Of a DNA stretch of 64,000 nt, positions 1 to 64,000 are shown in pieces (within the stretch, counting starts at the first letter, position 1; every line of letters begins with the position of its first letter). Made by a program: the position numbers and the translations under genes. The DNA is taken from assembly GCA_963662985.1 (NCBI GenBank), contig OY760067.1:1407287-1471286 (forward strand). Direction: 5' to 3'. Below the pieces are notes generated by a model. The model ran no database searches and had not been told where the DNA came from. It saw only the letters and a list, made by a program, of their open reading frames with translations. The DNA is from Anaerolineales bacterium (GTDB lineage: Bacteria; Chloroflexota; Anaerolineae; Anaerolineales; UBA11579).

Positions 1-2631
1 TCTCGTAATCCTCGTTCCACTGTTGGGACTGTGACTGAAATCTATGATTATTTACGTCTACTATATGCACGCGCCGGCGTCCCGCATTGTCCTGAATGTG
101 GACGTGAAGTTACGCAGCAATCAGCCCAAGAAATTGTGGAAGCAATTCAATCTTTTCCCGAAGATAGCCGTATCATTTTGTTAGCACCGATTATCAAACA
201 TCGTAAAGGCACCCATCAAGCAGTTTTTGATGAGATTCAAAAAGCTGGCTTCACGCGTGTGCGTGTGGATGGCGTGATGCATGATTTGGAAGATGAATTT
301 GATTTAGATCGTTATAAAAACCATTCCATTGATGCTGTGGTAGATCGTTTGATTATTCGCAAAGGGGAGGATCAAGAAGAAAAAGATGCTTTCCTTTCTC
401 GTCTCACAGATTCCGTGGAAACTGCGCTTCGTTTTGGAGATGGTTATTTGATCTTACAAGATGTGACCCAAGATAATCCCCAAGATTACTCTTATTCTGA
501 ACATCTATCATGCCCAGAACATGGTTCCACTGTGCCAGAGATTGAACCTCGCACTTTTTCATTTAATACACCTCATGGTGCTTGCCCCACCTGCCAAGGG
601 TTGGGAACAAAAATGGAAATCGATATTGACCTGCTAATACCTGATAAGTCTGTCTCTCTCAAAAACGGGGCGATTATTGCAGGTGAATTTTCTGGTCCAC
701 GTAAAGAAGGTGGCTACTACTGGTCGATGTTAGAAGGTGCAGCCAAGGCATTCAATATCTCTTTAGATAAACCTGTTAACCAACTAACAGATGCTGAATT
801 AGATATTATTCTCTACGGCACCAAAGGCAAAGCGATTGATATTCATTATAACCATAAAAGTGGGCGAGAATATGTGTTCACTCGTAAATTTGAAGGCGTG
901 ATCAACAATTTAATGCGCCGATTCCGTGAGACACAAAGTGAAGGCATGCGCCAATATTTTATGGAATTTATGGATGACAGACCTTGCCCTGAATGTAAGG
1001 GTGCACGTTTGCGCAAAGAAGCATTAGCCGTTACATTGTTAGATCAAAATATTTTAGAAATTACTACATTGCCAATTTCTGATTTGATGGATTGGGTTAA
1101 TTTGTTATCTGGCAAAGACACTCCTCTTTCTCAACGTGATCAGATCATCGCACAACGCATTCTCAAAGAATTACAAGAACGAGTCCGTTTTATGATGGAT
1201 GTGGGCTTAGAATACCTCACCCTCAATCGCTCCGCTGTCACCCTCTCTGGTGGAGAAGCGCAGCGTATTCGTTTAGCTACACAAATCGGTTCTCGTTTAA
1301 TGGGGGTGCTTTATGTTTTAGATGAACCTTCGATTGGGTTGCATCCACGAGATAACCAACGGCTGCTCAACACTCTCAAAGATCTGCGAGATATTGGCAA
1401 TACAGTCTTGGTAGTGGAACATGATGAAGAGACAATCGAAGAAGCTGATTTTATCGTCGATATGGGACCTGGTGCAGGTGAGCTTGGTGGGGAAGTGGTA
1501 GTGGCAGGTACTGTTGAAGAAGTGCTTCAACATCCCACTTCACATACTGCTGCTTATCTTTCTGGCCGAAAATATATTCCTGTTCCTGAAAAAAGACGAG
1601 AAGGAAATGGACATTCTATTCGCATTATTAATGCACATCAAAACAACTTAAAAAATCTTGATGTAGAGATTCCTTTAGGTGAAATGGTGTGTGTAACTGG
1701 CGTTTCTGGTTCTGGAAAGTCATCTTTAGTCAACGAGATTCTTTATGAATCTTTGGCACATAGCCTCAATCGAGCTAAAACGCGCCCAGGTGCACATGAC
1801 CGCATCGAAGGCATTGAAAATTTGGATAAGATCATTAATATAGATCAATCTCCTATTGGCCGCACCCCTCGCTCCAATCCTAGCACTTATGTGGGCTTGT
1901 TTGATTTGATTCGCCAGGTTTTTGCAGAATTACCTGAATCTAAAATTCGAGGATATAAACAAGGACGTTTTTCTTTCAATGTGAAAGGTGGGCGTTGTGA
2001 AGCATGTAAAGGTCATGGGCAATTGACGATTGAAATGCAATTCTTGCCAGATGTCTATGTACCTTGTGATGTTTGCCATGGGACACGTTTCAATCGGGAA
2101 ACTCTTCAAGTGCGTTTCAAAGGAAAAAACATCGCCGATGTGCTTGAAATGCCCATAGATCAAGCGGTCGATTTTTTCTCAGCCCACCCGCGTATGCAAA
2201 GTAAATTGCAAACGCTTGTCGATGTCGGTTTAGGTTATATTCGCATTGGACAACCCGCTCCCACTCTTTCTGGTGGGGAAGCACAACGTGTGAAACTTGC
2301 CAAAGAGCTCTCTAAACGATCAACTGGCAAAACTATCTATGTCTTAGATGAACCGTCTGTCGGGTTGCATTCTGCAGATGTTCACAAATTAGTGGAAGTG
2401 CTGCATCGCTTAGTGGATGAAGGAAATTCTGTGGTGATTATTGAGCATAACCTAGACATTGTCAAAGTTGCCGATTATATTATTGACCTTGGCCCTGAAG
2501 GAGGTGCACGGGGCGGTGAAATCATCGTCACTGGCACACCTGAACAGGTCGCCCAACATCCCACTTCACACACAGGACAATTTCTTAAGCCTGTATTGGA
2601 GAAGAATAAGAAGGTTCAACAACAAAAATGA
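1..2631 (+). CDS. uvrA: Excinuclease ABC subunit A (5' truncated by window edge)
   Basis: Frame open from base 1 (SRNPRSTVGT); two LSGGEAQR ABC signatures, GVSGSGKS Walker A, CxxC zinc fingers. Confidence 0.98.
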   Translation, partial: SRNPRSTVGTVTEIYDYLRLLYARAGVPHCPECGREVTQQSAQEIVEAIQSFPEDSRIILLAPIIKHRKGTHQAVFDEIQKAGFTRVRVDGVMHDLEDEFDLDRYKNHSIDAVVDRLIIRKGEDQEEKDAFLSRLTDSVETALRFGDGYLILQDVTQDNPQDYSYSEHLSCPEHGSTVPEIEPRTFSFNTPHGACPTCQGLGTKMEIDIDLLIPDKSVSLKNGAIIAGEFSGPRKEGGYYWSMLEGAAKAFNISLDKPVNQLTDAELDIILYGTKGKAIDIHYNHKSGREYVFTRKFEGVINNLMRRFRETQSEGMRQYFMEFMDDRPCPECKGARLRKEALAVTLLDQNILEITTLPISDLMDWVNLLSGKDTPLSQRDQIIAQRILKELQERVRFMMDVGLEYLTLNRSAVTLSGGEAQRIRLATQIGSRLMGVLYVLDEPSIGLHPRDNQRLLNTLKDLRDIGNTVLVVEHDEETIEEADFIVDMGPGAGELGGEVVVAGTVEEVLQHPTSHTAAYLSGRKYIPVPEKRREGNGHSIRIINAHQNNLKNLDVEIPLGEMVCVTGVSGSGKSSLVNEILYESLAHSLNRAKTRPGAHDRIEGIENLDKIINIDQSPIGRTPRSNPSTYVGLFDLIRQVFAELPESKIRGYKQGRFSFNVKGGRCEACKGHGQLTIEMQFLPDVYVPCDVCHGTRFNRETLQVRFKGKNIADVLEMPIDQAVDFFSAHPRMQSKLQTLVDVGLGYIRIGQPAPTLSGGEAQRVKLAKELSKRSTGKTIYVLDEPSVGLHSADVHKLVEVLHRLVDEGNSVVIIEHNLDIVKVADYIIDLGPEGGARGGEIIVTGTPEQVAQHPTSHTGQFLKPVLEKNKKVQQQK

Positions 2632-3086
2632 AAACCATCGCCATCCTCAGTGATACTCATGGTTTGCTTCGTCCAGAGGTTTACCCTCACTTAGAAGGTG
2701 TTACACATATTTTTCACGCAGGGGATGTCGGCAATAAATCGATCTTAGATCGCTTGATAAAATATGCACCTGTTACAGCCATTCTCGGCAACACAGATTA
2801 TGCTTTTTTAGGTTTGTCTCATACAGAATTGGTTGAAGTAGCAGGGGTTCACTTTTATCTTCAACACATTGCGGAAGATCTAAACTTGGATCCTGTTGCA
2901 TCTGGCATTGATGTTGTCATTAACGGGCATACGCATCAACCAAGTATCAGCAGAAAAGACGGTGTACTTTATCTAAACCCCGGAAGCGCTAGCCATCCCC
3001 GTGGCGGCACAAAACCCAGTATGATTCTTTTAGATATTATTCCTAACAAACCGCTTGAACCCCGTATTCTTACACTTCTTCCATAG
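2628..3086 (+). CDS. YfcE-family metallophosphoesterase
   Basis: SDTH, HAGD, GN, GHTH and NPGS motifs; ATGA-type overlap with the uvrA 3' end. Confidence 0.9.
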   Translation: MKTIAILSDTHGLLRPEVYPHLEGVTHIFHAGDVGNKSILDRLIKYAPVTAILGNTDYAFLGLSHTELVEVAGVHFYLQHIAEDLNLDPVASGIDVVINGHTHQPSISRKDGVLYLNPGSASHPRGGTKPSMILLDIIPNKPLEPRILTLLP

Positions 3087-3109
3087 TCGTTCTGCGGTAA
3101 AATGAATAC

Positions 3110-4042
3110 ATGTCAAAAATATTTCTTTGTGGTCATACCAACATTGAAACTACGCTCCAAGTCGACCAATTTCCAATAGAATATACACCTGTTCATTACA
3201 CTTTTGATCGGGTGGCGTCTACCATTTCAGGGGTAGGAATTAACATTGCGACCGCTTTAAAGGCGCTTGGAGACGATCTTGATTTTTGTACAGTCATTGG
3301 TGATGACATTCATCAACATGCGGTCAAAGCCTATTTTAAAAATCAAAACCTATCTGATAAATTTTTATTCCAATTAGCTTCTGAAACTTCGCAGTCTGTA
3401 ATTTTATATGATCCCTCTGGGAAACGTCAGATCAATGTCGATCTTAAAAATTTACAAACCCTGCAACTCCCCCAAGAAACAATAACTCCCTCACTGTTAG
3501 ATGCTGATTTAGCGATTCTTTGTAATATTAATTATTCTCGTCCGATGTTGTCTATTGCGAAGGATCATCATATTCCGATCGCGGTCGATTGCCACACTAT
3601 CGGATCTTTAGAAGATGAATTTAATCAAGACTATATGCAGGCAGCTGATATTCTATTTATGAGTGATGAGCATATTCCGTTATCACGTAAGGAATGGATG
3701 GTGGCTGTGATGCAGCGTTTTGCACCAAAGATCTTTATATTAGGCTGTGGAAAAGATGGTTCTCTGATGATCTTACGCGATGATGATGCCATCTATCACA
3801 CCAATGCATTTGCCCCTCGTTTAATCCTCAATACGATTGGTGCTGGAGATGCTTTATTCTCTTCATTTGTTCATTTTTATCTTTTACTAGAAAACCCTTT
3901 GGCGGCAATTCAACGTGCTTCTTTGTATGCGGGATATAAAATTGGCGAGAGATCTGCATCACAAGGATTACTCTCTTCCGAAGCTTTTGAACAACTTTTT
4001 CAAACTCATCATCAGGAGATTAAAGTATGCAAATACGAGTAG
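3110..4042 (+). CDS. PfkB/ribokinase-family carbohydrate kinase
   Basis: N-terminal SGVGIN and C-terminal NTIGAGD motifs. Confidence 0.88.
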   Translation: MSKIFLCGHTNIETTLQVDQFPIEYTPVHYTFDRVASTISGVGINIATALKALGDDLDFCTVIGDDIHQHAVKAYFKNQNLSDKFLFQLASETSQSVILYDPSGKRQINVDLKNLQTLQLPQETITPSLLDADLAILCNINYSRPMLSIAKDHHIPIAVDCHTIGSLEDEFNQDYMQAADILFMSDEHIPLSRKEWMVAVMQRFAPKIFILGCGKDGSLMILRDDDAIYHTNAFAPRLILNTIGAGDALFSSFVHFYLLLENPLAAIQRASLYAGYKIGERSASQGLLSSEAFEQLFQTHHQEIKVCKYE

Positions 4043-4680
4043 AGAAGCTGCTTAGTTATGTGGCATTTGTGAGTGTGATTGTTATAGTTGTTGGATCGAT
4101 TCTCACCTCTTTTGCCTATACTGGAGAAGCAGGGGAAGCTTATTCTATGTTGAATCATTATATTTCAGAACTTGGAGAGTTAAGCCAGTCAGAATGGGCA
4201 CCGGTTTTTAATTCTAGTTTGATTATTGGTGGGATTGGACTTACATTTTTTATGATTCTTTTAGGTATCAATTTGCGCCATTGGTTTGCTTGGATTGCTT
4301 CAGCAGTTGGTGTTTATGCTGGCATCAATTGCACCTTAGTAGGGTTTATTCCAATGGATACTATCCAACCTCATTATAAAGTTGCCATGGACTTTTTCTT
4401 TTATGGGATGATTTCAGTTGGTTTATATTCGATGTTTTTTCTCTTTTTTAGCCGTGGAAAACATCCCAAATTCTTAGCTATTCCAGGGATGATTGCTGCT
4501 GCTAGTTTTGCGAGCTTTCTTTATCTCCCTAGCTCCACTTTGCAACCCATTCCTGCAGCAGATCGTCCTCCCTTTCTCTTGATCACATTTCTTGAATGGA
4601 TGATTTTCATCACAGTTTTGATTTGGGTAGTCATTGTTGCTAGTTATTTTTTGAAAAAAGGCTCAATTAATCAAAAATAA
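4027..4680 (+). CDS. Multi-pass membrane protein, DUF998-like
   Basis: About 6 hydrophobic segments; YISELG motif after the first helix. Confidence 0.65.
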   Translation: MQIRVEKLLSYVAFVSVIVIVVGSILTSFAYTGEAGEAYSMLNHYISELGELSQSEWAPVFNSSLIIGGIGLTFFMILLGINLRHWFAWIASAVGVYAGINCTLVGFIPMDTIQPHYKVAMDFFFYGMISVGLYSMFFLFFSRGKHPKFLAIPGMIAAASFASFLYLPSSTLQPIPAADRPPFLLITFLEWMIFITVLIWVVIVASYFLKKGSINQK

Positions 4681-4740
4681 GACCGCTTGCAAGCTACTCA
4701 ATAGGTTGATAGAATTAATCAAAATTAGGAGAGTGCGATT

Positions 4741-5673
4741 ATGACAAATACAGATCTAGAATTAAAAAAACGCCAACGCCAACGCTATACCCCATTTATT
4801 ATGATGATCGTCGCAGCAATCATTTTGGGGCTTGGTGTCGTATTTGGCATATTATGGTTTTCAGGTGCAACAACAGATTTTAGTTTCGTCCGCGCCAAAG
4901 CGACATCCACATCCACTTCTACAGTTACTCCTGTGGTAGCCATGACATGGGTGCCATCAGCCACTCCTTCCCCCACCTTGATTCCTTCAATCACACCTAC
5001 TTTTGGTCCTAGCCCAACGGCTTTAGTGCCGTTTCCTTACGTGGTGCAAGATGGCGATACAGTTTACACATTAGCAGAAAAATTTGGACTAGATCCTGAT
5101 ACTGGTTATCTTGATATTATGTGGACCAACAGCATGGGTGGAAGCACTTATCTTGCCGTTGGAGAAGAAATATTAATTCCGGATCCTAATACTAGAAGAC
5201 CTACCGCTACACCTTTGCCAGCAGATACCGTACCCGGCACATTGATTAACTATACTGTTTTACCCGGTGACTTACTAAGTTTGATTGCCGATGAATTCTA
5301 TTCTTCTGTGGATGATATTCTGACTCAAAATAATATTGCTGACGCAGATTATATCCAACCTGGCGACGTTTTGCAGATCCCTGTTTTTTCTGCAGGCACA
5401 CCTGCGCCTGACCAACCAACCGCCACTCCGCAACCCACACTTGGTCCCACAGCAGATCCAAATGCAACTGCCACACCCTTACCAGCAGACCTCCCCATTG
5501 GAACGATTGTTCAATACACTGTACAACAAGGAGATTATCTTTCCACAATTGCTGATGAATTCTACACAACTGTGGATGAGATTAAAACGATTAACGAACT
5601 AGACGACGCTTCTTATATTTTTGTCGGACAGGTTTTGGATATCCCAGTATATACGGCTGGACGTCCTGAATAA
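4741..5673 (+). CDS. Membrane-anchored protein with three LysM domains and Pro/Thr-rich linkers
   Basis: N-terminal TM; YVVQDGDT, YTVLPGD and YTVQQGD LysM starts; PTATP linkers. Confidence 0.9.
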   Translation: MTNTDLELKKRQRQRYTPFIMMIVAAIILGLGVVFGILWFSGATTDFSFVRAKATSTSTSTVTPVVAMTWVPSATPSPTLIPSITPTFGPSPTALVPFPYVVQDGDTVYTLAEKFGLDPDTGYLDIMWTNSMGGSTYLAVGEEILIPDPNTRRPTATPLPADTVPGTLINYTVLPGDLLSLIADEFYSSVDDILTQNNIADADYIQPGDVLQIPVFSAGTPAPDQPTATPQPTLGPTADPNATATPLPADLPIGTIVQYTVQQGDYLSTIADEFYTTVDEIKTINELDDASYIFVGQVLDIPVYTAGRPE

Positions 5674-5688
5674 ATTTTTTACTAAAAT

Positions 5689-5718
5689 AAAAAAGCTCCG
5701 TATAACGGAGCTTTTTTT
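5689..5718. terminator. Bidirectional intrinsic terminator between the LysM gene and trxA
   Basis: AAAAAAGCTCCG-TATAA-CGGAGCTTTTTTT. Confidence 0.85.
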
Positions 5719-5735
5719 ATCCTCTTAAATTATCT

Positions 5736-6074
5736 CTAGAAAAGAGATTCAAATTCTTTTGCAATCTTATTCTTTGGTTTAAAACCCACAATCGTGCTTT
5801 TTACCTCATTATCTTTGAATAACATCAAAGTAGGAACGCCCATCACCCCAAATTGTTGTGGCACAGTAGGGGTTTGATCAATATCAATTTTATAGACTTG
5901 TGCTTTTCCTTCCCATTCTTCTGCTAATTGTTCAACCACAGGCTCAAGCATCTTGCAAGGACCACACCAAGTGGCACTAAAATCAATCACTACGGGTGTT
6001 TTTGTTGTGCGTAAAATATCCTTGAATTCTTCTTCAGAAATTACTTTAATTGTACTCATCATACCTTCTTTCAT
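5736..6074 (-). CDS. trxA: Thioredoxin
   Basis: WCGPC active site and VPT cis-Pro loop; the start may be one of the downstream Met codons. Confidence 0.95.
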   Translation of the reverse strand: MKEGMMSTIKVISEEEFKDILRTTKTPVVIDFSATWCGPCKMLEPVVEQLAEEWEGKAQVYKIDIDQTPTVPQQFGVMGVPTLMLFKDNEVKSTIVGFKPKNKIAKEFESLF

Positions 6075-6210
6075 GGGAGATGTTAGCTGAATCTAGATAG
6101 TTAATATTAAACGTCACACTAATTCGTGTCAAGATTATTGACGGATATGTGACAAGATGTTACAATGTTCTCCGCTAAACAACCAGCTTTGAAAAAAGCT
6201 TTGTTAGCAA

Positions 6211-6282
6211 GGGCGTGTAGCTCAATGGTAGAGCAGTGGCCTTTTAAGCCATTGGTTGCGGGTTCGAGTCCCTCCACGCTCA
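6211..6282 (+). tRNA. tRNA-Lys (anticodon UUU)
   Basis: GGGCGTG/CACGCTC acceptor stem, GCTC/GAGC D stem, GTGGC-CTTTTAA-GCCAT anticodon arm, TTCGAGT T loop (one T-stem mismatch); CCA not encoded; TTGACG-17-TACAAT promoter upstream. Confidence 0.95.
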
Positions 6283-6284
6283 CA

Positions 6285-6313
6285 AAAAATCGATCTTCAA
6301 GGTCGATTTTTTT
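6285..6313. terminator. Bidirectional terminator after tRNA-Lys
   Basis: AAAAATCGATC-TTCAA-GGTCGATTTTTTT. Confidence 0.75.
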
Positions 6314-6342
6314 GTTTAATCTTTTATTTTTATTTCCTTTAT

Positions 6343-6753
6343 TTATTTCTTATTTTCGACATACGCTTTGAAATTATCCAAAATCGCTTGCCAACCGGCT
6401 TCTTGTTGGGCAGCTGTGTGGGTATCTTCCGTTTCAAACGTTTGTACTACCTGCGTGCCTTCTTGGTGAACAGAAAACAACACCGAGGTCATCCGCCCAT
6501 CATCGAGCATACTTGCCAAAAACTCATAGGGACGTACTACCATATACCGACCCCCTAGATCAAATCCAGCAGATCCATCCTTTGCTTCCATTCGAAAGCG
6601 ATATTTTCCATCTAAGCGAAGATCAATCTCAGCTGCAGGGCAGCACCAATCTTCTGATGCAAAATTCCATTGGGTCACATCTTCAGCAGTTGTCCATGCA
6701 TCCCACACTTTTTCAAGAGGGGCATGCACAATCGTTTCAATTGTAATTTCCAT
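6343..6753 (-). CDS. SRPBCC/AHSA1-family protein
   Basis: APLEKVWDAWT...W and GWQAILDNFK pattern. Confidence 0.88.
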   Translation of the reverse strand: MEITIETIVHAPLEKVWDAWTTAEDVTQWNFASEDWCCPAAEIDLRLDGKYRFRMEAKDGSAGFDLGGRYMVVRPYEFLASMLDDGRMTSVLFSVHQEGTQVVQTFETEDTHTAAQQEAGWQAILDNFKAYVENKK

Positions 6754-6888
6754 CGTTTTTCCTCATTCATATGGATAAAAATCAATAAATTTAACCAATA
6801 GACGCGGGCTTTTGAAAATTATTACAACATTTTTTCAATATCTCATGCTTTTTTTGATTTGATTAATAAAAAATGAGCGCAAAAAAAA

Positions 6889-6918
6889 CTTTATAGAATC
6901 TTTATTTATTTTTACTAT
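6889..6918 (+). promoter_or_regulatory. Putative OmpR-type direct-repeat site and -10 element upstream of lanF
   Basis: CTTTAT at 6889 and 6900 (11-bp period), then TACTAT; an OmpR-family regulator lies in the same block. Confidence 0.4.
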
Positions 6919-6947
6919 CCTAGAACCAACAAGAAAGGATTTATTAA

Positions 6948-7646
6948 ATGAATGATTATATACTTGAAACAAAAAATTTGACCAAAAAATTTGGCAAACA
7001 ACTAGCAGTTAATCAAATAAATTTGCAAATTAAACGAAACTCTATCTATGGACTGCTTGGCCCGAATGGTGCTGGAAAAACAACCACGTTAAAAATGATT
7101 ATTGGTCTGTTGAAGCCCTCGCAAGGGGAAATTTTTTTTAATCAACAAGCATGGCAACGAAAACATCTCGCCCATATTGGTTCATTGATTGAATCACCGG
7201 CCTTATATGGAAACCTGACTGCCGTGGAAAATCTTAAAATTCATACCACTTTGCTTGGGCTTCCGAAAGAAAAAATTGAGCAGGTCTTGGAGGTTGTCGA
7301 TTTACAAAATACAGGGAAAAAGACAGCTGCAAAATTTTCGATGGGCATGAAACAACGACTGGGAATTGCAATTGCATTGTTGAATAATCCTAGTTTGTTG
7401 ATTTTAGACGAACCTACGAATGGTTTGGATCCGTTTGGGATTCAAGAGTTGCGTTCGTTAATTGCATCTTTTCCGCAAAAAGGGATTAGTGTAATTCTTT
7501 CAAGCCATATTTTGCCGGAAGTGGCGCAAGTGGTTGATCATGTTGGCATTATTAATCAAGGTAAATTGCTTTATCAAGGTGAAAATCAAAATCATCAGAA
7601 TTTAGAGAATTTATTCATTGAGGTCATCAAAGGAGCACGACAATGA
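6948..7646 (+). CDS. Lantibiotic protection ABC transporter ATPase (LanF/MutF-like)
   Basis: GPNGAGKT; IGSLIESP E-loop typical of LanF; FSMGMKQRLG; DEPTNGLD. Confidence 0.9.
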   Translation: MNDYILETKNLTKKFGKQLAVNQINLQIKRNSIYGLLGPNGAGKTTTLKMIIGLLKPSQGEIFFNQQAWQRKHLAHIGSLIESPALYGNLTAVENLKIHTTLLGLPKEKIEQVLEVVDLQNTGKKTAAKFSMGMKQRLGIAIALLNNPSLLILDEPTNGLDPFGIQELRSLIASFPQKGISVILSSHILPEVAQVVDHVGIINQGKLLYQGENQNHQNLENLFIEVIKGARQ

Positions 7647-8404
7647 TAAATGCATTAAAAGCTGAATTTCAAAAATATAGAAGGACATTTGCCATCAAGT
7701 TGATTGTTCTTTCTCCTTTGGTCGTAGTCGGTTTTGCAACAATCCAAAAATTGATTGCTGGCCCCAATAGCGACCTAGGGACTATGCAATATTTTTTAGA
7801 TTTAATCTTCAATTGGTGGACACTTTTATTTATTCCATTAGGAGTGGCATTGCTAACTATCTTGGTAAATAATCAAGAGAAGAAAGCAGGGCACTATCGT
7901 AGTTTGAATAGTCACGCCTTTCCGCCTGCAAGAATTTGGATGAGCAAAATTTTGGTACTTAGTATTCTTCTCTTAATTTCATCGATAATTTTAATTTTAT
8001 CGACAGGAATTATGGGGATTTTATTGTCAGATAGCCCTATCCCTTGGAAGCAAATCATCTCTGGGGCTATCGTAACTTGGTTTGTGTCTTCCTCCCTGAT
8101 TACCCTGCAATTATGGGTGGCTACCCTTGGTGGAGTGGTTTTGAGCATTGGATTGAGCTTTTTTGGGTTTATATTAAGTCTTTTTGCAACAGAAACTTCA
8201 ATTTGGTGGGCAGTGCCTTGGAGCTGGTCTTTAAGATTAATGGGGCCGATAATTGGTGTTCGCACTAATGGGTTGCCGTTAGAGAGCGCAGATCCCTTAA
8301 TGGACCCCTCTGTAATCTTCGTTGGCATGTTAGTTTCTTGTATTGTTTTTATCAGTTGTACGGCTCTTTCAGCGCTGTGGTTCAACAAACGTGAGGTGCG
8401 ATAA
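7643..8404 (+). CDS. Lantibiotic immunity ABC permease (LanE/MutE-like)
   Basis: AEFQK start, NWW and PWSW motifs, GVRTNGLP loop, 6 TMs; overlaps lanF. Confidence 0.85.
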   Translation: MINALKAEFQKYRRTFAIKLIVLSPLVVVGFATIQKLIAGPNSDLGTMQYFLDLIFNWWTLLFIPLGVALLTILVNNQEKKAGHYRSLNSHAFPPARIWMSKILVLSILLLISSIILILSTGIMGILLSDSPIPWKQIISGAIVTWFVSSSLITLQLWVATLGGVVLSIGLSFFGFILSLFATETSIWWAVPWSWSLRLMGPIIGVRTNGLPLESADPLMDPSVIFVGMLVSCIVFISCTALSALWFNKREVR

Positions 8405-9171
8405 TGAAATCACTCTATACCGAATGGCTCAAACTCAAACATACCCCCATTCAATTCCTGATTTTGATTACCCCTTTCATCTACGCTGCTTTATTGGTGC
8501 TTTATGCGAGAATTCGCCAAGCCTCTTCTATTTCTGAACAATTTACTTTTCAATTGTTTTTTGAAGGGGCTGCGGTGCTTGTAATCCCAGTGGCCGTAGC
8601 GATTCTAGCGGGTTTGATAATCTATCAAGAAGAGCTAGCAGGAAGTTTTAATGGATTCCTTAATTCCAGCAAACCTAGATATCAACTTTTTCTGAGAAAA
8701 ATAAGTTGGATGACGCTTATTATTGCATATGAAATTTATATGTCTACCCTCTTATTTGGGGTGGGACTCTCACTTTTTACTACCGTCGCTCTCCCATGGC
8801 GCATCCTTTGGGTTTCGGCAACCTTGATTTTTGTAGCCACTTTGCCATTAATCGAGCTTCAAACTTGGCTAAGTTTTGGATGGGGTGTGGGGGCTTCAAT
8901 CGGTGCAGGCGTGGTGGGGGTGCTCTTTGCTGGTATTGTTGGAGGAACTGGGATTGGAGACGCTTTTTGGCAATTTATTCCCCCTGCATGGCCAATCCGA
9001 TTGGTAAAAACATATGAGTTGATGTACTATTTAGGTGATGAAGCCCCTCTTGAATTACTTCAAAATCAATTTAATCTGGGTTTGATTGCGATTATGGCCT
9101 CTTTGCTGATATTGGCAATTGGTGCTTCGGTTTGGTTCACCCAATGGGAAGGGCGCCAACACTACGAATAA
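8404..9171 (+). CDS. Lantibiotic immunity ABC permease (LanG/MutG-like)
   Basis: EWLKLKHT start, QEELAGSF, TGIGD..W..IP..W motif, W.GR terminus. Confidence 0.85.
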   Translation: MKSLYTEWLKLKHTPIQFLILITPFIYAALLVLYARIRQASSISEQFTFQLFFEGAAVLVIPVAVAILAGLIIYQEELAGSFNGFLNSSKPRYQLFLRKISWMTLIIAYEIYMSTLLFGVGLSLFTTVALPWRILWVSATLIFVATLPLIELQTWLSFGWGVGASIGAGVVGVLFAGIVGGTGIGDAFWQFIPPAWPIRLVKTYELMYYLGDEAPLELLQNQFNLGLIAIMASLLILAIGASVWFTQWEGRQHYE

Positions 9172-9230
9172 ATTGCAATAAATCGATAAAATTTTAAAGC
9201 TTGTTTATGGAAAACAAGTAGGACACTTTG

Positions 9231-9923
9231 ATGAGTAAAATATTGATTATTGATGATGAAAAAGATATTGTGAATTTGTTGTCCGATCAATTAACTGCAA
9301 AAGGACATCAAGTTTTAGCGGCCTATGATGGCGAACAAGGGATAGAATTAGCAAAACAACAACCAGATCTAATTCTCTTGGATATAATGATGCCTAAAGT
9401 GAATGGCTTTGAATTTTGTAATCAAATTCGTGATGAGCTATTTTGCCCAATTCTCTTTTTAAGTGCAAAGCAATCAGAAAGCGACAAAATCAAAGCGCTC
9501 AACCTTGGGGGCGATGATTATATCACCAAGCCATTTGGTCTGCGCGAACTGATTGCCAAAATAGAAGCAAACTTGCGCCGTGAAAAACGATCTCAATATC
9601 TCAATACAGCCAATAAGCGAACAAAACTTTATTTTGGTGACTTAAGTGTAGATAGTAAAGGCTGTGAGGTTAGAATTGCTGGAGAAAAAATTGATTTCAC
9701 CAAAAGGGAATATGAAATAGTGGAGTTTTTGGCCTTCAATTCAGGTCAAGTTTTTTCAAGAGAGCAAATCTATGAGCAAATTTGGGGATATGGCACGAAT
9801 GGGATTGCAAACACAGTCGTAGAGCATATCAAAAAAATAAGAGCAAAACTCTCACAATATGCGCCATCAGTAGAGTATATCTCTACTGTATGGGGCATTG
9901 GGTATAAGTGGAATCGTTTCTAG
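9231..9923 (+). CDS. OmpR-family response regulator (LanR/SpaR-like)
   Basis: DDE, LLDIMMP, DDYITKPF, TVWGIGY; ATG 7 nt after AGGA. Confidence 0.93.
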   Translation: MSKILIIDDEKDIVNLLSDQLTAKGHQVLAAYDGEQGIELAKQQPDLILLDIMMPKVNGFEFCNQIRDELFCPILFLSAKQSESDKIKALNLGGDDYITKPFGLRELIAKIEANLRREKRSQYLNTANKRTKLYFGDLSVDSKGCEVRIAGEKIDFTKREYEIVEFLAFNSGQVFSREQIYEQIWGYGTNGIANTVVEHIKKIRAKLSQYAPSVEYISTVWGIGYKWNRF

Positions 9924-9931
9924 GAACTTAG

Positions 9932-11368
9932 ATGTTTAAAAAAAATCAAAACCTATCGTTGATTAAACAATTTCAACTTAATATTGTTAGAATTCTTGTT
10001 TTCTCTTTAGGGGCCACGATCATTACTTATTTGTTTGCATTCATTTTGTTTGAAACCATCAACTATAAAAGCCTGTATCCTGCAAATTATTATGAAAATC
10101 AAATTCCAGCGATTGAAGAATATATTCAGCAAAAAAATGTGCAATTACTCAACTCTTCTCAAAAAGAAAATCTTGAACAGCAAATTGACCCCAATGGAAT
10201 AAAATATCAAGTTATTGATGAAAATGCAGAATTTCTATATGGCACTTTTTCCGAACCGATTATTCAATCAAAACAAGAAATATATACTTATTTAAATAAT
10301 TTGACCCGCCTCAATGACGAATTTGTTCGAACCACGCCGCTGTTAGATCAAAATGCAAACATCAAAGGGGCGGTTCTGCTTTCCTATCAAATAAAAATCC
10401 AAACGATTAATCAAACTTCATGGTTATTTATTCTGATTTTATGCGTCGCATTAGGGTCTCCATTTTTATATATGATTGGGTTTACGATATTGTTCTCCAA
10501 AAAATTTGTAAACAACATCAACGCCCCCCTCAGTATTCTTGAAAATGCAGCGAATAATATCAAAGAAAAAAACTTAGATTTTGAAATTAACTATCAATCT
10601 GAAAATGAACTTGGCAAATTAGCCAATGCGTTTTCTGAAATGAAAGAAGCATTGAAAAACTCATTGGAAAAACAATGGAAAATGGAGCAAGATCGCATTG
10701 AAATGGTGGAATCTCTTGCGCATGATCTTAAGACACCATTATCCATTCTTCAAATGTACGCAGAAGCACTTGAAGAGGATTCCCTTGAAGATGTTGAGAA
10801 AAAACAAAGATATTTACAAGTGTTGCAAGAAAATATTCAAAAAAGTATTTATTATGTAAAGCAAATGCAATACATGAGCGAACTAGACACATTCGACTCG
10901 CAAATAGATCTCGCCCCCGTTAATCTAAAACAATTTATCCTTCAAAAAACCAATAATTATCAGTTGAAATTTCAACAAGCGTATATTAATTTTAGCTGTC
11001 GGTTTGAAGGTGATTTTAAGACAAATCTTTCATTAAACGCGAATAATCTTGAACGCATTCTTAATAACCTATTTGAGAATAGCCTATCGCACACCCCTCA
11101 AGGCGGAGAAATTTTGTTGGATGTAAAGAATCAAGATCAGACAATTTATTATCAGTTAACAGATACAGGGGTTGGTTTTTCAGAAAAAGATATCGAAAAA
11201 GGGTTTGAGAAATTTTATCGAGGGGATTATGCCAGAACCAATAAAAATAATAATATTGGTTTAGGATTATTTATTGCTAAAAAACTGATTGAACAAATGG
11301 GGGGAGGTATTGAGCTTAGCAACAATCCGCAAGGGGGAGCTTGTGTTAATTTTTGGCATCCCCTCTAA
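9932..11368 (+). CDS. HAMP sensor histidine kinase (LanK/SpaK-like)
   Basis: Two TMs, HAMP, AHDLKTPL H-box, DTGVGF and GLGL boxes. Confidence 0.93.
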   Translation: MFKKNQNLSLIKQFQLNIVRILVFSLGATIITYLFAFILFETINYKSLYPANYYENQIPAIEEYIQQKNVQLLNSSQKENLEQQIDPNGIKYQVIDENAEFLYGTFSEPIIQSKQEIYTYLNNLTRLNDEFVRTTPLLDQNANIKGAVLLSYQIKIQTINQTSWLFILILCVALGSPFLYMIGFTILFSKKFVNNINAPLSILENAANNIKEKNLDFEINYQSENELGKLANAFSEMKEALKNSLEKQWKMEQDRIEMVESLAHDLKTPLSILQMYAEALEEDSLEDVEKKQRYLQVLQENIQKSIYYVKQMQYMSELDTFDSQIDLAPVNLKQFILQKTNNYQLKFQQAYINFSCRFEGDFKTNLSLNANNLERILNNLFENSLSHTPQGGEILLDVKNQDQTIYYQLTDTGVGFSEKDIEKGFEKFYRGDYARTNKNNNIGLGLFIAKKLIEQMGGGIELSNNPQGGACVNFWHPL

Positions 11369-11471
11369 AACGGCTTTGTTATAAAACGTTAATCTTTCCA
11401 ATAGTAAATTAAATTGAGTCTACTTAGTCATATATAGACCAGTTAGTATAATTAAATCTTAAGGAAAGAAA

Positions 11472-12383
11472 ATGTTAAACTCAAAAAATGATGTGCAACA
11501 AATAACCTCCATCCACAAAGCGACTAACATTGCCTCTGTCTCCTTAAATGTTGCCAATTTAGAGAATCAAATTAACTTCTATCAAAAAGCACTTGGCATG
11601 CACCTCCACTGGAAAGATGAACGCCAAGCTAGCCTTGGGAATGGAGAAAATGAACTTCTTCATCTTACCCAACACTCCGACAATAAGCGTTACCGAGGCA
11701 CCACAGGGCTCTATCACTTTGCCGTACTCTTCCCCAACCAAGCAGAGTTTGCCCGTGCTGTCGCCCGTCTCTATCAACTTCAAGTGCCCAATGCCCCCAC
11801 AGATCACATTCAAACCAAAGCAACCTACTTTGATGATCCTGAAGGAAATGGGATTGAGCTGTATGCAGAATCTCCAGAAGATGGACACTGGGTGATGACG
11901 GATCAGAATTATGTTGCCTATCGGACGGATGGTTATCTGAGTAATGGCCGTGAGCCGATGGACTTAGATCGTCTTTTTTCTCATCTCAAAAAAGGAGAAG
12001 AGCTCAATGTGCCAGTCTCTCAAGAGACTCGTATCGGCCATGTACATTTGTATATGAGCCATGTGCAGCCCGCTTTAGATTTCTATCATGGCATTCTTGG
12101 GTTTGATATTATGGGGCGTTCTAGTAATTACAAAATGGCATTTGTCTCAGCTGGTGGCTATCATCATCATATTGGCCTTAATGCTTGGCAAGGGGAAGGC
12201 GCTCCTTTCGCACCAGCAGATGCACTCGGTCTAAAATATTTTACAGTGAAGTTGCCCACTGAAACAGCGCTCTCTGAAGTGGTCAGTAGAGTGGAAAATG
12301 CTCAAATCCCTTATGAAAAAACGGAGGAAGGTTTTCTCCTTCATGATCCATCTAAGAATGGTGTTTTACTCCGCAATTTTTAA
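11472..12383 (+). CDS. VOC-family protein, catechol 2,3-dioxygenase CatE-like
   Basis: GLYHFA, DH, DPEGNGIELY, GHVHL and GGYHHHIGLN motifs. Confidence 0.88.
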   Translation: MLNSKNDVQQITSIHKATNIASVSLNVANLENQINFYQKALGMHLHWKDERQASLGNGENELLHLTQHSDNKRYRGTTGLYHFAVLFPNQAEFARAVARLYQLQVPNAPTDHIQTKATYFDDPEGNGIELYAESPEDGHWVMTDQNYVAYRTDGYLSNGREPMDLDRLFSHLKKGEELNVPVSQETRIGHVHLYMSHVQPALDFYHGILGFDIMGRSSNYKMAFVSAGGYHHHIGLNAWQGEGAPFAPADALGLKYFTVKLPTETALSEVVSRVENAQIPYEKTEEGFLLHDPSKNGVLLRNF

Positions 12384-12400
12384 CCTCATGATTTGTTGAA

Positions 12401-12432
12401 GAAAAGGGCACTTGGCAACAGGTGCTCTTTTC
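12401..12432 (+). terminator. Intrinsic terminator
   Basis: GAAAAGGGCACTTG-GCAA-CAGGTGCTCTTTTC. Confidence 0.7.
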
Positions 12433-12500
12433 GATTTAAATAGTACTTTCTGATAAAATAAATATAGTAATTTATTTCAATTCAAGAAAATAGGAATAAT

Positions 12501-13409
12501 ATGCCAAGATTAACGTTAGGTGTTCGCCTGTTTAGCGCCCTTCTCAAACTCATTCGTTTCAAAAATGGATTTTCTTTTAAACGATTAATGCAAAACAATA
12601 CCGTTATGCATCATGTCAATCCGCCTCGTTTTATCCAACGTGTTTTTGATTGTCATAAAAATATCATTGACGGGCATCCAGTTTGGACCATTCAGCCTAA
12701 AAATAGCACACCTACCAACCACATCCTTTTTTTTCATGGTGGTGCCTATATTCAAACTTTTACAATTTTTCATTGGCGTTTTATCGCTCAAATTGTGCTC
12801 ACTCAAGGTTGTGCTGTCCATGCCCCCAACTATCCATTGGCACCTCAAAGTCAAGCGAATGAAACCATTCACATGACTCTTCGAACATATAAGCACATTC
12901 TTGAACAAGACGCATGTGAAAAGATTATCTTAATGGGAGATTCAGCTGGAGGTGGCTTAGCACTTGCCCTTACGCAATTAATTCGAGATCAAGGATTATG
13001 TCTTCCCGTTCACACTATCATGCTTTCACCATGGTTGGATATTCGTTTGAATAATCCTGTAATCCCAGAAGTGGATAAAGTAGATCCTTTATTAGGGATT
13101 GAAGGACTCATTGAAGCAGGCAAGTCCTATGCAGGTGAATTACCGCCAGACCATCCTTTTGTCAGCCCCATCACTGGTAATTTAGAGAATCTTCCCCCTA
13201 TATCTACTTTCATTGGCACGCATGATATTCTCTATCCCGATTGTGTTAAGCTTAAAAATGAACTCCAAGCATTAGGCAATGAAGGAATTTATTATGAAGC
13301 AGAAGGAATGCTGCATGATTGGGTGCTTTATCCGCTTCTTTCTTCATTAGATAGTCGTCTTACAATATTTAAGATCATTCGAGAATCATTTCAGCAAGCA
13401 AATATATAA
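12501..13409 (+). CDS. Alpha/beta hydrolase (HSL-like esterase)
   Basis: HGGAY oxyanion motif, GDSAGG nucleophile elbow, SPWLD, catalytic His in MLHDW. Confidence 0.92.
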   Translation: MPRLTLGVRLFSALLKLIRFKNGFSFKRLMQNNTVMHHVNPPRFIQRVFDCHKNIIDGHPVWTIQPKNSTPTNHILFFHGGAYIQTFTIFHWRFIAQIVLTQGCAVHAPNYPLAPQSQANETIHMTLRTYKHILEQDACEKIILMGDSAGGGLALALTQLIRDQGLCLPVHTIMLSPWLDIRLNNPVIPEVDKVDPLLGIEGLIEAGKSYAGELPPDHPFVSPITGNLENLPPISTFIGTHDILYPDCVKLKNELQALGNEGIYYEAEGMLHDWVLYPLLSSLDSRLTIFKIIRESFQQANI

Positions 13410-13565
13410 TGAGAGCTTCTGATAGATTCTGACAGTCTCAATTTTGAGTTGAGAGAGACTTGATAGAGATTGCAATCTCCTCCATTCTATAATCATAGTG
13501 ATCGCATATTTTTTGCAGATCGCAACTCTACCATATTGGTAAATAAATAGAAAGTGAAGGAACAT

Positions 13566-15422
13566 ATGTCTGAAACAATCACGAATCTAGAAAATGAAAC
13601 AATAACCAAACCATCCAAATTCAAAAGCAAACGACTTTGGTGGATCTTTACCGTTATAGTTATTATCACTATCGGTCGGGATGTTCTCATCAGTCCACCC
13701 CAATGGAAATCATTTAATGATCATTTTTCTGCAATTGGATTTTTCCTTTGGGTTGCTCTCAGCACAATCCTATTACTGATAGAAAAGAGAAGGCTGTCTA
13801 AATTGGCATTTGTGGATTATTATCACGCATTGTCGATTTTGCTACTTGCTTTCGTTCCCATCTGGCGCACAGAAGAATTGGTCTTCATCCCCGCTATCAT
13901 ACTCTCAATCGCTCTTTTGTTAGCCATGCTTCTGTCTTCAGACCGATCATATTTAGCGCAAGGCACTTTACTTGGAGTTGTCGTTCGCTTTTTTGGCACA
14001 ATTGGCCGTGGATTTCAAGGTCTTGGCACTTCTTTCCAAACTCTCAAACAAGAAACACCTAAAGAGCGATCACGCAAAATCATTCTCTCAGTTCTGTTTG
14101 GGCTTCTCTTGGCGCTTCCATGGGTAGTGGTTTTCTTAGCGCTTTTTTCTAGTGCAGATGCAATTTTCCAAAATCGTTTAGAAAATATCTTTGAAATTAT
14201 CTCCTTTGAATTGATCTTACGAATCATTGTAAATTTATTTTGGTTAGTGGTATTCAGTGTGCTCTTCTTTGGTTATCTTAGCAACCTCGATACAAAACCA
14301 TCAAAATTCAAGACCCCCACATTTCTTGGCAGTATTGAGGTTATCATAGTTCTTGGCACTGTTATTCTGATCTTCTTAAGCTTTATTATCATTCAATTCA
14401 GATACTTTTTTGCTGGCGAACAAATGATTAACGTTGATGGGTACACCTATGCAACCTATGCACGACGAGGTACCAGTGAATTGATTTTCGCAAGTGCCCT
14501 TGCTATCGGTATGTTGCAGATACTCAAATTCTTCAAGAAACAAGCTTCCCCCACAGGAGATCGCATTTTCAAAATCGGCTACGGCGTACTAATTGCAGAA
14601 ATTGGGATTGTGCTTATCTCTGCCTATCAACGACTTCGTCTGCTTGAGAACACCTATGGCGTCACCTCAATTCGTCTCACTGGGCATGTCTTCATCATTA
14701 CCATGGCGGTTTTCTTGATTGCACTATATCTTGATGAACTTTTGCTCAAACAAAACCATCTTCTCTTTTTGCTCAGCTCATGGGCTACCGTTTTTGTTCT
14801 CACTCTTGCGGCACTCAACATGCCAGCTATGGCAGTACGCATCAATCAAGATGTTCATGGAGATGCTGGTATTGATTGGTATTATCTACGTTCACTTCCA
14901 GATGACGGTGTACCTGCTTTGATCGAAAGCCTACAGTCGCAAGACTTTGATCAAACTCAAATGGGAAACACTGCCAATCAAGCACAATATGAAGAAATGT
15001 TGGCTGAGCTCAGTTGCCGTGAATTTAATAATCATTATTTTCTTGGTCAACAAATTCCCAATTCTCGTTGGTATTGGCGTATTGATATGCTCAAAGCGAT
15101 AATAGCCATTGAAGATAACAAAACACTCTGGGCAGACTATCCTGTGCAAACTGATCTTGAAATTTGCAAACAATACACTAGCGTAGATCAATGTTTTGTC
15201 AATCAAGATCTTTTAGAACAAGTGCAACAAGAGCCTTGGCATGCCTTTTATGTAGACCTCACAAAATACGATCAAGAAGAATTGCAAGATCAGCTTCAAA
15301 ATCTCTTAGAAGATCAATACTATAAAAATTTATCAGCCGAAGATCTTGAGGTTGAACTTCAATATATTCAAGAAAATTACACGCGATATTATTGTGATAT
15401 TGATTACTACAGAGGCTGGTAA
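13566..15422 (+). CDS. DUF4153-like polytopic membrane protein
   Basis: SADAIF, QFRYFF, YATYARRG, RL..YG.T..R and D..YL..L..D motifs; start placed at the ATG after AAGGA. Confidence 0.85.
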   Translation: MSETITNLENETITKPSKFKSKRLWWIFTVIVIITIGRDVLISPPQWKSFNDHFSAIGFFLWVALSTILLLIEKRRLSKLAFVDYYHALSILLLAFVPIWRTEELVFIPAIILSIALLLAMLLSSDRSYLAQGTLLGVVVRFFGTIGRGFQGLGTSFQTLKQETPKERSRKIILSVLFGLLLALPWVVVFLALFSSADAIFQNRLENIFEIISFELILRIIVNLFWLVVFSVLFFGYLSNLDTKPSKFKTPTFLGSIEVIIVLGTVILIFLSFIIIQFRYFFAGEQMINVDGYTYATYARRGTSELIFASALAIGMLQILKFFKKQASPTGDRIFKIGYGVLIAEIGIVLISAYQRLRLLENTYGVTSIRLTGHVFIITMAVFLIALYLDELLLKQNHLLFLLSSWATVFVLTLAALNMPAMAVRINQDVHGDAGIDWYYLRSLPDDGVPALIESLQSQDFDQTQMGNTANQAQYEEMLAELSCREFNNHYFLGQQIPNSRWYWRIDMLKAIIAIEDNKTLWADYPVQTDLEICKQYTSVDQCFVNQDLLEQVQQEPWHAFYVDLTKYDQEELQDQLQNLLEDQYYKNLSAEDLEVELQYIQENYTRYYCDIDYYRGW

Positions 15423-15439
15423 GTTTAAATAAATTAATA

Positions 15440-15472
15440 AAAAAAGCTTCTTATTCAATAAGGAGCTTTTTT
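15440..15472 (+). terminator. Intrinsic terminator
   Basis: AAAAAAGCTTCTTATT-C-AATAAGGAGCTTTTTT. Confidence 0.75.
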
Positions 15473-15647
15473 GTTAAAAAATTGAAAAATTTAAACATTG
15501 ATTAATCTGTATTATGATAATTTACTCCTAATTAATGATATACTGTTATAAGTAATTGGGGGAAGCACCAATGAACAAAAATCCTGCGTCCAAAACCATC
15601 ATAAATATCCCTCTCAATAAATGTATCTATATTTTTTAGGAGAAAAA

Positions 15648-16289
15648 ATGAAGAACAAAACATTATTAGTTATTGTATTTGCTTTAATCGCAGTCCTTGC
15701 AATTGGACATTTTTCAGCAGGTGCTGCTACAGGTTCAACTCTCGAAGAACAAGCCAGTCAAGCTTGTACAACTTTCGGAGGCACATTTGTCTATAATGCT
15801 GCCAATGAAACAGGTGTTTGTTATAACCTACAAGATGCTTGGACTTTACGCCATGTTTGTGGCAGTGAAGATTATGGCTATATCACTATTTATGCTGATA
15901 AAAATAAAATAGGTGGAACAATTAGTGATCCACTTACTTATATGACAAACTTCCATTGTGGTTTTATTGATCTTTCACAAAAAACTATTGAACAACAAGG
16001 ACGTTGTAAGTTCTCTTCAGTGGGTGATGCCTATTTAGGCGGTACAGTATCTACAACTGGTATGGGAGCTCCCAATATCCTTCGTTTACAAGCAAATGGT
16101 AAAACTTTTAAACTTCCTGTTATCGAAAGCTCAATTAATCAATTAGATGACGGCACATTCAAAGCAGAATACTATACCATTGATCCATTAACCAGCCAAC
16201 CACTCGTTCAACCTGGTGCGTATAAAGCAGATTGTATGGGAACTGGTGGTACTGCTGGAACACAATTTAATGTCACAATTACCAGATAA
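15648..16289 (+). CDS. Secreted hypothetical protein with six cysteines
   Basis: AGGAG RBS, signal peptide MKNKTLL...AGA, own terminator; family not recognised. Confidence 0.75.
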   Translation: MKNKTLLVIVFALIAVLAIGHFSAGAATGSTLEEQASQACTTFGGTFVYNAANETGVCYNLQDAWTLRHVCGSEDYGYITIYADKNKIGGTISDPLTYMTNFHCGFIDLSQKTIEQQGRCKFSSVGDAYLGGTVSTTGMGAPNILRLQANGKTFKLPVIESSINQLDDGTFKAEYYTIDPLTSQPLVQPGAYKADCMGTGGTAGTQFNVTITR

Positions 16290-16306
16290 TCAAAAATAGT
16301 TTTAAT

Positions 16307-16339
16307 AAAAAGCAACTCTTTTTACAGAGTTGCTTTTTT
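16307..16339. terminator. Bidirectional terminator overlapping the stop codon of the convergent gene
   Basis: AAAAAGCAACTCT...AGAGTTGCTTTTTT. Confidence 0.75.
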
Positions 16340-16957
16340 GTTATTTAAATCTCGACACCAGCGGAAATCGCAGAGTTCTGTTCCTTGTGCCAATGTGCTT
16401 GTTCGATGCCAAGAAACTTTTGGCATCATTGCCGAAAGCCAATCATCTGTATGACAAAAACAAGCAGTTAATTCTGGTACATTATAACGTTGCATCATAT
16501 CAAAGTAATAACAACGTTTTACATTCATTGCAAAACAGTTATCAGAGTCTTCAATAATTTGTTCGGAGTTAGGCAAATACGAATTACGACTCATCGCTCG
16601 CAAAGAATAGCGTACCAAAGGATAGGGGTCTGGCAACTTACCCACTAGTTTCATCCCTTGTTTCTGCACTTTGAACAAAACTTCTTGAAAAAGTGTATCT
16701 ATCCATTCGATTGCTTTTTCGCTTGCGATCTCTTCTTTGCCTAAAACAGTATAGATAGCAATTGCAGGGGCAACTCGTTTCAAAAACAATTTCCATTGAG
16801 AGCCATGCGCTGTTTGGCTGGTAGCCTTGACTAGTTCAATATATGTTTTTTGAATTTCAGATAGTATTCTTTTGGCTTGTGCTTCTTCAAAATGACTAGA
16901 TAGGTGTGGATAAAAAGATTTAGAATAAGGAAATTTATTCATCCAATTGGCAAACAT
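16322..16957 (-). CDS. L-2-amino-thiazoline-4-carboxylic acid hydrolase-like (ATC_hydrolase) protein
   Basis: C.Y...EL...FC..D...RT.TLA.G...CDF.W motif. Confidence 0.8.
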   Translation of the reverse strand: MFANWMNKFPYSKSFYPHLSSHFEEAQAKRILSEIQKTYIELVKATSQTAHGSQWKLFLKRVAPAIAIYTVLGKEEIASEKAIEWIDTLFQEVLFKVQKQGMKLVGKLPDPYPLVRYSLRAMSRNSYLPNSEQIIEDSDNCFAMNVKRCYYFDMMQRYNVPELTACFCHTDDWLSAMMPKVSWHRTSTLAQGTELCDFRWCRDLNNKKATL

Positions 16958-16963
16958 ATAGGC

Positions 16964-17695
16964 TCACTGCCCCAATATCTGCATCTTTGCATATACTTCC
17001 GTAAGCATCTCTTGCATTGCGTTCACAGTATTCTCAAGCGTATTTACCTGTTGTGTCAATTGGAAAATAAAGAATCCAGCCACAATCAATCCCACAAACA
17101 AGATTGCAATTGTTACCATCATTAAAGATTGATTTGCACGATACCGCGCCAATTCTTCATCATAGTTAACTGAAGTAGATAATTGAGATTTTGTTGATGT
17201 TGTGGATTGCGGTTTTGGTGAGTCTGTTTTGGTTTTATTTTCAGACTGTTTAGAAGCTGTTTTTCCTTTTCCATATCGTTGCGTAGGAATCACAGTTTTT
17301 GTTTGAATAATTGCAGAGCGTACTTTGTTAGTCTCTGCGAGATCTTCCATGTCATCTTCTAATTCAAGAGCATCATCCAAAGCAATATCCTCTAAGCTGT
17401 CTCGCAATGTTGCCATTGGTTTTGTGATACTTTGTGTATTTTCAAGTGGTGCGTTCTCCAAAATTGGCATCAATCGACCAGTTTCTGGGCAATAATGTAA
17501 TTCTTTTTGATGAGGCTGTCCGCAAAATGGACATTCGATTGTGTCTTCATATGGAATCATTTCCGCAGGTAACAATACTCTTCCAGTGTGTTCACAAAAG
17601 ATAGTGCCACTTGGATGTAATCGTCCACAGATTGCACATAAAAACACATCGTTGGTTGGATTGATAGAATTTGAATCGTTTATTTTACTCATCAC
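16964..17695 (-). CDS. Zinc-ribbon protein with C-terminal TM helix and coiled coil
   Basis: Two CxxC...CxxTG units, low-complexity linker, hydrophobic helix near the C-terminus. Confidence 0.75.
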   Translation of the reverse strand: MMSKINDSNSINPTNDVFLCAICGRLHPSGTIFCEHTGRVLLPAEMIPYEDTIECPFCGQPHQKELHYCPETGRLMPILENAPLENTQSITKPMATLRDSLEDIALDDALELEDDMEDLAETNKVRSAIIQTKTVIPTQRYGKGKTASKQSENKTKTDSPKPQSTTSTKSQLSTSVNYDEELARYRANQSLMMVTIAILFVGLIVAGFFIFQLTQQVNTLENTVNAMQEMLTEVYAKMQILGQ

Positions 17696-17845
17696 AAGAT
17701 CCTCAAAACTTCAGAATTAAATTAAGTATACCCTAAACACTGTTGCTTGTCTTACTTGCATAGCCTCAATTAAGGTAAAATAATACACATCACTGCATAC
17801 AGTAAATATAATTTGTAATTTAGTGATAGAAAACGGGAGGCCGTC

Positions 17846-18049
17846 ATGGCGATCACATGTAAGAAATGTGGCTTAGAATATCTTCGTGAAATTGAATATT
17901 GTGGTCATTGTGGCACATTCATCGCAGAACAGAAAAAAGAAGTGATCTATTGCCCGGTTTGTAACGCAAGAACGCTCCACAATGCACATTATTGTGTGGA
18001 ATGTGGCAAAGCTTTGCCTCAAGCACAACAAACAACTCCTCAATCTTAA
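17846..18049 (+). CDS. Double zinc-ribbon small protein
   Basis: Four CxxC motifs in 67 aa; GGAGG RBS. Confidence 0.8.
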   Translation: MAITCKKCGLEYLREIEYCGHCGTFIAEQKKEVIYCPVCNARTLHNAHYCVECGKALPQAQQTTPQS

Positions 18050-18174
18050 GGTAGTTAACAGATAATATTTTCACTTCGCCCTTGACCCATGCCCCAATTC
18101 AAGCTAAAATTTACAATTGCGCAGGTGAAATGCGTATATTTTGCTATTAAAAGAAATTAGCAACAAGGAAAGCA

Positions 18175-19503
18175 ATGTTTGAAAATCTTTCAGATCGACT
18201 AAATAAAGTATTTGCAGATCTTCGTCGTCGTGGCAAGCTCACGCAAGCCGATGTAGATGAAGGTTTACGCAGCGTTCGTCTCGCTTTACTTGAAGCAGAT
18301 GTACACTTTGATGTCGTCAAAGATATTCTTGCTCGTATCCGAGAAAGAGCCATTGGTGCAGAAGTTTCCAAGGCACTCAATCCCGGTCAACAAGTCATCA
18401 AGATCGTCAATGAAGAACTTGTTCAAACTCTTGGTGAAGCAGCTCCGCTCAATCTCAAAGGTGCCAAACCACGCACTATTATGATGGTTGGTCTGCAAGG
18501 TGCTGGGAAAACCACCACCGCAGCTAAGTTAGCTTCTATGTTGCGCAAAGAAGGAGAACGTGTTCTCCTCGTAGCCGCAGACCCTTACCGACCTGCCGCT
18601 ATTGATCAACTGCAAACCCTTGGGAAAACCATCGGTGTTGAAGTGTTTGCCTCACCCGGTAAACAACCTGCTATGCTCGCTGCCCAAGCGATGATGAAAG
18701 CGTCCATGGGTGGATTCAGCGCAATGATCATTGATACTGCTGGTCGCTCTCAATTAGATGATGCTATGATGCGCGAATTACGCGACATCGCAGGTGCCAC
18801 ACAACCAATTGAAACTTTGCTCGTTGTAGATAGTATGATTGGGCAAGAAGCGGTCAATGTCGCCCAAGGTTTTTCCAAAGCGGTCGATATCACCGGTTTG
18901 ATCCTTACAAAAATAGATGGGGATGCACGTGGCGGGGCTGCAATTTCATTGCGAGCTGTTACAGGTGTGCCCATTAAATATTTAGGTGTTGGCGAAGGTC
19001 TCACTGCACTCGAAGTGTTTGATCCCACCCGCGTTGCTTCACGCATCTTGGGTATGGGAGATGTGATTGGTTTGATCGAAAAAGCTGAATCAGCTCTCGA
19101 TGCAAAAAACGCAGAAGAACAAGCAGAAAAAATGCTCTCTGGCGATTTTACCCTTGAGGATTTTGCATCTCAACTTCGACAGGTGCGCAGCATGGGCCCC
19201 ATTGGGCAGTTGCTCGATATGATGCCCAATATGCCTGGCAACCAACGTCTCAGTCAAAACATAGATAATGAAGCTGCTGAAAAAATGATTAAAAAAACAG
19301 AAGCAATCATCAGTTCCATGACAGTTGCTGAGCGTCAACGCCCGAAAAAGATTATCACTGCAAGTCGCAAACGACGTATTGCAACTGGTTCTGGCACCAC
19401 TCAAGATGATGTCAACCGTGTTCTTAAGCAATATTACGACATGCAAAAGATGATGAAAAGAATGAAGAAATCAGGCATGCGCGGTTTTCCGGGCATGATG
19501 TGA
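18175..19503 (+). CDS. ffh: Signal recognition particle protein Ffh
   Basis: MFENLS, GLQGAGKTT, DTAGR, TKIDGDARGG, Met-rich M domain; TTGACC-17-TAAAAT promoter upstream. Confidence 0.98.
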   Translation: MFENLSDRLNKVFADLRRRGKLTQADVDEGLRSVRLALLEADVHFDVVKDILARIRERAIGAEVSKALNPGQQVIKIVNEELVQTLGEAAPLNLKGAKPRTIMMVGLQGAGKTTTAAKLASMLRKEGERVLLVAADPYRPAAIDQLQTLGKTIGVEVFASPGKQPAMLAAQAMMKASMGGFSAMIIDTAGRSQLDDAMMRELRDIAGATQPIETLLVVDSMIGQEAVNVAQGFSKAVDITGLILTKIDGDARGGAAISLRAVTGVPIKYLGVGEGLTALEVFDPTRVASRILGMGDVIGLIEKAESALDAKNAEEQAEKMLSGDFTLEDFASQLRQVRSMGPIGQLLDMMPNMPGNQRLSQNIDNEAAEKMIKKTEAIISSMTVAERQRPKKIITASRKRRIATGSGTTQDDVNRVLKQYYDMQKMMKRMKKSGMRGFPGMM

Positions 19504-19631
19504 TCGCAAGACACAAACAGAGATCATAGTTTTTTCGTGTGTACCCCTTCAACACACATCCCCCTCTCTATGATTGACATTATGTCTGCTATAATATTGA
19601 ATACAAATAAAAAAATTGAAGGAGCCAGTTA

Positions 19632-20039
19632 ATGGTACGCATTCGTTTACGCCGAGTCGGCAGAAAAGGCCAAACAAGTTTTCGTTTGGTCGCAGCAGAT
19701 AAAGAAAGCCCCCGAGATGGTCGCTTTATTGAAGCATTAGGGTCTTATAACCCCCGCACAGAACCCGCAGCAATTCAACTCAACGATGATCGTCTTTTCT
19801 ATTGGTTGAGCGTGGGTGCTCAAATGAGCGATTCTGTTGAAAGAGTTGTCAAACAAGTTGGTTTTATGGAACGTTACGAACGTTTCAAAGCTGGTGAAGA
19901 TGTTGAAAAATTGGTTCAAGAAGCTCAAGCACTCTATGCTTCCCGTAATGTGGATCCTACAACTCGTCGCCCTGCCCCCGTTGGCAAACCAAAAGCTGTT
20001 GAAACAGCAGAAGAAGCAACCGAAGAAGCTGCTGAATAA
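19632..20039 (+). CDS. rpsP: 30S ribosomal protein S16 (with C-terminal extension)
   Basis: MVRIRLRRVG...RDGRFIE.LG.YNP. Confidence 0.97.
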   Translation: MVRIRLRRVGRKGQTSFRLVAADKESPRDGRFIEALGSYNPRTEPAAIQLNDDRLFYWLSVGAQMSDSVERVVKQVGFMERYERFKAGEDVEKLVQEAQALYASRNVDPTTRRPAPVGKPKAVETAEEATEEAAE

Positions 20040-20073
20040 GCAGTAGCCTCATTCGAGTGGGAAGGAAATAACC

Positions 20074-20307
20074 ATGAAAGCTTTGATTGAATACATCGCT
20101 CGTTCCTTGGTGGATGACCCCACTCAGGTCAATGTCACAGAGTTTAAACGTGGCAATGCTGTAGAGTTAAATTTGGAAGTCGCCAAAGATGATATGGGAC
20201 GCATTATTGGTAAAGGTGGCCGTGTGGCCAACTCCATCCGCGTCTTATTGCGTGTTGCTGCTCGTGATGGCAAACGCGCATCCTTGGAAATTGTTGAACC
20301 TAACTAA
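20074..20307 (+). CDS. khpA: KH-domain RNA-binding protein KhpA (YlqC)
   Basis: DMGRIIGKGGR GxxG motif; canonical position between rpsP and rimM. Confidence 0.92.
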   Translation: MKALIEYIARSLVDDPTQVNVTEFKRGNAVELNLEVAKDDMGRIIGKGGRVANSIRVLLRVAARDGKRASLEIVEPN

Positions 20308-20909
20308 TGGCTGAGACTTCGAATCGCAGACAAACTGCAGCTCGCAGAAGAGAACAAAATTCAGGCAGTGCTGTGCGCAACACGGCACCGTCTGAATTTT
20401 TAGCAATTGGTCGCCTTCAGAAACCACATGGTCTCAATGGCGAATTGCAAATGGGTCTCATGACTGATTTCCCTGAACGTATCAAAAAAGGTAAAAAAGT
20501 CTATATTGGAGAAGATCATCAACAGGTCACCATCCAAAACACTCGCCATCATAACGTTGGTCTTCTAGTCACATTTAATGAATTCTCTCATCGAGACGAA
20601 GTGGAATATATTCGCAATTGGTATGTCTACGTACGCATCGATGAACTCCCTAAACTCCCCCGAGGAGAATATTATCAACACCAACTCTATGGCCTTCGAG
20701 TCCAAACAGAGGAAGGCATTGAGCTGGGCACCCTCACAGAAATTATCGAAACCGGTGCGAATAACGTCTACGTTATCACTTCAGATGATAAACCTGATGT
20801 ACTTATTCCTTCCACCCATGAGGTTATCCTCAATATTGATCTCAAAACCCAAACGATTTTGGTTCACCTTCTTCCTGGTCTTCTTCCGGAAGACTTTCCC
20901 AAAAATTAA
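20307..20909 (+). CDS. rimM: Ribosome maturation factor RimM
   Basis: KPHGLNGE, EYY..L.G, TGANNV motifs. Confidence 0.95.
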   Translation: MAETSNRRQTAARRREQNSGSAVRNTAPSEFLAIGRLQKPHGLNGELQMGLMTDFPERIKKGKKVYIGEDHQQVTIQNTRHHNVGLLVTFNEFSHRDEVEYIRNWYVYVRIDELPKLPRGEYYQHQLYGLRVQTEEGIELGTLTEIIETGANNVYVITSDDKPDVLIPSTHEVILNIDLKTQTILVHLLPGLLPEDFPKN

Positions 20910-21069
20910 TTAACCGTTTAGCAAAAATTAAAAAACAAGCCTTGACAAACTTAATTTGAATATGGTATTCTGGTGTTCGTGAATTCATTCATATTTTAAT
21001 ATTAATGAAGAAAACCAATTTTAAAGAGGAAAACAAAATATTTTCAAAAAAACCTCTTTGAAGGAATTG

Positions 21070-22182
21070 ATGGATAATCAGAAAAAATTTTGGGTGGGAC
21101 TATCTCATGTCAAAGGGCTAGGACCAGTTCGATTTGAACAATTACTAGACCATTTCGGAGATATAGAAGCCATTTGGCAGGCATCTCCTGCTGTCCTAAG
21201 AGAGGTCAGCCTCCCAGAAAAAGTGATTTCAAACTTCCTCAAGATCAGAGCTAGCCTTGATCTTGACCAAATCCTTTCTGACTATCATTCCAAGAACATT
21301 TCTGTTTTGACATGGCAAGAGGATGACTATCCTCAAAGATTGCGAAACATTCCTGCTTCTCCTCCCGTGCTCTATCTCAATGGCGAGTTAGGCCCAGAAG
21401 ATCGATGGTCTGTGGGTGTTGTTGGTACGCGTAAAATTACCCAATATGGGCGTCAAGTGACGGAAGAGATTTGTGGCACTCTCGCAAGCCAAGGCATCAC
21501 CATTGTCAGTGGCCTTGCACGTGGCGTAGACACCATCGCTCACAAAGCTGCCCTCGAAGCAGGTGGCAGAACCTTAGCAATTTTAGGTTGCGGTGTAGAT
21601 CGTATTTATCCCGCAGAAAATCACGCACTTGCCCATCAAATTGTAAAAAATGGTGCGATGATCAGTGACTATGTGCCTGGAACCCCACCGGATGGCGCAA
21701 ATTTTCCGCCCCGCAATCGCATCATCTCCGGGCTAACCATGGCAACGATTGTGATTGAAGCAGGAGAACGTAGTGGAGCACTTATCACTGCCCGCAATGC
21801 CATTGAACAAGGAAAAGACGTTTTTGCAGTGCCTGGTCCCATCTATGCGCCCATGAGCAAAGGCCCTAATCGTCTTATTCAAGAAGGTGCTTTTCCTTTG
21901 TTATCAGCAAAAGATGTGCTTGATGTCCTCGACCTAGAAATGATTGAACAAAAACAAGAAGTGCAAACGGTTCTTCCCGCAGATGCTTTTGAAGTGACCT
22001 TATACGAAGCACTCAAATACGAACCTTTGCATATAGATGAAATTAAAAACAAAGTCAACATGCCGATCAACAAAGTTTCGGCAACCCTCACCATGATGGA
22101 ACTCAAAGGGTTGGTGAAACAGGTTGGTAAAATGCGTTATATGGTTATCAAAGAAATGTCTAGTGGCTATAATGCAAAATAA
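21070..22182 (+). CDS. dprA: DNA-processing protein DprA
   Basis: VGTRK, VSGLARGVD, FP.RNRIISG, SGALITA motifs; C-terminal winged helix. Confidence 0.96.
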   Translation: MDNQKKFWVGLSHVKGLGPVRFEQLLDHFGDIEAIWQASPAVLREVSLPEKVISNFLKIRASLDLDQILSDYHSKNISVLTWQEDDYPQRLRNIPASPPVLYLNGELGPEDRWSVGVVGTRKITQYGRQVTEEICGTLASQGITIVSGLARGVDTIAHKAALEAGGRTLAILGCGVDRIYPAENHALAHQIVKNGAMISDYVPGTPPDGANFPPRNRIISGLTMATIVIEAGERSGALITARNAIEQGKDVFAVPGPIYAPMSKGPNRLIQEGAFPLLSAKDVLDVLDLEMIEQKQEVQTVLPADAFEVTLYEALKYEPLHIDEIKNKVNMPINKVSATLTMMELKGLVKQVGKMRYMVIKEMSSGYNAK

Positions 22183-22195
22183 CAAGGAGCTTGAA

Positions 22196-23284
22196 ATGAA
22201 AGATTTCTATGCAGTAATCATGGCAGGCGGAGGTGGCACGCGCTTATGGCCGCTCTCCAGAATTTCACATCCTAAACAAATGCTCAATTTGATTGACGAC
22301 AATTCCTTATTCCAAATTGCCTTCAATCGTATGATGGGATTATTGTCCCCTGAACAAATTTTTGTTGTCACCGGGCAAGATCACGCAGAGACATTACAAC
22401 GTCAAGTCCCCGCCATTCCCAAAGAAAATTTCATTTTAGAACCAGAACCTCGCGGAACAGCTTCCGCAATTGGTCTCACCGCAGCCGTGTTGCAAAAACG
22501 CAATCCTAACGCCACCATGGCGGTCCTCACCGCAGATCATTTTATGAAAGATAATTTGCTCTTCCAACAAATCCTCACCGCTGCCTATCAAGTTGCACAA
22601 AAAGGTAGCTTGGTCACCCTTGGCATCACTCCCGAATTTCCCGCTACTGGTTATGGTTATATCAAACAAGGGCAAGAAGTAGGTGACTATAATGGCTTTC
22701 CTACTTATTGTGTAGATCAATTTGTTGAAAAGCCACCTCTTGAACGTGCGGAACAAATGCTTGCAGATGGCAACTACGCTTGGAATTCTGGCATGTTCAT
22801 TTGGAAGATTGAATCGATTATGCAAGAATTTGCCACTCAAATGCCCACCCTGCATCAAGCGCTTCTTCAATTACAGAGCGCTTATGACACACCTGACTAC
22901 GCTCAAGCACTTTTAGATCATTGGATTCCTTTGAGAAATGAAACCATCGACTATGGCATTATGGAAAATGCCAACAACGTGGTTGTCATCCCCGGTAAGG
23001 GCTTAGGCTGGAACGACGTCGGTAGTTGGGACTCATTTTTCTCTATCATCGAATCCAACGCAGACGGCAACATCGTCCGCGGTCCCGATATTGAAATGGT
23101 CGACACCAAGAACTCTCTTCTTTTCTCTGAAAAAGGCAATCGTCTCTTGGTCACCATTGGTGTAGAAAATATCGCCGTAATCGACACAGACGACGTCATC
23201 TTGGTCTGCAACACATCCAGAGCCCAAGATGTCAAAAAAGCGATCAGTATATTGAAAGAAAAAGATAAAGAACAATATCTCTGA
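22196..23284 (+). CDS. manC: Mannose-1-phosphate guanylyltransferase
   Basis: AGGGGTRLWPLSR..PKQ, TGYGYI, FVEKP, WNSGMF, WNDVGSW; AAGGAG RBS. Confidence 0.92.
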   Translation: MKDFYAVIMAGGGGTRLWPLSRISHPKQMLNLIDDNSLFQIAFNRMMGLLSPEQIFVVTGQDHAETLQRQVPAIPKENFILEPEPRGTASAIGLTAAVLQKRNPNATMAVLTADHFMKDNLLFQQILTAAYQVAQKGSLVTLGITPEFPATGYGYIKQGQEVGDYNGFPTYCVDQFVEKPPLERAEQMLADGNYAWNSGMFIWKIESIMQEFATQMPTLHQALLQLQSAYDTPDYAQALLDHWIPLRNETIDYGIMENANNVVVIPGKGLGWNDVGSWDSFFSIIESNADGNIVRGPDIEMVDTKNSLLFSEKGNRLLVTIGVENIAVIDTDDVILVCNTSRAQDVKKAISILKEKDKEQYL

Positions 23285-23367
23285 TCAACAAAATAGAATA
23301 AAAACAATACAACTAACATAATAAAAAAATAATCATTTATTGAACTTATTTTTGAATGGAGGTTCAC

Positions 23368-25728
23368 GTGCAAGCATATTGTGTAAAATGTAAAGAAAAA
23401 CGTGAAATGGATAACGCTGAAGCTGTTTATACTGCTTCAGGTACACCCGGCACCAAAGGTGTCTGTTCAGTTTGTGGAACCAAAATGTTCCGCATGGGTC
23501 GCACAGAAGCCCACGATGGGATCGAACCACCAGATAATCCCATCCGAAAATCCAAGAAAAAACCCATCAAACGCGAAGGGAAGCTTGTTATCGTCGAATC
23601 TCCTGCCAAGGCACGCACCGTTGGTCGTTTCCTTGGGAAAGGCTACACCGTCGAAGCATCTGTCGGTCATGTGCGCGATTTACTCCGCTCCCAGCTCTCA
23701 GTGGATGTGGAACATAATTTTGAGCCCAAATATCGCGTTCCCAATGAAAAACGCAAGATCGTCAAAGAGCTGCAAGACAAAGCTGCTCGTGCAGAAGAAA
23801 TCTACCTCGCAACCGACCCTGATCGTGAAGGAGAAGCTATCGCTTGGCATTTGCTTGAATCTGCTGAGATGGATCCTGCTATCACCAAACGTGTTGTCTT
23901 TCATGAAATCACCAAACCAGCTATTGAAGCCTCTTTTGCCGAACCCGGACAGATCAACATGGACTTGGTTGATGCTCAACAAGCTCGTCGCGTCTTAGAT
24001 CGCTTGGTTGGTTATTCCATCAGCCCCATTCTCTGGCGCAAAGTACGCAACCGCCTCACTGCAGGCCGTGTGCAATCTGTTGCCTTGCGCATCATTGTTG
24101 AACGTGAACGTGAGATTGAAGAGTTTATCCCCGATGAATACTGGCGCATCTCTGCCGACTTCACCCCAGAAAATCGTCCTAAAGATCAATATCTTGCTAA
24201 ATTAGCCAAGATTGATGGTGAAGACATTAACATCACCAGCAAAGCCGAAGCAGATCCCATCATCACGGATATGGAAAAAGCAGCCTATTTTGTTGATACT
24301 GTTAAAAAAGGCACTCGCCGCCGTAAAGCATTGGCTCCTTTTACCACCTCCACCATGCAACAAGAAGCCTCTAGCAAACTTTCTTTCACCGCACGCCGCA
24401 CCATGACCATTGCCCAACAGCTTTATGAAGGCATTGATATGGGAGATGGTGAACCCGTCGGGTTAATCACTTATATGCGTACCGACTCCGTACATGTGTC
24501 TGAACTAGCACAAAAAGAAGCCCGTGCCTATATTATTGAAACCCATGGTGAAGATTACGTTCCGGAAGAAATTCCAGAATTTAAAACCAAATCCAAAGGT
24601 GCTCAAGAAGCACATGAAGCCGTTCGTCCCACCTCCACCTTACGTACTCCCAGAGAAATGAAGTCCTTGCTCACCCGCGATCAATATCGTCTTTATCAAT
24701 TAATTTGGAATCGTTTTGTTGCTTCTCAAATGAGCCAAGCTGTTTACGAAACCATCTCTGTCACGATCAAATCTGAAACAGACTTGCATGATTATCTTTT
24801 GCGTAGCTCAGATTCCAAATTAATCTTCAAAGGCTATCTTGCTGTTTACGAAGAAACCCTCAATGAAAATGGCAATGGTAGTGAAGAACACAATGGTGTT
24901 CCTACCGATTTAGAACAAGGACAAAAACAAAATCTGCAAAAGATCAATCCCAGCCAACACTTCACCCAACCACCTGCACGCTTCTCTGAAGCGACTTTGG
25001 TACGCCAATTAGAAGAATATGGCATCGGACGTCCTTCCACTTACGCGCCCATCATCGGTACTTTGCAGCAACGCGGTTATGTCTTCCGTGAAGAAAAACG
25101 TCTTTACCCCACCGATACTGGAAAATTGGTCAATGATCTTCTTTGCGAGCATTTTCCCAACATTGTGGATGTCACTTTCACCGCTGACATGGAATCTCAA
25201 CTAGATAAGATTGCTGAAGGGGACGAAGAATGGCACAAAGTGGTTAGCGAATTTTATGGGCCTTTTGCCGAACAAGTTGAAAAAGCAGAAGAAGCTATGC
25301 CTGATGTGCGCCCCGAACCTGAAAAGGTTGGCAGAGCATGCCCAGATTGTGGCAATGACCTCATCATTCGTTGGGGCCGCTACGGCAAATTTATTGGCTG
25401 TAGCACTTATCCTGAATGTCGCTACACAGAAGCTTGGTTAGAACGCATTAACGTCAAATGTGATCACTGTGAAACAGGGGAAATCGTCGAACGCCGCACC
25501 CGCAAAGGGCGTGTATTCTACGGTTGTGATCAATACCCAGAATGTGATTTCACTAGCTGGAAGAAACCAGTGGCTCATAAATGTCCTTCTTGTAAAGACG
25601 GTATGTTAGTTGAATTAAACAAACGCCAATACCAATGTCTTTCTTGTGAAGAGATCGTAGATCAATCTCTATTTGAATCAGAAGATGAAAATATAGACAG
25701 CTCAGTCGAACAGACTCTGGAAGCGTAG
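23368..25728 (+). CDS. topA: DNA topoisomerase I with N-terminal DUF5679-type zinc ribbon and C-terminal zinc ribbons
   Basis: IVESPAKA TOPRIM, TDPDREGE, GRVQS, ITYMRTDS catalytic Tyr; GTG start after GGAGG. Confidence 0.97.
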   Translation: MQAYCVKCKEKREMDNAEAVYTASGTPGTKGVCSVCGTKMFRMGRTEAHDGIEPPDNPIRKSKKKPIKREGKLVIVESPAKARTVGRFLGKGYTVEASVGHVRDLLRSQLSVDVEHNFEPKYRVPNEKRKIVKELQDKAARAEEIYLATDPDREGEAIAWHLLESAEMDPAITKRVVFHEITKPAIEASFAEPGQINMDLVDAQQARRVLDRLVGYSISPILWRKVRNRLTAGRVQSVALRIIVEREREIEEFIPDEYWRISADFTPENRPKDQYLAKLAKIDGEDINITSKAEADPIITDMEKAAYFVDTVKKGTRRRKALAPFTTSTMQQEASSKLSFTARRTMTIAQQLYEGIDMGDGEPVGLITYMRTDSVHVSELAQKEARAYIIETHGEDYVPEEIPEFKTKSKGAQEAHEAVRPTSTLRTPREMKSLLTRDQYRLYQLIWNRFVASQMSQAVYETISVTIKSETDLHDYLLRSSDSKLIFKGYLAVYEETLNENGNGSEEHNGVPTDLEQGQKQNLQKINPSQHFTQPPARFSEATLVRQLEEYGIGRPSTYAPIIGTLQQRGYVFREEKRLYPTDTGKLVNDLLCEHFPNIVDVTFTADMESQLDKIAEGDEEWHKVVSEFYGPFAEQVEKAEEAMPDVRPEPEKVGRACPDCGNDLIIRWGRYGKFIGCSTYPECRYTEAWLERINVKCDHCETGEIVERRTRKGRVFYGCDQYPECDFTSWKKPVAHKCPSCKDGMLVELNKRQYQCLSCEEIVDQSLFESEDENIDSSVEQTLEA

Positions 25729-25746
25729 AGAATATTTTTTAACAAC

Positions 25747-25774
25747 AAAAGCTGGTGAATTTCACCAGCTTTTT
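25747..25774. terminator. Bidirectional terminator between topA and adhE
   Basis: AAAAGCTGGTGAA-T-TTCACCAGCTTTTT. Confidence 0.85.
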
Positions 25775-25935
25775 TATTACTTTCGCTTATTTGTGTCCCA
25801 GAAGCTATGTTCAAATCAGTCGTATCTCTTACTGCTTCTGGAACACACACAGCGTTGAGAAAGAGTTTTTGAAGAAACGTATTTCAATCGCAAGAAATTT
25901 TTGTCCGTTTATTTCCGAATGAACTACGTGGCTAA

Positions 25936-28569
25936 TTATTGGATTGGTTTCCCATAATAAGCATCCAAGTAAAGTTGTTTGATTTCAGCAATCAATGGAT
26001 AGCGAGGATTCGCGCCCGTGCATTGGTCATCAAAGGCATTTTCAGATAGCTCATCCAAAACTTCCAAGAAATCTTTTTCTTTGATTCCATAGGCTTGAAT
26101 GCTCTTTGGAATGTTCAATTCTTCTTTCAAAGTTTCGATTGCATCAATCAACGCTTTCACTTTATCTTCTTTGGTCTTGCCACCTAATTCCAGATAATTT
26201 GCAATCTTGGCATAGCGGCTGGCAGAAGAGGGGTGGTCGTATTGCGGGAATGCAGTCAACTTCGTCGGTGCATCATCAGCGTTATAACGGATCACATAAC
26301 TGATGAGCAAAGCATTTGCTACGCCATGTGGCACATTAAAAGCTGCCCCAAGTTTGTGTGCCATTGAGTGGCAGATGCCCAAGAATGCGTTGGCAAATGC
26401 CATCCCTGCCAAAGTAGACGCATTGTGAACACGTTCTCGTGCATAAGGATTGTCGGCACCTTCTTTATAAGCCGCAGGCAAATACTTGAACATTACCCGC
26501 AAACTTTCCAAAGCCAACCCATTTGTATAATCCGTGGCTAATACAGACACAAATGCTTCAATTGCATGCACAATTCCGTCAATCCCAGAAGCAGCGGTCA
26601 AACCTTTAGGCATATTCAAAACTAATTCGCTATCGATAATTGCCATATCAGGCGTAATTGCATAATCTGCCAATGGATATTTCACATGTGTTTTTGCATC
26701 GGTCACCACAGAGAACGGAGTCACTTCAGAGCCAGTCCCAGAGGTGGTCGGGATAGCTACGAAGTAAGCCTTGCGTCCCAATTCGGGGAATTCATAAATG
26801 CGTTTGCGAATATCCATGAAGCGCATTGCCATTCCGTCGAAGTCCATATTTGGATTTTCATAGAGCAACCACATCACTTTTGCGGCATCCATCGGAGAGC
26901 CACCGCCTAAAGCAATAATCACATCCGGGTTGAAGTCACGCATTCGTGCCACACCTTCTTCCACCACTTCAAAAGTGGGGTCAGGGATCACATTGTGGAA
27001 AATCTCTACTTCAATTTCCATCGGTTCCAAGATGGAAGTGATTCGATCTGTATATCCCAAGTCAAACAAGGGTTTATCGGTTACTAAGAAGGCGCGCTTC
27101 TTCCCTTTAAGTTCTTGTAATGCCACTGGCAAAGAACCATACTTATGATAGATTCGAGAAGGCACACGGAACCATTGCATGTTCTCGCGTCGTTCCGCAA
27201 TTCGTTTGATGTTCAAAAGATGTTTCACGCCCACATTTTCACTCACAGCATTCCCTCCCCAGGAACCACAACCCAAAGTTAAAGAGGGTTCCAACATAAA
27301 GTTATATAGATCACCGATTGCCCCTTGGGAAGCAGGCATATTCACCAACACACGTCCAGCATTCATCCGTTCCCCAAATTCCTTGATTCGTTCAGTATTC
27401 ATCGGATCAGTAAACAACAATGACGTATGTCCAATACCGCCTTCGTTAACGATTTGAGCGGTGTAATTTAAGCCTTGTTCGTAGCTAGAAAAGCGCAGCA
27501 TTCCCAACACCGGAGAAAGTTTTTCGTGAATGAAAGGATCTTTTCGATCAGGAGAGTCACATTCACCAATTAAAATCTTCGTATTTTCGGGCACAGTCAC
27601 ATCGCCCATTGCAGCAATCTTGGCAGCGCTTTGCCCCACGATCGCAGCGTTCAATGATTGATCTCGCAAGATCACTTCATCAATGCGCTTCTTTTCTGCT
27701 TTGGTCAAAATATGCGCCCCAGCATCAGACAGCATTTGTTTCACTTTGTCATATACCGAATCTTGCACCACAATCACTTGTTCAGAGGCACACACCACTC
27801 CATTATCAAATGTCTTGGACATAATCACAGCATTGATTGCCATGCGCAAATCTGCGGTCTCATCAATCAAAGCAGGGGTGTTCCCTGGCCCCACACCAAT
27901 TGCAGGTGTCCCAGAAGAATATGCAGCTTTCACCATCCCCGGACCACCGGTGGCCAAGATCAAAGAAATATCCTTGTGTTGCATCAAGCGATTCGAAAGA
28001 TCTAAGCTTGGTTCTTCAATGCACGCAATGATGTTTTTTGGAGCCCCAGCTTCCACAGCTGCATCCAAAATAATCTTCGCTGCTTCAGCAGTGCTTTTCT
28101 TTGCATTGGGGTGTGGAGAAAAAATAATCCCATTACGAGTCTTCAAACTAATCAAAGATTTGAAAATCGTGGTCGAGGTGGGATTTGTGGTCGGGATAAT
28201 TCCGGCAATCACACCAATCGGTTCGGCAACTTTATAGATTCCATAAGAAGATTCGTGCTCCAAGATGCCCACGGTTTTTTCATCTTTATATTTGTTATAA
28301 ATAAATTCAGAAGAAAAATGGTTCTTGATTACCTTGTCTTCCAAGATCCCCATTTTAGTTTCTTCCACAGCCATCTTGGCCAATCGGATTCGTGCTTCGT
28401 TTGCAGCGAGAGAAGCAGCACGGAAAATTTTGTCCACTTGGGCTTGGGTGTAGGTTGAAAATTCTTTTTGCGCCTTCACAACCTTAGCAACCATTGTTTC
28501 GAATTGATCTTCGACGGAGGCGGTTGCATCAATTTTTGTTTTCTCAGACATTGTTTTTTCTGCCATCAT
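25936..28569 (-). CDS. adhE: Bifunctional acetaldehyde-CoA/alcohol dehydrogenase
   Basis: ATGGPGMV, FDNGVVCASEQ, LTLGCGSWGGN linker, GGGSPMD, PTTSGTGSE, CHSMAH. Confidence 0.98.
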   Translation of the reverse strand: MMAEKTMSEKTKIDATASVEDQFETMVAKVVKAQKEFSTYTQAQVDKIFRAASLAANEARIRLAKMAVEETKMGILEDKVIKNHFSSEFIYNKYKDEKTVGILEHESSYGIYKVAEPIGVIAGIIPTTNPTSTTIFKSLISLKTRNGIIFSPHPNAKKSTAEAAKIILDAAVEAGAPKNIIACIEEPSLDLSNRLMQHKDISLILATGGPGMVKAAYSSGTPAIGVGPGNTPALIDETADLRMAINAVIMSKTFDNGVVCASEQVIVVQDSVYDKVKQMLSDAGAHILTKAEKKRIDEVILRDQSLNAAIVGQSAAKIAAMGDVTVPENTKILIGECDSPDRKDPFIHEKLSPVLGMLRFSSYEQGLNYTAQIVNEGGIGHTSLLFTDPMNTERIKEFGERMNAGRVLVNMPASQGAIGDLYNFMLEPSLTLGCGSWGGNAVSENVGVKHLLNIKRIAERRENMQWFRVPSRIYHKYGSLPVALQELKGKKRAFLVTDKPLFDLGYTDRITSILEPMEIEVEIFHNVIPDPTFEVVEEGVARMRDFNPDVIIALGGGSPMDAAKVMWLLYENPNMDFDGMAMRFMDIRKRIYEFPELGRKAYFVAIPTTSGTGSEVTPFSVVTDAKTHVKYPLADYAITPDMAIIDSELVLNMPKGLTAASGIDGIVHAIEAFVSVLATDYTNGLALESLRVMFKYLPAAYKEGADNPYARERVHNASTLAGMAFANAFLGICHSMAHKLGAAFNVPHGVANALLISYVIRYNADDAPTKLTAFPQYDHPSSASRYAKIANYLELGGKTKEDKVKALIDAIETLKEELNIPKSIQAYGIKEKDFLEVLDELSENAFDDQCTGANPRYPLIAEIKQLYLDAYYGKPIQ

Positions 28570-28594
28570 ACAACTCCTTTATGAATGAATAAGA

Positions 28595-28726
28595 CTGTTA
28601 TTTAATTCACAATCTAAGGATAAAAAAATAAGTTGAATAATTCCTGTTTTTGATTGTGATTATTTTCACAAATAAATATACCAAGAGGTGAGGATAAAAT
28701 CAAGTGATTTGTGATAAATTTCACAA
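28595..28726 (-). promoter_or_regulatory. adhE promoter with three Rex operators
   Basis: Minus-strand TTGATT(28703-28698)-17-TATATT(28680-28675); boxes TTGTGATTATTTTCACAA 28654-28671, TTGTGATAAATTTCACAA 28709-28726 and CTGTTATTTAATTCACAA 28595-28612 match the Rex consensus TTGTGAA-N4-TTCACAA. Confidence 0.88.
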
Positions 28727-28813
28727 ATAAAAGATGAGAGTTTTCTAAACTTCAAAATAGCCTAAAAAAACATCATGGGAGTAAAAAAGATGGGAAAAAT
28801 CTGGAAAATAGAG

Positions 28814-28975
28814 AAAAAAAAGAAATAAGGAGTTTTGTTCCGCCTTAGCTTGCACCAAAGCGGAACAAAAAAGGAAAACTTGAGTGTACGCACTTTCATG
28901 AATTATGAAGGATTCCTATTGACCAGATAGGGTGTTAGATTTGTGAAAGTGTCTTTTCCTCGTTACTTATTTCAC
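28814..28975 (-). ncRNA. Candidate Rex-repressed small RNA (or long adhE leader)
   Basis: Separate promoter TTGACG-17-TATAAA, Rex-like box at the start, strong hairpin 28833-28870 followed by a U-rich tract, no ORF with a good RBS. Confidence 0.4.
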
Positions 28976-29008
28976 AATCTTTATACACTATTTCAATAAA
29001 TACGTCAA
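28960..29008 (-). promoter_or_regulatory. Second sigma70-type promoter with an adjacent Rex box
   Basis: -35 at 29008-29003, -10 at 28985-28980, box TTGTGAAATAAGTAACGA (minus) at 28977-28960. Confidence 0.65.
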
Positions 29009-29076
29009 TACTGAAAAAATAAAAGGATGTTTTTGTCAAATTTATGAATATAATTTGAAATCTAATTGATTCTAAT

Positions 29077-29607
29077 TTATTTTTGTGCTTTTTTTAGATT
29101 ATATTTTTTCAACAATTTATTAACATATTTTCTAGTAAGCTTGATTTGATTATCTTCTATGGTTTTTATTTCTTGATTAACTGTATTTTGATCTAATTTA
29201 TAAAGCATTAAATATTCTTTCAGGCAATTTAATTGAACATCAAAATCCGAATCTTTTTTGATAGATATAAGAAAAATTTTATCTGGATAATCTAAATGTG
29301 ATGAAAGAACAAAAGAAGCGGATAAACGTAAAAATGGGGATGTATCTTTCAGTAATATATGCTTTACCTTATTAAGAACTCTTTCTACAAGAGGAAAATA
29401 ATGATAACCAATTTGTCGTAAACAATGTTCTCTCCATAATTCATGTTCATCTTCTAAGCCTTTTTCAAAAATATCAAAAGCTTCCATATTATTTTCATGA
29501 GCTAAATCCATGGCAAAAAGATAAACTTCTTTTGGGATTTTTAAATGTTTTTTATTTTTTTTATTATTCCATTGAATTAAAACATCGATTTTTTTACTAC
29601 TTTCCAT
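29077..29607 (-). CDS. AT-rich hypothetical protein, HEAT-repeat-like
   Basis: LEDEHELWR, LKDTSPFLR.SA and KKDSDFDVQ repeats resemble HEAT turns. Confidence 0.65.
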   Translation of the reverse strand: MESSKKIDVLIQWNNKKNKKHLKIPKEVYLFAMDLAHENNMEAFDIFEKGLEDEHELWREHCLRQIGYHYFPLVERVLNKVKHILLKDTSPFLRLSASFVLSSHLDYPDKIFLISIKKDSDFDVQLNCLKEYLMLYKLDQNTVNQEIKTIEDNQIKLTRKYVNKLLKKYNLKKAQK

Positions 29608-29663
29608 ATCTATGACACCCTAAGCTTTTTAAGTATATCGAAAATATAAACTTCTAGAGTAAT

Positions 29664-30827
29664 TTAAATGTATTGGATTCTAACATTCTTGTTCAAAGAG
29701 CGTAAATATTCCACCATCTTTTCAACTAAATTGCGCCGTATAGACACACTCAATGGCAAACTCGGGTTTTGATAAAAAGCATTAATCGCTTGTCCCACCA
29801 CAAAAGTGATGTCATCTGCCACCAAAAGCTCCAATGCCAAAAGCATCGCCCCATCCTTATCAATATACAAATAAGAATAATCGCCTTCCACTTGCACCAT
29901 CAACTCATAGGCTTTATTGAGCGTCAAAACCCCTTCCGTAACGAGATCAACACCCTCCAACTCAAAGTAGGGAGGGATGTCATGTTTGATGCTCTCTTTG
30001 TGAATCACAATCTCTTTTTTCAAAAAGCGTGCCACAATATCCCCCGTAGTTCCCCCGCACACAATCTTTCGACCAGAGAAATTCACCAATTGGGCAGCAA
30101 TTCGTTCATCTTCATCTTTATCAATTGGAGGTCCTGTGAACACCATCGCCTCTCGTCTAGGGCGAAAAAACACGCCTGCCATCGAAGCGTCATCTCCCGG
30201 CTCATTTGCATAAAGAGCGTCTGTTTGCGTTAAAACACCGCGCACCACTTTTTCGGCATTCAAGGTTTTTGGAGTGATTAATGTATTCGCCATATAATCA
30301 ATGATCTGCCCACGGCCCCAATTCGGGTTATGACGAGCCCCCAATCCTGCATACCAAACCCCATCACTGATAATCGCCATATAATCATCTACTTGGGCTA
30401 CACCTTTGCAATATTTAATTTTATTGCCTGAGATAGTTTGCTCGGTGCAATGCAGATCACAGCGCTGTTTATTTCGAATAAAGATCGGATCCGGATTATC
30501 AAAATTAAACACTTCAAACATCATTGTCTGATTATCAATACTAATAATTGTGAAAGTAGCATAGGCAATTTTACGTACTTGGCAAGTGGGCAAAGTTTCG
30601 ATCACTGTCTCGATCACATCCTTTAAAGCAATATTTTCTTTCAACATCGTGATGATAATGCTCGTCGTTAGCGTTGCTAAAATATTCGCTTTTACTCCAC
30701 TCCCTAATCCATCAGAAAGTACTACATACGTCTTTTCATCTGTACGCAACACTCGCCATTGATCCCCGCACAGCTCTTCCCCACTTTTATTCAATCCAGC
30801 GCAAAAAACATCCGCAAACAAAGCCAT
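29664..30827 (-). CDS. SpoIIE/PP2C-type serine phosphatase, HfsC-like
   Basis: EELCGD, LSDGLGSGVKANIL, SDG, PGDD motifs; TGPP...CGGTT...LVTEG C-terminal domain seen in hydrogenase-associated phosphatases. Confidence 0.88.
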   Translation of the reverse strand: MALFADVFCAGLNKSGEELCGDQWRVLRTDEKTYVVLSDGLGSGVKANILATLTTSIIITMLKENIALKDVIETVIETLPTCQVRKIAYATFTIISIDNQTMMFEVFNFDNPDPIFIRNKQRCDLHCTEQTISGNKIKYCKGVAQVDDYMAIISDGVWYAGLGARHNPNWGRGQIIDYMANTLITPKTLNAEKVVRGVLTQTDALYANEPGDDASMAGVFFRPRREAMVFTGPPIDKDEDERIAAQLVNFSGRKIVCGGTTGDIVARFLKKEIVIHKESIKHDIPPYFELEGVDLVTEGVLTLNKAYELMVQVEGDYSYLYIDKDGAMLLALELLVADDITFVVGQAINAFYQNPSLPLSVSIRRNLVEKMVEYLRSLNKNVRIQYI

Positions 30828-31327
30828 CAGGAAGCATCCTCATTCAATAATGCCTGCACTTGCAGCAAAGAGGCCTTTGTCTCTGCAGTTGTTTCTCCCA
30901 ACAATCCAGCAATCTCTTGTGCAGTCTTCATTTGTTTATTGATCACTTGCTCCACTTTAGCCAAAGATAATTTTTTCAATTCATTCATTTCTTGGCGTTG
31001 TTGTTCTTCTTGAGAATAATCTACCAAAATGCAAGCGATTAATTTTTCTTGTGGCAAAGGAAAAATCACATTGCGCACAAACAAATTGAGGGCAGGGTAG
31101 TGATTTTCTACCCCTTTGATCACACTTTTAGTCTCCCAAGCATGCAAAAACTGATCGCCAATGCACATGATTTCTCGCACATCTCTACCGATCAAATCAT
31201 CATCTTCTGTTTGAAAAAAGGTACAAAAAGCTGGATTGACCACAACGATTTTCAAATCCAAGTTCACGGCCACTAAACCGTTTGGGTCATAGTCCCATAA
31301 TTTCTGCCATAAAGATGCGCTTTTCAT
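30827..31327 (-). CDS. Stand-alone PAS-domain protein resembling the C-terminus of HfsB/HydS
   Basis: PNGLVAV..VNPAF..F PAS start; VINKQM..AQEIAGLLGETTAETK..L tail; TGATG coupling to the phosphatase. Confidence 0.82.
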   Translation of the reverse strand: MKSASLWQKLWDYDPNGLVAVNLDLKIVVVNPAFCTFFQTEDDDLIGRDVREIMCIGDQFLHAWETKSVIKGVENHYPALNLFVRNVIFPLPQEKLIACILVDYSQEEQQRQEMNELKKLSLAKVEQVINKQMKTAQEIAGLLGETTAETKASLLQVQALLNEDAS

Positions 31328-31368
31328 ATGCTAATACTCCAGTTTTTAATTAAACCAAAATGTTTGAT

Positions 31369-32022
31369 CTACTCAAACTTTTCGTTGATCACTTTCATAG
31401 ATTCAACATAATGTGATAACACCATAATTCCCATACTCAAATCTTCATTGCGCACCATCACATCCTCCGGCACCTTTACCATCGTTGGAGTAAAATTCCA
31501 AATTGCCTTACAGCCGCCTTGTATCAAAAGATCAGCCATTTCTTGCGCAGTTTCCTCTGGTGTCGTAATGATCCCGATTTTCAATTTCATTCGCCGCACT
31601 AAGTTACTGATCTTATCAATTGGCATGATTGGAATATCCCCAATCTTTTCTCCCACTTTGTCTGGGTCATTATCAAAAGCCACCACAATTTGAATCCCGC
31701 TTTTCTCAAATCCTGGATAAAGTGCCAAAGCCTTTCCCAAATTCCCTGCGCCTACAATCACCGCATCCTTAGATTTTAGTAATCCCAAAGTGTCTTCCAA
31801 ACAATTCGCCAAAGATAAAATCGAATACCCGATTCCTGCTTGGCCTTGTTCCGGAAGAAACGCTAGGTCTTTGCGTACGTTTTGTGGAGAAACTTTAGCT
31901 CTTCGTCCAATTTCAGCAGAGGAGATAAATTCTTCGTGATGTTCAAGTGCATTTTTCAAAATGCGATAATAAATAGGTAATCGTTGTAAGCTCGGTTTAG
32001 GAATCGCTTTTGGGGTGGTCAT
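31369..32022 (-). CDS. rex: Redox-sensing transcriptional repressor Rex
   Basis: RLPIYYR, VRKDL, G..G.GY wing, GAGNLG Rossmann fold, IWNF; start re-placed at ATG 32022 after AAGGAG. Confidence 0.95.
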   Translation of the reverse strand: MTTPKAIPKPSLQRLPIYYRILKNALEHHEEFISSAEIGRRAKVSPQNVRKDLAFLPEQGQAGIGYSILSLANCLEDTLGLLKSKDAVIVGAGNLGKALALYPGFEKSGIQIVVAFDNDPDKVGEKIGDIPIMPIDKISNLVRRMKLKIGIITTPEETAQEMADLLIQGGCKAIWNFTPTMVKVPEDVMVRNEDLSMGIMVLSHYVESMKVINEKFE

Positions 32023-32051
32023 CTCCAATATCTCCTTCAAAACGCAATCAT

Positions 32052-32100
32052 TTGTTATCAATTTCACAATGATTGTATAAGTTTCTAAAAGTAATGTCAA
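32052..32100 (-). promoter_or_regulatory. rex promoter with autoregulatory Rex box
   Basis: Minus-strand TTGACA-17-TACAAT followed by TTGTGAAATTGATAACAA (32069-32052). Confidence 0.85.
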
Positions 32101-32111
32101 GTTTGGTGATA

Positions 32112-32142
32112 AAAAAAAGAGTGTTGTAACAACAACACTCTC
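32112..32142 (-). terminator. Intrinsic terminator after the MFS gene
   Basis: Minus strand GAGAGTGTTGTT-GTT-ACAACACTCTTTTTTT hairpin with U tract. Confidence 0.7.
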
Positions 32143-32168
32143 TAATATAATAATTTGAAATAGGACAA

Positions 32169-34457
32169 TCAGACATCAATCCCCGGATGTTTTCGTTCTC
32201 GATCCAACGTATCGATTACTGTCATCGACAAAATAAAGAATTCAGGTCGAGCTAATCCTTGTTTTTCCATATTCTCTAAAATTGCTTCAATCATCCAATG
32301 TAAATAATCTGGGATCTCTAATTGATTGATTTTTTCCAGCAAAGTTGCCCAAATCTGGAGCCCTTTGTTATATTCACCTTTTGCCATATACTTTTCACAA
32401 GAATCCAGCACTTCATCCACATTTAATGTCGACAATAATTTGCGTATAGTTTTCTTGCGATCACCGATTGCCGCGGCCAAAGTCGTTTCCATATCGATTT
32501 TGATTTCTCGCAACATCCGAATATATTCGCGGTCATCTCCCACACTGCGCGCCAAAGCCAACCCCACTTCATTGCGCAAATAGCCATCTTGAATATCGTT
32601 CAGCAACTCGATCGTTTTTGGTACAGCTTCTTTCACCTTCAACTTCCCCAATGCTGAAGCATAAGCAATTCGCATCCCGATATCAGAATCTTTATCCATT
32701 TGTTCCATGAAATAATCTTTAGAACCAATATCATCCACCATCGAAAGGGAACGTGCTGCATGAGCACGTACTGAGCGATAATTAGATCCATACATACTTT
32801 TGCGTAGTGCGTTTTTAGCTTCCTTGCTATCAGCTTTACTTAATGCCCATGCTGCCACCACGCTTAAAGCGGGTTCTCCACGTTCTAACACATTTGCTAA
32901 TGCCTTCGTCAAACGCGGATCCTCTCCATGGTGGGCGATCGAGATGATGGCTTCAAAGCGCACATAAAATCGTGGATCAGCTAATGCGATTAACAACTCA
33001 TCCACAGTTAAAGGACTTTTTGATTGGCCTAGTTGTTCAGTGATATTAATTGCCGTGTTCTCATCATTTGCCCGATGGAAGCGGATTAAGGAGTTGAATG
33101 CCATAAATGGACGCCCATGAATGAACATACTCACAAATTCTCCCACAGAAACACCTTCATCAATTCGCACAAATTGCATCACCAAAAAAGCAAAAATAGG
33201 CAAAGCAAATGAGATTACAAATAAAATAAAATAACTATCAATCGGACGGCCCAACAAAGAACCAGAGACGTTTTGAGTCAGGTCAATCAAACGACCACCC
33301 ATCACCTTACTAATCCCCCATGTGATGCCACCTAATGCGCTCCAAATTGCTAAATAGGACGTTCTGCTTTTCATTGGAATCATATTGACATTGAGTTGAC
33401 GTCCTTGGCCAATCACCCATCCCATAGATGCAATCCCAGCATAAAAAGAAACAAGCAATGCTAAAAGTAAACTGTAGCTAGAATGATGAGGCAAAAAGAA
33501 ATAGAAAATTGGCAATAAGATATAGAGGAATGCCCCAGATTGCAACACCGGTTTACTACCATAACGGTCCGCTGCCCACCCCCAAATATAGCTTGATAAC
33601 ACAGCGCCTAAGGTGGTTGCAGAGGTCATATACACCACTTGCCCTGTCGTTAATCCCACATTATCCAACATATACAAAGAGATAAAAGACTCCATCGGCG
33701 AGGTAGCCAATGTCATCAAAGAAACACCTAAGATGAACATCAAGTAATTTCGATCTTTCAATGGAATGTTCAATCCAGTGAATACTCGTTTATGTTCTGT
33801 CTTTGAAATAATCGGCTTTCCGCCTGGCACAAAGGTCGCCATCACAATCGTAACAACCCCAAAAAAGATTGCCACACCAAAGATCATCATAAAAATCCGC
33901 ATCTCTGTATTTTTATTTAATACATACCCTGCGATCGTTAGCACTAAGAACCCTGTCACGCTATTGATGATATTGTTCATCGCCGTATATTTGCCACGGA
34001 TATTCGCGGGCACATATTCTTGGCTCCATGGGTTCCAACCAGCCAAAGTGAAGGTGCGGAATAAAGCAAAGATTCCCACCATCACAGTGATTGTGATCCA
34101 TAAAATAGCACTCCCAAAATAGTTCAAGACCCAAGGGATCAATAACAATCCAGTCGATAGGGTTACTCGAATTGTGTTCCCCACTAAAAATGCGCGTTTA
34201 GGGCCGATCTTTTCCACCGTAGGCGTGAAGAAAGGAGTGAAGATCCCAGTCACATGTACTAAACCCAGCAATAAACCGATTCTTGTATTAGAAAATCCTA
34301 GTTCAGATAAGAACAAAACAAAGATACTGCTGAAAAAGGTCAGTATTGCATAGTTATTATTTGCAGCTGAGAATGCTAATGCAAAGGGAATCCCTTTACG
34401 TTTTTCAATAGTCGTAATTTCTTCAGATAATAATTCATCGAATGGTTTTTCAGTCAT
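32169..34457 (-). CDS. MFS transporter fused to C-terminal HEAT repeats
   Basis: About 12 TMs with G..ADRYGSK motif A; then LADPRFYVRFEA and VRAHAARSL HEAT units. Confidence 0.85.
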   Translation of the reverse strand: MTEKPFDELLSEEITTIEKRKGIPFALAFSAANNNYAILTFFSSIFVLFLSELGFSNTRIGLLLGLVHVTGIFTPFFTPTVEKIGPKRAFLVGNTIRVTLSTGLLLIPWVLNYFGSAILWITITVMVGIFALFRTFTLAGWNPWSQEYVPANIRGKYTAMNNIINSVTGFLVLTIAGYVLNKNTEMRIFMMIFGVAIFFGVVTIVMATFVPGGKPIISKTEHKRVFTGLNIPLKDRNYLMFILGVSLMTLATSPMESFISLYMLDNVGLTTGQVVYMTSATTLGAVLSSYIWGWAADRYGSKPVLQSGAFLYILLPIFYFFLPHHSSYSLLLALLVSFYAGIASMGWVIGQGRQLNVNMIPMKSRTSYLAIWSALGGITWGISKVMGGRLIDLTQNVSGSLLGRPIDSYFILFVISFALPIFAFLVMQFVRIDEGVSVGEFVSMFIHGRPFMAFNSLIRFHRANDENTAINITEQLGQSKSPLTVDELLIALADPRFYVRFEAIISIAHHGEDPRLTKALANVLERGEPALSVVAAWALSKADSKEAKNALRKSMYGSNYRSVRAHAARSLSMVDDIGSKDYFMEQMDKDSDIGMRIAYASALGKLKVKEAVPKTIELLNDIQDGYLRNEVGLALARSVGDDREYIRMLREIKIDMETTLAAAIGDRKKTIRKLLSTLNVDEVLDSCEKYMAKGEYNKGLQIWATLLEKINQLEIPDYLHWMIEAILENMEKQGLARPEFFILSMTVIDTLDRERKHPGIDV

Positions 34458-34499
34458 ATACGATTCCTAAATTAAATTTGCTGCATTTTCTATAACAAT

Positions 34500-35132
34500 T
34501 TACTGTAAGAATGGATTCTCTTTCTTTTCTCTACCGATTGTGGTTAATGCCCCATGCCCCGGATAAACGATTGTCTCATCAGGCAACACAAACAATTTAG
34601 TATGAATATTCTCAATCAATTCTGCTGTGCTCCCTCCCGGTAAGTCCGTTCGTCCTATCGAGCGAGAAAACAACACATCTCCGCTAAACAAAGCCTTATT
34701 CTCTGCATTATAAAAACAGCAATCGCTTTCTGTGTGCCCTGGAGTGTCGATTACCGTAAATTCATATGCACCAACTTTCATCACTGAACTGGCATTGAAT
34801 AAATTGGAAGGAGTTTCCAATTGAGGGAAAGGGTAGTTAAACATCGTGGCGCCGCCTTTTTGTTCCCACAAGGCCACACCTTTTTCATGCAACCAAACTT
34901 TTGAGGTCGGGTTGCACATTTCTAACAAATAAGCCACCCCACCAATATGATCAAAGTGGGGATGGGTCAACCAAATTTCTCGAATCATCACGCCAAGGCT
35001 TTGTGCTTTTTCATAAATTTCATTTTGGCTGATTGCAGGGTCAATCACCACCGCATCTTTGCTTTCGCTATCATACACAATATAGCTATTATTACTAATT
35101 GGCCCCAAGATCATTCGTTCAATTTTTAGCAT
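34500..35132 (-). CDS. MBL-fold metallo-hydrolase (glyoxalase II-like)
   Basis: THPHFDHIGG, PGHT, SGD, GRTDLPGG, PGHG; start after GAGG. Confidence 0.92.
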   Translation of the reverse strand: MLKIERMILGPISNNSYIVYDSESKDAVVIDPAISQNEIYEKAQSLGVMIREIWLTHPHFDHIGGVAYLLEMCNPTSKVWLHEKGVALWEQKGGATMFNYPFPQLETPSNLFNASSVMKVGAYEFTVIDTPGHTESDCCFYNAENKALFSGDVLFSRSIGRTDLPGGSTAELIENIHTKLFVLPDETIVYPGHGALTTIGREKKENPFLQ

Positions 35133-35287
35133 AAATTCCTCATAGATTGATATTTGTCTCATTATACTTGTTTCTTTAACATGCAGTTAGTAGTTTATTG
35201 AACTTTGGCGTTTAAACGTTGTACAATAATATTGAGTTAATCTATTCAGTACTTATTTCAAAAACATAGTATAAGGAGAAAATTTCA

Positions 35288-36667
35288 ATGCCCAAATATA
35301 TTCCAGAACCATTTCGCATCAAAGTTGTGGAACCCATCGAATTAAAAGACAGGAAAACAAGAGAAAAAGTCATCAAAGCGGCTGGCTTCAACACCTTCAG
35401 TGTCAAAGCTGAGGATATCTTCATTGACTTGATGACCGACTCAGGCACCTCTGCCATGAGCCAAAATCAATGGGCGGCCATGATGATTGGAGACGAATCT
35501 TACGCTGGTGCTCGTTCCTATTACCGTCTTAAAGAGGTTATCGACGAGATCTTTGGATTCAAGTTTTTTGTCCCCACCCATCAAGGTCGTGCAGCAGAGA
35601 ACATTCTCACTTCAGTTCTCCTCAAAGCAGGGGATTTTGTTCCCTCTAACCAACACTTTGACACCACCGAAGGCAACATCTATGGTCGCGGCGGCACCCC
35701 TGTCAATCTAGTCAATCCCGACGCCTATATCCTAGACAAACAAGTGCCTTTCAAAGGCAACATGGATATTGAAAAGCTCAAACAATTTATTGAAGAAACT
35801 GGTCCGGAACGCATTCCCTTTGGGATGATTACCATCACTAACAATGCCGGTGGTGGGCAGCCTGTCTCCATGCAAAACATTCGTGAGACAGCCAAGGTAT
35901 ATCATAGCTATGACATTCCTTTCTTTATTGATGCTTGCCGTTTTGCCGAAAACGCCTACTATATTCAACAACGAGAACCCGGCTACGCACATCGTTCCAT
36001 TCTTTCCATTGCCCAAGAGACCTTCTCCTACGCCGATGGCGCTACGATGAGCGCTAAAAAAGATGGCATGGTCAACATTGGTGGATTCCTCGCCATGAAC
36101 GACGAAGAAATGTTTGTCAACGTACGCAATGAACTCATCATGCGCGAAGGTTTTCCCACTTATGGTGGTCTTGCTGGTCGTGATCTTGATGCCCTTGCCG
36201 TAGGCTTTAAAGAAGTCCTCAAAGAAGACTATCTTGAATACCGTCTTGCGCAAACTCGTTATCTAGGTGAAAGTTTTGCAGAATTAGGCGTGCCCGTCAT
36301 GCAACCCATCGGTGCGCACGCTGTTTATATTGACGCCAAACAATTTTTCACCCACATTCCTCAAGTAGAACTCCCTGGCATTGCTCTTGCCGTTGCGCTC
36401 TATGAATATGGTGGCATCCGTGGCTGTGAGTTAGGCACCGTTGCCTTCTCTCACCCTGATCCTGAAACAGGTGAGATGATTATGCCCGAGCTAGACCTTG
36501 TGCGTTTAGCAATTCCTCGCCGAGTCTATACACAAAGCCACTTTGATTATATGATTGACGTGATGAAAGACATCATCGCCGACAAAGATAAATTCAAGGG
36601 CTATCGCATTGTCAAAGCCCCCAAACTCATGAGGCATTTCACAGCACAATATGAAAGACTTAAATAA
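35288..36667 (+). CDS. tnaA: Tryptophanase (beta-eliminating lyase family)
   Basis: EPFRIK, TDSGT, DESYAG, MSAKKD PLP lysine; C-terminal RHFTA (tryptophanase-type) rather than RFFTA (tyrosine phenol-lyase). Confidence 0.85.
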   Translation: MPKYIPEPFRIKVVEPIELKDRKTREKVIKAAGFNTFSVKAEDIFIDLMTDSGTSAMSQNQWAAMMIGDESYAGARSYYRLKEVIDEIFGFKFFVPTHQGRAAENILTSVLLKAGDFVPSNQHFDTTEGNIYGRGGTPVNLVNPDAYILDKQVPFKGNMDIEKLKQFIEETGPERIPFGMITITNNAGGGQPVSMQNIRETAKVYHSYDIPFFIDACRFAENAYYIQQREPGYAHRSILSIAQETFSYADGATMSAKKDGMVNIGGFLAMNDEEMFVNVRNELIMREGFPTYGGLAGRDLDALAVGFKEVLKEDYLEYRLAQTRYLGESFAELGVPVMQPIGAHAVYIDAKQFFTHIPQVELPGIALAVALYEYGGIRGCELGTVAFSHPDPETGEMIMPELDLVRLAIPRRVYTQSHFDYMIDVMKDIIADKDKFKGYRIVKAPKLMRHFTAQYERLK

Positions 36668-37415
36668 TCAACAAACAATCGAAAAAATGGCAGCTGCGCT
36701 TAACCAAGCGCAGTATGCTGTTGCCTTTACAGGTGCCGGCATCTCCGTAGAATCCGGCATCCCCACGTTTCGAGGAAAAGATGGCATTTGGAATCGCTAT
36801 GATCCTATCAGCCTTGACCTCACTTATTTCTATAAACATCCACAAGAAGCATGGGGCGTTATCAAAGAGATTTTTTACGACATGTTCGGTGCTGCTCACC
36901 CCAACCCTGCCCATCTAGGCCTTGCTCAGTTAGAGCAGCAAGGGCGCCTCAAAGCTGTCATCACCCAAAATATTGACAATCTTCATCAAGAAGCTGGCAA
37001 CACCGATGTTATCGAATATCATGGCACGTGTGCCAACTTAATTTGCACCCAATGTGGAAAAAAGGTTCCTGCCCAAGAAAGTTTGCTCACCACCTTACCC
37101 CCTCGCTGTGAAAAATGTAATGGTGTCCTTAAACCCGATTTTGTCTTCTTTGGAGAATTAATCCCTCCCCAAGCCCAAGAACGCTCATGGGACCTTATGC
37201 AGCGGGCCGATCTTGTTCTCATCATCGGTACTATCGGTGAAGTTATGCCCGCTTGTCAATTACCCTCCATCGCCAAGGCCAATGGCGCCACCATTTTAGA
37301 GATCAATCCAGAACCATCCGCTTTCACTTGGCGCACAACAGATTTATACCTCCCTATGCAAGCAGGCCAGGCGATGCCCTTGATTATGCAAGCTCTCAAA
37401 AACCAAAATTCATAA
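36651..37415 (+). CDS. cobB: NAD-dependent protein deacylase (sirtuin)
   Basis: TGAGIS..SGIPTFR, TQNID, HG, two CxxC, KP..V.FGE. Confidence 0.92.
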   Translation: MKDLNNQQTIEKMAAALNQAQYAVAFTGAGISVESGIPTFRGKDGIWNRYDPISLDLTYFYKHPQEAWGVIKEIFYDMFGAAHPNPAHLGLAQLEQQGRLKAVITQNIDNLHQEAGNTDVIEYHGTCANLICTQCGKKVPAQESLLTTLPPRCEKCNGVLKPDFVFFGELIPPQAQERSWDLMQRADLVLIIGTIGEVMPACQLPSIAKANGATILEINPEPSAFTWRTTDLYLPMQAGQAMPLIMQALKNQNS

Positions 37416-37525
37416 AATGAATATCATATTAAAGAACTTCTAGCAAAGTACTAGAAGTTCTTGACAGCGCTTTATCCAGGTAGTATTATCATGCTTAATC
37501 AAAATCCAAGGATAAAAGAGGAATT

Positions 37526-37966
37526 ATGAAACTTTCCAAACGTGGCGAATATGGAATGCGCGCATTGATTTACATCACTCGTGTCAGTGAGCAGTATCCC
37601 GTTGTTCCGATTAAACAGATCGCCCAAGAAGAAAATATTCCTCTTAAATTTCTAGAACAAATTCTTCTTTCCCTCAAAAATGCAGGTTTACTCAAAAGCA
37701 AAATGGGTGCCAATGGTGGCTACTATCTTGCCAAACCTTCAGATCAAATCACCTTAGGAGAGATTGAACGCATTCTAGATGGTCCACTTGCACCCATTAG
37801 TTGTGTCAGCAAATATGCCTATGAAAAATGTGCATGTTTAGACGAAGAATCCTGTGGCCTGCGTATGGTTATGTTAGATGTACGCAACGCAATTTCAGAC
37901 ATCCTAGATAAAACAACCCTGTGGGATGTAATAGAAAGAATGAATACAGTGAAGATGAGCTCCTAG
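37526..37966 (+). CDS. Rrf2-family transcriptional regulator with a Cys cluster
   Basis: YGMRAL, FLEQIL..L, G..GGY.L; C-x8-C-x-C-x5-C. Confidence 0.92.
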   Translation: MKLSKRGEYGMRALIYITRVSEQYPVVPIKQIAQEENIPLKFLEQILLSLKNAGLLKSKMGANGGYYLAKPSDQITLGEIERILDGPLAPISCVSKYAYEKCACLDEESCGLRMVMLDVRNAISDILDKTTLWDVIERMNTVKMSS

Positions 37967-37980
37967 AGCTCATTTTTTTT

Positions 37981-38012
37981 ATCTCCTATATTCCACTATA
38001 CCAATAGGAGAT
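37981..38012. promoter_or_regulatory. Inverted repeat upstream of tauE, possible Rrf2 operator
   Basis: ATCTCCTAT-N14-ATAGGAGAT. Confidence 0.4.
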
Positions 38013-38039
38013 ATAGAAAACCCATATGGAGGTAAAAGT

Positions 38040-38840
38040 ATGGAACATATTTGGAATATTTTAGTAGAGAACATTGATTCAATTGGCTTATATATCCTTG
38101 TTGGATTTATAGCCCAAATGGTAGATGGTGCCCTAGGGATGGCTTATGGAGTCCTGTCAAGCTCATTCTTGCTTAGTTTCGGGGTGTCTCCCGCTGCAGC
38201 AAGCGCATCCATTCACATTGCAGAGATCTTCACCACAGGTGTATCTGGTATATCTCACATGCGTGCAAAAAATATTAACAAGCCATTGTTGAAAAAACTT
38301 CTTATCCCTGGCATGGTTGGTGGTTTGTTAGGAGCCATAACCATTTCCGTCTTAGATAGCAAAGCCCTAAAACCTTATATTGCCTTATTCTTATTATTAA
38401 TGGGCATTCGCATTCTTATCAAAGCTATTCGATTCAACAAACAAAAAACAGATATTGAAGCAGATCCAGAAGCAGCAGCGAAGAGAAAATGGATTGCTCC
38501 TTTAGCTGTTTTAGGTGGCTTTTTTGATGCTTCAGGTGGTGGTGGTTGGGGTCCCATTGTCACTTCAACTTTGCTTGCCAATGGTGACCATCCTCGCAAA
38601 ACCATCGGCACAGTCAACACTGCTGAATTTTTTGTCACTGTTGTTCAAGTGATTATTTTCATCAGCTTGCTCAAGCTCACCAGCTGGGCTGTGATCTTAG
38701 GTTTGATGATTGGTGGTGTCATTGCTGCCCCACTCGGTGCCAACCTTGTTAGAAAAGTGCCAACTCGTGTCATGATGTATATTGTTGGCTGCCTCATCTG
38801 CTTCTTGCAGATTCGTACCATTTATTTAGCTTGGTTCTAA
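38040..38840 (+). CDS. Sulfite exporter TauE/SafE family protein
   Basis: DGALGMAYG, GGGGWGP, IGTVN.AEF motifs. Confidence 0.9.
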   Translation: MEHIWNILVENIDSIGLYILVGFIAQMVDGALGMAYGVLSSSFLLSFGVSPAAASASIHIAEIFTTGVSGISHMRAKNINKPLLKKLLIPGMVGGLLGAITISVLDSKALKPYIALFLLLMGIRILIKAIRFNKQKTDIEADPEAAAKRKWIAPLAVLGGFFDASGGGGWGPIVTSTLLANGDHPRKTIGTVNTAEFFVTVVQVIIFISLLKLTSWAVILGLMIGGVIAAPLGANLVRKVPTRVMMYIVGCLICFLQIRTIYLAWF

Positions 38841-38867
38841 GGGGTCAATCTCTGGTAAAATCAGGGC

Positions 38868-39401
38868 ATGAAAAATAAGAGAATTCAAAAATTTCGTGCC
38901 CACTGGTTTGCCTTCAAAACAAATCAATTCAATATGGCAGGCATCCGCACGGGTGCAAAAAATGGTGTGGTGTCTGCCGTCATCTTTTTACTCGGCCTCA
39001 ATCCTTTAGTATGGATTTTCTTTGGACATCTTAATTCACCCGACGACCAAACTATTTCCGTTGGGTTTGTCATCCTTTCCACAACATTTGTTTTTGCCGC
39101 TATTATGCTTCCTCTTTTTATGTTCCTAGGCACTGTATTTGGTTTCATCATTGCCAAATCCTTAGAAAAACATCTTGCAGATTGGTCCAGAGCAAAATTT
39201 ACACTTCGTACTTTGTTCGTTTCCCTATTGATTGCAATTTTCTTCTCACTCATAGGCTTCTTCTTGATATTTGATCGAACAACACCAGCTTCCTTATTCC
39301 AATTTATTCTCGTTTGGGCGGTTCCCCTGCTCACATTAGTAGGATTTGCCACATTCACATCATCTATTCTCTACCAACGCGCCCTCAACGGAGATCTTTA
39401 G
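38868..39401 (+). CDS. Hypothetical membrane protein (about 4 TMs)
   Basis: Hydrophobic segments; fills the intergenic space; TAAAAT 6 nt before ATG. Confidence 0.7.
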   Translation: MKNKRIQKFRAHWFAFKTNQFNMAGIRTGAKNGVVSAVIFLLGLNPLVWIFFGHLNSPDDQTISVGFVILSTTFVFAAIMLPLFMFLGTVFGFIIAKSLEKHLADWSRAKFTLRTLFVSLLIAIFFSLIGFFLIFDRTTPASLFQFILVWAVPLLTLVGFATFTSSILYQRALNGDL

Positions 39402-39470
39402 GATTAGTAAAGTGCTTAAAACCTTTTAGGTTTAACACTTTCATTGCGTGTTATTAGGTATAATGAAAAT

Positions 39471-40154
39471 ATGAAGAAAAAACAATTTGTCATTTTATTG
39501 ATCTTGATCGTGTTGATTTTAGGGGCGGGAGTCGCTTATTTTGGTTATACCATTCAACAAAACATCCAAGCAACCACGCAAAAACTCACCGCTCCCATAG
39601 ACGCCATCACCAATGGAGTTGCCACTCAAGCGCAACAGATTGCCCAAATCCTCAACCCCACTCCCACCATCGTTCCAGACCCCGAATCAATCATTCATGA
39701 GGTGCGTAGCCTTGCCCGTCTCGAAACCTCCTACTATTCAGTTGAAAAAATTGTCACTGGTGAAATGAACACAGATACAGCCCTATTAGATTTCTTTCTC
39801 GGGCAAAAACTGCTCTTCATTGCCCATGGCTATGTCATTGCTGGAGTAGATCTCGAAAAATTAGAACCGCAAGATCTTAGCATCAAAGAAGGTGTCCTAT
39901 ATGTAACCTTGCCCGAAGCAGAAATCTTCGTTGCCACCCTTGATAACGATAAATCCTATGTCTATGATCGTCAATCTGGCGTACTCACAGATGTAGATCA
40001 AAACCTCGAAACACATGTTCGTCAGGTTGCTCAACAAGCAATCCTCGACACCGCCATTGAAGATGGCATCTTAGAACAAGCCCAAACCAATGCCGAAATC
40101 TATCTTCTTCGTCTATTCATCCAAGCCGGCTTCTACGATGTTATTTTCGAATAA
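39471..40154 (+). CDS. DUF4230-like membrane-anchored protein
   Basis: N-terminal TM; G.V.AGVDL, LP.AEI and GIL..A..NA motifs. Confidence 0.82.
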   Translation: MKKKQFVILLILIVLILGAGVAYFGYTIQQNIQATTQKLTAPIDAITNGVATQAQQIAQILNPTPTIVPDPESIIHEVRSLARLETSYYSVEKIVTGEMNTDTALLDFFLGQKLLFIAHGYVIAGVDLEKLEPQDLSIKEGVLYVTLPEAEIFVATLDNDKSYVYDRQSGVLTDVDQNLETHVRQVAQQAILDTAIEDGILEQAQTNAEIYLLRLFIQAGFYDVIFE

Positions 40155-40197
40155 CAAACCAACTTAGAAAATCTGAAATCAAAAGGAACAATAAATA

Positions 40198-41613
40198 ATG
40201 AGAACACCAAGTTGGGTGCAAGATGCAATTTTCTATCAAATTTTTCCCGATCGATTTGCAAAAAGTGAACACGCACCAAAATTAGCCAACACACAACCTT
40301 GGGGAAGCACACCAACCTATAATGGATTTATGGGAGGGGATTTAAGAGGAATTATTGATAAATTTGATTATCTCCTAGATCTTGGTATCAATGCGATTTA
40401 TTTGAATCCCATCTTCCAATCTTCTGCCAACCATCGTTATCACACCGTAGATTATTACATGGTCGATCATCGCCTTGGCACCATGGAAGATTTTTATTCT
40501 TTAATTGATATCGCCCATGCCAACCATGTCAAGATCATTATCGATGGGGTCTTCAATCACTGTGGCCGTGGATTTTTCCCCTTCAATGATCTTTTAGAAA
40601 ATGGCAAAGATTCTGCTTTTTCAGATTGGTTCATTGTCAAAAATTTTCCTCTCAACGCTTATGCTGAAGGGCAAACCCCCAACTATGAAGCTTGGTGGAA
40701 CATGCCTGACTTGCCCAAACTCAACACCGATAATCCTGAAGTTCGTGCTTTTATTATGGATGTTGCCCGCTTTTGGATCGATCAAGGAGCAGACGGCTGG
40801 CGTCTTGATGTCCCCGGAGAAATTGATGATGATGATTTTTGGCGTGAATTTTGTGATACCGTCAAAACCGCAAATCCAGATGCCTATATCCTTGGAGAAA
40901 TCTGGGAAGTTGCCCCCAAATGGGTAGATAAAAATCATTTCGATGGCCTTATGAACTATCCCCTTCGTTCAGCAATGCTTGATCTTCTTCGTTACGACAC
41001 CGACATCAATGGCTTTGCAGAACGCCTCAATGAACTCACCACCGTCTACGAACGTGAAAATCAATTCGCCATGTATCTTTCTATGGGCTCCCATGACCGC
41101 AAACGTGCCCTGTTTGCCTTAGATGGCAACAAAGAAAAAGTCAAGTTGCTTCACTTCCTTGCCTTTGCCTTCCCTGGTGCGCCTGCCATTTATTACGGGG
41201 ATGAGATTGGACTCAGTGGTGGCAAAGATCCTCTCAACCGAGAAGCTTTTCCATGGGATAAAAAACAGTGGGATCTCGATACATTGGTCTATTTCAAACG
41301 TCTTATCTCCATCCGTAAAGCTTTCACTAGCCTTCGTCGTGGTGACTATAAAGAACTCATTCAAAATAACGACCTCCGCTATTTTGCCTTCACCCGTCAA
41401 AAAGGAGATGAAACCATCACCGCCGTGCTCAACGCCAACAATAGCTATCAACAGATTACCCTCCCCGTGGTTACTTCTTCTCCCCTCACTCCCATTGCAG
41501 TTAAAAATCTTATCACAGATGAGATCTACGACGTAGAAGAAAACGCCGTCACCTTCCGCATGAAACCTTGGACAGGTGCCTTTCTTTTACCTATCTTTGC
41601 TAGAGAAATATAA
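40198..41613 (+). CDS. GH13 glycosidase (neopullulanase/cyclomaltodextrinase-like, no N-domain)
   Basis: YQIFPDRF, DGVFNH, GWRLDV, GEIW, SHD conserved regions. Confidence 0.93.
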   Translation: MRTPSWVQDAIFYQIFPDRFAKSEHAPKLANTQPWGSTPTYNGFMGGDLRGIIDKFDYLLDLGINAIYLNPIFQSSANHRYHTVDYYMVDHRLGTMEDFYSLIDIAHANHVKIIIDGVFNHCGRGFFPFNDLLENGKDSAFSDWFIVKNFPLNAYAEGQTPNYEAWWNMPDLPKLNTDNPEVRAFIMDVARFWIDQGADGWRLDVPGEIDDDDFWREFCDTVKTANPDAYILGEIWEVAPKWVDKNHFDGLMNYPLRSAMLDLLRYDTDINGFAERLNELTTVYERENQFAMYLSMGSHDRKRALFALDGNKEKVKLLHFLAFAFPGAPAIYYGDEIGLSGGKDPLNREAFPWDKKQWDLDTLVYFKRLISIRKAFTSLRRGDYKELIQNNDLRYFAFTRQKGDETITAVLNANNSYQQITLPVVTSSPLTPIAVKNLITDEIYDVEENAVTFRMKPWTGAFLLPIFAREI

Positions 41614-41625
41614 ATCTAAAAAATC

Positions 41626-41658
41626 AAAAAGAGGTTGAATTAAATTCAACCTCTTTTT
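41626..41658. terminator. Bidirectional terminator between the GH13 gene and pyrH
   Basis: AAAAAGAGGTTGAAT-TAA-ATTCAACCTCTTTTT. Confidence 0.85.
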
Positions 41659-41687
41659 AGTGATTAATTGATTATTTTTTCTAACGG

Positions 41688-42425
<738 letters not shown>

Positions 42426-42451
42426 TCACTGCTAATTTTATCGTAAAATGC

Positions 42452-42479
42452 AAAAAAAAGACCAGCATAGCTGGTCTTT
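42452..42479 (-). terminator. Terminator between tsf and pyrH
   Basis: Minus strand AAAGACCAGC-TAT-GCTGGTCTTTTTTT. Confidence 0.75.
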
Positions 42480-42491
42480 AAGAATGTAGAA

Positions 42492-43094
42492 TTAATCGAT
42501 GCTTTCGCCAAGCTCCCAACGTTTGAAGCGGCGTATCACAATGTTTTCACCCATTGCAGCAATGCTTTCATTCAACATGTCAGCAATTGTCTTGCTGTCA
42601 TCGCGGATATAAACTTGATTCATCAAAACGATTTCTTTTTTGAATTTACTCAAGCGGCCTTCCACAATGCGTTCAATCATGTTTTCAGGTTTGCCTTCTT
42701 CAAGTGCGGTTGCACGGGCAACTTCTTCTTCTCGTGCCAAAACATCAGCAGGAAGATCTTCTTCCTTCACACAGATAGGAGAAGCGGCTGCAATTTGCAA
42801 TGCAATTTCATGTGCAAAAGTGCGGAAACCTTCAGAACGTGACACAAAATCTGTTTCACAGTTCACTTCAACGATCACACCAACGCGGCCATCACCGTGG
42901 GAATAGAGTTCCACAACGCCTTCAGAAGCATCACGGTCAGAACGTTTAGCAGCCTTAGAAAGACCTTTTTCACGCAAATAGTCAACTGCCCCGTCAAAGT
43001 CGCCATTGGAGCTTTCCAAAGCAGCTTTGCAATCCATCATAGGAGCACCGGTTGCTTTGCGAAGTTCTTTAATCAAATCAATGGAAATTGCCAT
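42492..43094 (-). CDS. tsf: Elongation factor Ts (short form)
   Basis: LR..TGA.MMDCK.AL, EVNCETDFV. Confidence 0.97.
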   Translation of the reverse strand: MAISIDLIKELRKATGAPMMDCKAALESSNGDFDGAVDYLREKGLSKAAKRSDRDASEGVVELYSHGDGRVGVIVEVNCETDFVSRSEGFRTFAHEIALQIAAASPICVKEEDLPADVLAREEEVARATALEEGKPENMIERIVEGRLSKFKKEIVLMNQVYIRDDSKTIADMLNESIAAMGENIVIRRFKRWELGESID

Positions 43095-43115
43095 AATATC
43101 TTTCGTCCTCTACTT

Positions 43116-43937
43116 TTATTCTTCGTCTTCTTGTTCAGCCAAACGTTTCAATGTGGCTTCACCGAGCAATGCTTCATCAGAAAGTTCTTCTGCTTCTTTT
43201 TCAGCTTTCTTGATTTCTTCTTTTGCTGCGGGGATTTCTTCTTCATCGTCTTTGCGCATGGCTTTGCCTTCCAAAACTGCATCTGCCATATAGCCCACGA
43301 TCAATTTAATTGCGCGAATTGCATCATCGTTAGAAGGGATCACATAATCGATATTTTCGGGATCACAATTGGTGTCAACCATTGCCACCACGGGAATACC
43401 AAGAATGTTTGCTTCACGAACTGCAGTTTCTTCTTTGCGGACATCAACCACGAAAATAAGATCAGGAAGGTGAGTCATGTTTCGAATACCAGAGAATCGC
43501 ATTTCCAATTTTTCAATTTGGCGTGTGATTCCAAGGGCTTCCTTCTTTGTAATCAGGTCGAAGTCTCCGCGGTCGCGCATTCTTTCCATTCGTTCGAGTT
43601 CGCTAATACGTTGTCTCATGGTTGTCCAGTTGGTGAGCATCCCACCAAGCCAACGGACGGTCACAAAAGGCATGCCACAGCGTTTTGCTTCTAACTCAAT
43701 CATTTCTTGCGCTTGTCTTTTTGTTCCAACAAAAAGAATCTTTCCACCGTCTGCAACAGTGTCACGAACCAATGTAGAAGCTTCATTCAATGACTTAACA
43801 GTTTGTTGTAAGTCAATGATATGAATACCATTTCGTTCGGTGAAGATATATTCTTTCATCTTGGGATCCCAACGTTGGGTACGATGCCCAAAGTGGACGC
43901 CACTCTCGAGGAGGGCTTTCATAGAAATATTTGCCAT
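43116..43937 (-). CDS. rpsB: 30S ribosomal protein S2
   Basis: [35 protein letters not shown]; ATG after AGGAG. Confidence 0.98.
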
Positions 43938-43944
43938 CAGAGTC

Positions 43945-44035
43945 TCCTGTTTTTTGTTCCTCCGCTTTCGTCTCTCTTTTCCAGAACCTTGCACATATCT
44001 CAAGGCACAACCAGAAAAGTCAAAAAGCGTGTGTA
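43945..44035 (-). promoter_or_regulatory. Probable rpsB (S2) autoregulatory leader RNA
   Basis: Minus strand ACACACGCTTT...GGTTGTGCC...AAAGCGGAGG with internal stems, resembling conserved rpsB leaders. Confidence 0.6.
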
Positions 44036-44272
44036 ATAGTTACCGTTCAAAAAAACCTTTTTTGAACATACTCGCAGATTGCACGAGTGTAAAAATTATA
44101 CCATACACTCAAACTCTTTCAATACTACAGAAAGAAAACACCATGAATTCTGTAAGAAAAACGAAGATTAATGCTTCTAATAAAAGAGATTAAAAACAGC
44201 TATAAATTTTACTAAAAGATAAAATATAGATAGTTTTTATAAAAATTATTAATAAGAAATGGAGAAATTATA

Positions 44273-44455
44273 ATGAAATTAACCCCACCAAAAAAAGTAG
44301 TCTTTAACGTAGCATTAGTGCTTGCAGTCCTCGGTTTAGTTGCCATCGTTGCATCTTTCTTTGTTGCCTTCAAGTTCACACTCTTGATCGGCGCAGTCCT
44401 TTCCTTGGTTGCTTGGGCTCTCTTGGCCGCTGGCAATGCTTTCAAAGGCTTCTAA
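44273..44455 (+). CDS. Small two-TM membrane protein, copy 1 (60 aa)
   Basis: GGAG RBS, own terminator; paralog at 44745. Confidence 0.85.
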   Translation: MKLTPPKKVVFNVALVLAVLGLVAIVASFFVAFKFTLLIGAVLSLVAWALLAAGNAFKGF

Positions 44456-44477
44456 ACAAATCTTTTTATAGAAAAGA

Positions 44478-44508
44478 AAAAGAGCGTGGAAATTTTCCAT
44501 GCTCTTTT
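44478..44508 (+). terminator. Intrinsic terminator
   Basis: AAAAGAGCGTGGAA-ATT-TTCCATGCTCTTTT. Confidence 0.8.
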
Positions 44509-44744
44509 AATATCTACTTCCTTCATTATATACATCTAAATTCTCCTAAGACCTCTAGCGCTACTATAATATGCAGAACTTAAATTCAAACAATAAAATA
44601 AATAGCGCCAAAAAACATTGCATACTAAAATTAAAGAATGTTAATAAACTTTTTACGCAACGAAATCCTAATTTAGGGTTTAATTAAGTAGAAAGTTGAA
44701 TAAACCTGCTGTTTATTAACTTTTTAACTAAGAAGGAGATTCAC

Positions 44745-44915
44745 ATGAAATTAACACCTCCCAAAAAAGTAGTCTTTATTATCGCTTTGATCTTGGCCGT
44801 TTTGGCAGTCGTATCCGTTTTTGTTGCAATTCCATTCGTTTCAACCTATTCTTTCTGGGTTGCATTCGCCGCATGGCTTCTTTTGGCCGCCGGCAACTAT
44901 TTCAAAGGCTTCTAG
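44745..44915 (+). CDS. Small two-TM membrane protein, copy 2 (56 aa; absent from the ORF track)
   Basis: AAGGAG RBS; MKLTPPKKVVFIIALILAVLAVVSVFVAIPFVSTYSFWVAFAAWLLLAAGNYFKGF. Confidence 0.85.
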   Translation: MKLTPPKKVVFIIALILAVLAVVSVFVAIPFVSTYSFWVAFAAWLLLAAGNYFKGF

Positions 44916-45204
44916 TTTCACTAGAACCCCCATATTTATTACTAAATAAAAAAATAAAACAGCAGGTTTTTCTTTTTTCATTTTCCCCCACGTCTAATAA
45001 ATCACCCTAAAGTCCTCTCAAACACTCTCCTCTTTCCTTAAATATCCTTGTAACCACTATGTAACCGCCCCCAAACTCACCTTAAAAAAAAGAATTAAGG
45101 TAAAATAACATGGGCTGTTATGGGCCCCATAAAAGTTTAATCTAAAAATAAAAATCAGGAACAAGTTATTTCCTGCAATTATATTCTTCGGAGGATTATA
45201 AAAA

Positions 45205-47925
45205 ATGACAAAAAAATGGGTGTATACCTACAGTGAAGTCTCCAAAGCAGAAGAAATCTGTGGCGGCGATTGGGAACAAGTACGTGGCCTCCTCGGCGGT
45301 AAAGGTGCAAACCTTGCAGATATGTATCGCATCGGCGTACCCGTGCCTCCCGGATTCACAGTAACAACTGAAGCTTGTAACGCTTTCTTGGCTGCTGGCG
45401 AACAATTCCCCGGCACCATGTGGGATCAAATCTTAGAAGGCTTGAAGAAGACAGAACAAGAAACAGGCAAAGGTCTTGGTGACCCCAAGAATCCTCTCTT
45501 GGTTTCCTGCCGTTCTGGCGCAAAATTCTCCATGCCCGGCATGATGGACACCGTCCTCAACATCGGCCTCAACGATGAAACCGCCAAAGGCATGATCGCA
45601 CTCACTGGTGACGAACGTTTCGTATACGACTCCTACCGCCGCTTGATTCACATGTTCGGCTCAGTCGTCCTCGGCATTGATGACGAAGAATTTGAAGACG
45701 TATTGGGTGCCTACAAAAAAGACAAAGGCTACAAATCTGATACAGACCTCACAGCAGATGACTGGAAAATAATCACCGCTGAAAACAAAAAGATCGTCAA
45801 AGAACAAATGGGCTTTGACTTCCCCCAAGACGCAGTCGAACAAATGAAATTGGCCACTGAAGCCGTTTTCAAATCATGGAATGCAAAACGCGCTTTCGAC
45901 TATCGAAAAGCCGCTGGCATCGCCCACGACCTCGGCACAGCCGTCAACATCGTCACCATGGCCTTCGGCAACATGGGTGACAATTCCGGTACAGGTGTTG
46001 CCTTCACCCGCAACCCAGCCACTGGTGAATATAAACTCTATGGCGAATATTTGATAAACGCCCAAGGTGAAGACGTGGTTGCTGGTATCCGCACTGCATC
46101 AGACATTTCCTTGCTCGCCAAAGAAATGCCCACAGTCTATGACCAATTTGTAGAAATTACAGAAAAACTTGAAAAACACTACCGCGAAATGCAAGATATG
46201 GAATTCACCATTGAACGCGGCAACCTTTGGATGCTCCAAACCCGTAACGGGAAACGCACCGCCAAAGCAGCCGTCAAAATCGCAGTAGACCAAGCAAACG
46301 AAGGTCTCATCAGCAAAGAAGAAGCCATCATGCGCGTCTCCGCTGAACAAGTCGACACCCTCCTTCACCCACAATTCAAAGCCGCTGCCTTGAAAGCAGC
46401 CACTGACCTTTGTTCTGGTGTGAACGCATCCCCCGGTGCAGCCGTTGGGAAAGTCTACTTTGATGCAGACACTGCTTTTGAAAAATCAGAAGCTGGCGAA
46501 GATGTTGTCATGGTTCGCCCCTTCACCAAACCAGACGACGTGCACGGTATGCTCGCTTCCAAAGGTATTTTGACCTCTGAAGGTGGCGCAACCTCACACG
46601 CAGCCGTGGTTGCTCGCCAATTTGGTGTGCCTTGTGTTTCTGGTGCTTCCGAACTTCGTATCGAAGGCAAACAACTTTCCGTTGGCGACATTGTTGTCAA
46701 AGAAGGTGAATGGCTCTCCATCGACGGTACCACCGGGAAAGCCTATGTTGGTCAAGTTGACGTTGAAGTTCCAAACTTGGAAGAACAAACCGACCTCCTC
46801 ACCTTGCTCGATTGGGCAGATGAAATTTGTGCCACCCCCGGCATCCGCACCTCTGTGAATGGTTCCCCCACCACAGGTTTGCAAGTCTGGGCAAACGCAG
46901 ATTACCCCGCAGACGCAGAACGCGCTCGCTCCTACGGTGCCAAGGGTATTGGCCTCTGCCGTACAGAGCACATGTTCTTTGAAACAGAACGTCTCCCCAT
47001 CGTCCAAGATATGATCTTGGCCCAAACCTCTGAAGACCGCGTCGCCGCATTGGACAAATTGCTCCCCAGCCAACGCGCAGACTTTAAAGGCCTCTTCGAA
47101 GCCATGGACGGACTTCCCGTAATCGTTCGTTTGATCGATCCCCCTCTCCACGAATTCCTCCCCGAAATGGAAGAACTCTTGGAAGAAGTTATCACCATGA
47201 AAGCCAAAGGTGAAACCAAAGGCTTGGCAGAAAAAGAAGAAATGCTTCAAAACGTTCGCGAAATGCACGAATCCAACCCCATGATGGGGCTCCGTGGTGT
47301 TCGCTTGTCCTACATGATGCCCGAAATTGTTGAAATGCAAGTTCGCGCCATCTTCGAAGCCGCTGCTGATGTCAAATTGGCCGGCAAAGAACCGAAACCA
47401 GAAGTCATGATTCCATTGACCGGTCACGTCAACGAATTGAACTTCATTCAACCTCGCTTGGTTCGCATTGCAAAAGCAGTCATGGACGAAAAAGGCGTCA
47501 ACTTTGCCTACAAATTCGGCACCATGATCGAAATTCCTCGCGCCGCAATGACCTCCAAACAAATCGCTGAAGTAGCAGAATTCTACTCCTTCGGAACCAA
47601 CGACTTGACCCAAATGACCTTTGGCTACAGCCGTGACGATGCAGAACGCAACTTCCTCCTCAAATACGTGGAAGATGGCATTCTCCCCACCAACCCATTC
47701 CAAACCATTGACCAAGAAGGTGTTGGTCGTGTGATGGATATCGCCGTTGCAGACGGTCGCGCCGTGCGCCCTGACCTCGAAGTCGGCATCTGTGGTGAAC
47801 ACGGTGGAGACCCCGCATCCATCGACTTCTGCCACCGCGTGGGCAACAACTATGTCAGCTGTTCCCCCTTCCGTGTCCCCGTGGCACGCTTGGCAGCTGG
47901 TCAAGCCGCAATCCGCAATAAATAA
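45205..47925 (+). CDS. ppdK: Pyruvate, phosphate dikinase
   Basis: LLGGKGANL, SMPGMMDT, GGATSHAAVVAR phospho-His, GLCRTEHMF, GTNDLTQ, CGEHGG. Confidence 0.98.
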   Translation: MTKKWVYTYSEVSKAEEICGGDWEQVRGLLGGKGANLADMYRIGVPVPPGFTVTTEACNAFLAAGEQFPGTMWDQILEGLKKTEQETGKGLGDPKNPLLVSCRSGAKFSMPGMMDTVLNIGLNDETAKGMIALTGDERFVYDSYRRLIHMFGSVVLGIDDEEFEDVLGAYKKDKGYKSDTDLTADDWKIITAENKKIVKEQMGFDFPQDAVEQMKLATEAVFKSWNAKRAFDYRKAAGIAHDLGTAVNIVTMAFGNMGDNSGTGVAFTRNPATGEYKLYGEYLINAQGEDVVAGIRTASDISLLAKEMPTVYDQFVEITEKLEKHYREMQDMEFTIERGNLWMLQTRNGKRTAKAAVKIAVDQANEGLISKEEAIMRVSAEQVDTLLHPQFKAAALKAATDLCSGVNASPGAAVGKVYFDADTAFEKSEAGEDVVMVRPFTKPDDVHGMLASKGILTSEGGATSHAAVVARQFGVPCVSGASELRIEGKQLSVGDIVVKEGEWLSIDGTTGKAYVGQVDVEVPNLEEQTDLLTLLDWADEICATPGIRTSVNGSPTTGLQVWANADYPADAERARSYGAKGIGLCRTEHMFFETERLPIVQDMILAQTSEDRVAALDKLLPSQRADFKGLFEAMDGLPVIVRLIDPPLHEFLPEMEELLEEVITMKAKGETKGLAEKEEMLQNVREMHESNPMMGLRGVRLSYMMPEIVEMQVRAIFEAAADVKLAGKEPKPEVMIPLTGHVNELNFIQPRLVRIAKAVMDEKGVNFAYKFGTMIEIPRAAMTSKQIAEVAEFYSFGTNDLTQMTFGYSRDDAERNFLLKYVEDGILPTNPFQTIDQEGVGRVMDIAVADGRAVRPDLEVGICGEHGGDPASIDFCHRVGNNYVSCSPFRVPVARLAAGQAAIRNK

Positions 47926-47947
47926 GCGCATTGCTCCTAGCAAAACA

Positions 47948-47977
47948 AAAGTGCTCCTCAATGAGGGGCACTTTTTT
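47948..47977 (+). terminator. Intrinsic terminator after ppdK
   Basis: AAAGTGCTCCTC-AAT-GAGGGGCACTTTTTT. Confidence 0.85.
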
Positions 47978-48028
47978 GTTCTTATTTTTGATATAATAGG
48001 GTATGGAAAGCAAGCGGGAGGACATCTG

Positions 48029-51000
48029 ATGCCACCAACTCAAAATGAAAAACAAAAATTGGATATTATTACTGGTATTCTTGCCAACGGTTTAGAGTTA
48101 ACAGGCAGTATATTAAAGAATTCATATTTAGAACCGATATCGTTAGGTTTACAAGTTATTTATGGATTTGTAGATTATAAGGATTTAATTCCTGAAAATG
48201 TTAGTGAATTAAAATTTAATAAAGATTTTGAAAAAATTATCAAAAATTCAATTAAGAAATCAATCAAACACGTTCAAAAAAGTGATGAAAAAGAGCTTCT
48301 AGAAAATTTAGATGCACATCTTAAATTAGCAATTAGTAAAGAAGAAATTGATTATTCAATATCGAAAGAAACCCTTTACAACAAAATTATTTCAACAATT
48401 AAATATATATCTAAGACAGAAGTGCTTTTTTTCTCAAATGAAGAAATGAATCAATTATTTGATCACATATATTATTACTTCTTATTGGAACTTTCTGAAA
48501 ACCCAGAAATTCAAACATTTATAAATAACCAAAATTATCAATTATTACAAAATCATATTCATAATATTTCCGAATCTATTTCAGATCACGAAGCAAGGAT
48601 TGTTGATTTAGAAAAAAATAAACTATATTCCAATATTGATTTATTGCTACCCCCGCCTAAAAAAAGACGGGATTTTATCGGTCGAGAAGGAGAGCTTACC
48701 GAATATCAACAAATCCTTTCATCCTCCAATCTAGTCTTGCGCGGCATGGGAGGCATCGGCAAAACAGCTTTAATTAAATCACTGGCAGAAGAGAATGGCT
48801 TAAACTATAAAAAAATTTCTTGGTTTGACTATCAAGGTACTCTCCAAGATACCTTATTACAAGAAATTCCAGTTACGGCTGACAACGTAGAGCTAGTCTT
48901 CGCACAAAGAAAAGCCTATTTGCTTGGTCTTGATTCCTCTCACTTACTTCTTTTCGACAATGTCGAAGACCTCTCTCAATCAGAAATGGACTTTTTTAAT
49001 CAACTTCCATCCCACGTACTCATCACCACTCGCCAAAAATTAAACCTAGCCTCTTATCAAGAACAAGAATTGGAATTTTTATCCGAATCACAATGTAAAC
49101 AGCTATTTCTCAATCAAACAACTTTGAAAGATTTAGACGAACAAGAACAGCAAGCATTATCACAAATCATCATACTCACTGGCTTTCACACGCTCACCAT
49201 TGAACTTTTAGGAAATATCTTTTCTCAATCATTTGAAATCAATACCATTCAAGACCTTCTCCAAGAATTACAGGGTAATAGCTTTGACTTGCAAGACGAT
49301 CTAGCATTATATCGTCAAAATCATGAATTCTCCGGTAGCTTCTTTGAACACATGCAGAAACTCTTCGATATTTCAAAAATTATTGATCCGGAACAACGCT
49401 ATATTCTCACCAACTTATGTCTCCTCCCTTCATTACCCATCGAAGGGGCTATTTTGAAAAAATGGCTTGGGTTGGAGAATCAAAATGCAATTACACAATT
49501 AAATAAAACCGGCTGGATTCAAACCCAAAACAAATCCATCACCCTCCACAGTGTCCTCGCCGAAACCCTCAAACTTAGCCTCACCCCTTCCTACGAAGAT
49601 TGCCAAACCCTCATCGAATCCCTCGCCCAAGAAATTAACTATGATTACTCCGACATTAATCGTTATAATCCCCGCTTCTTCATACATGCGCAAACTATCG
49701 CCCAATATTTTTCTGCGCAACAAACCCAGCAGGAATCTTTAGCTTCTCTTTACCATAATATCGCGGGAGTGTATCAAGCACAAGGAGACTATCTTCGAGC
49801 CTTGGAAGGATACCAGAAAGCCTTAGGGATTATTGAAAAGGTGTTAGGGAAAGAGCATCCCTCAACGGCGACGACCTACAATAACATCGCGAGGGTGTAT
49901 GACGATATGGGAGACTATCTTCGAGCCTTGGAGGGATACCAGAAAGCCTTAGAAATTAAAGAAAAAGTGTTAGGGAAAGAGCATCCCTCAACGGCGACGA
50001 CCTACAATAACCTCGCGTTGGTGTATAAAGTACAAGGAGATTATCCCCAAGCCTTGGAGGGATACCAGAAAGCCTTAGCGATATATGAAAAGGTGTTAGG
50101 GAAAGAGCATCCCGATACGGCAATGACCTACAATAACATCGCGGGAGTGTATTATGCAAAGGGAGATTATCCCCAAGCCTTGGAGGGATACCAGAAAGCC
50201 TTAGCGATATATGAAAAGGTATTAGGGAAAGAGCATCCCGATACGGCAATGACCTACAATAACATCGCGGGAGTGTATTATGCAAAGGGAGATTATCCCC
50301 AAGCTTTGGAGGGATACAAGAAATCCTTAGCAATCCGAGAAAAGGTGTTAGGGAAAGATCATCCCGATACGGCGGGGACCTACAATAACATTGCGTTGAT
50401 GTATCAAGCACAAGGAGACTATTCCCAAGCCTTGGAGGGATACAAGAAAGCCTTAGCGATTGATGAAAAGGTGTTAGGGAAAGAGCATCCCTCAACGGCG
50501 ATGACCTACAATAACATCGCGGGAGTGTATTATGCAAAGGGAGATTATCCCCAAGCCTTGGAGGGATACAAGAAAGCCTTAGCGATTAATGAAAAGGTGT
50601 TAGGGAAAGAGCATCCCGATACGGCAATGACCTACAATAACATCGCAGGAGTGTATTATACAAAGGGAGATTATCCCCAAGCCTTGGAGGGATACCAGAA
50701 AGCCTTAGCAATCCGAGAAAAGGTGTTAGGGAAAGATCATCCCGATACGGCGGGGACCTACAATAACATTGCGTTGATGTATCAAGCACAAGGAGACTAT
50801 CCCCAAGCCTTGGAGTTTTACGAGAAAGCCTTAGCAATTGCTGAAAAAGTGTTAGGGAAAGAGCATCCAGATACGGCGACGACCTACGATAACATCGCAG
50901 GAGTGTATCGAGCACAAGGAGACTATCCCCAAGCCTTGGAGTTTTACGAGAAAGCCTTAGTGATTGATGAAAAGGTGTTAGGGAAAGAGCATCCCTCAAC

Positions 51001-51628
51001 GGCAACGACCTACAATAACATCGCGGGGGTGTATCGAGCACAAGGAGACTATCCCCAAGCCTTGGCGTTTTACGAGAAAGCCTTAGCGATAGTTGAAAAG
51101 ATGTTAGGGAAAGAGCATCCGGATACGGCGACGACCTACAATAACATCGCAGCGGTGTATCAAGCACAAGGAGACTATCCTCAAGCCTTGGCGTTTTACG
51201 AGAAAGCCTTAGCGATAGTTGAAAAGATGTTAGGGAAAGAGCATCCGGATACGGCGACGACCTACAATAACATCGCAGCGGTGTATCAAGCACAAGGAGA
51301 CTATCCTCAAGCCTTGGCGTTTTACGAGAAAGCCTTAGTGGTACGAGAAAAGGTGTTAGGGAAACAGCATCCCTCAACGGCGACGAGTTACATGAATATT
51401 TCCCTTGTTTATTATGAATTAGAAGAATATCAAATTGCGATCGAATGGATATTAAAAGCAATATTTACAAACATAGAAACATTTGGAGTAGATCATCTAA
51501 AAACAAAAAATTCAATCAATGGGCTTTACGCAAATTACCTCGCCCTCGGACACACCGAAGAAGAATTCTCTCAATATCTCTCCGACCTACTCTCAAATCC
51601 ATCCCCACCCCCTACCCAAGAAGATTAA
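48029..51628 (+). CDS. NLR-like STAND (NB-ARC-type) ATPase with a 42-aa TPR array and an unrecognised N-terminal domain
   Basis: FIGRE, GMGGIGKT Walker A, LLLFDNVE Walker B, LITTR sensor; 14 TPR units; GGAGG RBS before ATG 48029. Confidence 0.9.
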   Translation: MPPTQNEKQKLDIITGILANGLELTGSILKNSYLEPISLGLQVIYGFVDYKDLIPENVSELKFNKDFEKIIKNSIKKSIKHVQKSDEKELLENLDAHLKLAISKEEIDYSISKETLYNKIISTIKYISKTEVLFFSNEEMNQLFDHIYYYFLLELSENPEIQTFINNQNYQLLQNHIHNISESISDHEARIVDLEKNKLYSNIDLLLPPPKKRRDFIGREGELTEYQQILSSSNLVLRGMGGIGKTALIKSLAEENGLNYKKISWFDYQGTLQDTLLQEIPVTADNVELVFAQRKAYLLGLDSSHLLLFDNVEDLSQSEMDFFNQLPSHVLITTRQKLNLASYQEQELEFLSESQCKQLFLNQTTLKDLDEQEQQALSQIIILTGFHTLTIELLGNIFSQSFEINTIQDLLQELQGNSFDLQDDLALYRQNHEFSGSFFEHMQKLFDISKIIDPEQRYILTNLCLLPSLPIEGAILKKWLGLENQNAITQLNKTGWIQTQNKSITLHSVLAETLKLSLTPSYEDCQTLIESLAQEINYDYSDINRYNPRFFIHAQTIAQYFSAQQTQQESLASLYHNIAGVYQAQGDYLRALEGYQKALGIIEKVLGKEHPSTATTYNNIARVYDDMGDYLRALEGYQKALEIKEKVLGKEHPSTATTYNNLALVYKVQGDYPQALEGYQKALAIYEKVLGKEHPDTAMTYNNIAGVYYAKGDYPQALEGYQKALAIYEKVLGKEHPDTAMTYNNIAGVYYAKGDYPQALEGYKKSLAIREKVLGKDHPDTAGTYNNIALMYQAQGDYSQALEGYKKALAIDEKVLGKEHPSTAMTYNNIAGVYYAKGDYPQALEGYKKALAINEKVLGKEHPDTAMTYNNIAGVYYTKGDYPQALEGYQKALAIREKVLGKDHPDTAGTYNNIALMYQAQGDYPQALEFYEKALAIAEKVLGKEHPDTATTYDNIAGVYRAQGDYPQALEFYEKALVIDEKVLGKEHPSTATTYNNIAGVYRAQGDYPQALAFYEKALAIVEKMLGKEHPDTATTYNNIAAVYQAQGDYPQALAFYEKALAIVEKMLGKEHPDTATTYNNIAAVYQAQGDYPQALAFYEKALVVREKVLGKQHPSTATSYMNISLVYYELEEYQIAIEWILKAIFTNIETFGVDHLKTKNSINGLYANYLALGHTEEEFSQYLSDLLSNPSPPPTQED
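49730..51493 (+). repeat. Intragenic tandem array of 14 x 126-bp TPR-coding units
   Basis: CAT-CC anchor recurs every 126 bp from 49856 to 51368; internal units are highly similar at the DNA level. Confidence 0.95.
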
Positions 51629-51679
51629 TTTCAGGTATCCTTAAGCCGACAAATTAACCAAAAATTGGAGGAAACCCTT

Positions 51680-52237
51680 ATGATAAATGATGCCCTAAAA
51701 GACGCCAAAAGTCGCATGGCTTCCGCCGTGTCCGTCCTAGAAGATGACCTCGCAGGCATTCGCACCGGCCGTGCCACCCCTGCTTTGGTAGACAAGCTGC
51801 AGGTCGAATACTACGGCATGCCCACCCCCCTCATGCAGCTCGCCACCATCTCCGTGCCCGAGCCGCGCCAACTCCTCATTCGCCCCTTTGATGCCGGCTC
51901 TGTCAATGATGTCATCAAAGCCATTCAATCGTCCGATCTCGGCCTCACCCCCAACAGTGACGGCAAACAAATCCGTCTCAACCTCCCCCCCCTCACCGAA
52001 GAACGCCGCCGTGACCTTGCCAAAGTCGTCAGCTCTCGCGTAGAAGATGCCAAAGTTGCCGTCCGCAATGTCCGCCGCGATGTCATCAAAGACCTCCGCG
52101 AATATGAAAATGAAAAAATGATCTCCGAAGACGATCTCAAACACGGTGAAGACGAAGTCCAAAAACTCACCGATGAATTCACCGAAAAGATCGACAAAAT
52201 CGGTGACAAAAAGAACGACGAAATCATGGAAGTCTAA
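51680..52237 (+). CDS. frr: Ribosome recycling factor
   Basis: IRTGRA.P, YYG..TPL, LTEERR, VRNVRRD; GGAGG RBS. Confidence 0.97.
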   Translation: MINDALKDAKSRMASAVSVLEDDLAGIRTGRATPALVDKLQVEYYGMPTPLMQLATISVPEPRQLLIRPFDAGSVNDVIKAIQSSDLGLTPNSDGKQIRLNLPPLTEERRRDLAKVVSSRVEDAKVAVRNVRRDVIKDLREYENEKMISEDDLKHGEDEVQKLTDEFTEKIDKIGDKKNDEIMEV

Positions 52238-52244
52238 CCTCCCC

Positions 52245-52961
52245 ATGACCGAAACAAAAACCTATCCGCCCCTCAACGCCATCCCCACCCATGTGGGGAT
52301 GATTATGGACGGCAACGGACGCTGGGCCAAATCACGCGGTCTTCCTCGCCTTGCCGGCCACCGCGCTGGCACAGAAAACATCCGCGAGATTGTCAAAGCC
52401 AGCGTAGATTTTGGCGTGCAAGTCATCACCCTCTATGCCTTCTCCACCGAAAACTGGGGTCGCCCCGAGCAAGAGGTCAGCGGACTCATGGGCATCTTCA
52501 GCGAAGTCTTTGAAAAAGAACTCGCCGAACTGCACAAACAAAATGTAAAAGTTGTTCACATCGGGCGCAAACAAGGCATCCCCAAAAACATCCTCGAAAA
52601 AATCGAGCGTGGCGAACAAGTCACCAAAGACAACACCGCCCTCACCTTGTGCCTTGCCTTCAACTACGGTGGCCGAGACGAAATCCGTTACGCCATCCAA
52701 AACATCGTCCAACAAGGCATCCCTGCTGAAGAAATCACCGATGATCTCATCAGCGCCCACATGTTCACCCAAGGCATCCCCGATCCAGACCTCATCATCC
52801 GCACCTCGGGCGAACAACGCACCAGCAACTTCCTCGTCTGGCAATCGGTCTATGCCGAATGGGTATTCCCCCAAGTCTATTGGCCCGATTTTGATCGAGA
52901 TGAATATTATCAAGCCCTTCAAAGCTACGCAGATCGCAACCGTCGCTTTGGCAAATTATAG
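52245..52961 (+). CDS. uppS: Undecaprenyl diphosphate synthase (cis-prenyltransferase)
   Basis: IMDGNGRWA, YAFSTENW.RP, NYGGR.EI, IRTSGE.R.SNF. Confidence 0.96.
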   Translation: MTETKTYPPLNAIPTHVGMIMDGNGRWAKSRGLPRLAGHRAGTENIREIVKASVDFGVQVITLYAFSTENWGRPEQEVSGLMGIFSEVFEKELAELHKQNVKVVHIGRKQGIPKNILEKIERGEQVTKDNTALTLCLAFNYGGRDEIRYAIQNIVQQGIPAEEITDDLISAHMFTQGIPDPDLIIRTSGEQRTSNFLVWQSVYAEWVFPQVYWPDFDRDEYYQALQSYADRNRRFGKL

Positions 52962-52971
52962 GAGAAATGTA

Positions 52972-53793
52972 GTGAAAGATCGCATCGGCGTTATCCTCAT
53001 CCTCTTACCCATCGGCATAGCCGCCATCATTTTAGGTGGAGTCTGGTTTATGCTTCTCGTTGGCCTGCTTCTTTCCATTGCGGTCTTCGAATTTTCCCGT
53101 CTTTTTAACAAACAAGGAGTTCGTTCTGCCCTTGTCTGGTCGCTCATCGCCACTGTCGCCATTGTCGTTATTCGACAATTCTTTGGCTTTCAATATGATC
53201 AATACCTCCTCCCTGTCCTCATCCTAGGCGCCATGACCCTCCATCTCAGCTTCTTCGAAAAAGGTGTCAACAACAGCGCCACCAGCCTCGGCATCACCCT
53301 CACCTCCATTTTCTATATCGCCTATCTTGGCTCATTTATGATTGCTCTTCGCAACCTTGATAATGGCATGTGGTGGTTTTTGCTCTCCTTGCCCAGTGGT
53401 TGGTTTGCAGATTCCGGCGCCTACGAAATTGGCACCCGATGGGGCAAACATAAAATGGCCCCACTCCTCAGTCCCAAAAAATCTTGGGAAGGCTACTTCG
53501 GTGGTGTCGCTACCAGCATTCTTGGCATCTGCCTGCTTGTTTTCATCTTCCAAAAGCTAGGCATGCCCGCCGATCTCATCACCTACCCCCAAGCCATCAT
53601 TCTCGGTGTACTCATGGGTTTCTTGCCCACCTTGGGCGATCTCGGTGCCAGCATGGTCAAACGCCAAGCCCACGAAAAAGACTCCGGCACCCTCCTCAAA
53701 GGCCACGGTGGTGTCTTTGACCGCATTGATTCCTGGCTGTGGATGGGCTTTATCGGCTATGTCTTTGTTACCCTCTTAGAATTATTCAAATAA
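52972..53793 (+). CDS. cdsA: Phosphatidate cytidylyltransferase
   Basis: DSGAY, SPKKSWEG, GDL..S..KR...KDSG...GHGG..DR.DS; GTG start after AGGAG. Confidence 0.94.
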   Translation: MKDRIGVILILLPIGIAAIILGGVWFMLLVGLLLSIAVFEFSRLFNKQGVRSALVWSLIATVAIVVIRQFFGFQYDQYLLPVLILGAMTLHLSFFEKGVNNSATSLGITLTSIFYIAYLGSFMIALRNLDNGMWWFLLSLPSGWFADSGAYEIGTRWGKHKMAPLLSPKKSWEGYFGGVATSILGICLLVFIFQKLGMPADLITYPQAIILGVLMGFLPTLGDLGASMVKRQAHEKDSGTLLKGHGGVFDRIDSWLWMGFIGYVFVTLLELFK

Positions 53794-53798
53794 ATATA

Positions 53799-53828
53799 AA
53801 AAAAAGGATTCGTAAGAATCCTTTTTTT
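53799..53828 (+). terminator. Intrinsic terminator
   Basis: AAAAAAAGGATTC-GTAA-GAATCCTTTTTTT. Confidence 0.85.
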
Positions 53829-53951
53829 ATTCATGGCTCTCAAATCAAACAAACCTAACAAATGTTTAATATTAATAAGTTGTAAATTCAATTTTTTTAT
53901 ATAAAACTATAATAGAAATTAACCAACTCGCAAAAAATTTAAGGAGTTTTT

Positions 53952-54701
53952 ATGAAAAAAATAGTATTTGCATTTATGATTTTACTTTTGGTCATTCCCA
54001 TGATCTTTGGTTCAGTTTTTGCCCAAGATCCCACTGAAGAACCTACCCAAGAACCCATTGTTGAGGGAACCCCACAAGCACCAGCCAATGAAATTGATCT
54101 TGACGCCTTAGCAACTGCCCTCGGCATCACACCTGAAGAACTTCAAGCACGCATCGCCATGGGCGCAGAACTTTCTGCCCTTTATGAAGAAGCTGGCCTT
54201 TCCGTTCCATATTTCCAAGTTTCCCATGCTGCCTTAGCAGAAGTGCTTGGCATCACCCTTGAAGAATTAGAAGCCCGTTTAGATGCAGGTGAAACCCTTG
54301 CGGATTTACATGTTGAAGCAGGCTTTAGTCTTTTTACCTTTGAATTGCAAAACAACCTTGGCAAATCAAATCTCGCCACTGCCTTAGGCATTACAGTAGA
54401 AGAATTGAACCAACGTCTGGATGATGGCGAAAAAATGCTAGATCTACGTATAGAAGCAGGTTTCCATCCCGAACAAAGCAATGCTCGTGGTCTAAAATTT
54501 GTTGCAGATGAATTAGGTCTCACAACTGAACAATTAGAAGACCAAATGTCAGAATATTTTGATGATTTCTATGATGGCACTGGTGTTGAAGAACCAACGC
54601 TCAAAACAAATAACGGCAATGGCAACGACAAAGAAAAAACAAATAATGGCCAAGGCAATGATAAAGAAAAAACCAACAATGCCGGTGGCAAAAAGAAATA
54701 A
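53952..54701 (+). CDS. Secreted acidic helical-repeat protein, paralog 1
   Basis: Signal peptide ending VFA-Q; about 4 LA..LGIT.EEL..R...G repeats; Gly/Asn/Lys-rich tail. Confidence 0.82.
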   Translation: MKKIVFAFMILLLVIPMIFGSVFAQDPTEEPTQEPIVEGTPQAPANEIDLDALATALGITPEELQARIAMGAELSALYEEAGLSVPYFQVSHAALAEVLGITLEELEARLDAGETLADLHVEAGFSLFTFELQNNLGKSNLATALGITVEELNQRLDDGEKMLDLRIEAGFHPEQSNARGLKFVADELGLTTEQLEDQMSEYFDDFYDGTGVEEPTLKTNNGNGNDKEKTNNGQGNDKEKTNNAGGKKK

Positions 54702-54723
54702 ATAAGTAATAAAATAAAAAACA

Positions 54724-54748
54724 AAAGCACTCGAAAGAGTGCTTTTTT
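54724..54748 (+). terminator. Intrinsic terminator
   Basis: AAAGCACTC-GAAA-GAGTGCTTTTTT. Confidence 0.85.
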
Positions 54749-54866
54749 CATATATAGACAAATAATCTCTTGACTGCAAACAAATAATTTCTTAATAACT
54801 TTTTTCTATAATCAATTCAGATTATTCAATTAGGTTAGTAGAATCAATTAGAAAAAAGGAGCCAAA

Positions 54867-55646
54867 ATGAATACAAAAAGAATCATCATAACATTAATGG
54901 TAATACTATTGCTTGCAACAATGGCAATTCCTACATTTGCACAAGGCGGCAATCCTCCTCGCAAAAATCAATATCAAGATCAACTATTAATAGATGCCTT
55001 AGGCATAACTGTTGATGAATTGCATGATCGTCTTGATGCAGGTGAAAACATCGAAGATCTTTACGCACAAGCTGGTTTAGAAATGCCTACCTTCCGTGAA
55101 GTGATGATCGCTCGTGGTCGTTCAGGGTTTGTACAACTCGCAGATGCACTTGGTATCACCGTAGACGAACTTGAAGCACGAATCGATGCTGGAGAATTAA
55201 TGGCAGATCTTTATGCAGAAGCCGGTTTAGAAATGCCCGCAGCATATTCAGAATTAGGCGAATTGCTTTCTGCCTTAGACATCACTGCTGATGAATTACG
55301 TGATTTACTTCAAAATGGTGCAACCATCCAAGAACTATATGAACAAGCTGGCATTGATCTCCCTATCCTTTTCAGAAATTCTCCTTATGCAGACCTCGCA
55401 GAAGCGCTTGGCATAACTACACAAGAACTTAATGATCGCATCACAGAGTTCTATCAAGGTCTATATGATGAAGCAGGGTTAGAAATGCCAGATACTTTTG
55501 GAAATGGTGTTTTTGGTCGCCCAGATGGAGATTTTTCCCCAAATATGCCAATGAATAATGGCGTAGCACCACAAGGTGGTGGTCAAATGGGAGGTGGTAG
55601 AGGACCAAATAATTCAACCACTTCCACCGAAACAGTTGAAGAATAA
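54867..55646 (+). CDS. Secreted acidic helical-repeat protein, paralog 2
   Basis: Signal peptide ending TFA-Q; 4 ALGIT.DEL..R..AGE...DLY..AGLEMP-type repeats; Gly/Met-rich tail. Confidence 0.82.
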   Translation: MNTKRIIITLMVILLLATMAIPTFAQGGNPPRKNQYQDQLLIDALGITVDELHDRLDAGENIEDLYAQAGLEMPTFREVMIARGRSGFVQLADALGITVDELEARIDAGELMADLYAEAGLEMPAAYSELGELLSALDITADELRDLLQNGATIQELYEQAGIDLPILFRNSPYADLAEALGITTQELNDRITEFYQGLYDEAGLEMPDTFGNGVFGRPDGDFSPNMPMNNGVAPQGGGQMGGGRGPNNSTTSTETVEE

Positions 55647-55778
55647 TATTCTCTCCCTATAGAACGTTATTTAATTAAGTAGCACCTTCACATGAAGGTG
55701 CTACCGTTCGGTTTTTTGATTTTAGATTTTGTAAAAATTTGATATGATTAATAAAAAAGTTAGTAGGTCGGTATACAT

Positions 55779-56468
55779 ATGGCGAAAATTCTGATTGTTG
55801 AAGATGAAAAACAAATTGCCCAAGGTGTCAAACGTTATCTTGAAAACGAAGGCTACCAAGTTTTTATGGCACATGATGGCATTACAGGTTTGGATATGGC
55901 ATTTGAAATTATTCCAGATTTGATGATCCTCGATTTGATGCTCCCCGGCAAAAATGGATACGATGTTTGCAAAGAAGTTCAACGAGAAATGGATATTCCC
56001 ATCATCATGCTCACCGCCCGAGCGGATGAAATGGATATGGTACTTGGCTTAGAAATGGGTGCAGATGACTATATCACCAAACCATTTAGCCCAAGAGAAT
56101 TGGTAGCCCGTGTACACGCCACCTTACGCCGCATGGATAAAAGCAAATCTAAAGGGAATATTGATCAAGAAGTTCAATTTGGTGAATTTACTTATATCAG
56201 TAATAATCATATGTTATTAAATAAAGATGGAGAAGAAATCCCCCTCACCCCCATTGAAAATGCCATCTTAGAATATTTTATTCTCAATAAAAATCTTGCC
56301 CTTAGCCGCAATCAAATTCTTGATGGGGCTGGGTTGGGCGCTTTTGAAGGTGTTCAACGTACAATTGACGTTCATGTTTATAACCTTCGCCAGAAAATTG
56401 AAAAGAACCCAACTGAACCTGAATTCATCAAAACAGTTTACGGTGTTGGCTACCGTTTTACAATATAA
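55779..56468 (+). CDS. OmpR-family response regulator
   Basis: VEDE, LDLMLP, DDYITKPF, TVYGVGYR. Confidence 0.95.
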   Translation: MAKILIVEDEKQIAQGVKRYLENEGYQVFMAHDGITGLDMAFEIIPDLMILDLMLPGKNGYDVCKEVQREMDIPIIMLTARADEMDMVLGLEMGADDYITKPFSPRELVARVHATLRRMDKSKSKGNIDQEVQFGEFTYISNNHMLLNKDGEEIPLTPIENAILEYFILNKNLALSRNQILDGAGLGAFEGVQRTIDVHVYNLRQKIEKNPTEPEFIKTVYGVGYRFTI

Positions 56469-56484
56469 AAAGAAAGTACAATAA

Positions 56485-58119
56485 ATGAAATCAACCCTAA
56501 CTCAAAAAATTATTCTCCGCATCATTCTCATCGTTTTGCTCTCGATGGTTTTATTTACTGTGTTAGGGAATCGTATCATTAGCGGTCGTTTTGAAGAATT
56601 TTCTTTTACCCTTGGGAAAAGATATGCTCAACAAATTGCTACCCAATTATCAATTGAATATGAGGATTACCAAAATTGGGATCAAGCATTAACAATTATG
56701 GATTCTCTCAATCCAATAAATGAATTTGAAAACGGTAATCCAAATGAAGATGGCGCCGGACCAATAAACTCTGGCTTGGGTCAAGGCCAAGGACTAGGTC
56801 TTGGTCAAGGTCTTGGACAAGGTCAAGGGCAAGGAAACAACCCTATCCCTACCGAACCCTCTTTTGAGGATTTTCCTGGCACCCCTACTCCTACAACAAT
56901 TAGTGGAACGTTTCGTTCAATCATCGATTTATTAACCAATAATAATGACAATGAAATTACTGAAACACCACAAGACATTCATATCCCTCAACGAGGAAAT
57001 ATTCAAAACATCAATAGAGAAACGATCATTGTATTTGATCAAGATAAAAAAATGATCTTTGTCGCGGATACAAACCAGCTCCTCACTGATATTAATCCTT
57101 ATGATTATGAGAATGAATGGATTCCAGTGAATTTTGAAAATCAGGTTGTTGGTTACGTAATGGTTGGCTCTACATCGGGAATCTTGCCCATTGCCCAAAA
57201 AGTACTTCTTAATCAAATCACATTTTTAATCATTCTCATGGGGCTCTTTATAGGCTCATTTATTATCCTGATTACATATTTACAGATGAAGCGCATTATC
57301 CGCCCGCTAAAAGAACTTTCAGAATCTTCAGCAGCCATTGCCCAAGGCAACCTCGAACAACATATTGAAATTAACTCCACCGATGAGATTGGAGACCTCG
57401 CGTATTCATTTAATCAAATGGCTGCCGACCTAAAAGAACAACAATTGTTGCGAAAAAGAACCACAGCAGATATAGCCCACGAACTTCGTACACCTTTGAC
57501 AGTTATGCAGATAGATCTTGAAAGTATCGAAGATGGCATTCTTAAACCAGACCTGGATGTCATCCAACGCCTTCAATATCAAGTCTCTCACCTTGGGAAC
57601 ATGGTCAATGATTTACGCATTCTTTCTCTTTCGGATGCGGGTGAATTAGTCTTAGAAAAAGAGATCTTAGATATGGTGCCATTTATGGATGGGTTTATAG
57701 AGCGAATGCGTTCATTAGGTACTGAGAAAAACATACAATTTGTAAAAGATTTTAAAACCCAACAAGCCTTGGCTATTTTTGATGCCAAACGCATTACCCA
57801 AGTATTTACCAACCTTCTCCATAATGCCTTGCGTCATTCACCCAACAATAGCCAGATCACATTTGGGCTTGAAAAGCAAAAAGAAAAAGTTTTGATCTCA
57901 ATTTCAGATCAAGGCGAAGGTATACCCGCTGATAAATTAGAGGTGATTTTTAATCGTTTCTATCGTTTAGAAGAAGCGCGTTCCCGTGATACAGGTGGAT
58001 CAGGGCTTGGGCTTGCCATCTGCAAAAACTTAATTGAGGAACATGGTGGCAGAATTTGGGCAAAGAGTGAAATAGGGAAAGGAACAACATTTTATATAGA
58101 ACTTCCGATTCATTCTTAA
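56485..58119 (+). CDS. HAMP sensor histidine kinase (BaeS-like)
   Basis: Two TMs, HAMP, AHELRTPL, NLLHNAL, D.GEG, GGSGLGL. Confidence 0.95.
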   Translation: MKSTLTQKIILRIILIVLLSMVLFTVLGNRIISGRFEEFSFTLGKRYAQQIATQLSIEYEDYQNWDQALTIMDSLNPINEFENGNPNEDGAGPINSGLGQGQGLGLGQGLGQGQGQGNNPIPTEPSFEDFPGTPTPTTISGTFRSIIDLLTNNNDNEITETPQDIHIPQRGNIQNINRETIIVFDQDKKMIFVADTNQLLTDINPYDYENEWIPVNFENQVVGYVMVGSTSGILPIAQKVLLNQITFLIILMGLFIGSFIILITYLQMKRIIRPLKELSESSAAIAQGNLEQHIEINSTDEIGDLAYSFNQMAADLKEQQLLRKRTTADIAHELRTPLTVMQIDLESIEDGILKPDLDVIQRLQYQVSHLGNMVNDLRILSLSDAGELVLEKEILDMVPFMDGFIERMRSLGTEKNIQFVKDFKTQQALAIFDAKRITQVFTNLLHNALRHSPNNSQITFGLEKQKEKVLISISDQGEGIPADKLEVIFNRFYRLEEARSRDTGGSGLGLAICKNLIEEHGGRIWAKSEIGKGTTFYIELPIHS

Positions 58120-58171
58120 CAATCCCTAAATCCTCACTTATTGACGCTCTCCTTAATTCAAGCTATCATAG

Positions 58172-59506
58172 ATGCACATGGATAAAGATCAGATAATCGA
58201 ATTTTTCAAAGAAACTCTTCAAAATTTATTGCGATGGTTCAAACCAGGGTTGCATGTTAAACGTTGGTTAGCGCTCATTCTCTTGGGTACAACCTTCTTG
58301 GGCGCTGGTGTTGCCTATTGGTTATTAGATTTTTACAGAACAACGCCCAATAACTGGGCTATTTCTTTGCTCAAAGTGATTTCTCTTTCATTCTTACCAC
58401 GTATCATACGTGTTTTGATATTTTTAGCCATTGGGTTTGGGCTCATTATCGCAGGCATCTATGGACTTAATCGATCCCTGCTCAGTCCCTATACAACATC
58501 TTCAGGTTCTGTCGTCGGCAAATTAGAATCCTTCCGTCTCAAAGAACGTGGTCCTCGCATTGTGGTCATTGGCGGGGGACATGGCCTCTCCAACATCCTC
58601 AGTGGGCTTAAAAAATATTCCTCCAATATCACCGCTGTCGTCACCGTTGCCGATGATGGTGGTTCCTCAGGCAAATTACGAGAAAGTCTTGGCATTCTTC
58701 CCCCTGGCGACATTCGCAACTGCCTCGCTGCCTTGTCAGATGATGAAGGTCTCGTGCGCGAACTTTTCCAATACCGTTTTTCAAACGAGGATGAAAGCCT
58801 CAAAGGCCACAGCTTCGGCAACTTGTTTCTCAGTGCCCTCACCCAAATCACAGGCTCATTTGAAAAAGCAGTTGACGAGTCAGCCCGCGTCTTGTCTGTG
58901 AATGGTCAAGTCCTCCCCGCTTCTCTCACCGATATCCAACTCATAGCAGATAAAGAACTGCCCGGCTGGCGTAGAGAAGTTCGTATTCGTGGAGAAAGCA
59001 TCATCCCTAAAATGAGTGGCAACGTCAAACGTGTATGGCTAGAGCCCAACAACCCGCCAGCTCATCCCAAAGTTATCCAAGCTATCCTCACTGCCGATCT
59101 GATTGTCATCGGCCCCGGCAGCCTCTATACCAGCATTCTTCCTAACTTACTCATTCAAGATATCACCGCGGCCATCAAAGTCAGCAATGCCCTCAAGCTC
59201 TATGTTTGCAACCTCGTCACACAAGCAGGGGAGACAGATAATTATTCCGTAGAAGATCATATCAAAGCCATTGAAGATCATTCTTCCAAACGTTTATTCA
59301 ATCTCACCATTTGTAATAATAATTACGATGGTGATATTCCTCAAAATTTGTCATGGGTCAAACGCAATGGACAATTAGATGGCCGTTATGATTTTTATGA
59401 AACCAATCTCAATCACCCCAACTTCCCCGGTCAGCATGATCCCAACAAAACAGCCAAGGCTATCATGGATCTTTACCAAGAGCGTACAGGTCCTTTAATT
59501 CTATAA
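58172..59506 (+). CDS. yvcK: YvcK/GlmR-family UDP-GlcNAc-binding protein with N-terminal membrane region
   Basis: GGGHGLS, DDGGSSG, PPGDIRN, GHSFGNL, GPGSLYTSI; start may be ATG 58178. Confidence 0.92.
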   Translation: MHMDKDQIIEFFKETLQNLLRWFKPGLHVKRWLALILLGTTFLGAGVAYWLLDFYRTTPNNWAISLLKVISLSFLPRIIRVLIFLAIGFGLIIAGIYGLNRSLLSPYTTSSGSVVGKLESFRLKERGPRIVVIGGGHGLSNILSGLKKYSSNITAVVTVADDGGSSGKLRESLGILPPGDIRNCLAALSDDEGLVRELFQYRFSNEDESLKGHSFGNLFLSALTQITGSFEKAVDESARVLSVNGQVLPASLTDIQLIADKELPGWRREVRIRGESIIPKMSGNVKRVWLEPNNPPAHPKVIQAILTADLIVIGPGSLYTSILPNLLIQDITAAIKVSNALKLYVCNLVTQAGETDNYSVEDHIKAIEDHSSKRLFNLTICNNNYDGDIPQNLSWVKRNGQLDGRYDFYETNLNHPNFPGQHDPNKTAKAIMDLYQERTGPLIL

Positions 59507-59535
59507 ATCAAAATTCCGAACAAATGGAGCAATAA

Positions 59536-61941
59536 ATGACAGTCTATTCCCTTGAAAATGAATTTATTCGCGTCGACATAGAAAATCAAGATCAAACCAT
59601 TAGTCTCTTTGAAAAACAGATTAGTGGGATTGAGATTAAAAATGCTTATTTAGACATGAAGTATTCTAAGAACGGCAAAACCTATTCAGGTCGGCGACAA
59701 TGGGAAAATTGCACCGTCAGTTCTATTGAACCAGTAGAAACCGTTCACGGCACCGGACAACGCCGCTTTGTCACCATCCCCAATGATGATAACCTCGTTC
59801 ATACCACAGTCGAGTTCATCCTTTTAGACAATGCTCCCAAACTGCTTTGGAAAATGAAAACCCACAACAACGGCGATGCACCCATCTATATGGAACGTAT
59901 GGAAATGTTCCGTGTGGGCTATATGATTGTTACATCATCAGTCAAAGATGCTCGCAAAACCGAGACCGGCAGCATTCAAATTCACCCCGATGCTTCATCT
60001 CTTGTTTTCTATTCAAACGGATGGCAATCCTGGGCATTTTCCGGCACTTATAACTATTTTGAAAAATATCGTCAAACCAAACTAGACTTTGTTCAAGGGA
60101 TGATGAACTATAACCCCGGCACCCCCAAGCCAAAGAAAACTGCGTCTTTTGCCAGTGACATGTACGCCCTCTATGGCGATATTCATCATAAAAAAGCAGT
60201 CGTCTTAGGCTTTCTTTCTCAAAAGAAACATTTCGGCTCGCTCGAAGCACTCACCCATTCCAAATATCCCGCTTTGCGCATGTGGGCCAATGGCGATCAC
60301 ACTCGCATAGACCCCGGGCAGATGATGGAAACCGACTGGGCATATTTTATGCCTGTTGACCTAAATACACAGGAACCACTTGCTGAATATTATCAAGATG
60401 TCGCCCAAGAACATGGCATCGCGCATAAATTTGAACAAACCGAAGTCCCCCAAGGCTGGTGTTCATGGTACGAGCATTTTGAACATATCTCAGAACAGAT
60501 TATCCTTGCCAACCTAGAGACTGCCGAGAATATTAAAGAAGCACTTCCTTTAGACCTCATTCAAATTGATGATGGCTATCAAACTAAAGTCGGTGATTGG
60601 CTCACCACCCGTGAAGTCTTTCCCAACGGCATCAAACCTATCGCCCAAGAAATCAAAGCCAAAGGGTTCACCCCCGGTCTTTGGATGGCGCCTTTTTCCA
60701 TTAGCCAATCCTCACAAGTCTTCGCCCAGCATCCAGAATGGATTCTCAAATATGAAAAACAACCCGTACGTGCTGGCTGGCTCCCGCAATGGGGCAAAGG
60801 TCAATCCACAGCCCTCGATCTCACCAATCCTGAGGCCAAAGCCTATCTGCATCATTTCATCAAAACCGTGGTCGAAGACTGGGGCATAGACTACCTCAAA
60901 CTCGATTTTCTCTATTCAGCCGCAGTTCAATGTCAATATCAAGACCCCACCAAAACGCGTGCACAAGTCCTCCGTATGGGCTTAGAAACCATCCGAGAAG
61001 CTGCCGGGCCACAAACTCGCATTCTAGGCTGTGGCTGCCCACTCGGGCCTGCCATTGGTCTGGTTGATGCCATGCGCATTGGTCCTGATGTAGAAGAAAC
61101 TTGGCTACCGCAATTCAAAGGCATCAAATTTATCGTCCAAAATGAACCTAGCATGCCATCTGCGCGTCTTGCCATTCGCAACACCATCGAACGCACGGGC
61201 ATGCACCGCCGCTGGTGGATTAACGATCCCGATTGTCTCTTACTTCGTCCCAATGCCAAACTCACCATGGATGAAATCCAATCTCTCACCACCACCATTG
61301 GAATGAGTGGGGGCTCCATGTTGCTTTCCGATGACATGCCCAACTTACCCGAAGACCGCTTCCGCCTAGCCCAAATCCTCATGCCCATCATCGGCAAACG
61401 CCCCCTCGTACCAGATCAATTTGAAGCCCTTGATCCCAGCCAAATGCGCCTAGACCTTGAAGGGCCAATTGGCAAGTGGCACCTCATCTCCTATCTCAAC
61501 TGGAGCAACAAACCCACCTCACTTACTCTTAAACTCAGAGACTATGGCCTTGATCCCAACCTTGAATATATTGCTCATGAGTTTTGGACTGGCGCACAGA
61601 TTCCCGTTCAAAAAGGGCAAATCAAAGTGGAGCACCTCGCCGCTCATGGCACTGCCCTCTACGCCCTCTACCCCAAAACCAACCAAGCCCAATATATTGG
61701 CTCCAATTTGCATCTTTCGCAAGGTCTTGAAGTTACTTCATGGGAATCAGCTACTAATATGCTTAGTTTTACAATCGAAACGATTGGTACTATCACAGGA
61801 ACATTTGATTTATGGCTTTCTCAAACGCCTACTTCTGCTATAGCAAATGGAGAGCAGTTAAATTTCAAAGAAATAGGTGAAAATATTTTTAGATTTACAA
61901 TAAATGAGCAGAAAAAAACAAAAATCCAAATTCATTTATAA
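59536..61941 (+). CDS. GH36-type alpha-galactosidase
   Basis: GWCSWY, QIDDGYQ, YLKLDF, MRIGPD, NDPDC. Confidence 0.88.
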   Translation: MTVYSLENEFIRVDIENQDQTISLFEKQISGIEIKNAYLDMKYSKNGKTYSGRRQWENCTVSSIEPVETVHGTGQRRFVTIPNDDNLVHTTVEFILLDNAPKLLWKMKTHNNGDAPIYMERMEMFRVGYMIVTSSVKDARKTETGSIQIHPDASSLVFYSNGWQSWAFSGTYNYFEKYRQTKLDFVQGMMNYNPGTPKPKKTASFASDMYALYGDIHHKKAVVLGFLSQKKHFGSLEALTHSKYPALRMWANGDHTRIDPGQMMETDWAYFMPVDLNTQEPLAEYYQDVAQEHGIAHKFEQTEVPQGWCSWYEHFEHISEQIILANLETAENIKEALPLDLIQIDDGYQTKVGDWLTTREVFPNGIKPIAQEIKAKGFTPGLWMAPFSISQSSQVFAQHPEWILKYEKQPVRAGWLPQWGKGQSTALDLTNPEAKAYLHHFIKTVVEDWGIDYLKLDFLYSAAVQCQYQDPTKTRAQVLRMGLETIREAAGPQTRILGCGCPLGPAIGLVDAMRIGPDVEETWLPQFKGIKFIVQNEPSMPSARLAIRNTIERTGMHRRWWINDPDCLLLRPNAKLTMDEIQSLTTTIGMSGGSMLLSDDMPNLPEDRFRLAQILMPIIGKRPLVPDQFEALDPSQMRLDLEGPIGKWHLISYLNWSNKPTSLTLKLRDYGLDPNLEYIAHEFWTGAQIPVQKGQIKVEHLAAHGTALYALYPKTNQAQYIGSNLHLSQGLEVTSWESATNMLSFTIETIGTITGTFDLWLSQTPTSAIANGEQLNFKEIGENIFRFTINEQKKTKIQIHL

Positions 61942-61952
61942 TTTTTTTCAAT

Positions 61953-61987
61953 TAAAAAACTCCTTTGCTTTGCAAAGGAGTTTTTAA
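61953..61987. terminator. Bidirectional terminator
   Basis: AAAAAACTCCTTTGC-TTT-GCAAAGGAGTTTTT. Confidence 0.88.
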
Positions 61988-62010
61988 TCAAAATTTATTC
62001 AATAAATTTT

Positions 62011-63240
62011 TTATTCAAATTCTGTCCAGCTTGTAATTTGAGGATATATTTCAGCCCTTGCTGGAACACCATTAAATGTAATTCCAGGATCAACAGCGCT
62101 AATACTATTTCCTAAAATAAAATCAAGATAGGTATAACCAGAACCAATAATTTCATCGTTTTCATCGTAAACAATTACGTTAATTACCAAATCAGAAATA
62201 TTTTCTGCATATGGATTTGAAATTTGCCCCGTTACTTTAGAAGAATAATCGCCAACTTGAATAGAAATATTATCAACTGTAAATTCTTCAGGCGTATCAT
62301 AAGCAACAAAATCGCCATTCAAAATTTGAATATCTATAGAAGCAACTTCATAACCATCTAATAAATAAGGTTCATCTGCAATACCAATTGTTTGATTAGG
62401 ATAAAGAATGTCAATATAATCGTATTCAGTATCAATCACATATCCATCGCTTGTAAAACTTGTAATTTGATAATAAGAATCTTCAATAGCATATGCTTGA
62501 TTCGGGTTAGAAATAATAAACCCAACTCCAAGAGAATAATCATCTTGTCCAAACCCATATTTTAGAATTTCAATTGGTTTTGCATCACCTACAACAGTAT
62601 TATCTGAAAAATACGATTTTACTGCATATAATTCAGCATGATCTACTTCTCCAGCATAAGTAGTTGAAGCTTCAGTGCCTATTTCAGAATTTGCTAAAGC
62701 AAAATTCAAATAAGTATACCCACCACCAATAATATTATCATTTACATCATATAAAATTGCATTAATTCTTGCACTTTTTAGGATCTCATCATAAGGATTA
62801 AGTAAAATACCAGAAACATAAGATGAATAATCATCTTCTGAAAAATGAATGTTTGAAATTGTGATTGGGTTTTCATCTGACATTTCATAATCATCAGCTT
62901 TTACTTGAATTTGAATTGATGCAACTACAACACCATCATCAAGATATATTTCATCAGATATGCCTAATGTTTGCCCTGGTAAAATTTGATCAATATAAGA
63001 AGATTCACTCTCGACAACCACACCAGATTCATCGAATACTGCTACTGAATATGCTACATCCGTTAACATTAACTCTGTATTTGGATTCTCAATAATAAAT
63101 GAATAGGCAAAGTTTTGATCATCTTGCCCAAATCCATATTTATGAATGATGGGTTGTGAAAATTCTTGTCCAAAAACTATTGTTTGACTCACTAGCAAAA
63201 TTAATACGATTACGATAAATAGAATTGTTTTTTTCCTCAT
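62011..63240 (-). CDS. Secreted acidic protein with four FxLYD-like domains
   Basis: Signal peptide; repeated N...(V/I)xxYD..G/D.(V/I)I units; internal duplication KYGFGQDD x2. Confidence 0.78.
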   Translation of the reverse strand: MRKKTILFIVIVLILLVSQTIVFGQEFSQPIIHKYGFGQDDQNFAYSFIIENPNTELMLTDVAYSVAVFDESGVVVESESSYIDQILPGQTLGISDEIYLDDGVVVASIQIQVKADDYEMSDENPITISNIHFSEDDYSSYVSGILLNPYDEILKSARINAILYDVNDNIIGGGYTYLNFALANSEIGTEASTTYAGEVDHAELYAVKSYFSDNTVVGDAKPIEILKYGFGQDDYSLGVGFIISNPNQAYAIEDSYYQITSFTSDGYVIDTEYDYIDILYPNQTIGIADEPYLLDGYEVASIDIQILNGDFVAYDTPEEFTVDNISIQVGDYSSKVTGQISNPYAENISDLVINVIVYDENDEIIGSGYTYLDFILGNSISAVDPGITFNGVPARAEIYPQITSWTEFE

Positions 63241-63410
63241 TTTTATAATTACTCTCCCTTAAAAATTAAAAAATTTTTATTATTTGAAATTAAGCACAGT
63301 ATATCATAAATCATAAAAATACTATTTCAAATGTCTTAGCTAATTCTAATTTGACAAATATACTCCGTGATGTTATCATCACGCTACAAAATTTAATAAC
63401 CCTAAAGACA

Positions 63411-63511
63411 CTCTTATCCAGAGAGGTGGAGGGAACCGGCCCTATGAAACCTCGGCAACCTGATTATTAATCAAGGTGCCAATTCCGACAGAAGATTCTG
63501 GAAGATGAGAG
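63411..63511 (+). ncRNA. SAM-I (S-box) riboswitch aptamer
   Basis: CTCTTATCCAGAGAGGTGGAGGGA..GGCCC.ATGAAACC.CGGCAACC...GGTGCCAATTCC...GATGAGAG, upstream of metK. Confidence 0.97.
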
Positions 63512-63532
63512 GGACTCATTCAAAATGATAGA

Positions 63533-63568
63533 AGCCCTTTCTGCGTGTAACTAGAAGGGGCTTTTTTT
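63533..63568 (+). terminator. Riboswitch expression-platform terminator
   Basis: AGCCCTTTCT...AGAAGGGGCTTTTTTT between the aptamer and the metK RBS. Confidence 0.88.
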
Positions 63569-63588
63569 ATGGAGGTATCAGAAATACT

Positions 63589-64000
63589 ATGAGTACATTT
63601 ATGGAATCACCCAGCTTGATGTTTACATCAGAATCCGTCACCGAAGGTCACCCCGACAAAATGTGTGATCAAATTAGTGATGCAGTCTTAGACGCTTGTT
63701 TAGCCCAAGACCCGCAATCCCGCGTTGCATGTGAAACTGCTATCAAAACAGGCTTTGTCTTGTTATTAGGCGAAATCACCACCCAAGCCCACATCAACTA
63801 TGACCAACTTGTCCGCGACACCGTTGTCAAAATTGGCTACGATCGCGCAAAATACGGTTTTGACGGACACACCTGTGGTGTCCAAGTCGCAGTTGCCCAA
63901 CAATCTGGCGACATCGCCATGGGTGTCGACAAAGGGCTCGAAGCCAAAGCCGGCGAAATAAGCGAAGAAGAAATTGAAGAGATTGGGGCAGGGGACCAAG
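63589..64000 (+). CDS. metK: S-adenosylmethionine synthetase (3' truncated; absent from the ORF track)
   Basis: [38 protein letters not shown]; GGAGG RBS. Confidence 0.97.

Follow-up and report, generated by a model that had tools for sequence, protein, structure and literature searches.

Can the output half of a sensory [FeFe] hydrogenase serve as a signalling device in a genome that encodes no such hydrogenase? This question is raised by a cassette in an Anaerolineales bacterium (GCA_963662985.1, contig OY760067.1), in which rex is followed by genes for a stand-alone PAS protein and a SpoIIE-type phosphatase; the window, i.e. the whole stretch of DNA that was analysed, spans 64,000 nucleotides. 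In Thermoanaerobacterium, hfsABCD encodes a small ferredoxin-like protein (HfsA), an [FeFe]-PAS protein (HfsB), a serine phosphatase homologue (HfsC), and a hydrogenase (HfsD) (PMC11837493, PMC5707799). Deletion of hfsA or hfsB leads to more ethanol and adhE transcript, while strains deleted for hfsC or hfsD redirect their flux towards lactate (PMC5707799), and overexpression of hfsD in a strain lacking hfsABCD gives the ethanologen phenotype of the hfsB deletion (PMC11837493). One evolved ethanologen carries an hfsC frameshift, beside strains with hfsA and hfsB frameshifts (PMC4898469). The "phosphatase-linked" sensory [FeFe] hydrogenases of group C3, of the TmHydS type, are also described (HydDB, PMC5037454; PMC13104023). 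What is new here is a pair of PAS-tail protein and HfsC that lacks HfsA, a variant of the HydS/Hfs-type output module; literature searches returned no description of such a pair, and the three-gene hfsA-PAS-hfsC cassette was likewise not found in print.

Table 1. Features of the cassette and of the region reaching to adhE (positions within the window; a dot marks sites given without strand).
Feature	Position	Strand	Remarks
adhE, bifunctional acetaldehyde-CoA/alcohol dehydrogenase	25936..28569	-	NF010378, 1391 bits vs cut-off 951
Three Rex boxes before adhE (28709-28726, 28654-28671, 28595-28612)	28595..28726	.	pattern scan; conserved in G001
17-bp hairpin then T-rich run, predicted terminator between cassette and adhE	28833..28870	-	one compensatory pair vs G001 (2 sequences only)
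Rex-box-like site directly after conserved promoter-like sequence	28960..28977	.	
AT-rich 176-aa ORF, lineage-specific insertion	29077..29607	-	24% GC; absent in G001
SpoIIE/PP2C (hfsC-type) gene	29664..30827	-	
HfsC C-terminal alpha/beta domain, residues 226-387	29664..30152	-	conserved GPP, GGTT, EG..T, G..IN motifs
HfsC-type PP2C/SpoIIE catalytic domain, residues 1-225	30153..30827	-	metal-binding aspartates D22, D39, D155, D212/D213 intact
Stand-alone PAS and coiled-coil protein, 166 aa, homologue of HydS/HfsB C-terminal output half	30827..31327	-	
Near-invariant tail motif, residues 132-154 (QM..AQEIAGLLGETTAETK..L)	30866..30934	-	
rex, second copy in this genome, 217 aa	31369..32022	-	NCBIfam Rex match over cut-off
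Rex box at predicted transcription start, predicted autoregulation	32052..32069	.	1 mismatch
Predicted sigma-70-type promoter of rex-PAS-hfsC (TTGACA, 17 nt, TACAAT)	32072..32100	-	11/12 consensus matches

The features are collected in Table 1, where G001 is the same-genus comparison genome and G000, below, the genome under study. The arrangement given in the preliminary description was confirmed: the PAS gene encodes 166 residues, lies 41 nt from rex, and overlaps the phosphatase gene by TGATG (30829-30825). Domain searches with the PAS protein returned PAS matches only, and its predicted structure combines a PAS fold with a helix spanning residues 105-165, with fold matches of the generic PAS/LOV kind; the LOV cysteine motif, which we take to be NCRFLQ, was not found in it. 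The protein had been described as ending at QEIAGLLGETTAETK, which is in fact followed by 15 more residues. Its proposed alignment to HfsB/HydS C-termini was borne out, since 112 of the best 120 long matches, counted among the matches listed, carry PF02906 (34-46% identity overall) and the tail is almost invariant between the PAS protein and HydS/HfsB-type C-termini; this likeness was established through H-cluster-bearing homologues, with the named references TmHydS and T. saccharolyticum HfsB outside the alignment. It aligns to proteins that, as in group C3, carry two N-terminal [4Fe-4S] motifs, an H-cluster, an FeS domain, and PAS. The C-terminal PAS domain and conserved helical tail of HydS/HfsB are both present in the 166-aa protein, whereas the N-terminal [4Fe-4S] and C-terminal FeS domains are absent from it, unlike the fused example L062; the protein is thus no hydrogenase and cannot bind H2 through an H-cluster.

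The tail is common to fused forms, to both clades of stand-alone proteins (I and II), and to REC-PAS-tail proteins, the last accounting for 5 of the best 120 long matches; the N-terminal input therefore appears swappable and the tail fixed. From its conservation, the tail motif is likely to be an HfsC contact or a phosphorylation site. A resemblance of the tail to the MCP signalling helix did not hold up: hhalign gave a probability of 1.8%, and the 25 commonest Pfam matches included no MCP family.

The assignment of the downstream gene to HfsC-type phosphatases was supported by a PF07228 match of 50 bits (cut-off 25) and by 36-42% full-length identity to SpoIIE proteins encoded directly after fused H-cluster-PAS genes. 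Metal ligands were invariant in 69/69 sequences, and the structural model matched 3pu9 (Z 25.9, rmsd 2.7, 224 aligned), SpoIIE (5ucg, Z 25.1), and RsbX (3w40, Z 19.9), so that HfsC is predicted to be a PPM/PP2C (SpoIIE-like) protein phosphatase. It shares its catalytic fold and metal ligands with the partner-switching phosphatases SpoIIE, RsbX, and RsbP, but differs from them in having an extra C-terminal domain of no family and no N-terminal regulatory segment on the same chain. A prediction of the 1:1 complex of phosphatase and PAS protein, run with alignments, scored 0.01 against a mark of 0.32, giving no answer either way.

The wider genome (97% complete) was searched for the missing partners. 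The preliminary description had reported no H-cluster in the window; none was found in the whole of G000 or G001 either (PF02906, with positive control searches in T. maritima and B. thetaiotaomicron), so no group C [FeFe] hydrogenase is present in G000, and HydG (TIGR03955) was found in 0/2 genomes. Docking of the PAS protein on an [FeFe] hydrogenase in trans, one of the roles first suggested, is excluded here, since the genome has neither an [FeFe] H-cluster gene nor HydG. No hfsA gene was found at the locus or elsewhere in G000, where only HoxE matched, and nothing matched in G001; the earlier impression that no decayed remnant is evident held, the search for an hfsA remnant in the window, and in locus L011, scoring no better than 200 shuffles. 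An HfsD-type catalytic [FeFe] hydrogenase was not found in the genome, whose sole catalytic hydrogenases are [NiFe]. As for the partner kinases sought, anti-sigma-type kinases (PF13581) exceeded the cut-off in 0/2 genomes, with weak matches in long frames only, which sets this organism apart from partner-switching systems, and the genes that recur next to the cassette included no dedicated kinase; five Hanks kinases are encoded, all unlinked. The locus thus resembles Thermoanaerobacterium hfsABCD in the order of PAS-tail gene and SpoIIE-type phosphatase gene and in its tie to adhE and the ethanol/H2 balance, but differs in a PAS protein devoid of H-cluster or Fe-S domains and a genome devoid of HfsA and an HfsD-type [FeFe] gene, a comparison made with no T. 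saccharolyticum sequences in the alignment.

Both a Rex protein and operators are present, and the regulation described here is predicted. A scan for the Rex operator consensus, presumably of the TTGTGAA-N4-TTCACAA type, found 14 strand-wise matches across the window, where 2.87 would be expected, a number of matches reached in 0/100 shuffles. The box before rex agrees with the autoregulation proposed earlier. The Rex start is most likely ATG 32022, because the TTG at 32100 belongs to the -35 hexamer of the best promoter-like site; the hexamers of this site are identical in G001, although the total of such sites did not exceed chance (16 vs 13.1). The second Rex clusters with cassette-linked Rex proteins, apart from the housekeeping Rex of the family (SH-aLRT 93). 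A Rex box also precedes hoxE at about 50 nt in G000 and G001. The phosphatase gene had been placed just upstream of a Rex-boxed adhE; the boxes are there, but the two genes are not adjacent, and adhE is likely under its own promoter, since the 176-aa ORF and the terminator-like hairpin separate them. This ORF, for which a weak HEAT-like lead was obtained, is probably outside the system; one contig of run X4 joins across it, and the loose ends of run X3 coincide with GATC sites and resemble ligation artefacts. An Rfam search of 28400-32300 returned nothing credible.

Far from being a local oddity, the PAS protein belongs to an old, widespread stand-alone family (1,337 matches of 91-291 aa, the best 120 having 163-194 aa) with at least two origins: one common origin for every stand-alone form was rejected (p=0.0018, 45 vs 23 rows, in a test chosen after the tree was seen; trees were LG+G4 quick trees without bootstrap). 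HfsC adjoins the PAS gene in 144/147 loci with at least 400 nt downstream. The neighbours counted in 66 stand-alone loci were NuoF-type modules (40), HoxH (23), CODH (15), AdhE (7), and Rex (5). Among these loci, of at least 8 kb, 56/66 contain a redox enzyme, a maturation gene, or rex, and 10/66 show none of the tested redox neighbours. As a neighbour of fused forms, in which it is common, rex occurs in 11/26 loci; Rex is itself fused to an HfsA-like domain in L043 and L069. No PAS-tail/HfsC fusion was found among the long matches listed, and three long HfsC "fusions" look like chimeras or an HfsC-HfsD join. In most relatives the HfsA [2Fe-2S] gene is retained as well, in many cases within the hox operon of a cyanobacterium. 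The pair under study falls in the same clade of stand-alone PAS proteins with HfsC as the hfsA-PAS-hfsC cassettes of cyanobacterial hoxEFUYH-hoxW operons and of loci beside CODH/ACS, but lacks HfsA and lies under a second rex beside adhE, outside the hox operon.

Within its own family of organisms, the second rex, the PAS gene, and adhE each occur in 2/47 genomes, the same two, and are restricted to one genus; a close match to the phosphatase was found only in those two among 41 relatives. The Rex boxes and the co-occurrence with adhE uphold the link to NADH and ethanol drawn in the preliminary description, the co-occurrence in this family being one acquisition event. The rex, PAS, and phosphatase genes are intact and under purifying selection: compared with G001, dN/dS is 0.11 for the PAS protein (0.047 over residues 105-166) and 0.044 for the phosphatase, so relaxed selection was not observed.

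Our preferred reading, based on sequence and put just short of an even chance, is that the PAS-tail protein and HfsC would form a metal-free switch, induced through Rex at high NADH, that tunes how NADH is disposed of, by the Hox [NiFe] hydrogenase or by AdhE. High NADH would release Rex and raise the pair, adhE, and hox together; HfsC would bind the GETTAET helix of the PAS protein, most likely dephosphorylating or sequestering it, and would so lift a brake set by HfsB-type proteins on a catalytic redox enzyme, which here would be HoxEFU or AdhE. This order, a brake of the HfsB type lifted by HfsC, is adopted because Thermoanaerobacterium genetics suggest it. HfsC looks dispensable once HfsAB are gone, since hfsD overexpression in the hfsABCD-less strain mimics the hfsB deletion, although the argument mixes two species, relies on overexpression, and is affected by the hfsC deletion being slightly polar on hfsD. 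The hfsC-frameshift ethanologen fits the opposite order, or polarity. Moreover, as the hfsA deletion resembles that of hfsB in T. saccharolyticum, a pair without HfsA may not brake by the same route.

The PAS protein could instead be the true sensor, using a ligand or thiol chemistry of its own and controlling HfsC in trans through the coiled coil, as a split version of the RsbP-type architecture (PAS-coiled-coil-PP2C). HfsC, with no N-terminal regulatory segment of its own, would suit this arrangement, and clade I stand-alone proteins have gained W7, W11, Y13, D14, C35, W64, and C99, which are missing in fused forms; in the alignment C99 falls at the Gly of the GIQND strand in YtvA, which faces the pocket in LOV structures. 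This explanation is nevertheless somewhat unlikely, as the C99 position holds Gly in 4/12 HfsA-less and C in only 25/32 HfsA-bearing clade I proteins, the fold is generic and devoid of the LOV cysteine motif, and the Trp cap is explicable by dimerisation after loss of the Fe-S domain. It is quite improbable that the PAS protein reads redox by docking in trans on a thioredoxin-like [2Fe-2S] domain, with HoxE standing in for HfsA here: HoxE alone in G000 resembles HfsA (43 bits vs 114 for true HfsA), but scores like any NuoE; hox lies 1.3 Mb off on the same contig, and hoxE has a frame break in the G001 assembly that may be an assembly error. What speaks for such docking is that the HfsA-less loci L104 and L113 have a neighbouring HydA with an HfsA-like domain (70-72 bits), and that NuoF-type modules are the commonest neighbour.

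HfsC might itself be the sensor, or a bifunctional kinase/phosphatase whose C-terminal domain binds ATP/ADP or NAD(H), with the PAS protein as adaptor or substrate. No linked kinase was seen, and the conserved glycine-rich motifs of this domain sit at strand ends in the model, where a nucleotide or phosphate pocket is possible. In the full-length model it matches Rossmann-like domains of NuoG and Mo-bisPGD enzymes (Z 7.6-10.1; 7awt_G, Z 10.1, rmsd 3.1, 118 aligned, 9% identity), but Z values of 8-10 at about 10% identity show no function, and no Pfam family or PDB sequence match was found. A 49-column profile match to the nucleotide-binding domains of PF17042-type (DUF1537/DtnK) sugar-acid kinases scored 28.5, with none of 60 shuffles above 18.6, for a target chosen after the motif was seen; hhalign probability was only 29% (pairwise E 6e-4), the second half had no PF17042 match, and 1/50 members matched weakly in the PF17042 search (E 0.081). 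We regard this alternative as improbable. The domain may also be MGS-like, although no such domain figured among the 50 listed fold matches. It is barely credible, and already largely refuted, that recent truncation of hfsB left the PAS gene behind as a decaying remnant or a decoy. In the window pair the PAS domain does change more rapidly than the phosphatase (dN ratio 3.3), and full-length fused forms occur in 18/301 genomes of the same class; grouping with those 18 was, however, rejected (AU p=0.0002), which argues against recent truncation, dN/dS for the PAS domain, at 0.145, is within the span of 0.02-0.22 given by the 12 measurable HfsA-bearing pairs, the family is large, and no full-length HydS exists here for a decoy to titrate.

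A broader proposal, unlikely as it stands, is that signalling by "sensory hydrogenases" would centre on the PAS-tail/HfsC pair and not on the H-cluster, the pair being a post-translational redox switch complete in itself, onto which an H-cluster, the HfsA [2Fe-2S] domain, a receiver, or no metal input at all is bolted. HfsC would read a nucleotide via its C-terminal domain, write or erase phosphate on the GETTAET helix, and, in several phyla including the oxygenic cyanobacteria, control the NAD(H)-linked diaphorase modules that belong to [FeFe], [NiFe], and CODH complexes.

For a related sensory enzyme, the interaction partner was named as the missing piece in 2026 (PMC13104023), and hfs mutations are used for higher ethanol yield, their mechanism not being known (PMC5707799). 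As the pair is under selection without H-cluster, HfsA, or HydG, its output module needs no H2-binding domain; with no Fe-S or H-cluster cofactor predicted, aerobic studies in E. coli of its binding, phosphorylation, and structure would be feasible. The presence of the same module in hox operons of filamentous cyanobacteria hints at an unstudied layer of hydrogenase control.

The rex-PAS-hfsC genes are intact, under selection and co-inherited, and carry Rex boxes, with neither an H-cluster nor an input from HfsA (small [2Fe-2S] protein). The rex gene (minus strand; Pfam/NCBIfam call: Rex), probably starting at ATG 32022, is separated by 41 nt from the PAS gene, which shares a TGATG overlap with the phosphatase gene, as claimed in the preliminary description. 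Scanning the window with a Rex operator consensus pattern gave 14 strand-wise matches where 2.87 were expected, a number reached by none of 100 shuffles. A Rex box coincides with the predicted transcription start of rex, and the description of adhE as Rex-boxed was borne out by three sites preceding it. Three details had to be corrected: the start of rex is probably the ATG named above; 15 residues follow the tail previously taken as the end of the PAS protein; and the phosphatase gene does not lie just upstream of adhE, since a 24%-GC ORF and a terminator-like hairpin intervene.

Features of the locus (window coordinates) and of the [NiFe] regions on contig C2 of the same genome (G000)
Feature	Position	Strand	Pfam/NCBIfam call or remark
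MFS transporter fused to HEAT repeats, 762 aa	32169-34457	minus	adjoins rex on the upstream side; conserved in G001, a genome of the same genus
PAS gene, 166 aa	31327-30827	minus	PAS
Phosphatase gene (hfsC), 387 aa	30827-29664	minus	SpoIIE
AT-rich ORF (24% GC), 176 aa	29077-29607		inserted between hfsC and adhE
Promoter-like sequence, Rex-box-like site, two short hairpins, 17-bp terminator-like hairpin	28825-29007	minus	
adhE	28569-25936	minus	AdhE
hoxEFUYHW operon	C2:127.5-134.0 kb		
Second [NiFe]-type large subunit	C2:395 kb		

The AT-rich ORF, which gave a weak HEAT-repeat-like lead, is absent from G001, and one contig of run X4 skips it. The elements of the hairpin-bearing leader are kept in G001, where the leader is 83% identical and shows one compensatory pair. 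The leader is present as a single copy in the genome and has no Rfam match; it might attenuate adhE or encode a small RNA of about 150 nt under Rex control.

Among longer proteins, the PAS protein matched 2,397 of 3,101 candidates, and its proposed alignment to HfsB/HydS C-termini was supported by the H-cluster family PF02906 in 112 of the 120 best long matches (hand count of the listing). Five of these 120 were 297-aa receiver-PAS-tail proteins (P0173, P0177, P0185, P0195 and P0221), whose architecture suggests a HydS output module placed under two-component control. The similar-length search matched 1,337/1,394 candidates, the best 120 having 163-194 aa and 44-81% identity (self excluded); their names point to filamentous cyanobacteria, Anaerolineae, Armatimonadota and other groups. 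Stand-alone forms, i.e. PAS-tail proteins without an H-cluster, made up 52 of the best 80 of 576 confirmed GTDB loci (27 were fused to an H-cluster and one was cut by a contig end, with L001 and L072 corrected by hand to stand-alone and edge, respectively) and 74 of the best 80 of 565 confirmed metagenome loci, shares overstated in both samples by ranking on likeness to the query. The tail motif QM..AQEIAGLLGETTAETK..L is near-invariant across fused and stand-alone forms.

Of the 147 loci whose downstream flank reaches 400 nt or more, 144 have HfsC; two Okeania-like loci (set L022, L023, L026) have it some 600 nt away from the PAS gene, and in L026 it seems to be broken. An HfsA-type gene, which encodes about 85 aa with four conserved cysteines and gives a weak thioredoxin-like [2Fe-2S] match, accompanies 49 of the 52 GTDB stand-alone loci, one of the three misses being a contig end, and lies directly upstream in 56 of the 74 metagenome ones, where at least three misses are contig ends. 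Cyanobacteria usually have the arrangement hoxEFUYH-hfsA-PAS-hfsC, in many cases with hoxW and hypAB next; the short form occurred in 11 and the long form in two of 301 sampled cyanobacterial genomes. Among the stand-alone loci, 66 spanned 8 kb or more; these contained NuoF-type (40), HoxH (23), CODH (15), AdhE (7), Rex (5), HfsD-type (5) and HydA (2) genes, and ten had none of these. In two Clostridia loci (L043:4893-5765, L069:4893-5765), a Rex-HfsA-like [2Fe-2S] fusion lies directly upstream of fused HydS. Elsewhere, a pair of ATCGAT palindromes spaced by exactly 14 nt forms a candidate variant operator. The pair sits 60-140 nt ahead of the PAS gene, with a divergent rex (L104, L113, L128) or nuoE-like gene (L130) on its other side; no good standard Rex box was found in these four regions.

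In a tree of the concatenated PAS and phosphatase proteins (68 rows, LG+G4, SH-aLRT support only; excluding five near-duplicates, the edge locus and any locus that lacks a full phosphatase), stand-alone forms split into two groups, and a single origin of all of them was rejected (AU p=0.0018). Clade I comprises cyanobacteria, Chloroflexota, Thermotogota, Fusobacteriota and the window, with HfsA adjacency switching at least three to four times; clade II holds Planctomycetota and Spirochaetota loci adjoining CODH/ACS. The clade II cassette (L036, L037, L041, L045, L053, L056, L064 and similar) has CODH/ACS, ferredoxin-like and NuoEFG-like neighbours and no hydrogenase in the locus; the L036 genome has no PF02906 match.

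No PF02906 match was found in G000 (97% complete), in G001 or in four other carriers, nor HydG in G000 or G001. Rex-like boxes precede hoxE in G000 and G001 alike; the G001 hox operon (L216:4783-7734) has frame breaks in hoxE and hoxF, due to either assembly error or decay, and a shortened hoxU match. Further Rex-like boxes in G000 lie at C2:389485, before the operon with the second [NiFe]-type large subunit, and at C2:1191708, 1769192 and 1908262, which, as judged from the gene sequences, fall between genes for a membrane protein and a regulator, before the gene gap and before an acyl-CoA dehydrogenase-like gene, respectively. Within the family, the PAS gene, adhE and the second rex each occur in 2/47 genomes (22 at least 90% complete), namely G000 and G001, which alone among 41 relatives have a close phosphatase match, and the window Rex clusters with cassette-linked Rex proteins, apart from 13 housekeeping copies (SH-aLRT 93). 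Given this shared distribution and grouping, rex, the PAS gene, hfsC and adhE look like one acquired unit, though their co-occurrence amounts to a single event.

That the PAS gene is a remnant or decoy is very improbable. In the window's class, 20/301 genomes matched, 18 of them with long frames and two with stand-alone forms, one of which is the window, and grouping of the window pair with these long frames was rejected (p=0.0002), so the gene is not a recent truncation. The relaxed selection envisaged alongside truncation was likewise not seen: the PAS-domain dN/dS of 0.145 falls within the 0.02-0.22 of HfsA-bearing pairs (12 measurable of 14). Against G001, values were 0.11 for PAS (tail 0.047), 0.044 for the phosphatase and 0.088 for Rex, with 0.02-0.05 for six flanking genes. 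Control of HfsC by a ligand-sensing PAS is unlikely, though it carries real weight; the protein is modelled as a PAS fold followed by a single 60-residue helix (pLDDT 85.7), and its fold matches are generic PAS/LOV proteins. Docking of the PAS protein on HoxE, the sole HfsA-like match in G000, appears quite improbable. HfsC itself as a nucleotide sensor or bifunctional enzyme is improbable. In HfsC, residues 1-225 form a PP2C domain (Z 25.9 to 3pu9, 25.1 to SpoIIE, 19.9 to RsbX) with metal-binding aspartates all invariant in 69 sequences, and residues 226-387 a separate alpha/beta domain without Pfam or PDB sequence matches. The positions GPP, GG, EG..T, G and N are invariant in this domain. 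It is similar to Rossmann-like domains found in NuoG and in Mo-bisPGD enzymes, at Z 7.6-10.1, and, as a lead only, weakly matches sugar-acid-kinase nucleotide-binding domains (profile probability 29%).

The reading we tentatively favour, at slightly under even confidence, is that a Rex-controlled PAS/HfsC pair tunes HoxEFU or AdhE, with HfsC lifting a brake. Through Rex, the NADH level would set how strongly the pair, adhE and hox are expressed, and HfsC would contact the invariant PAS tail. No PF13581 kinase exceeded the cut-off in G000 or G001; five Hanks kinases are present, none linked to the locus. In the published genetics, hfsA or hfsB loss in T. saccharolyticum raised ethanol and the adhE transcript, hfsC or hfsD loss sent flux to lactate instead, and control after transcription was suspected (PMC5707799), while hfsD overexpressed without hfsABCD in T. 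thermosaccharolyticum resembled hfsB deletion (PMC11837493). This order fits HfsC lifting a brake set by HfsAB, although it is weakened by polarity, overexpression, species difference and the finding of one evolved ethanologen with a frameshifted hfsC (PMC4898469).

The PAS/HfsC pair resembles the output half of the sensory [FeFe] hydrogenases that HydDB places in the 'phosphatase-linked' group C3 (PMC5037454), but it lacks the H-cluster, Fe-S domains and HydG and thus falls outside that group; a preprint reports that hydS in Kiritimatiellia adjoins genes for a PP2C and an alcohol dehydrogenase (bioRxiv 10.64898/2026.10.06.756941). No description of the stand-alone form was found in searches covering the main texts of largely open-access full-text literature. 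The locus is a real, conserved and apparently undescribed minimal variant of a known, mechanistically unsolved system, in which the new element is an HfsA-less pair in a genome without any [FeFe] system, carried along with its own rex and adhE.
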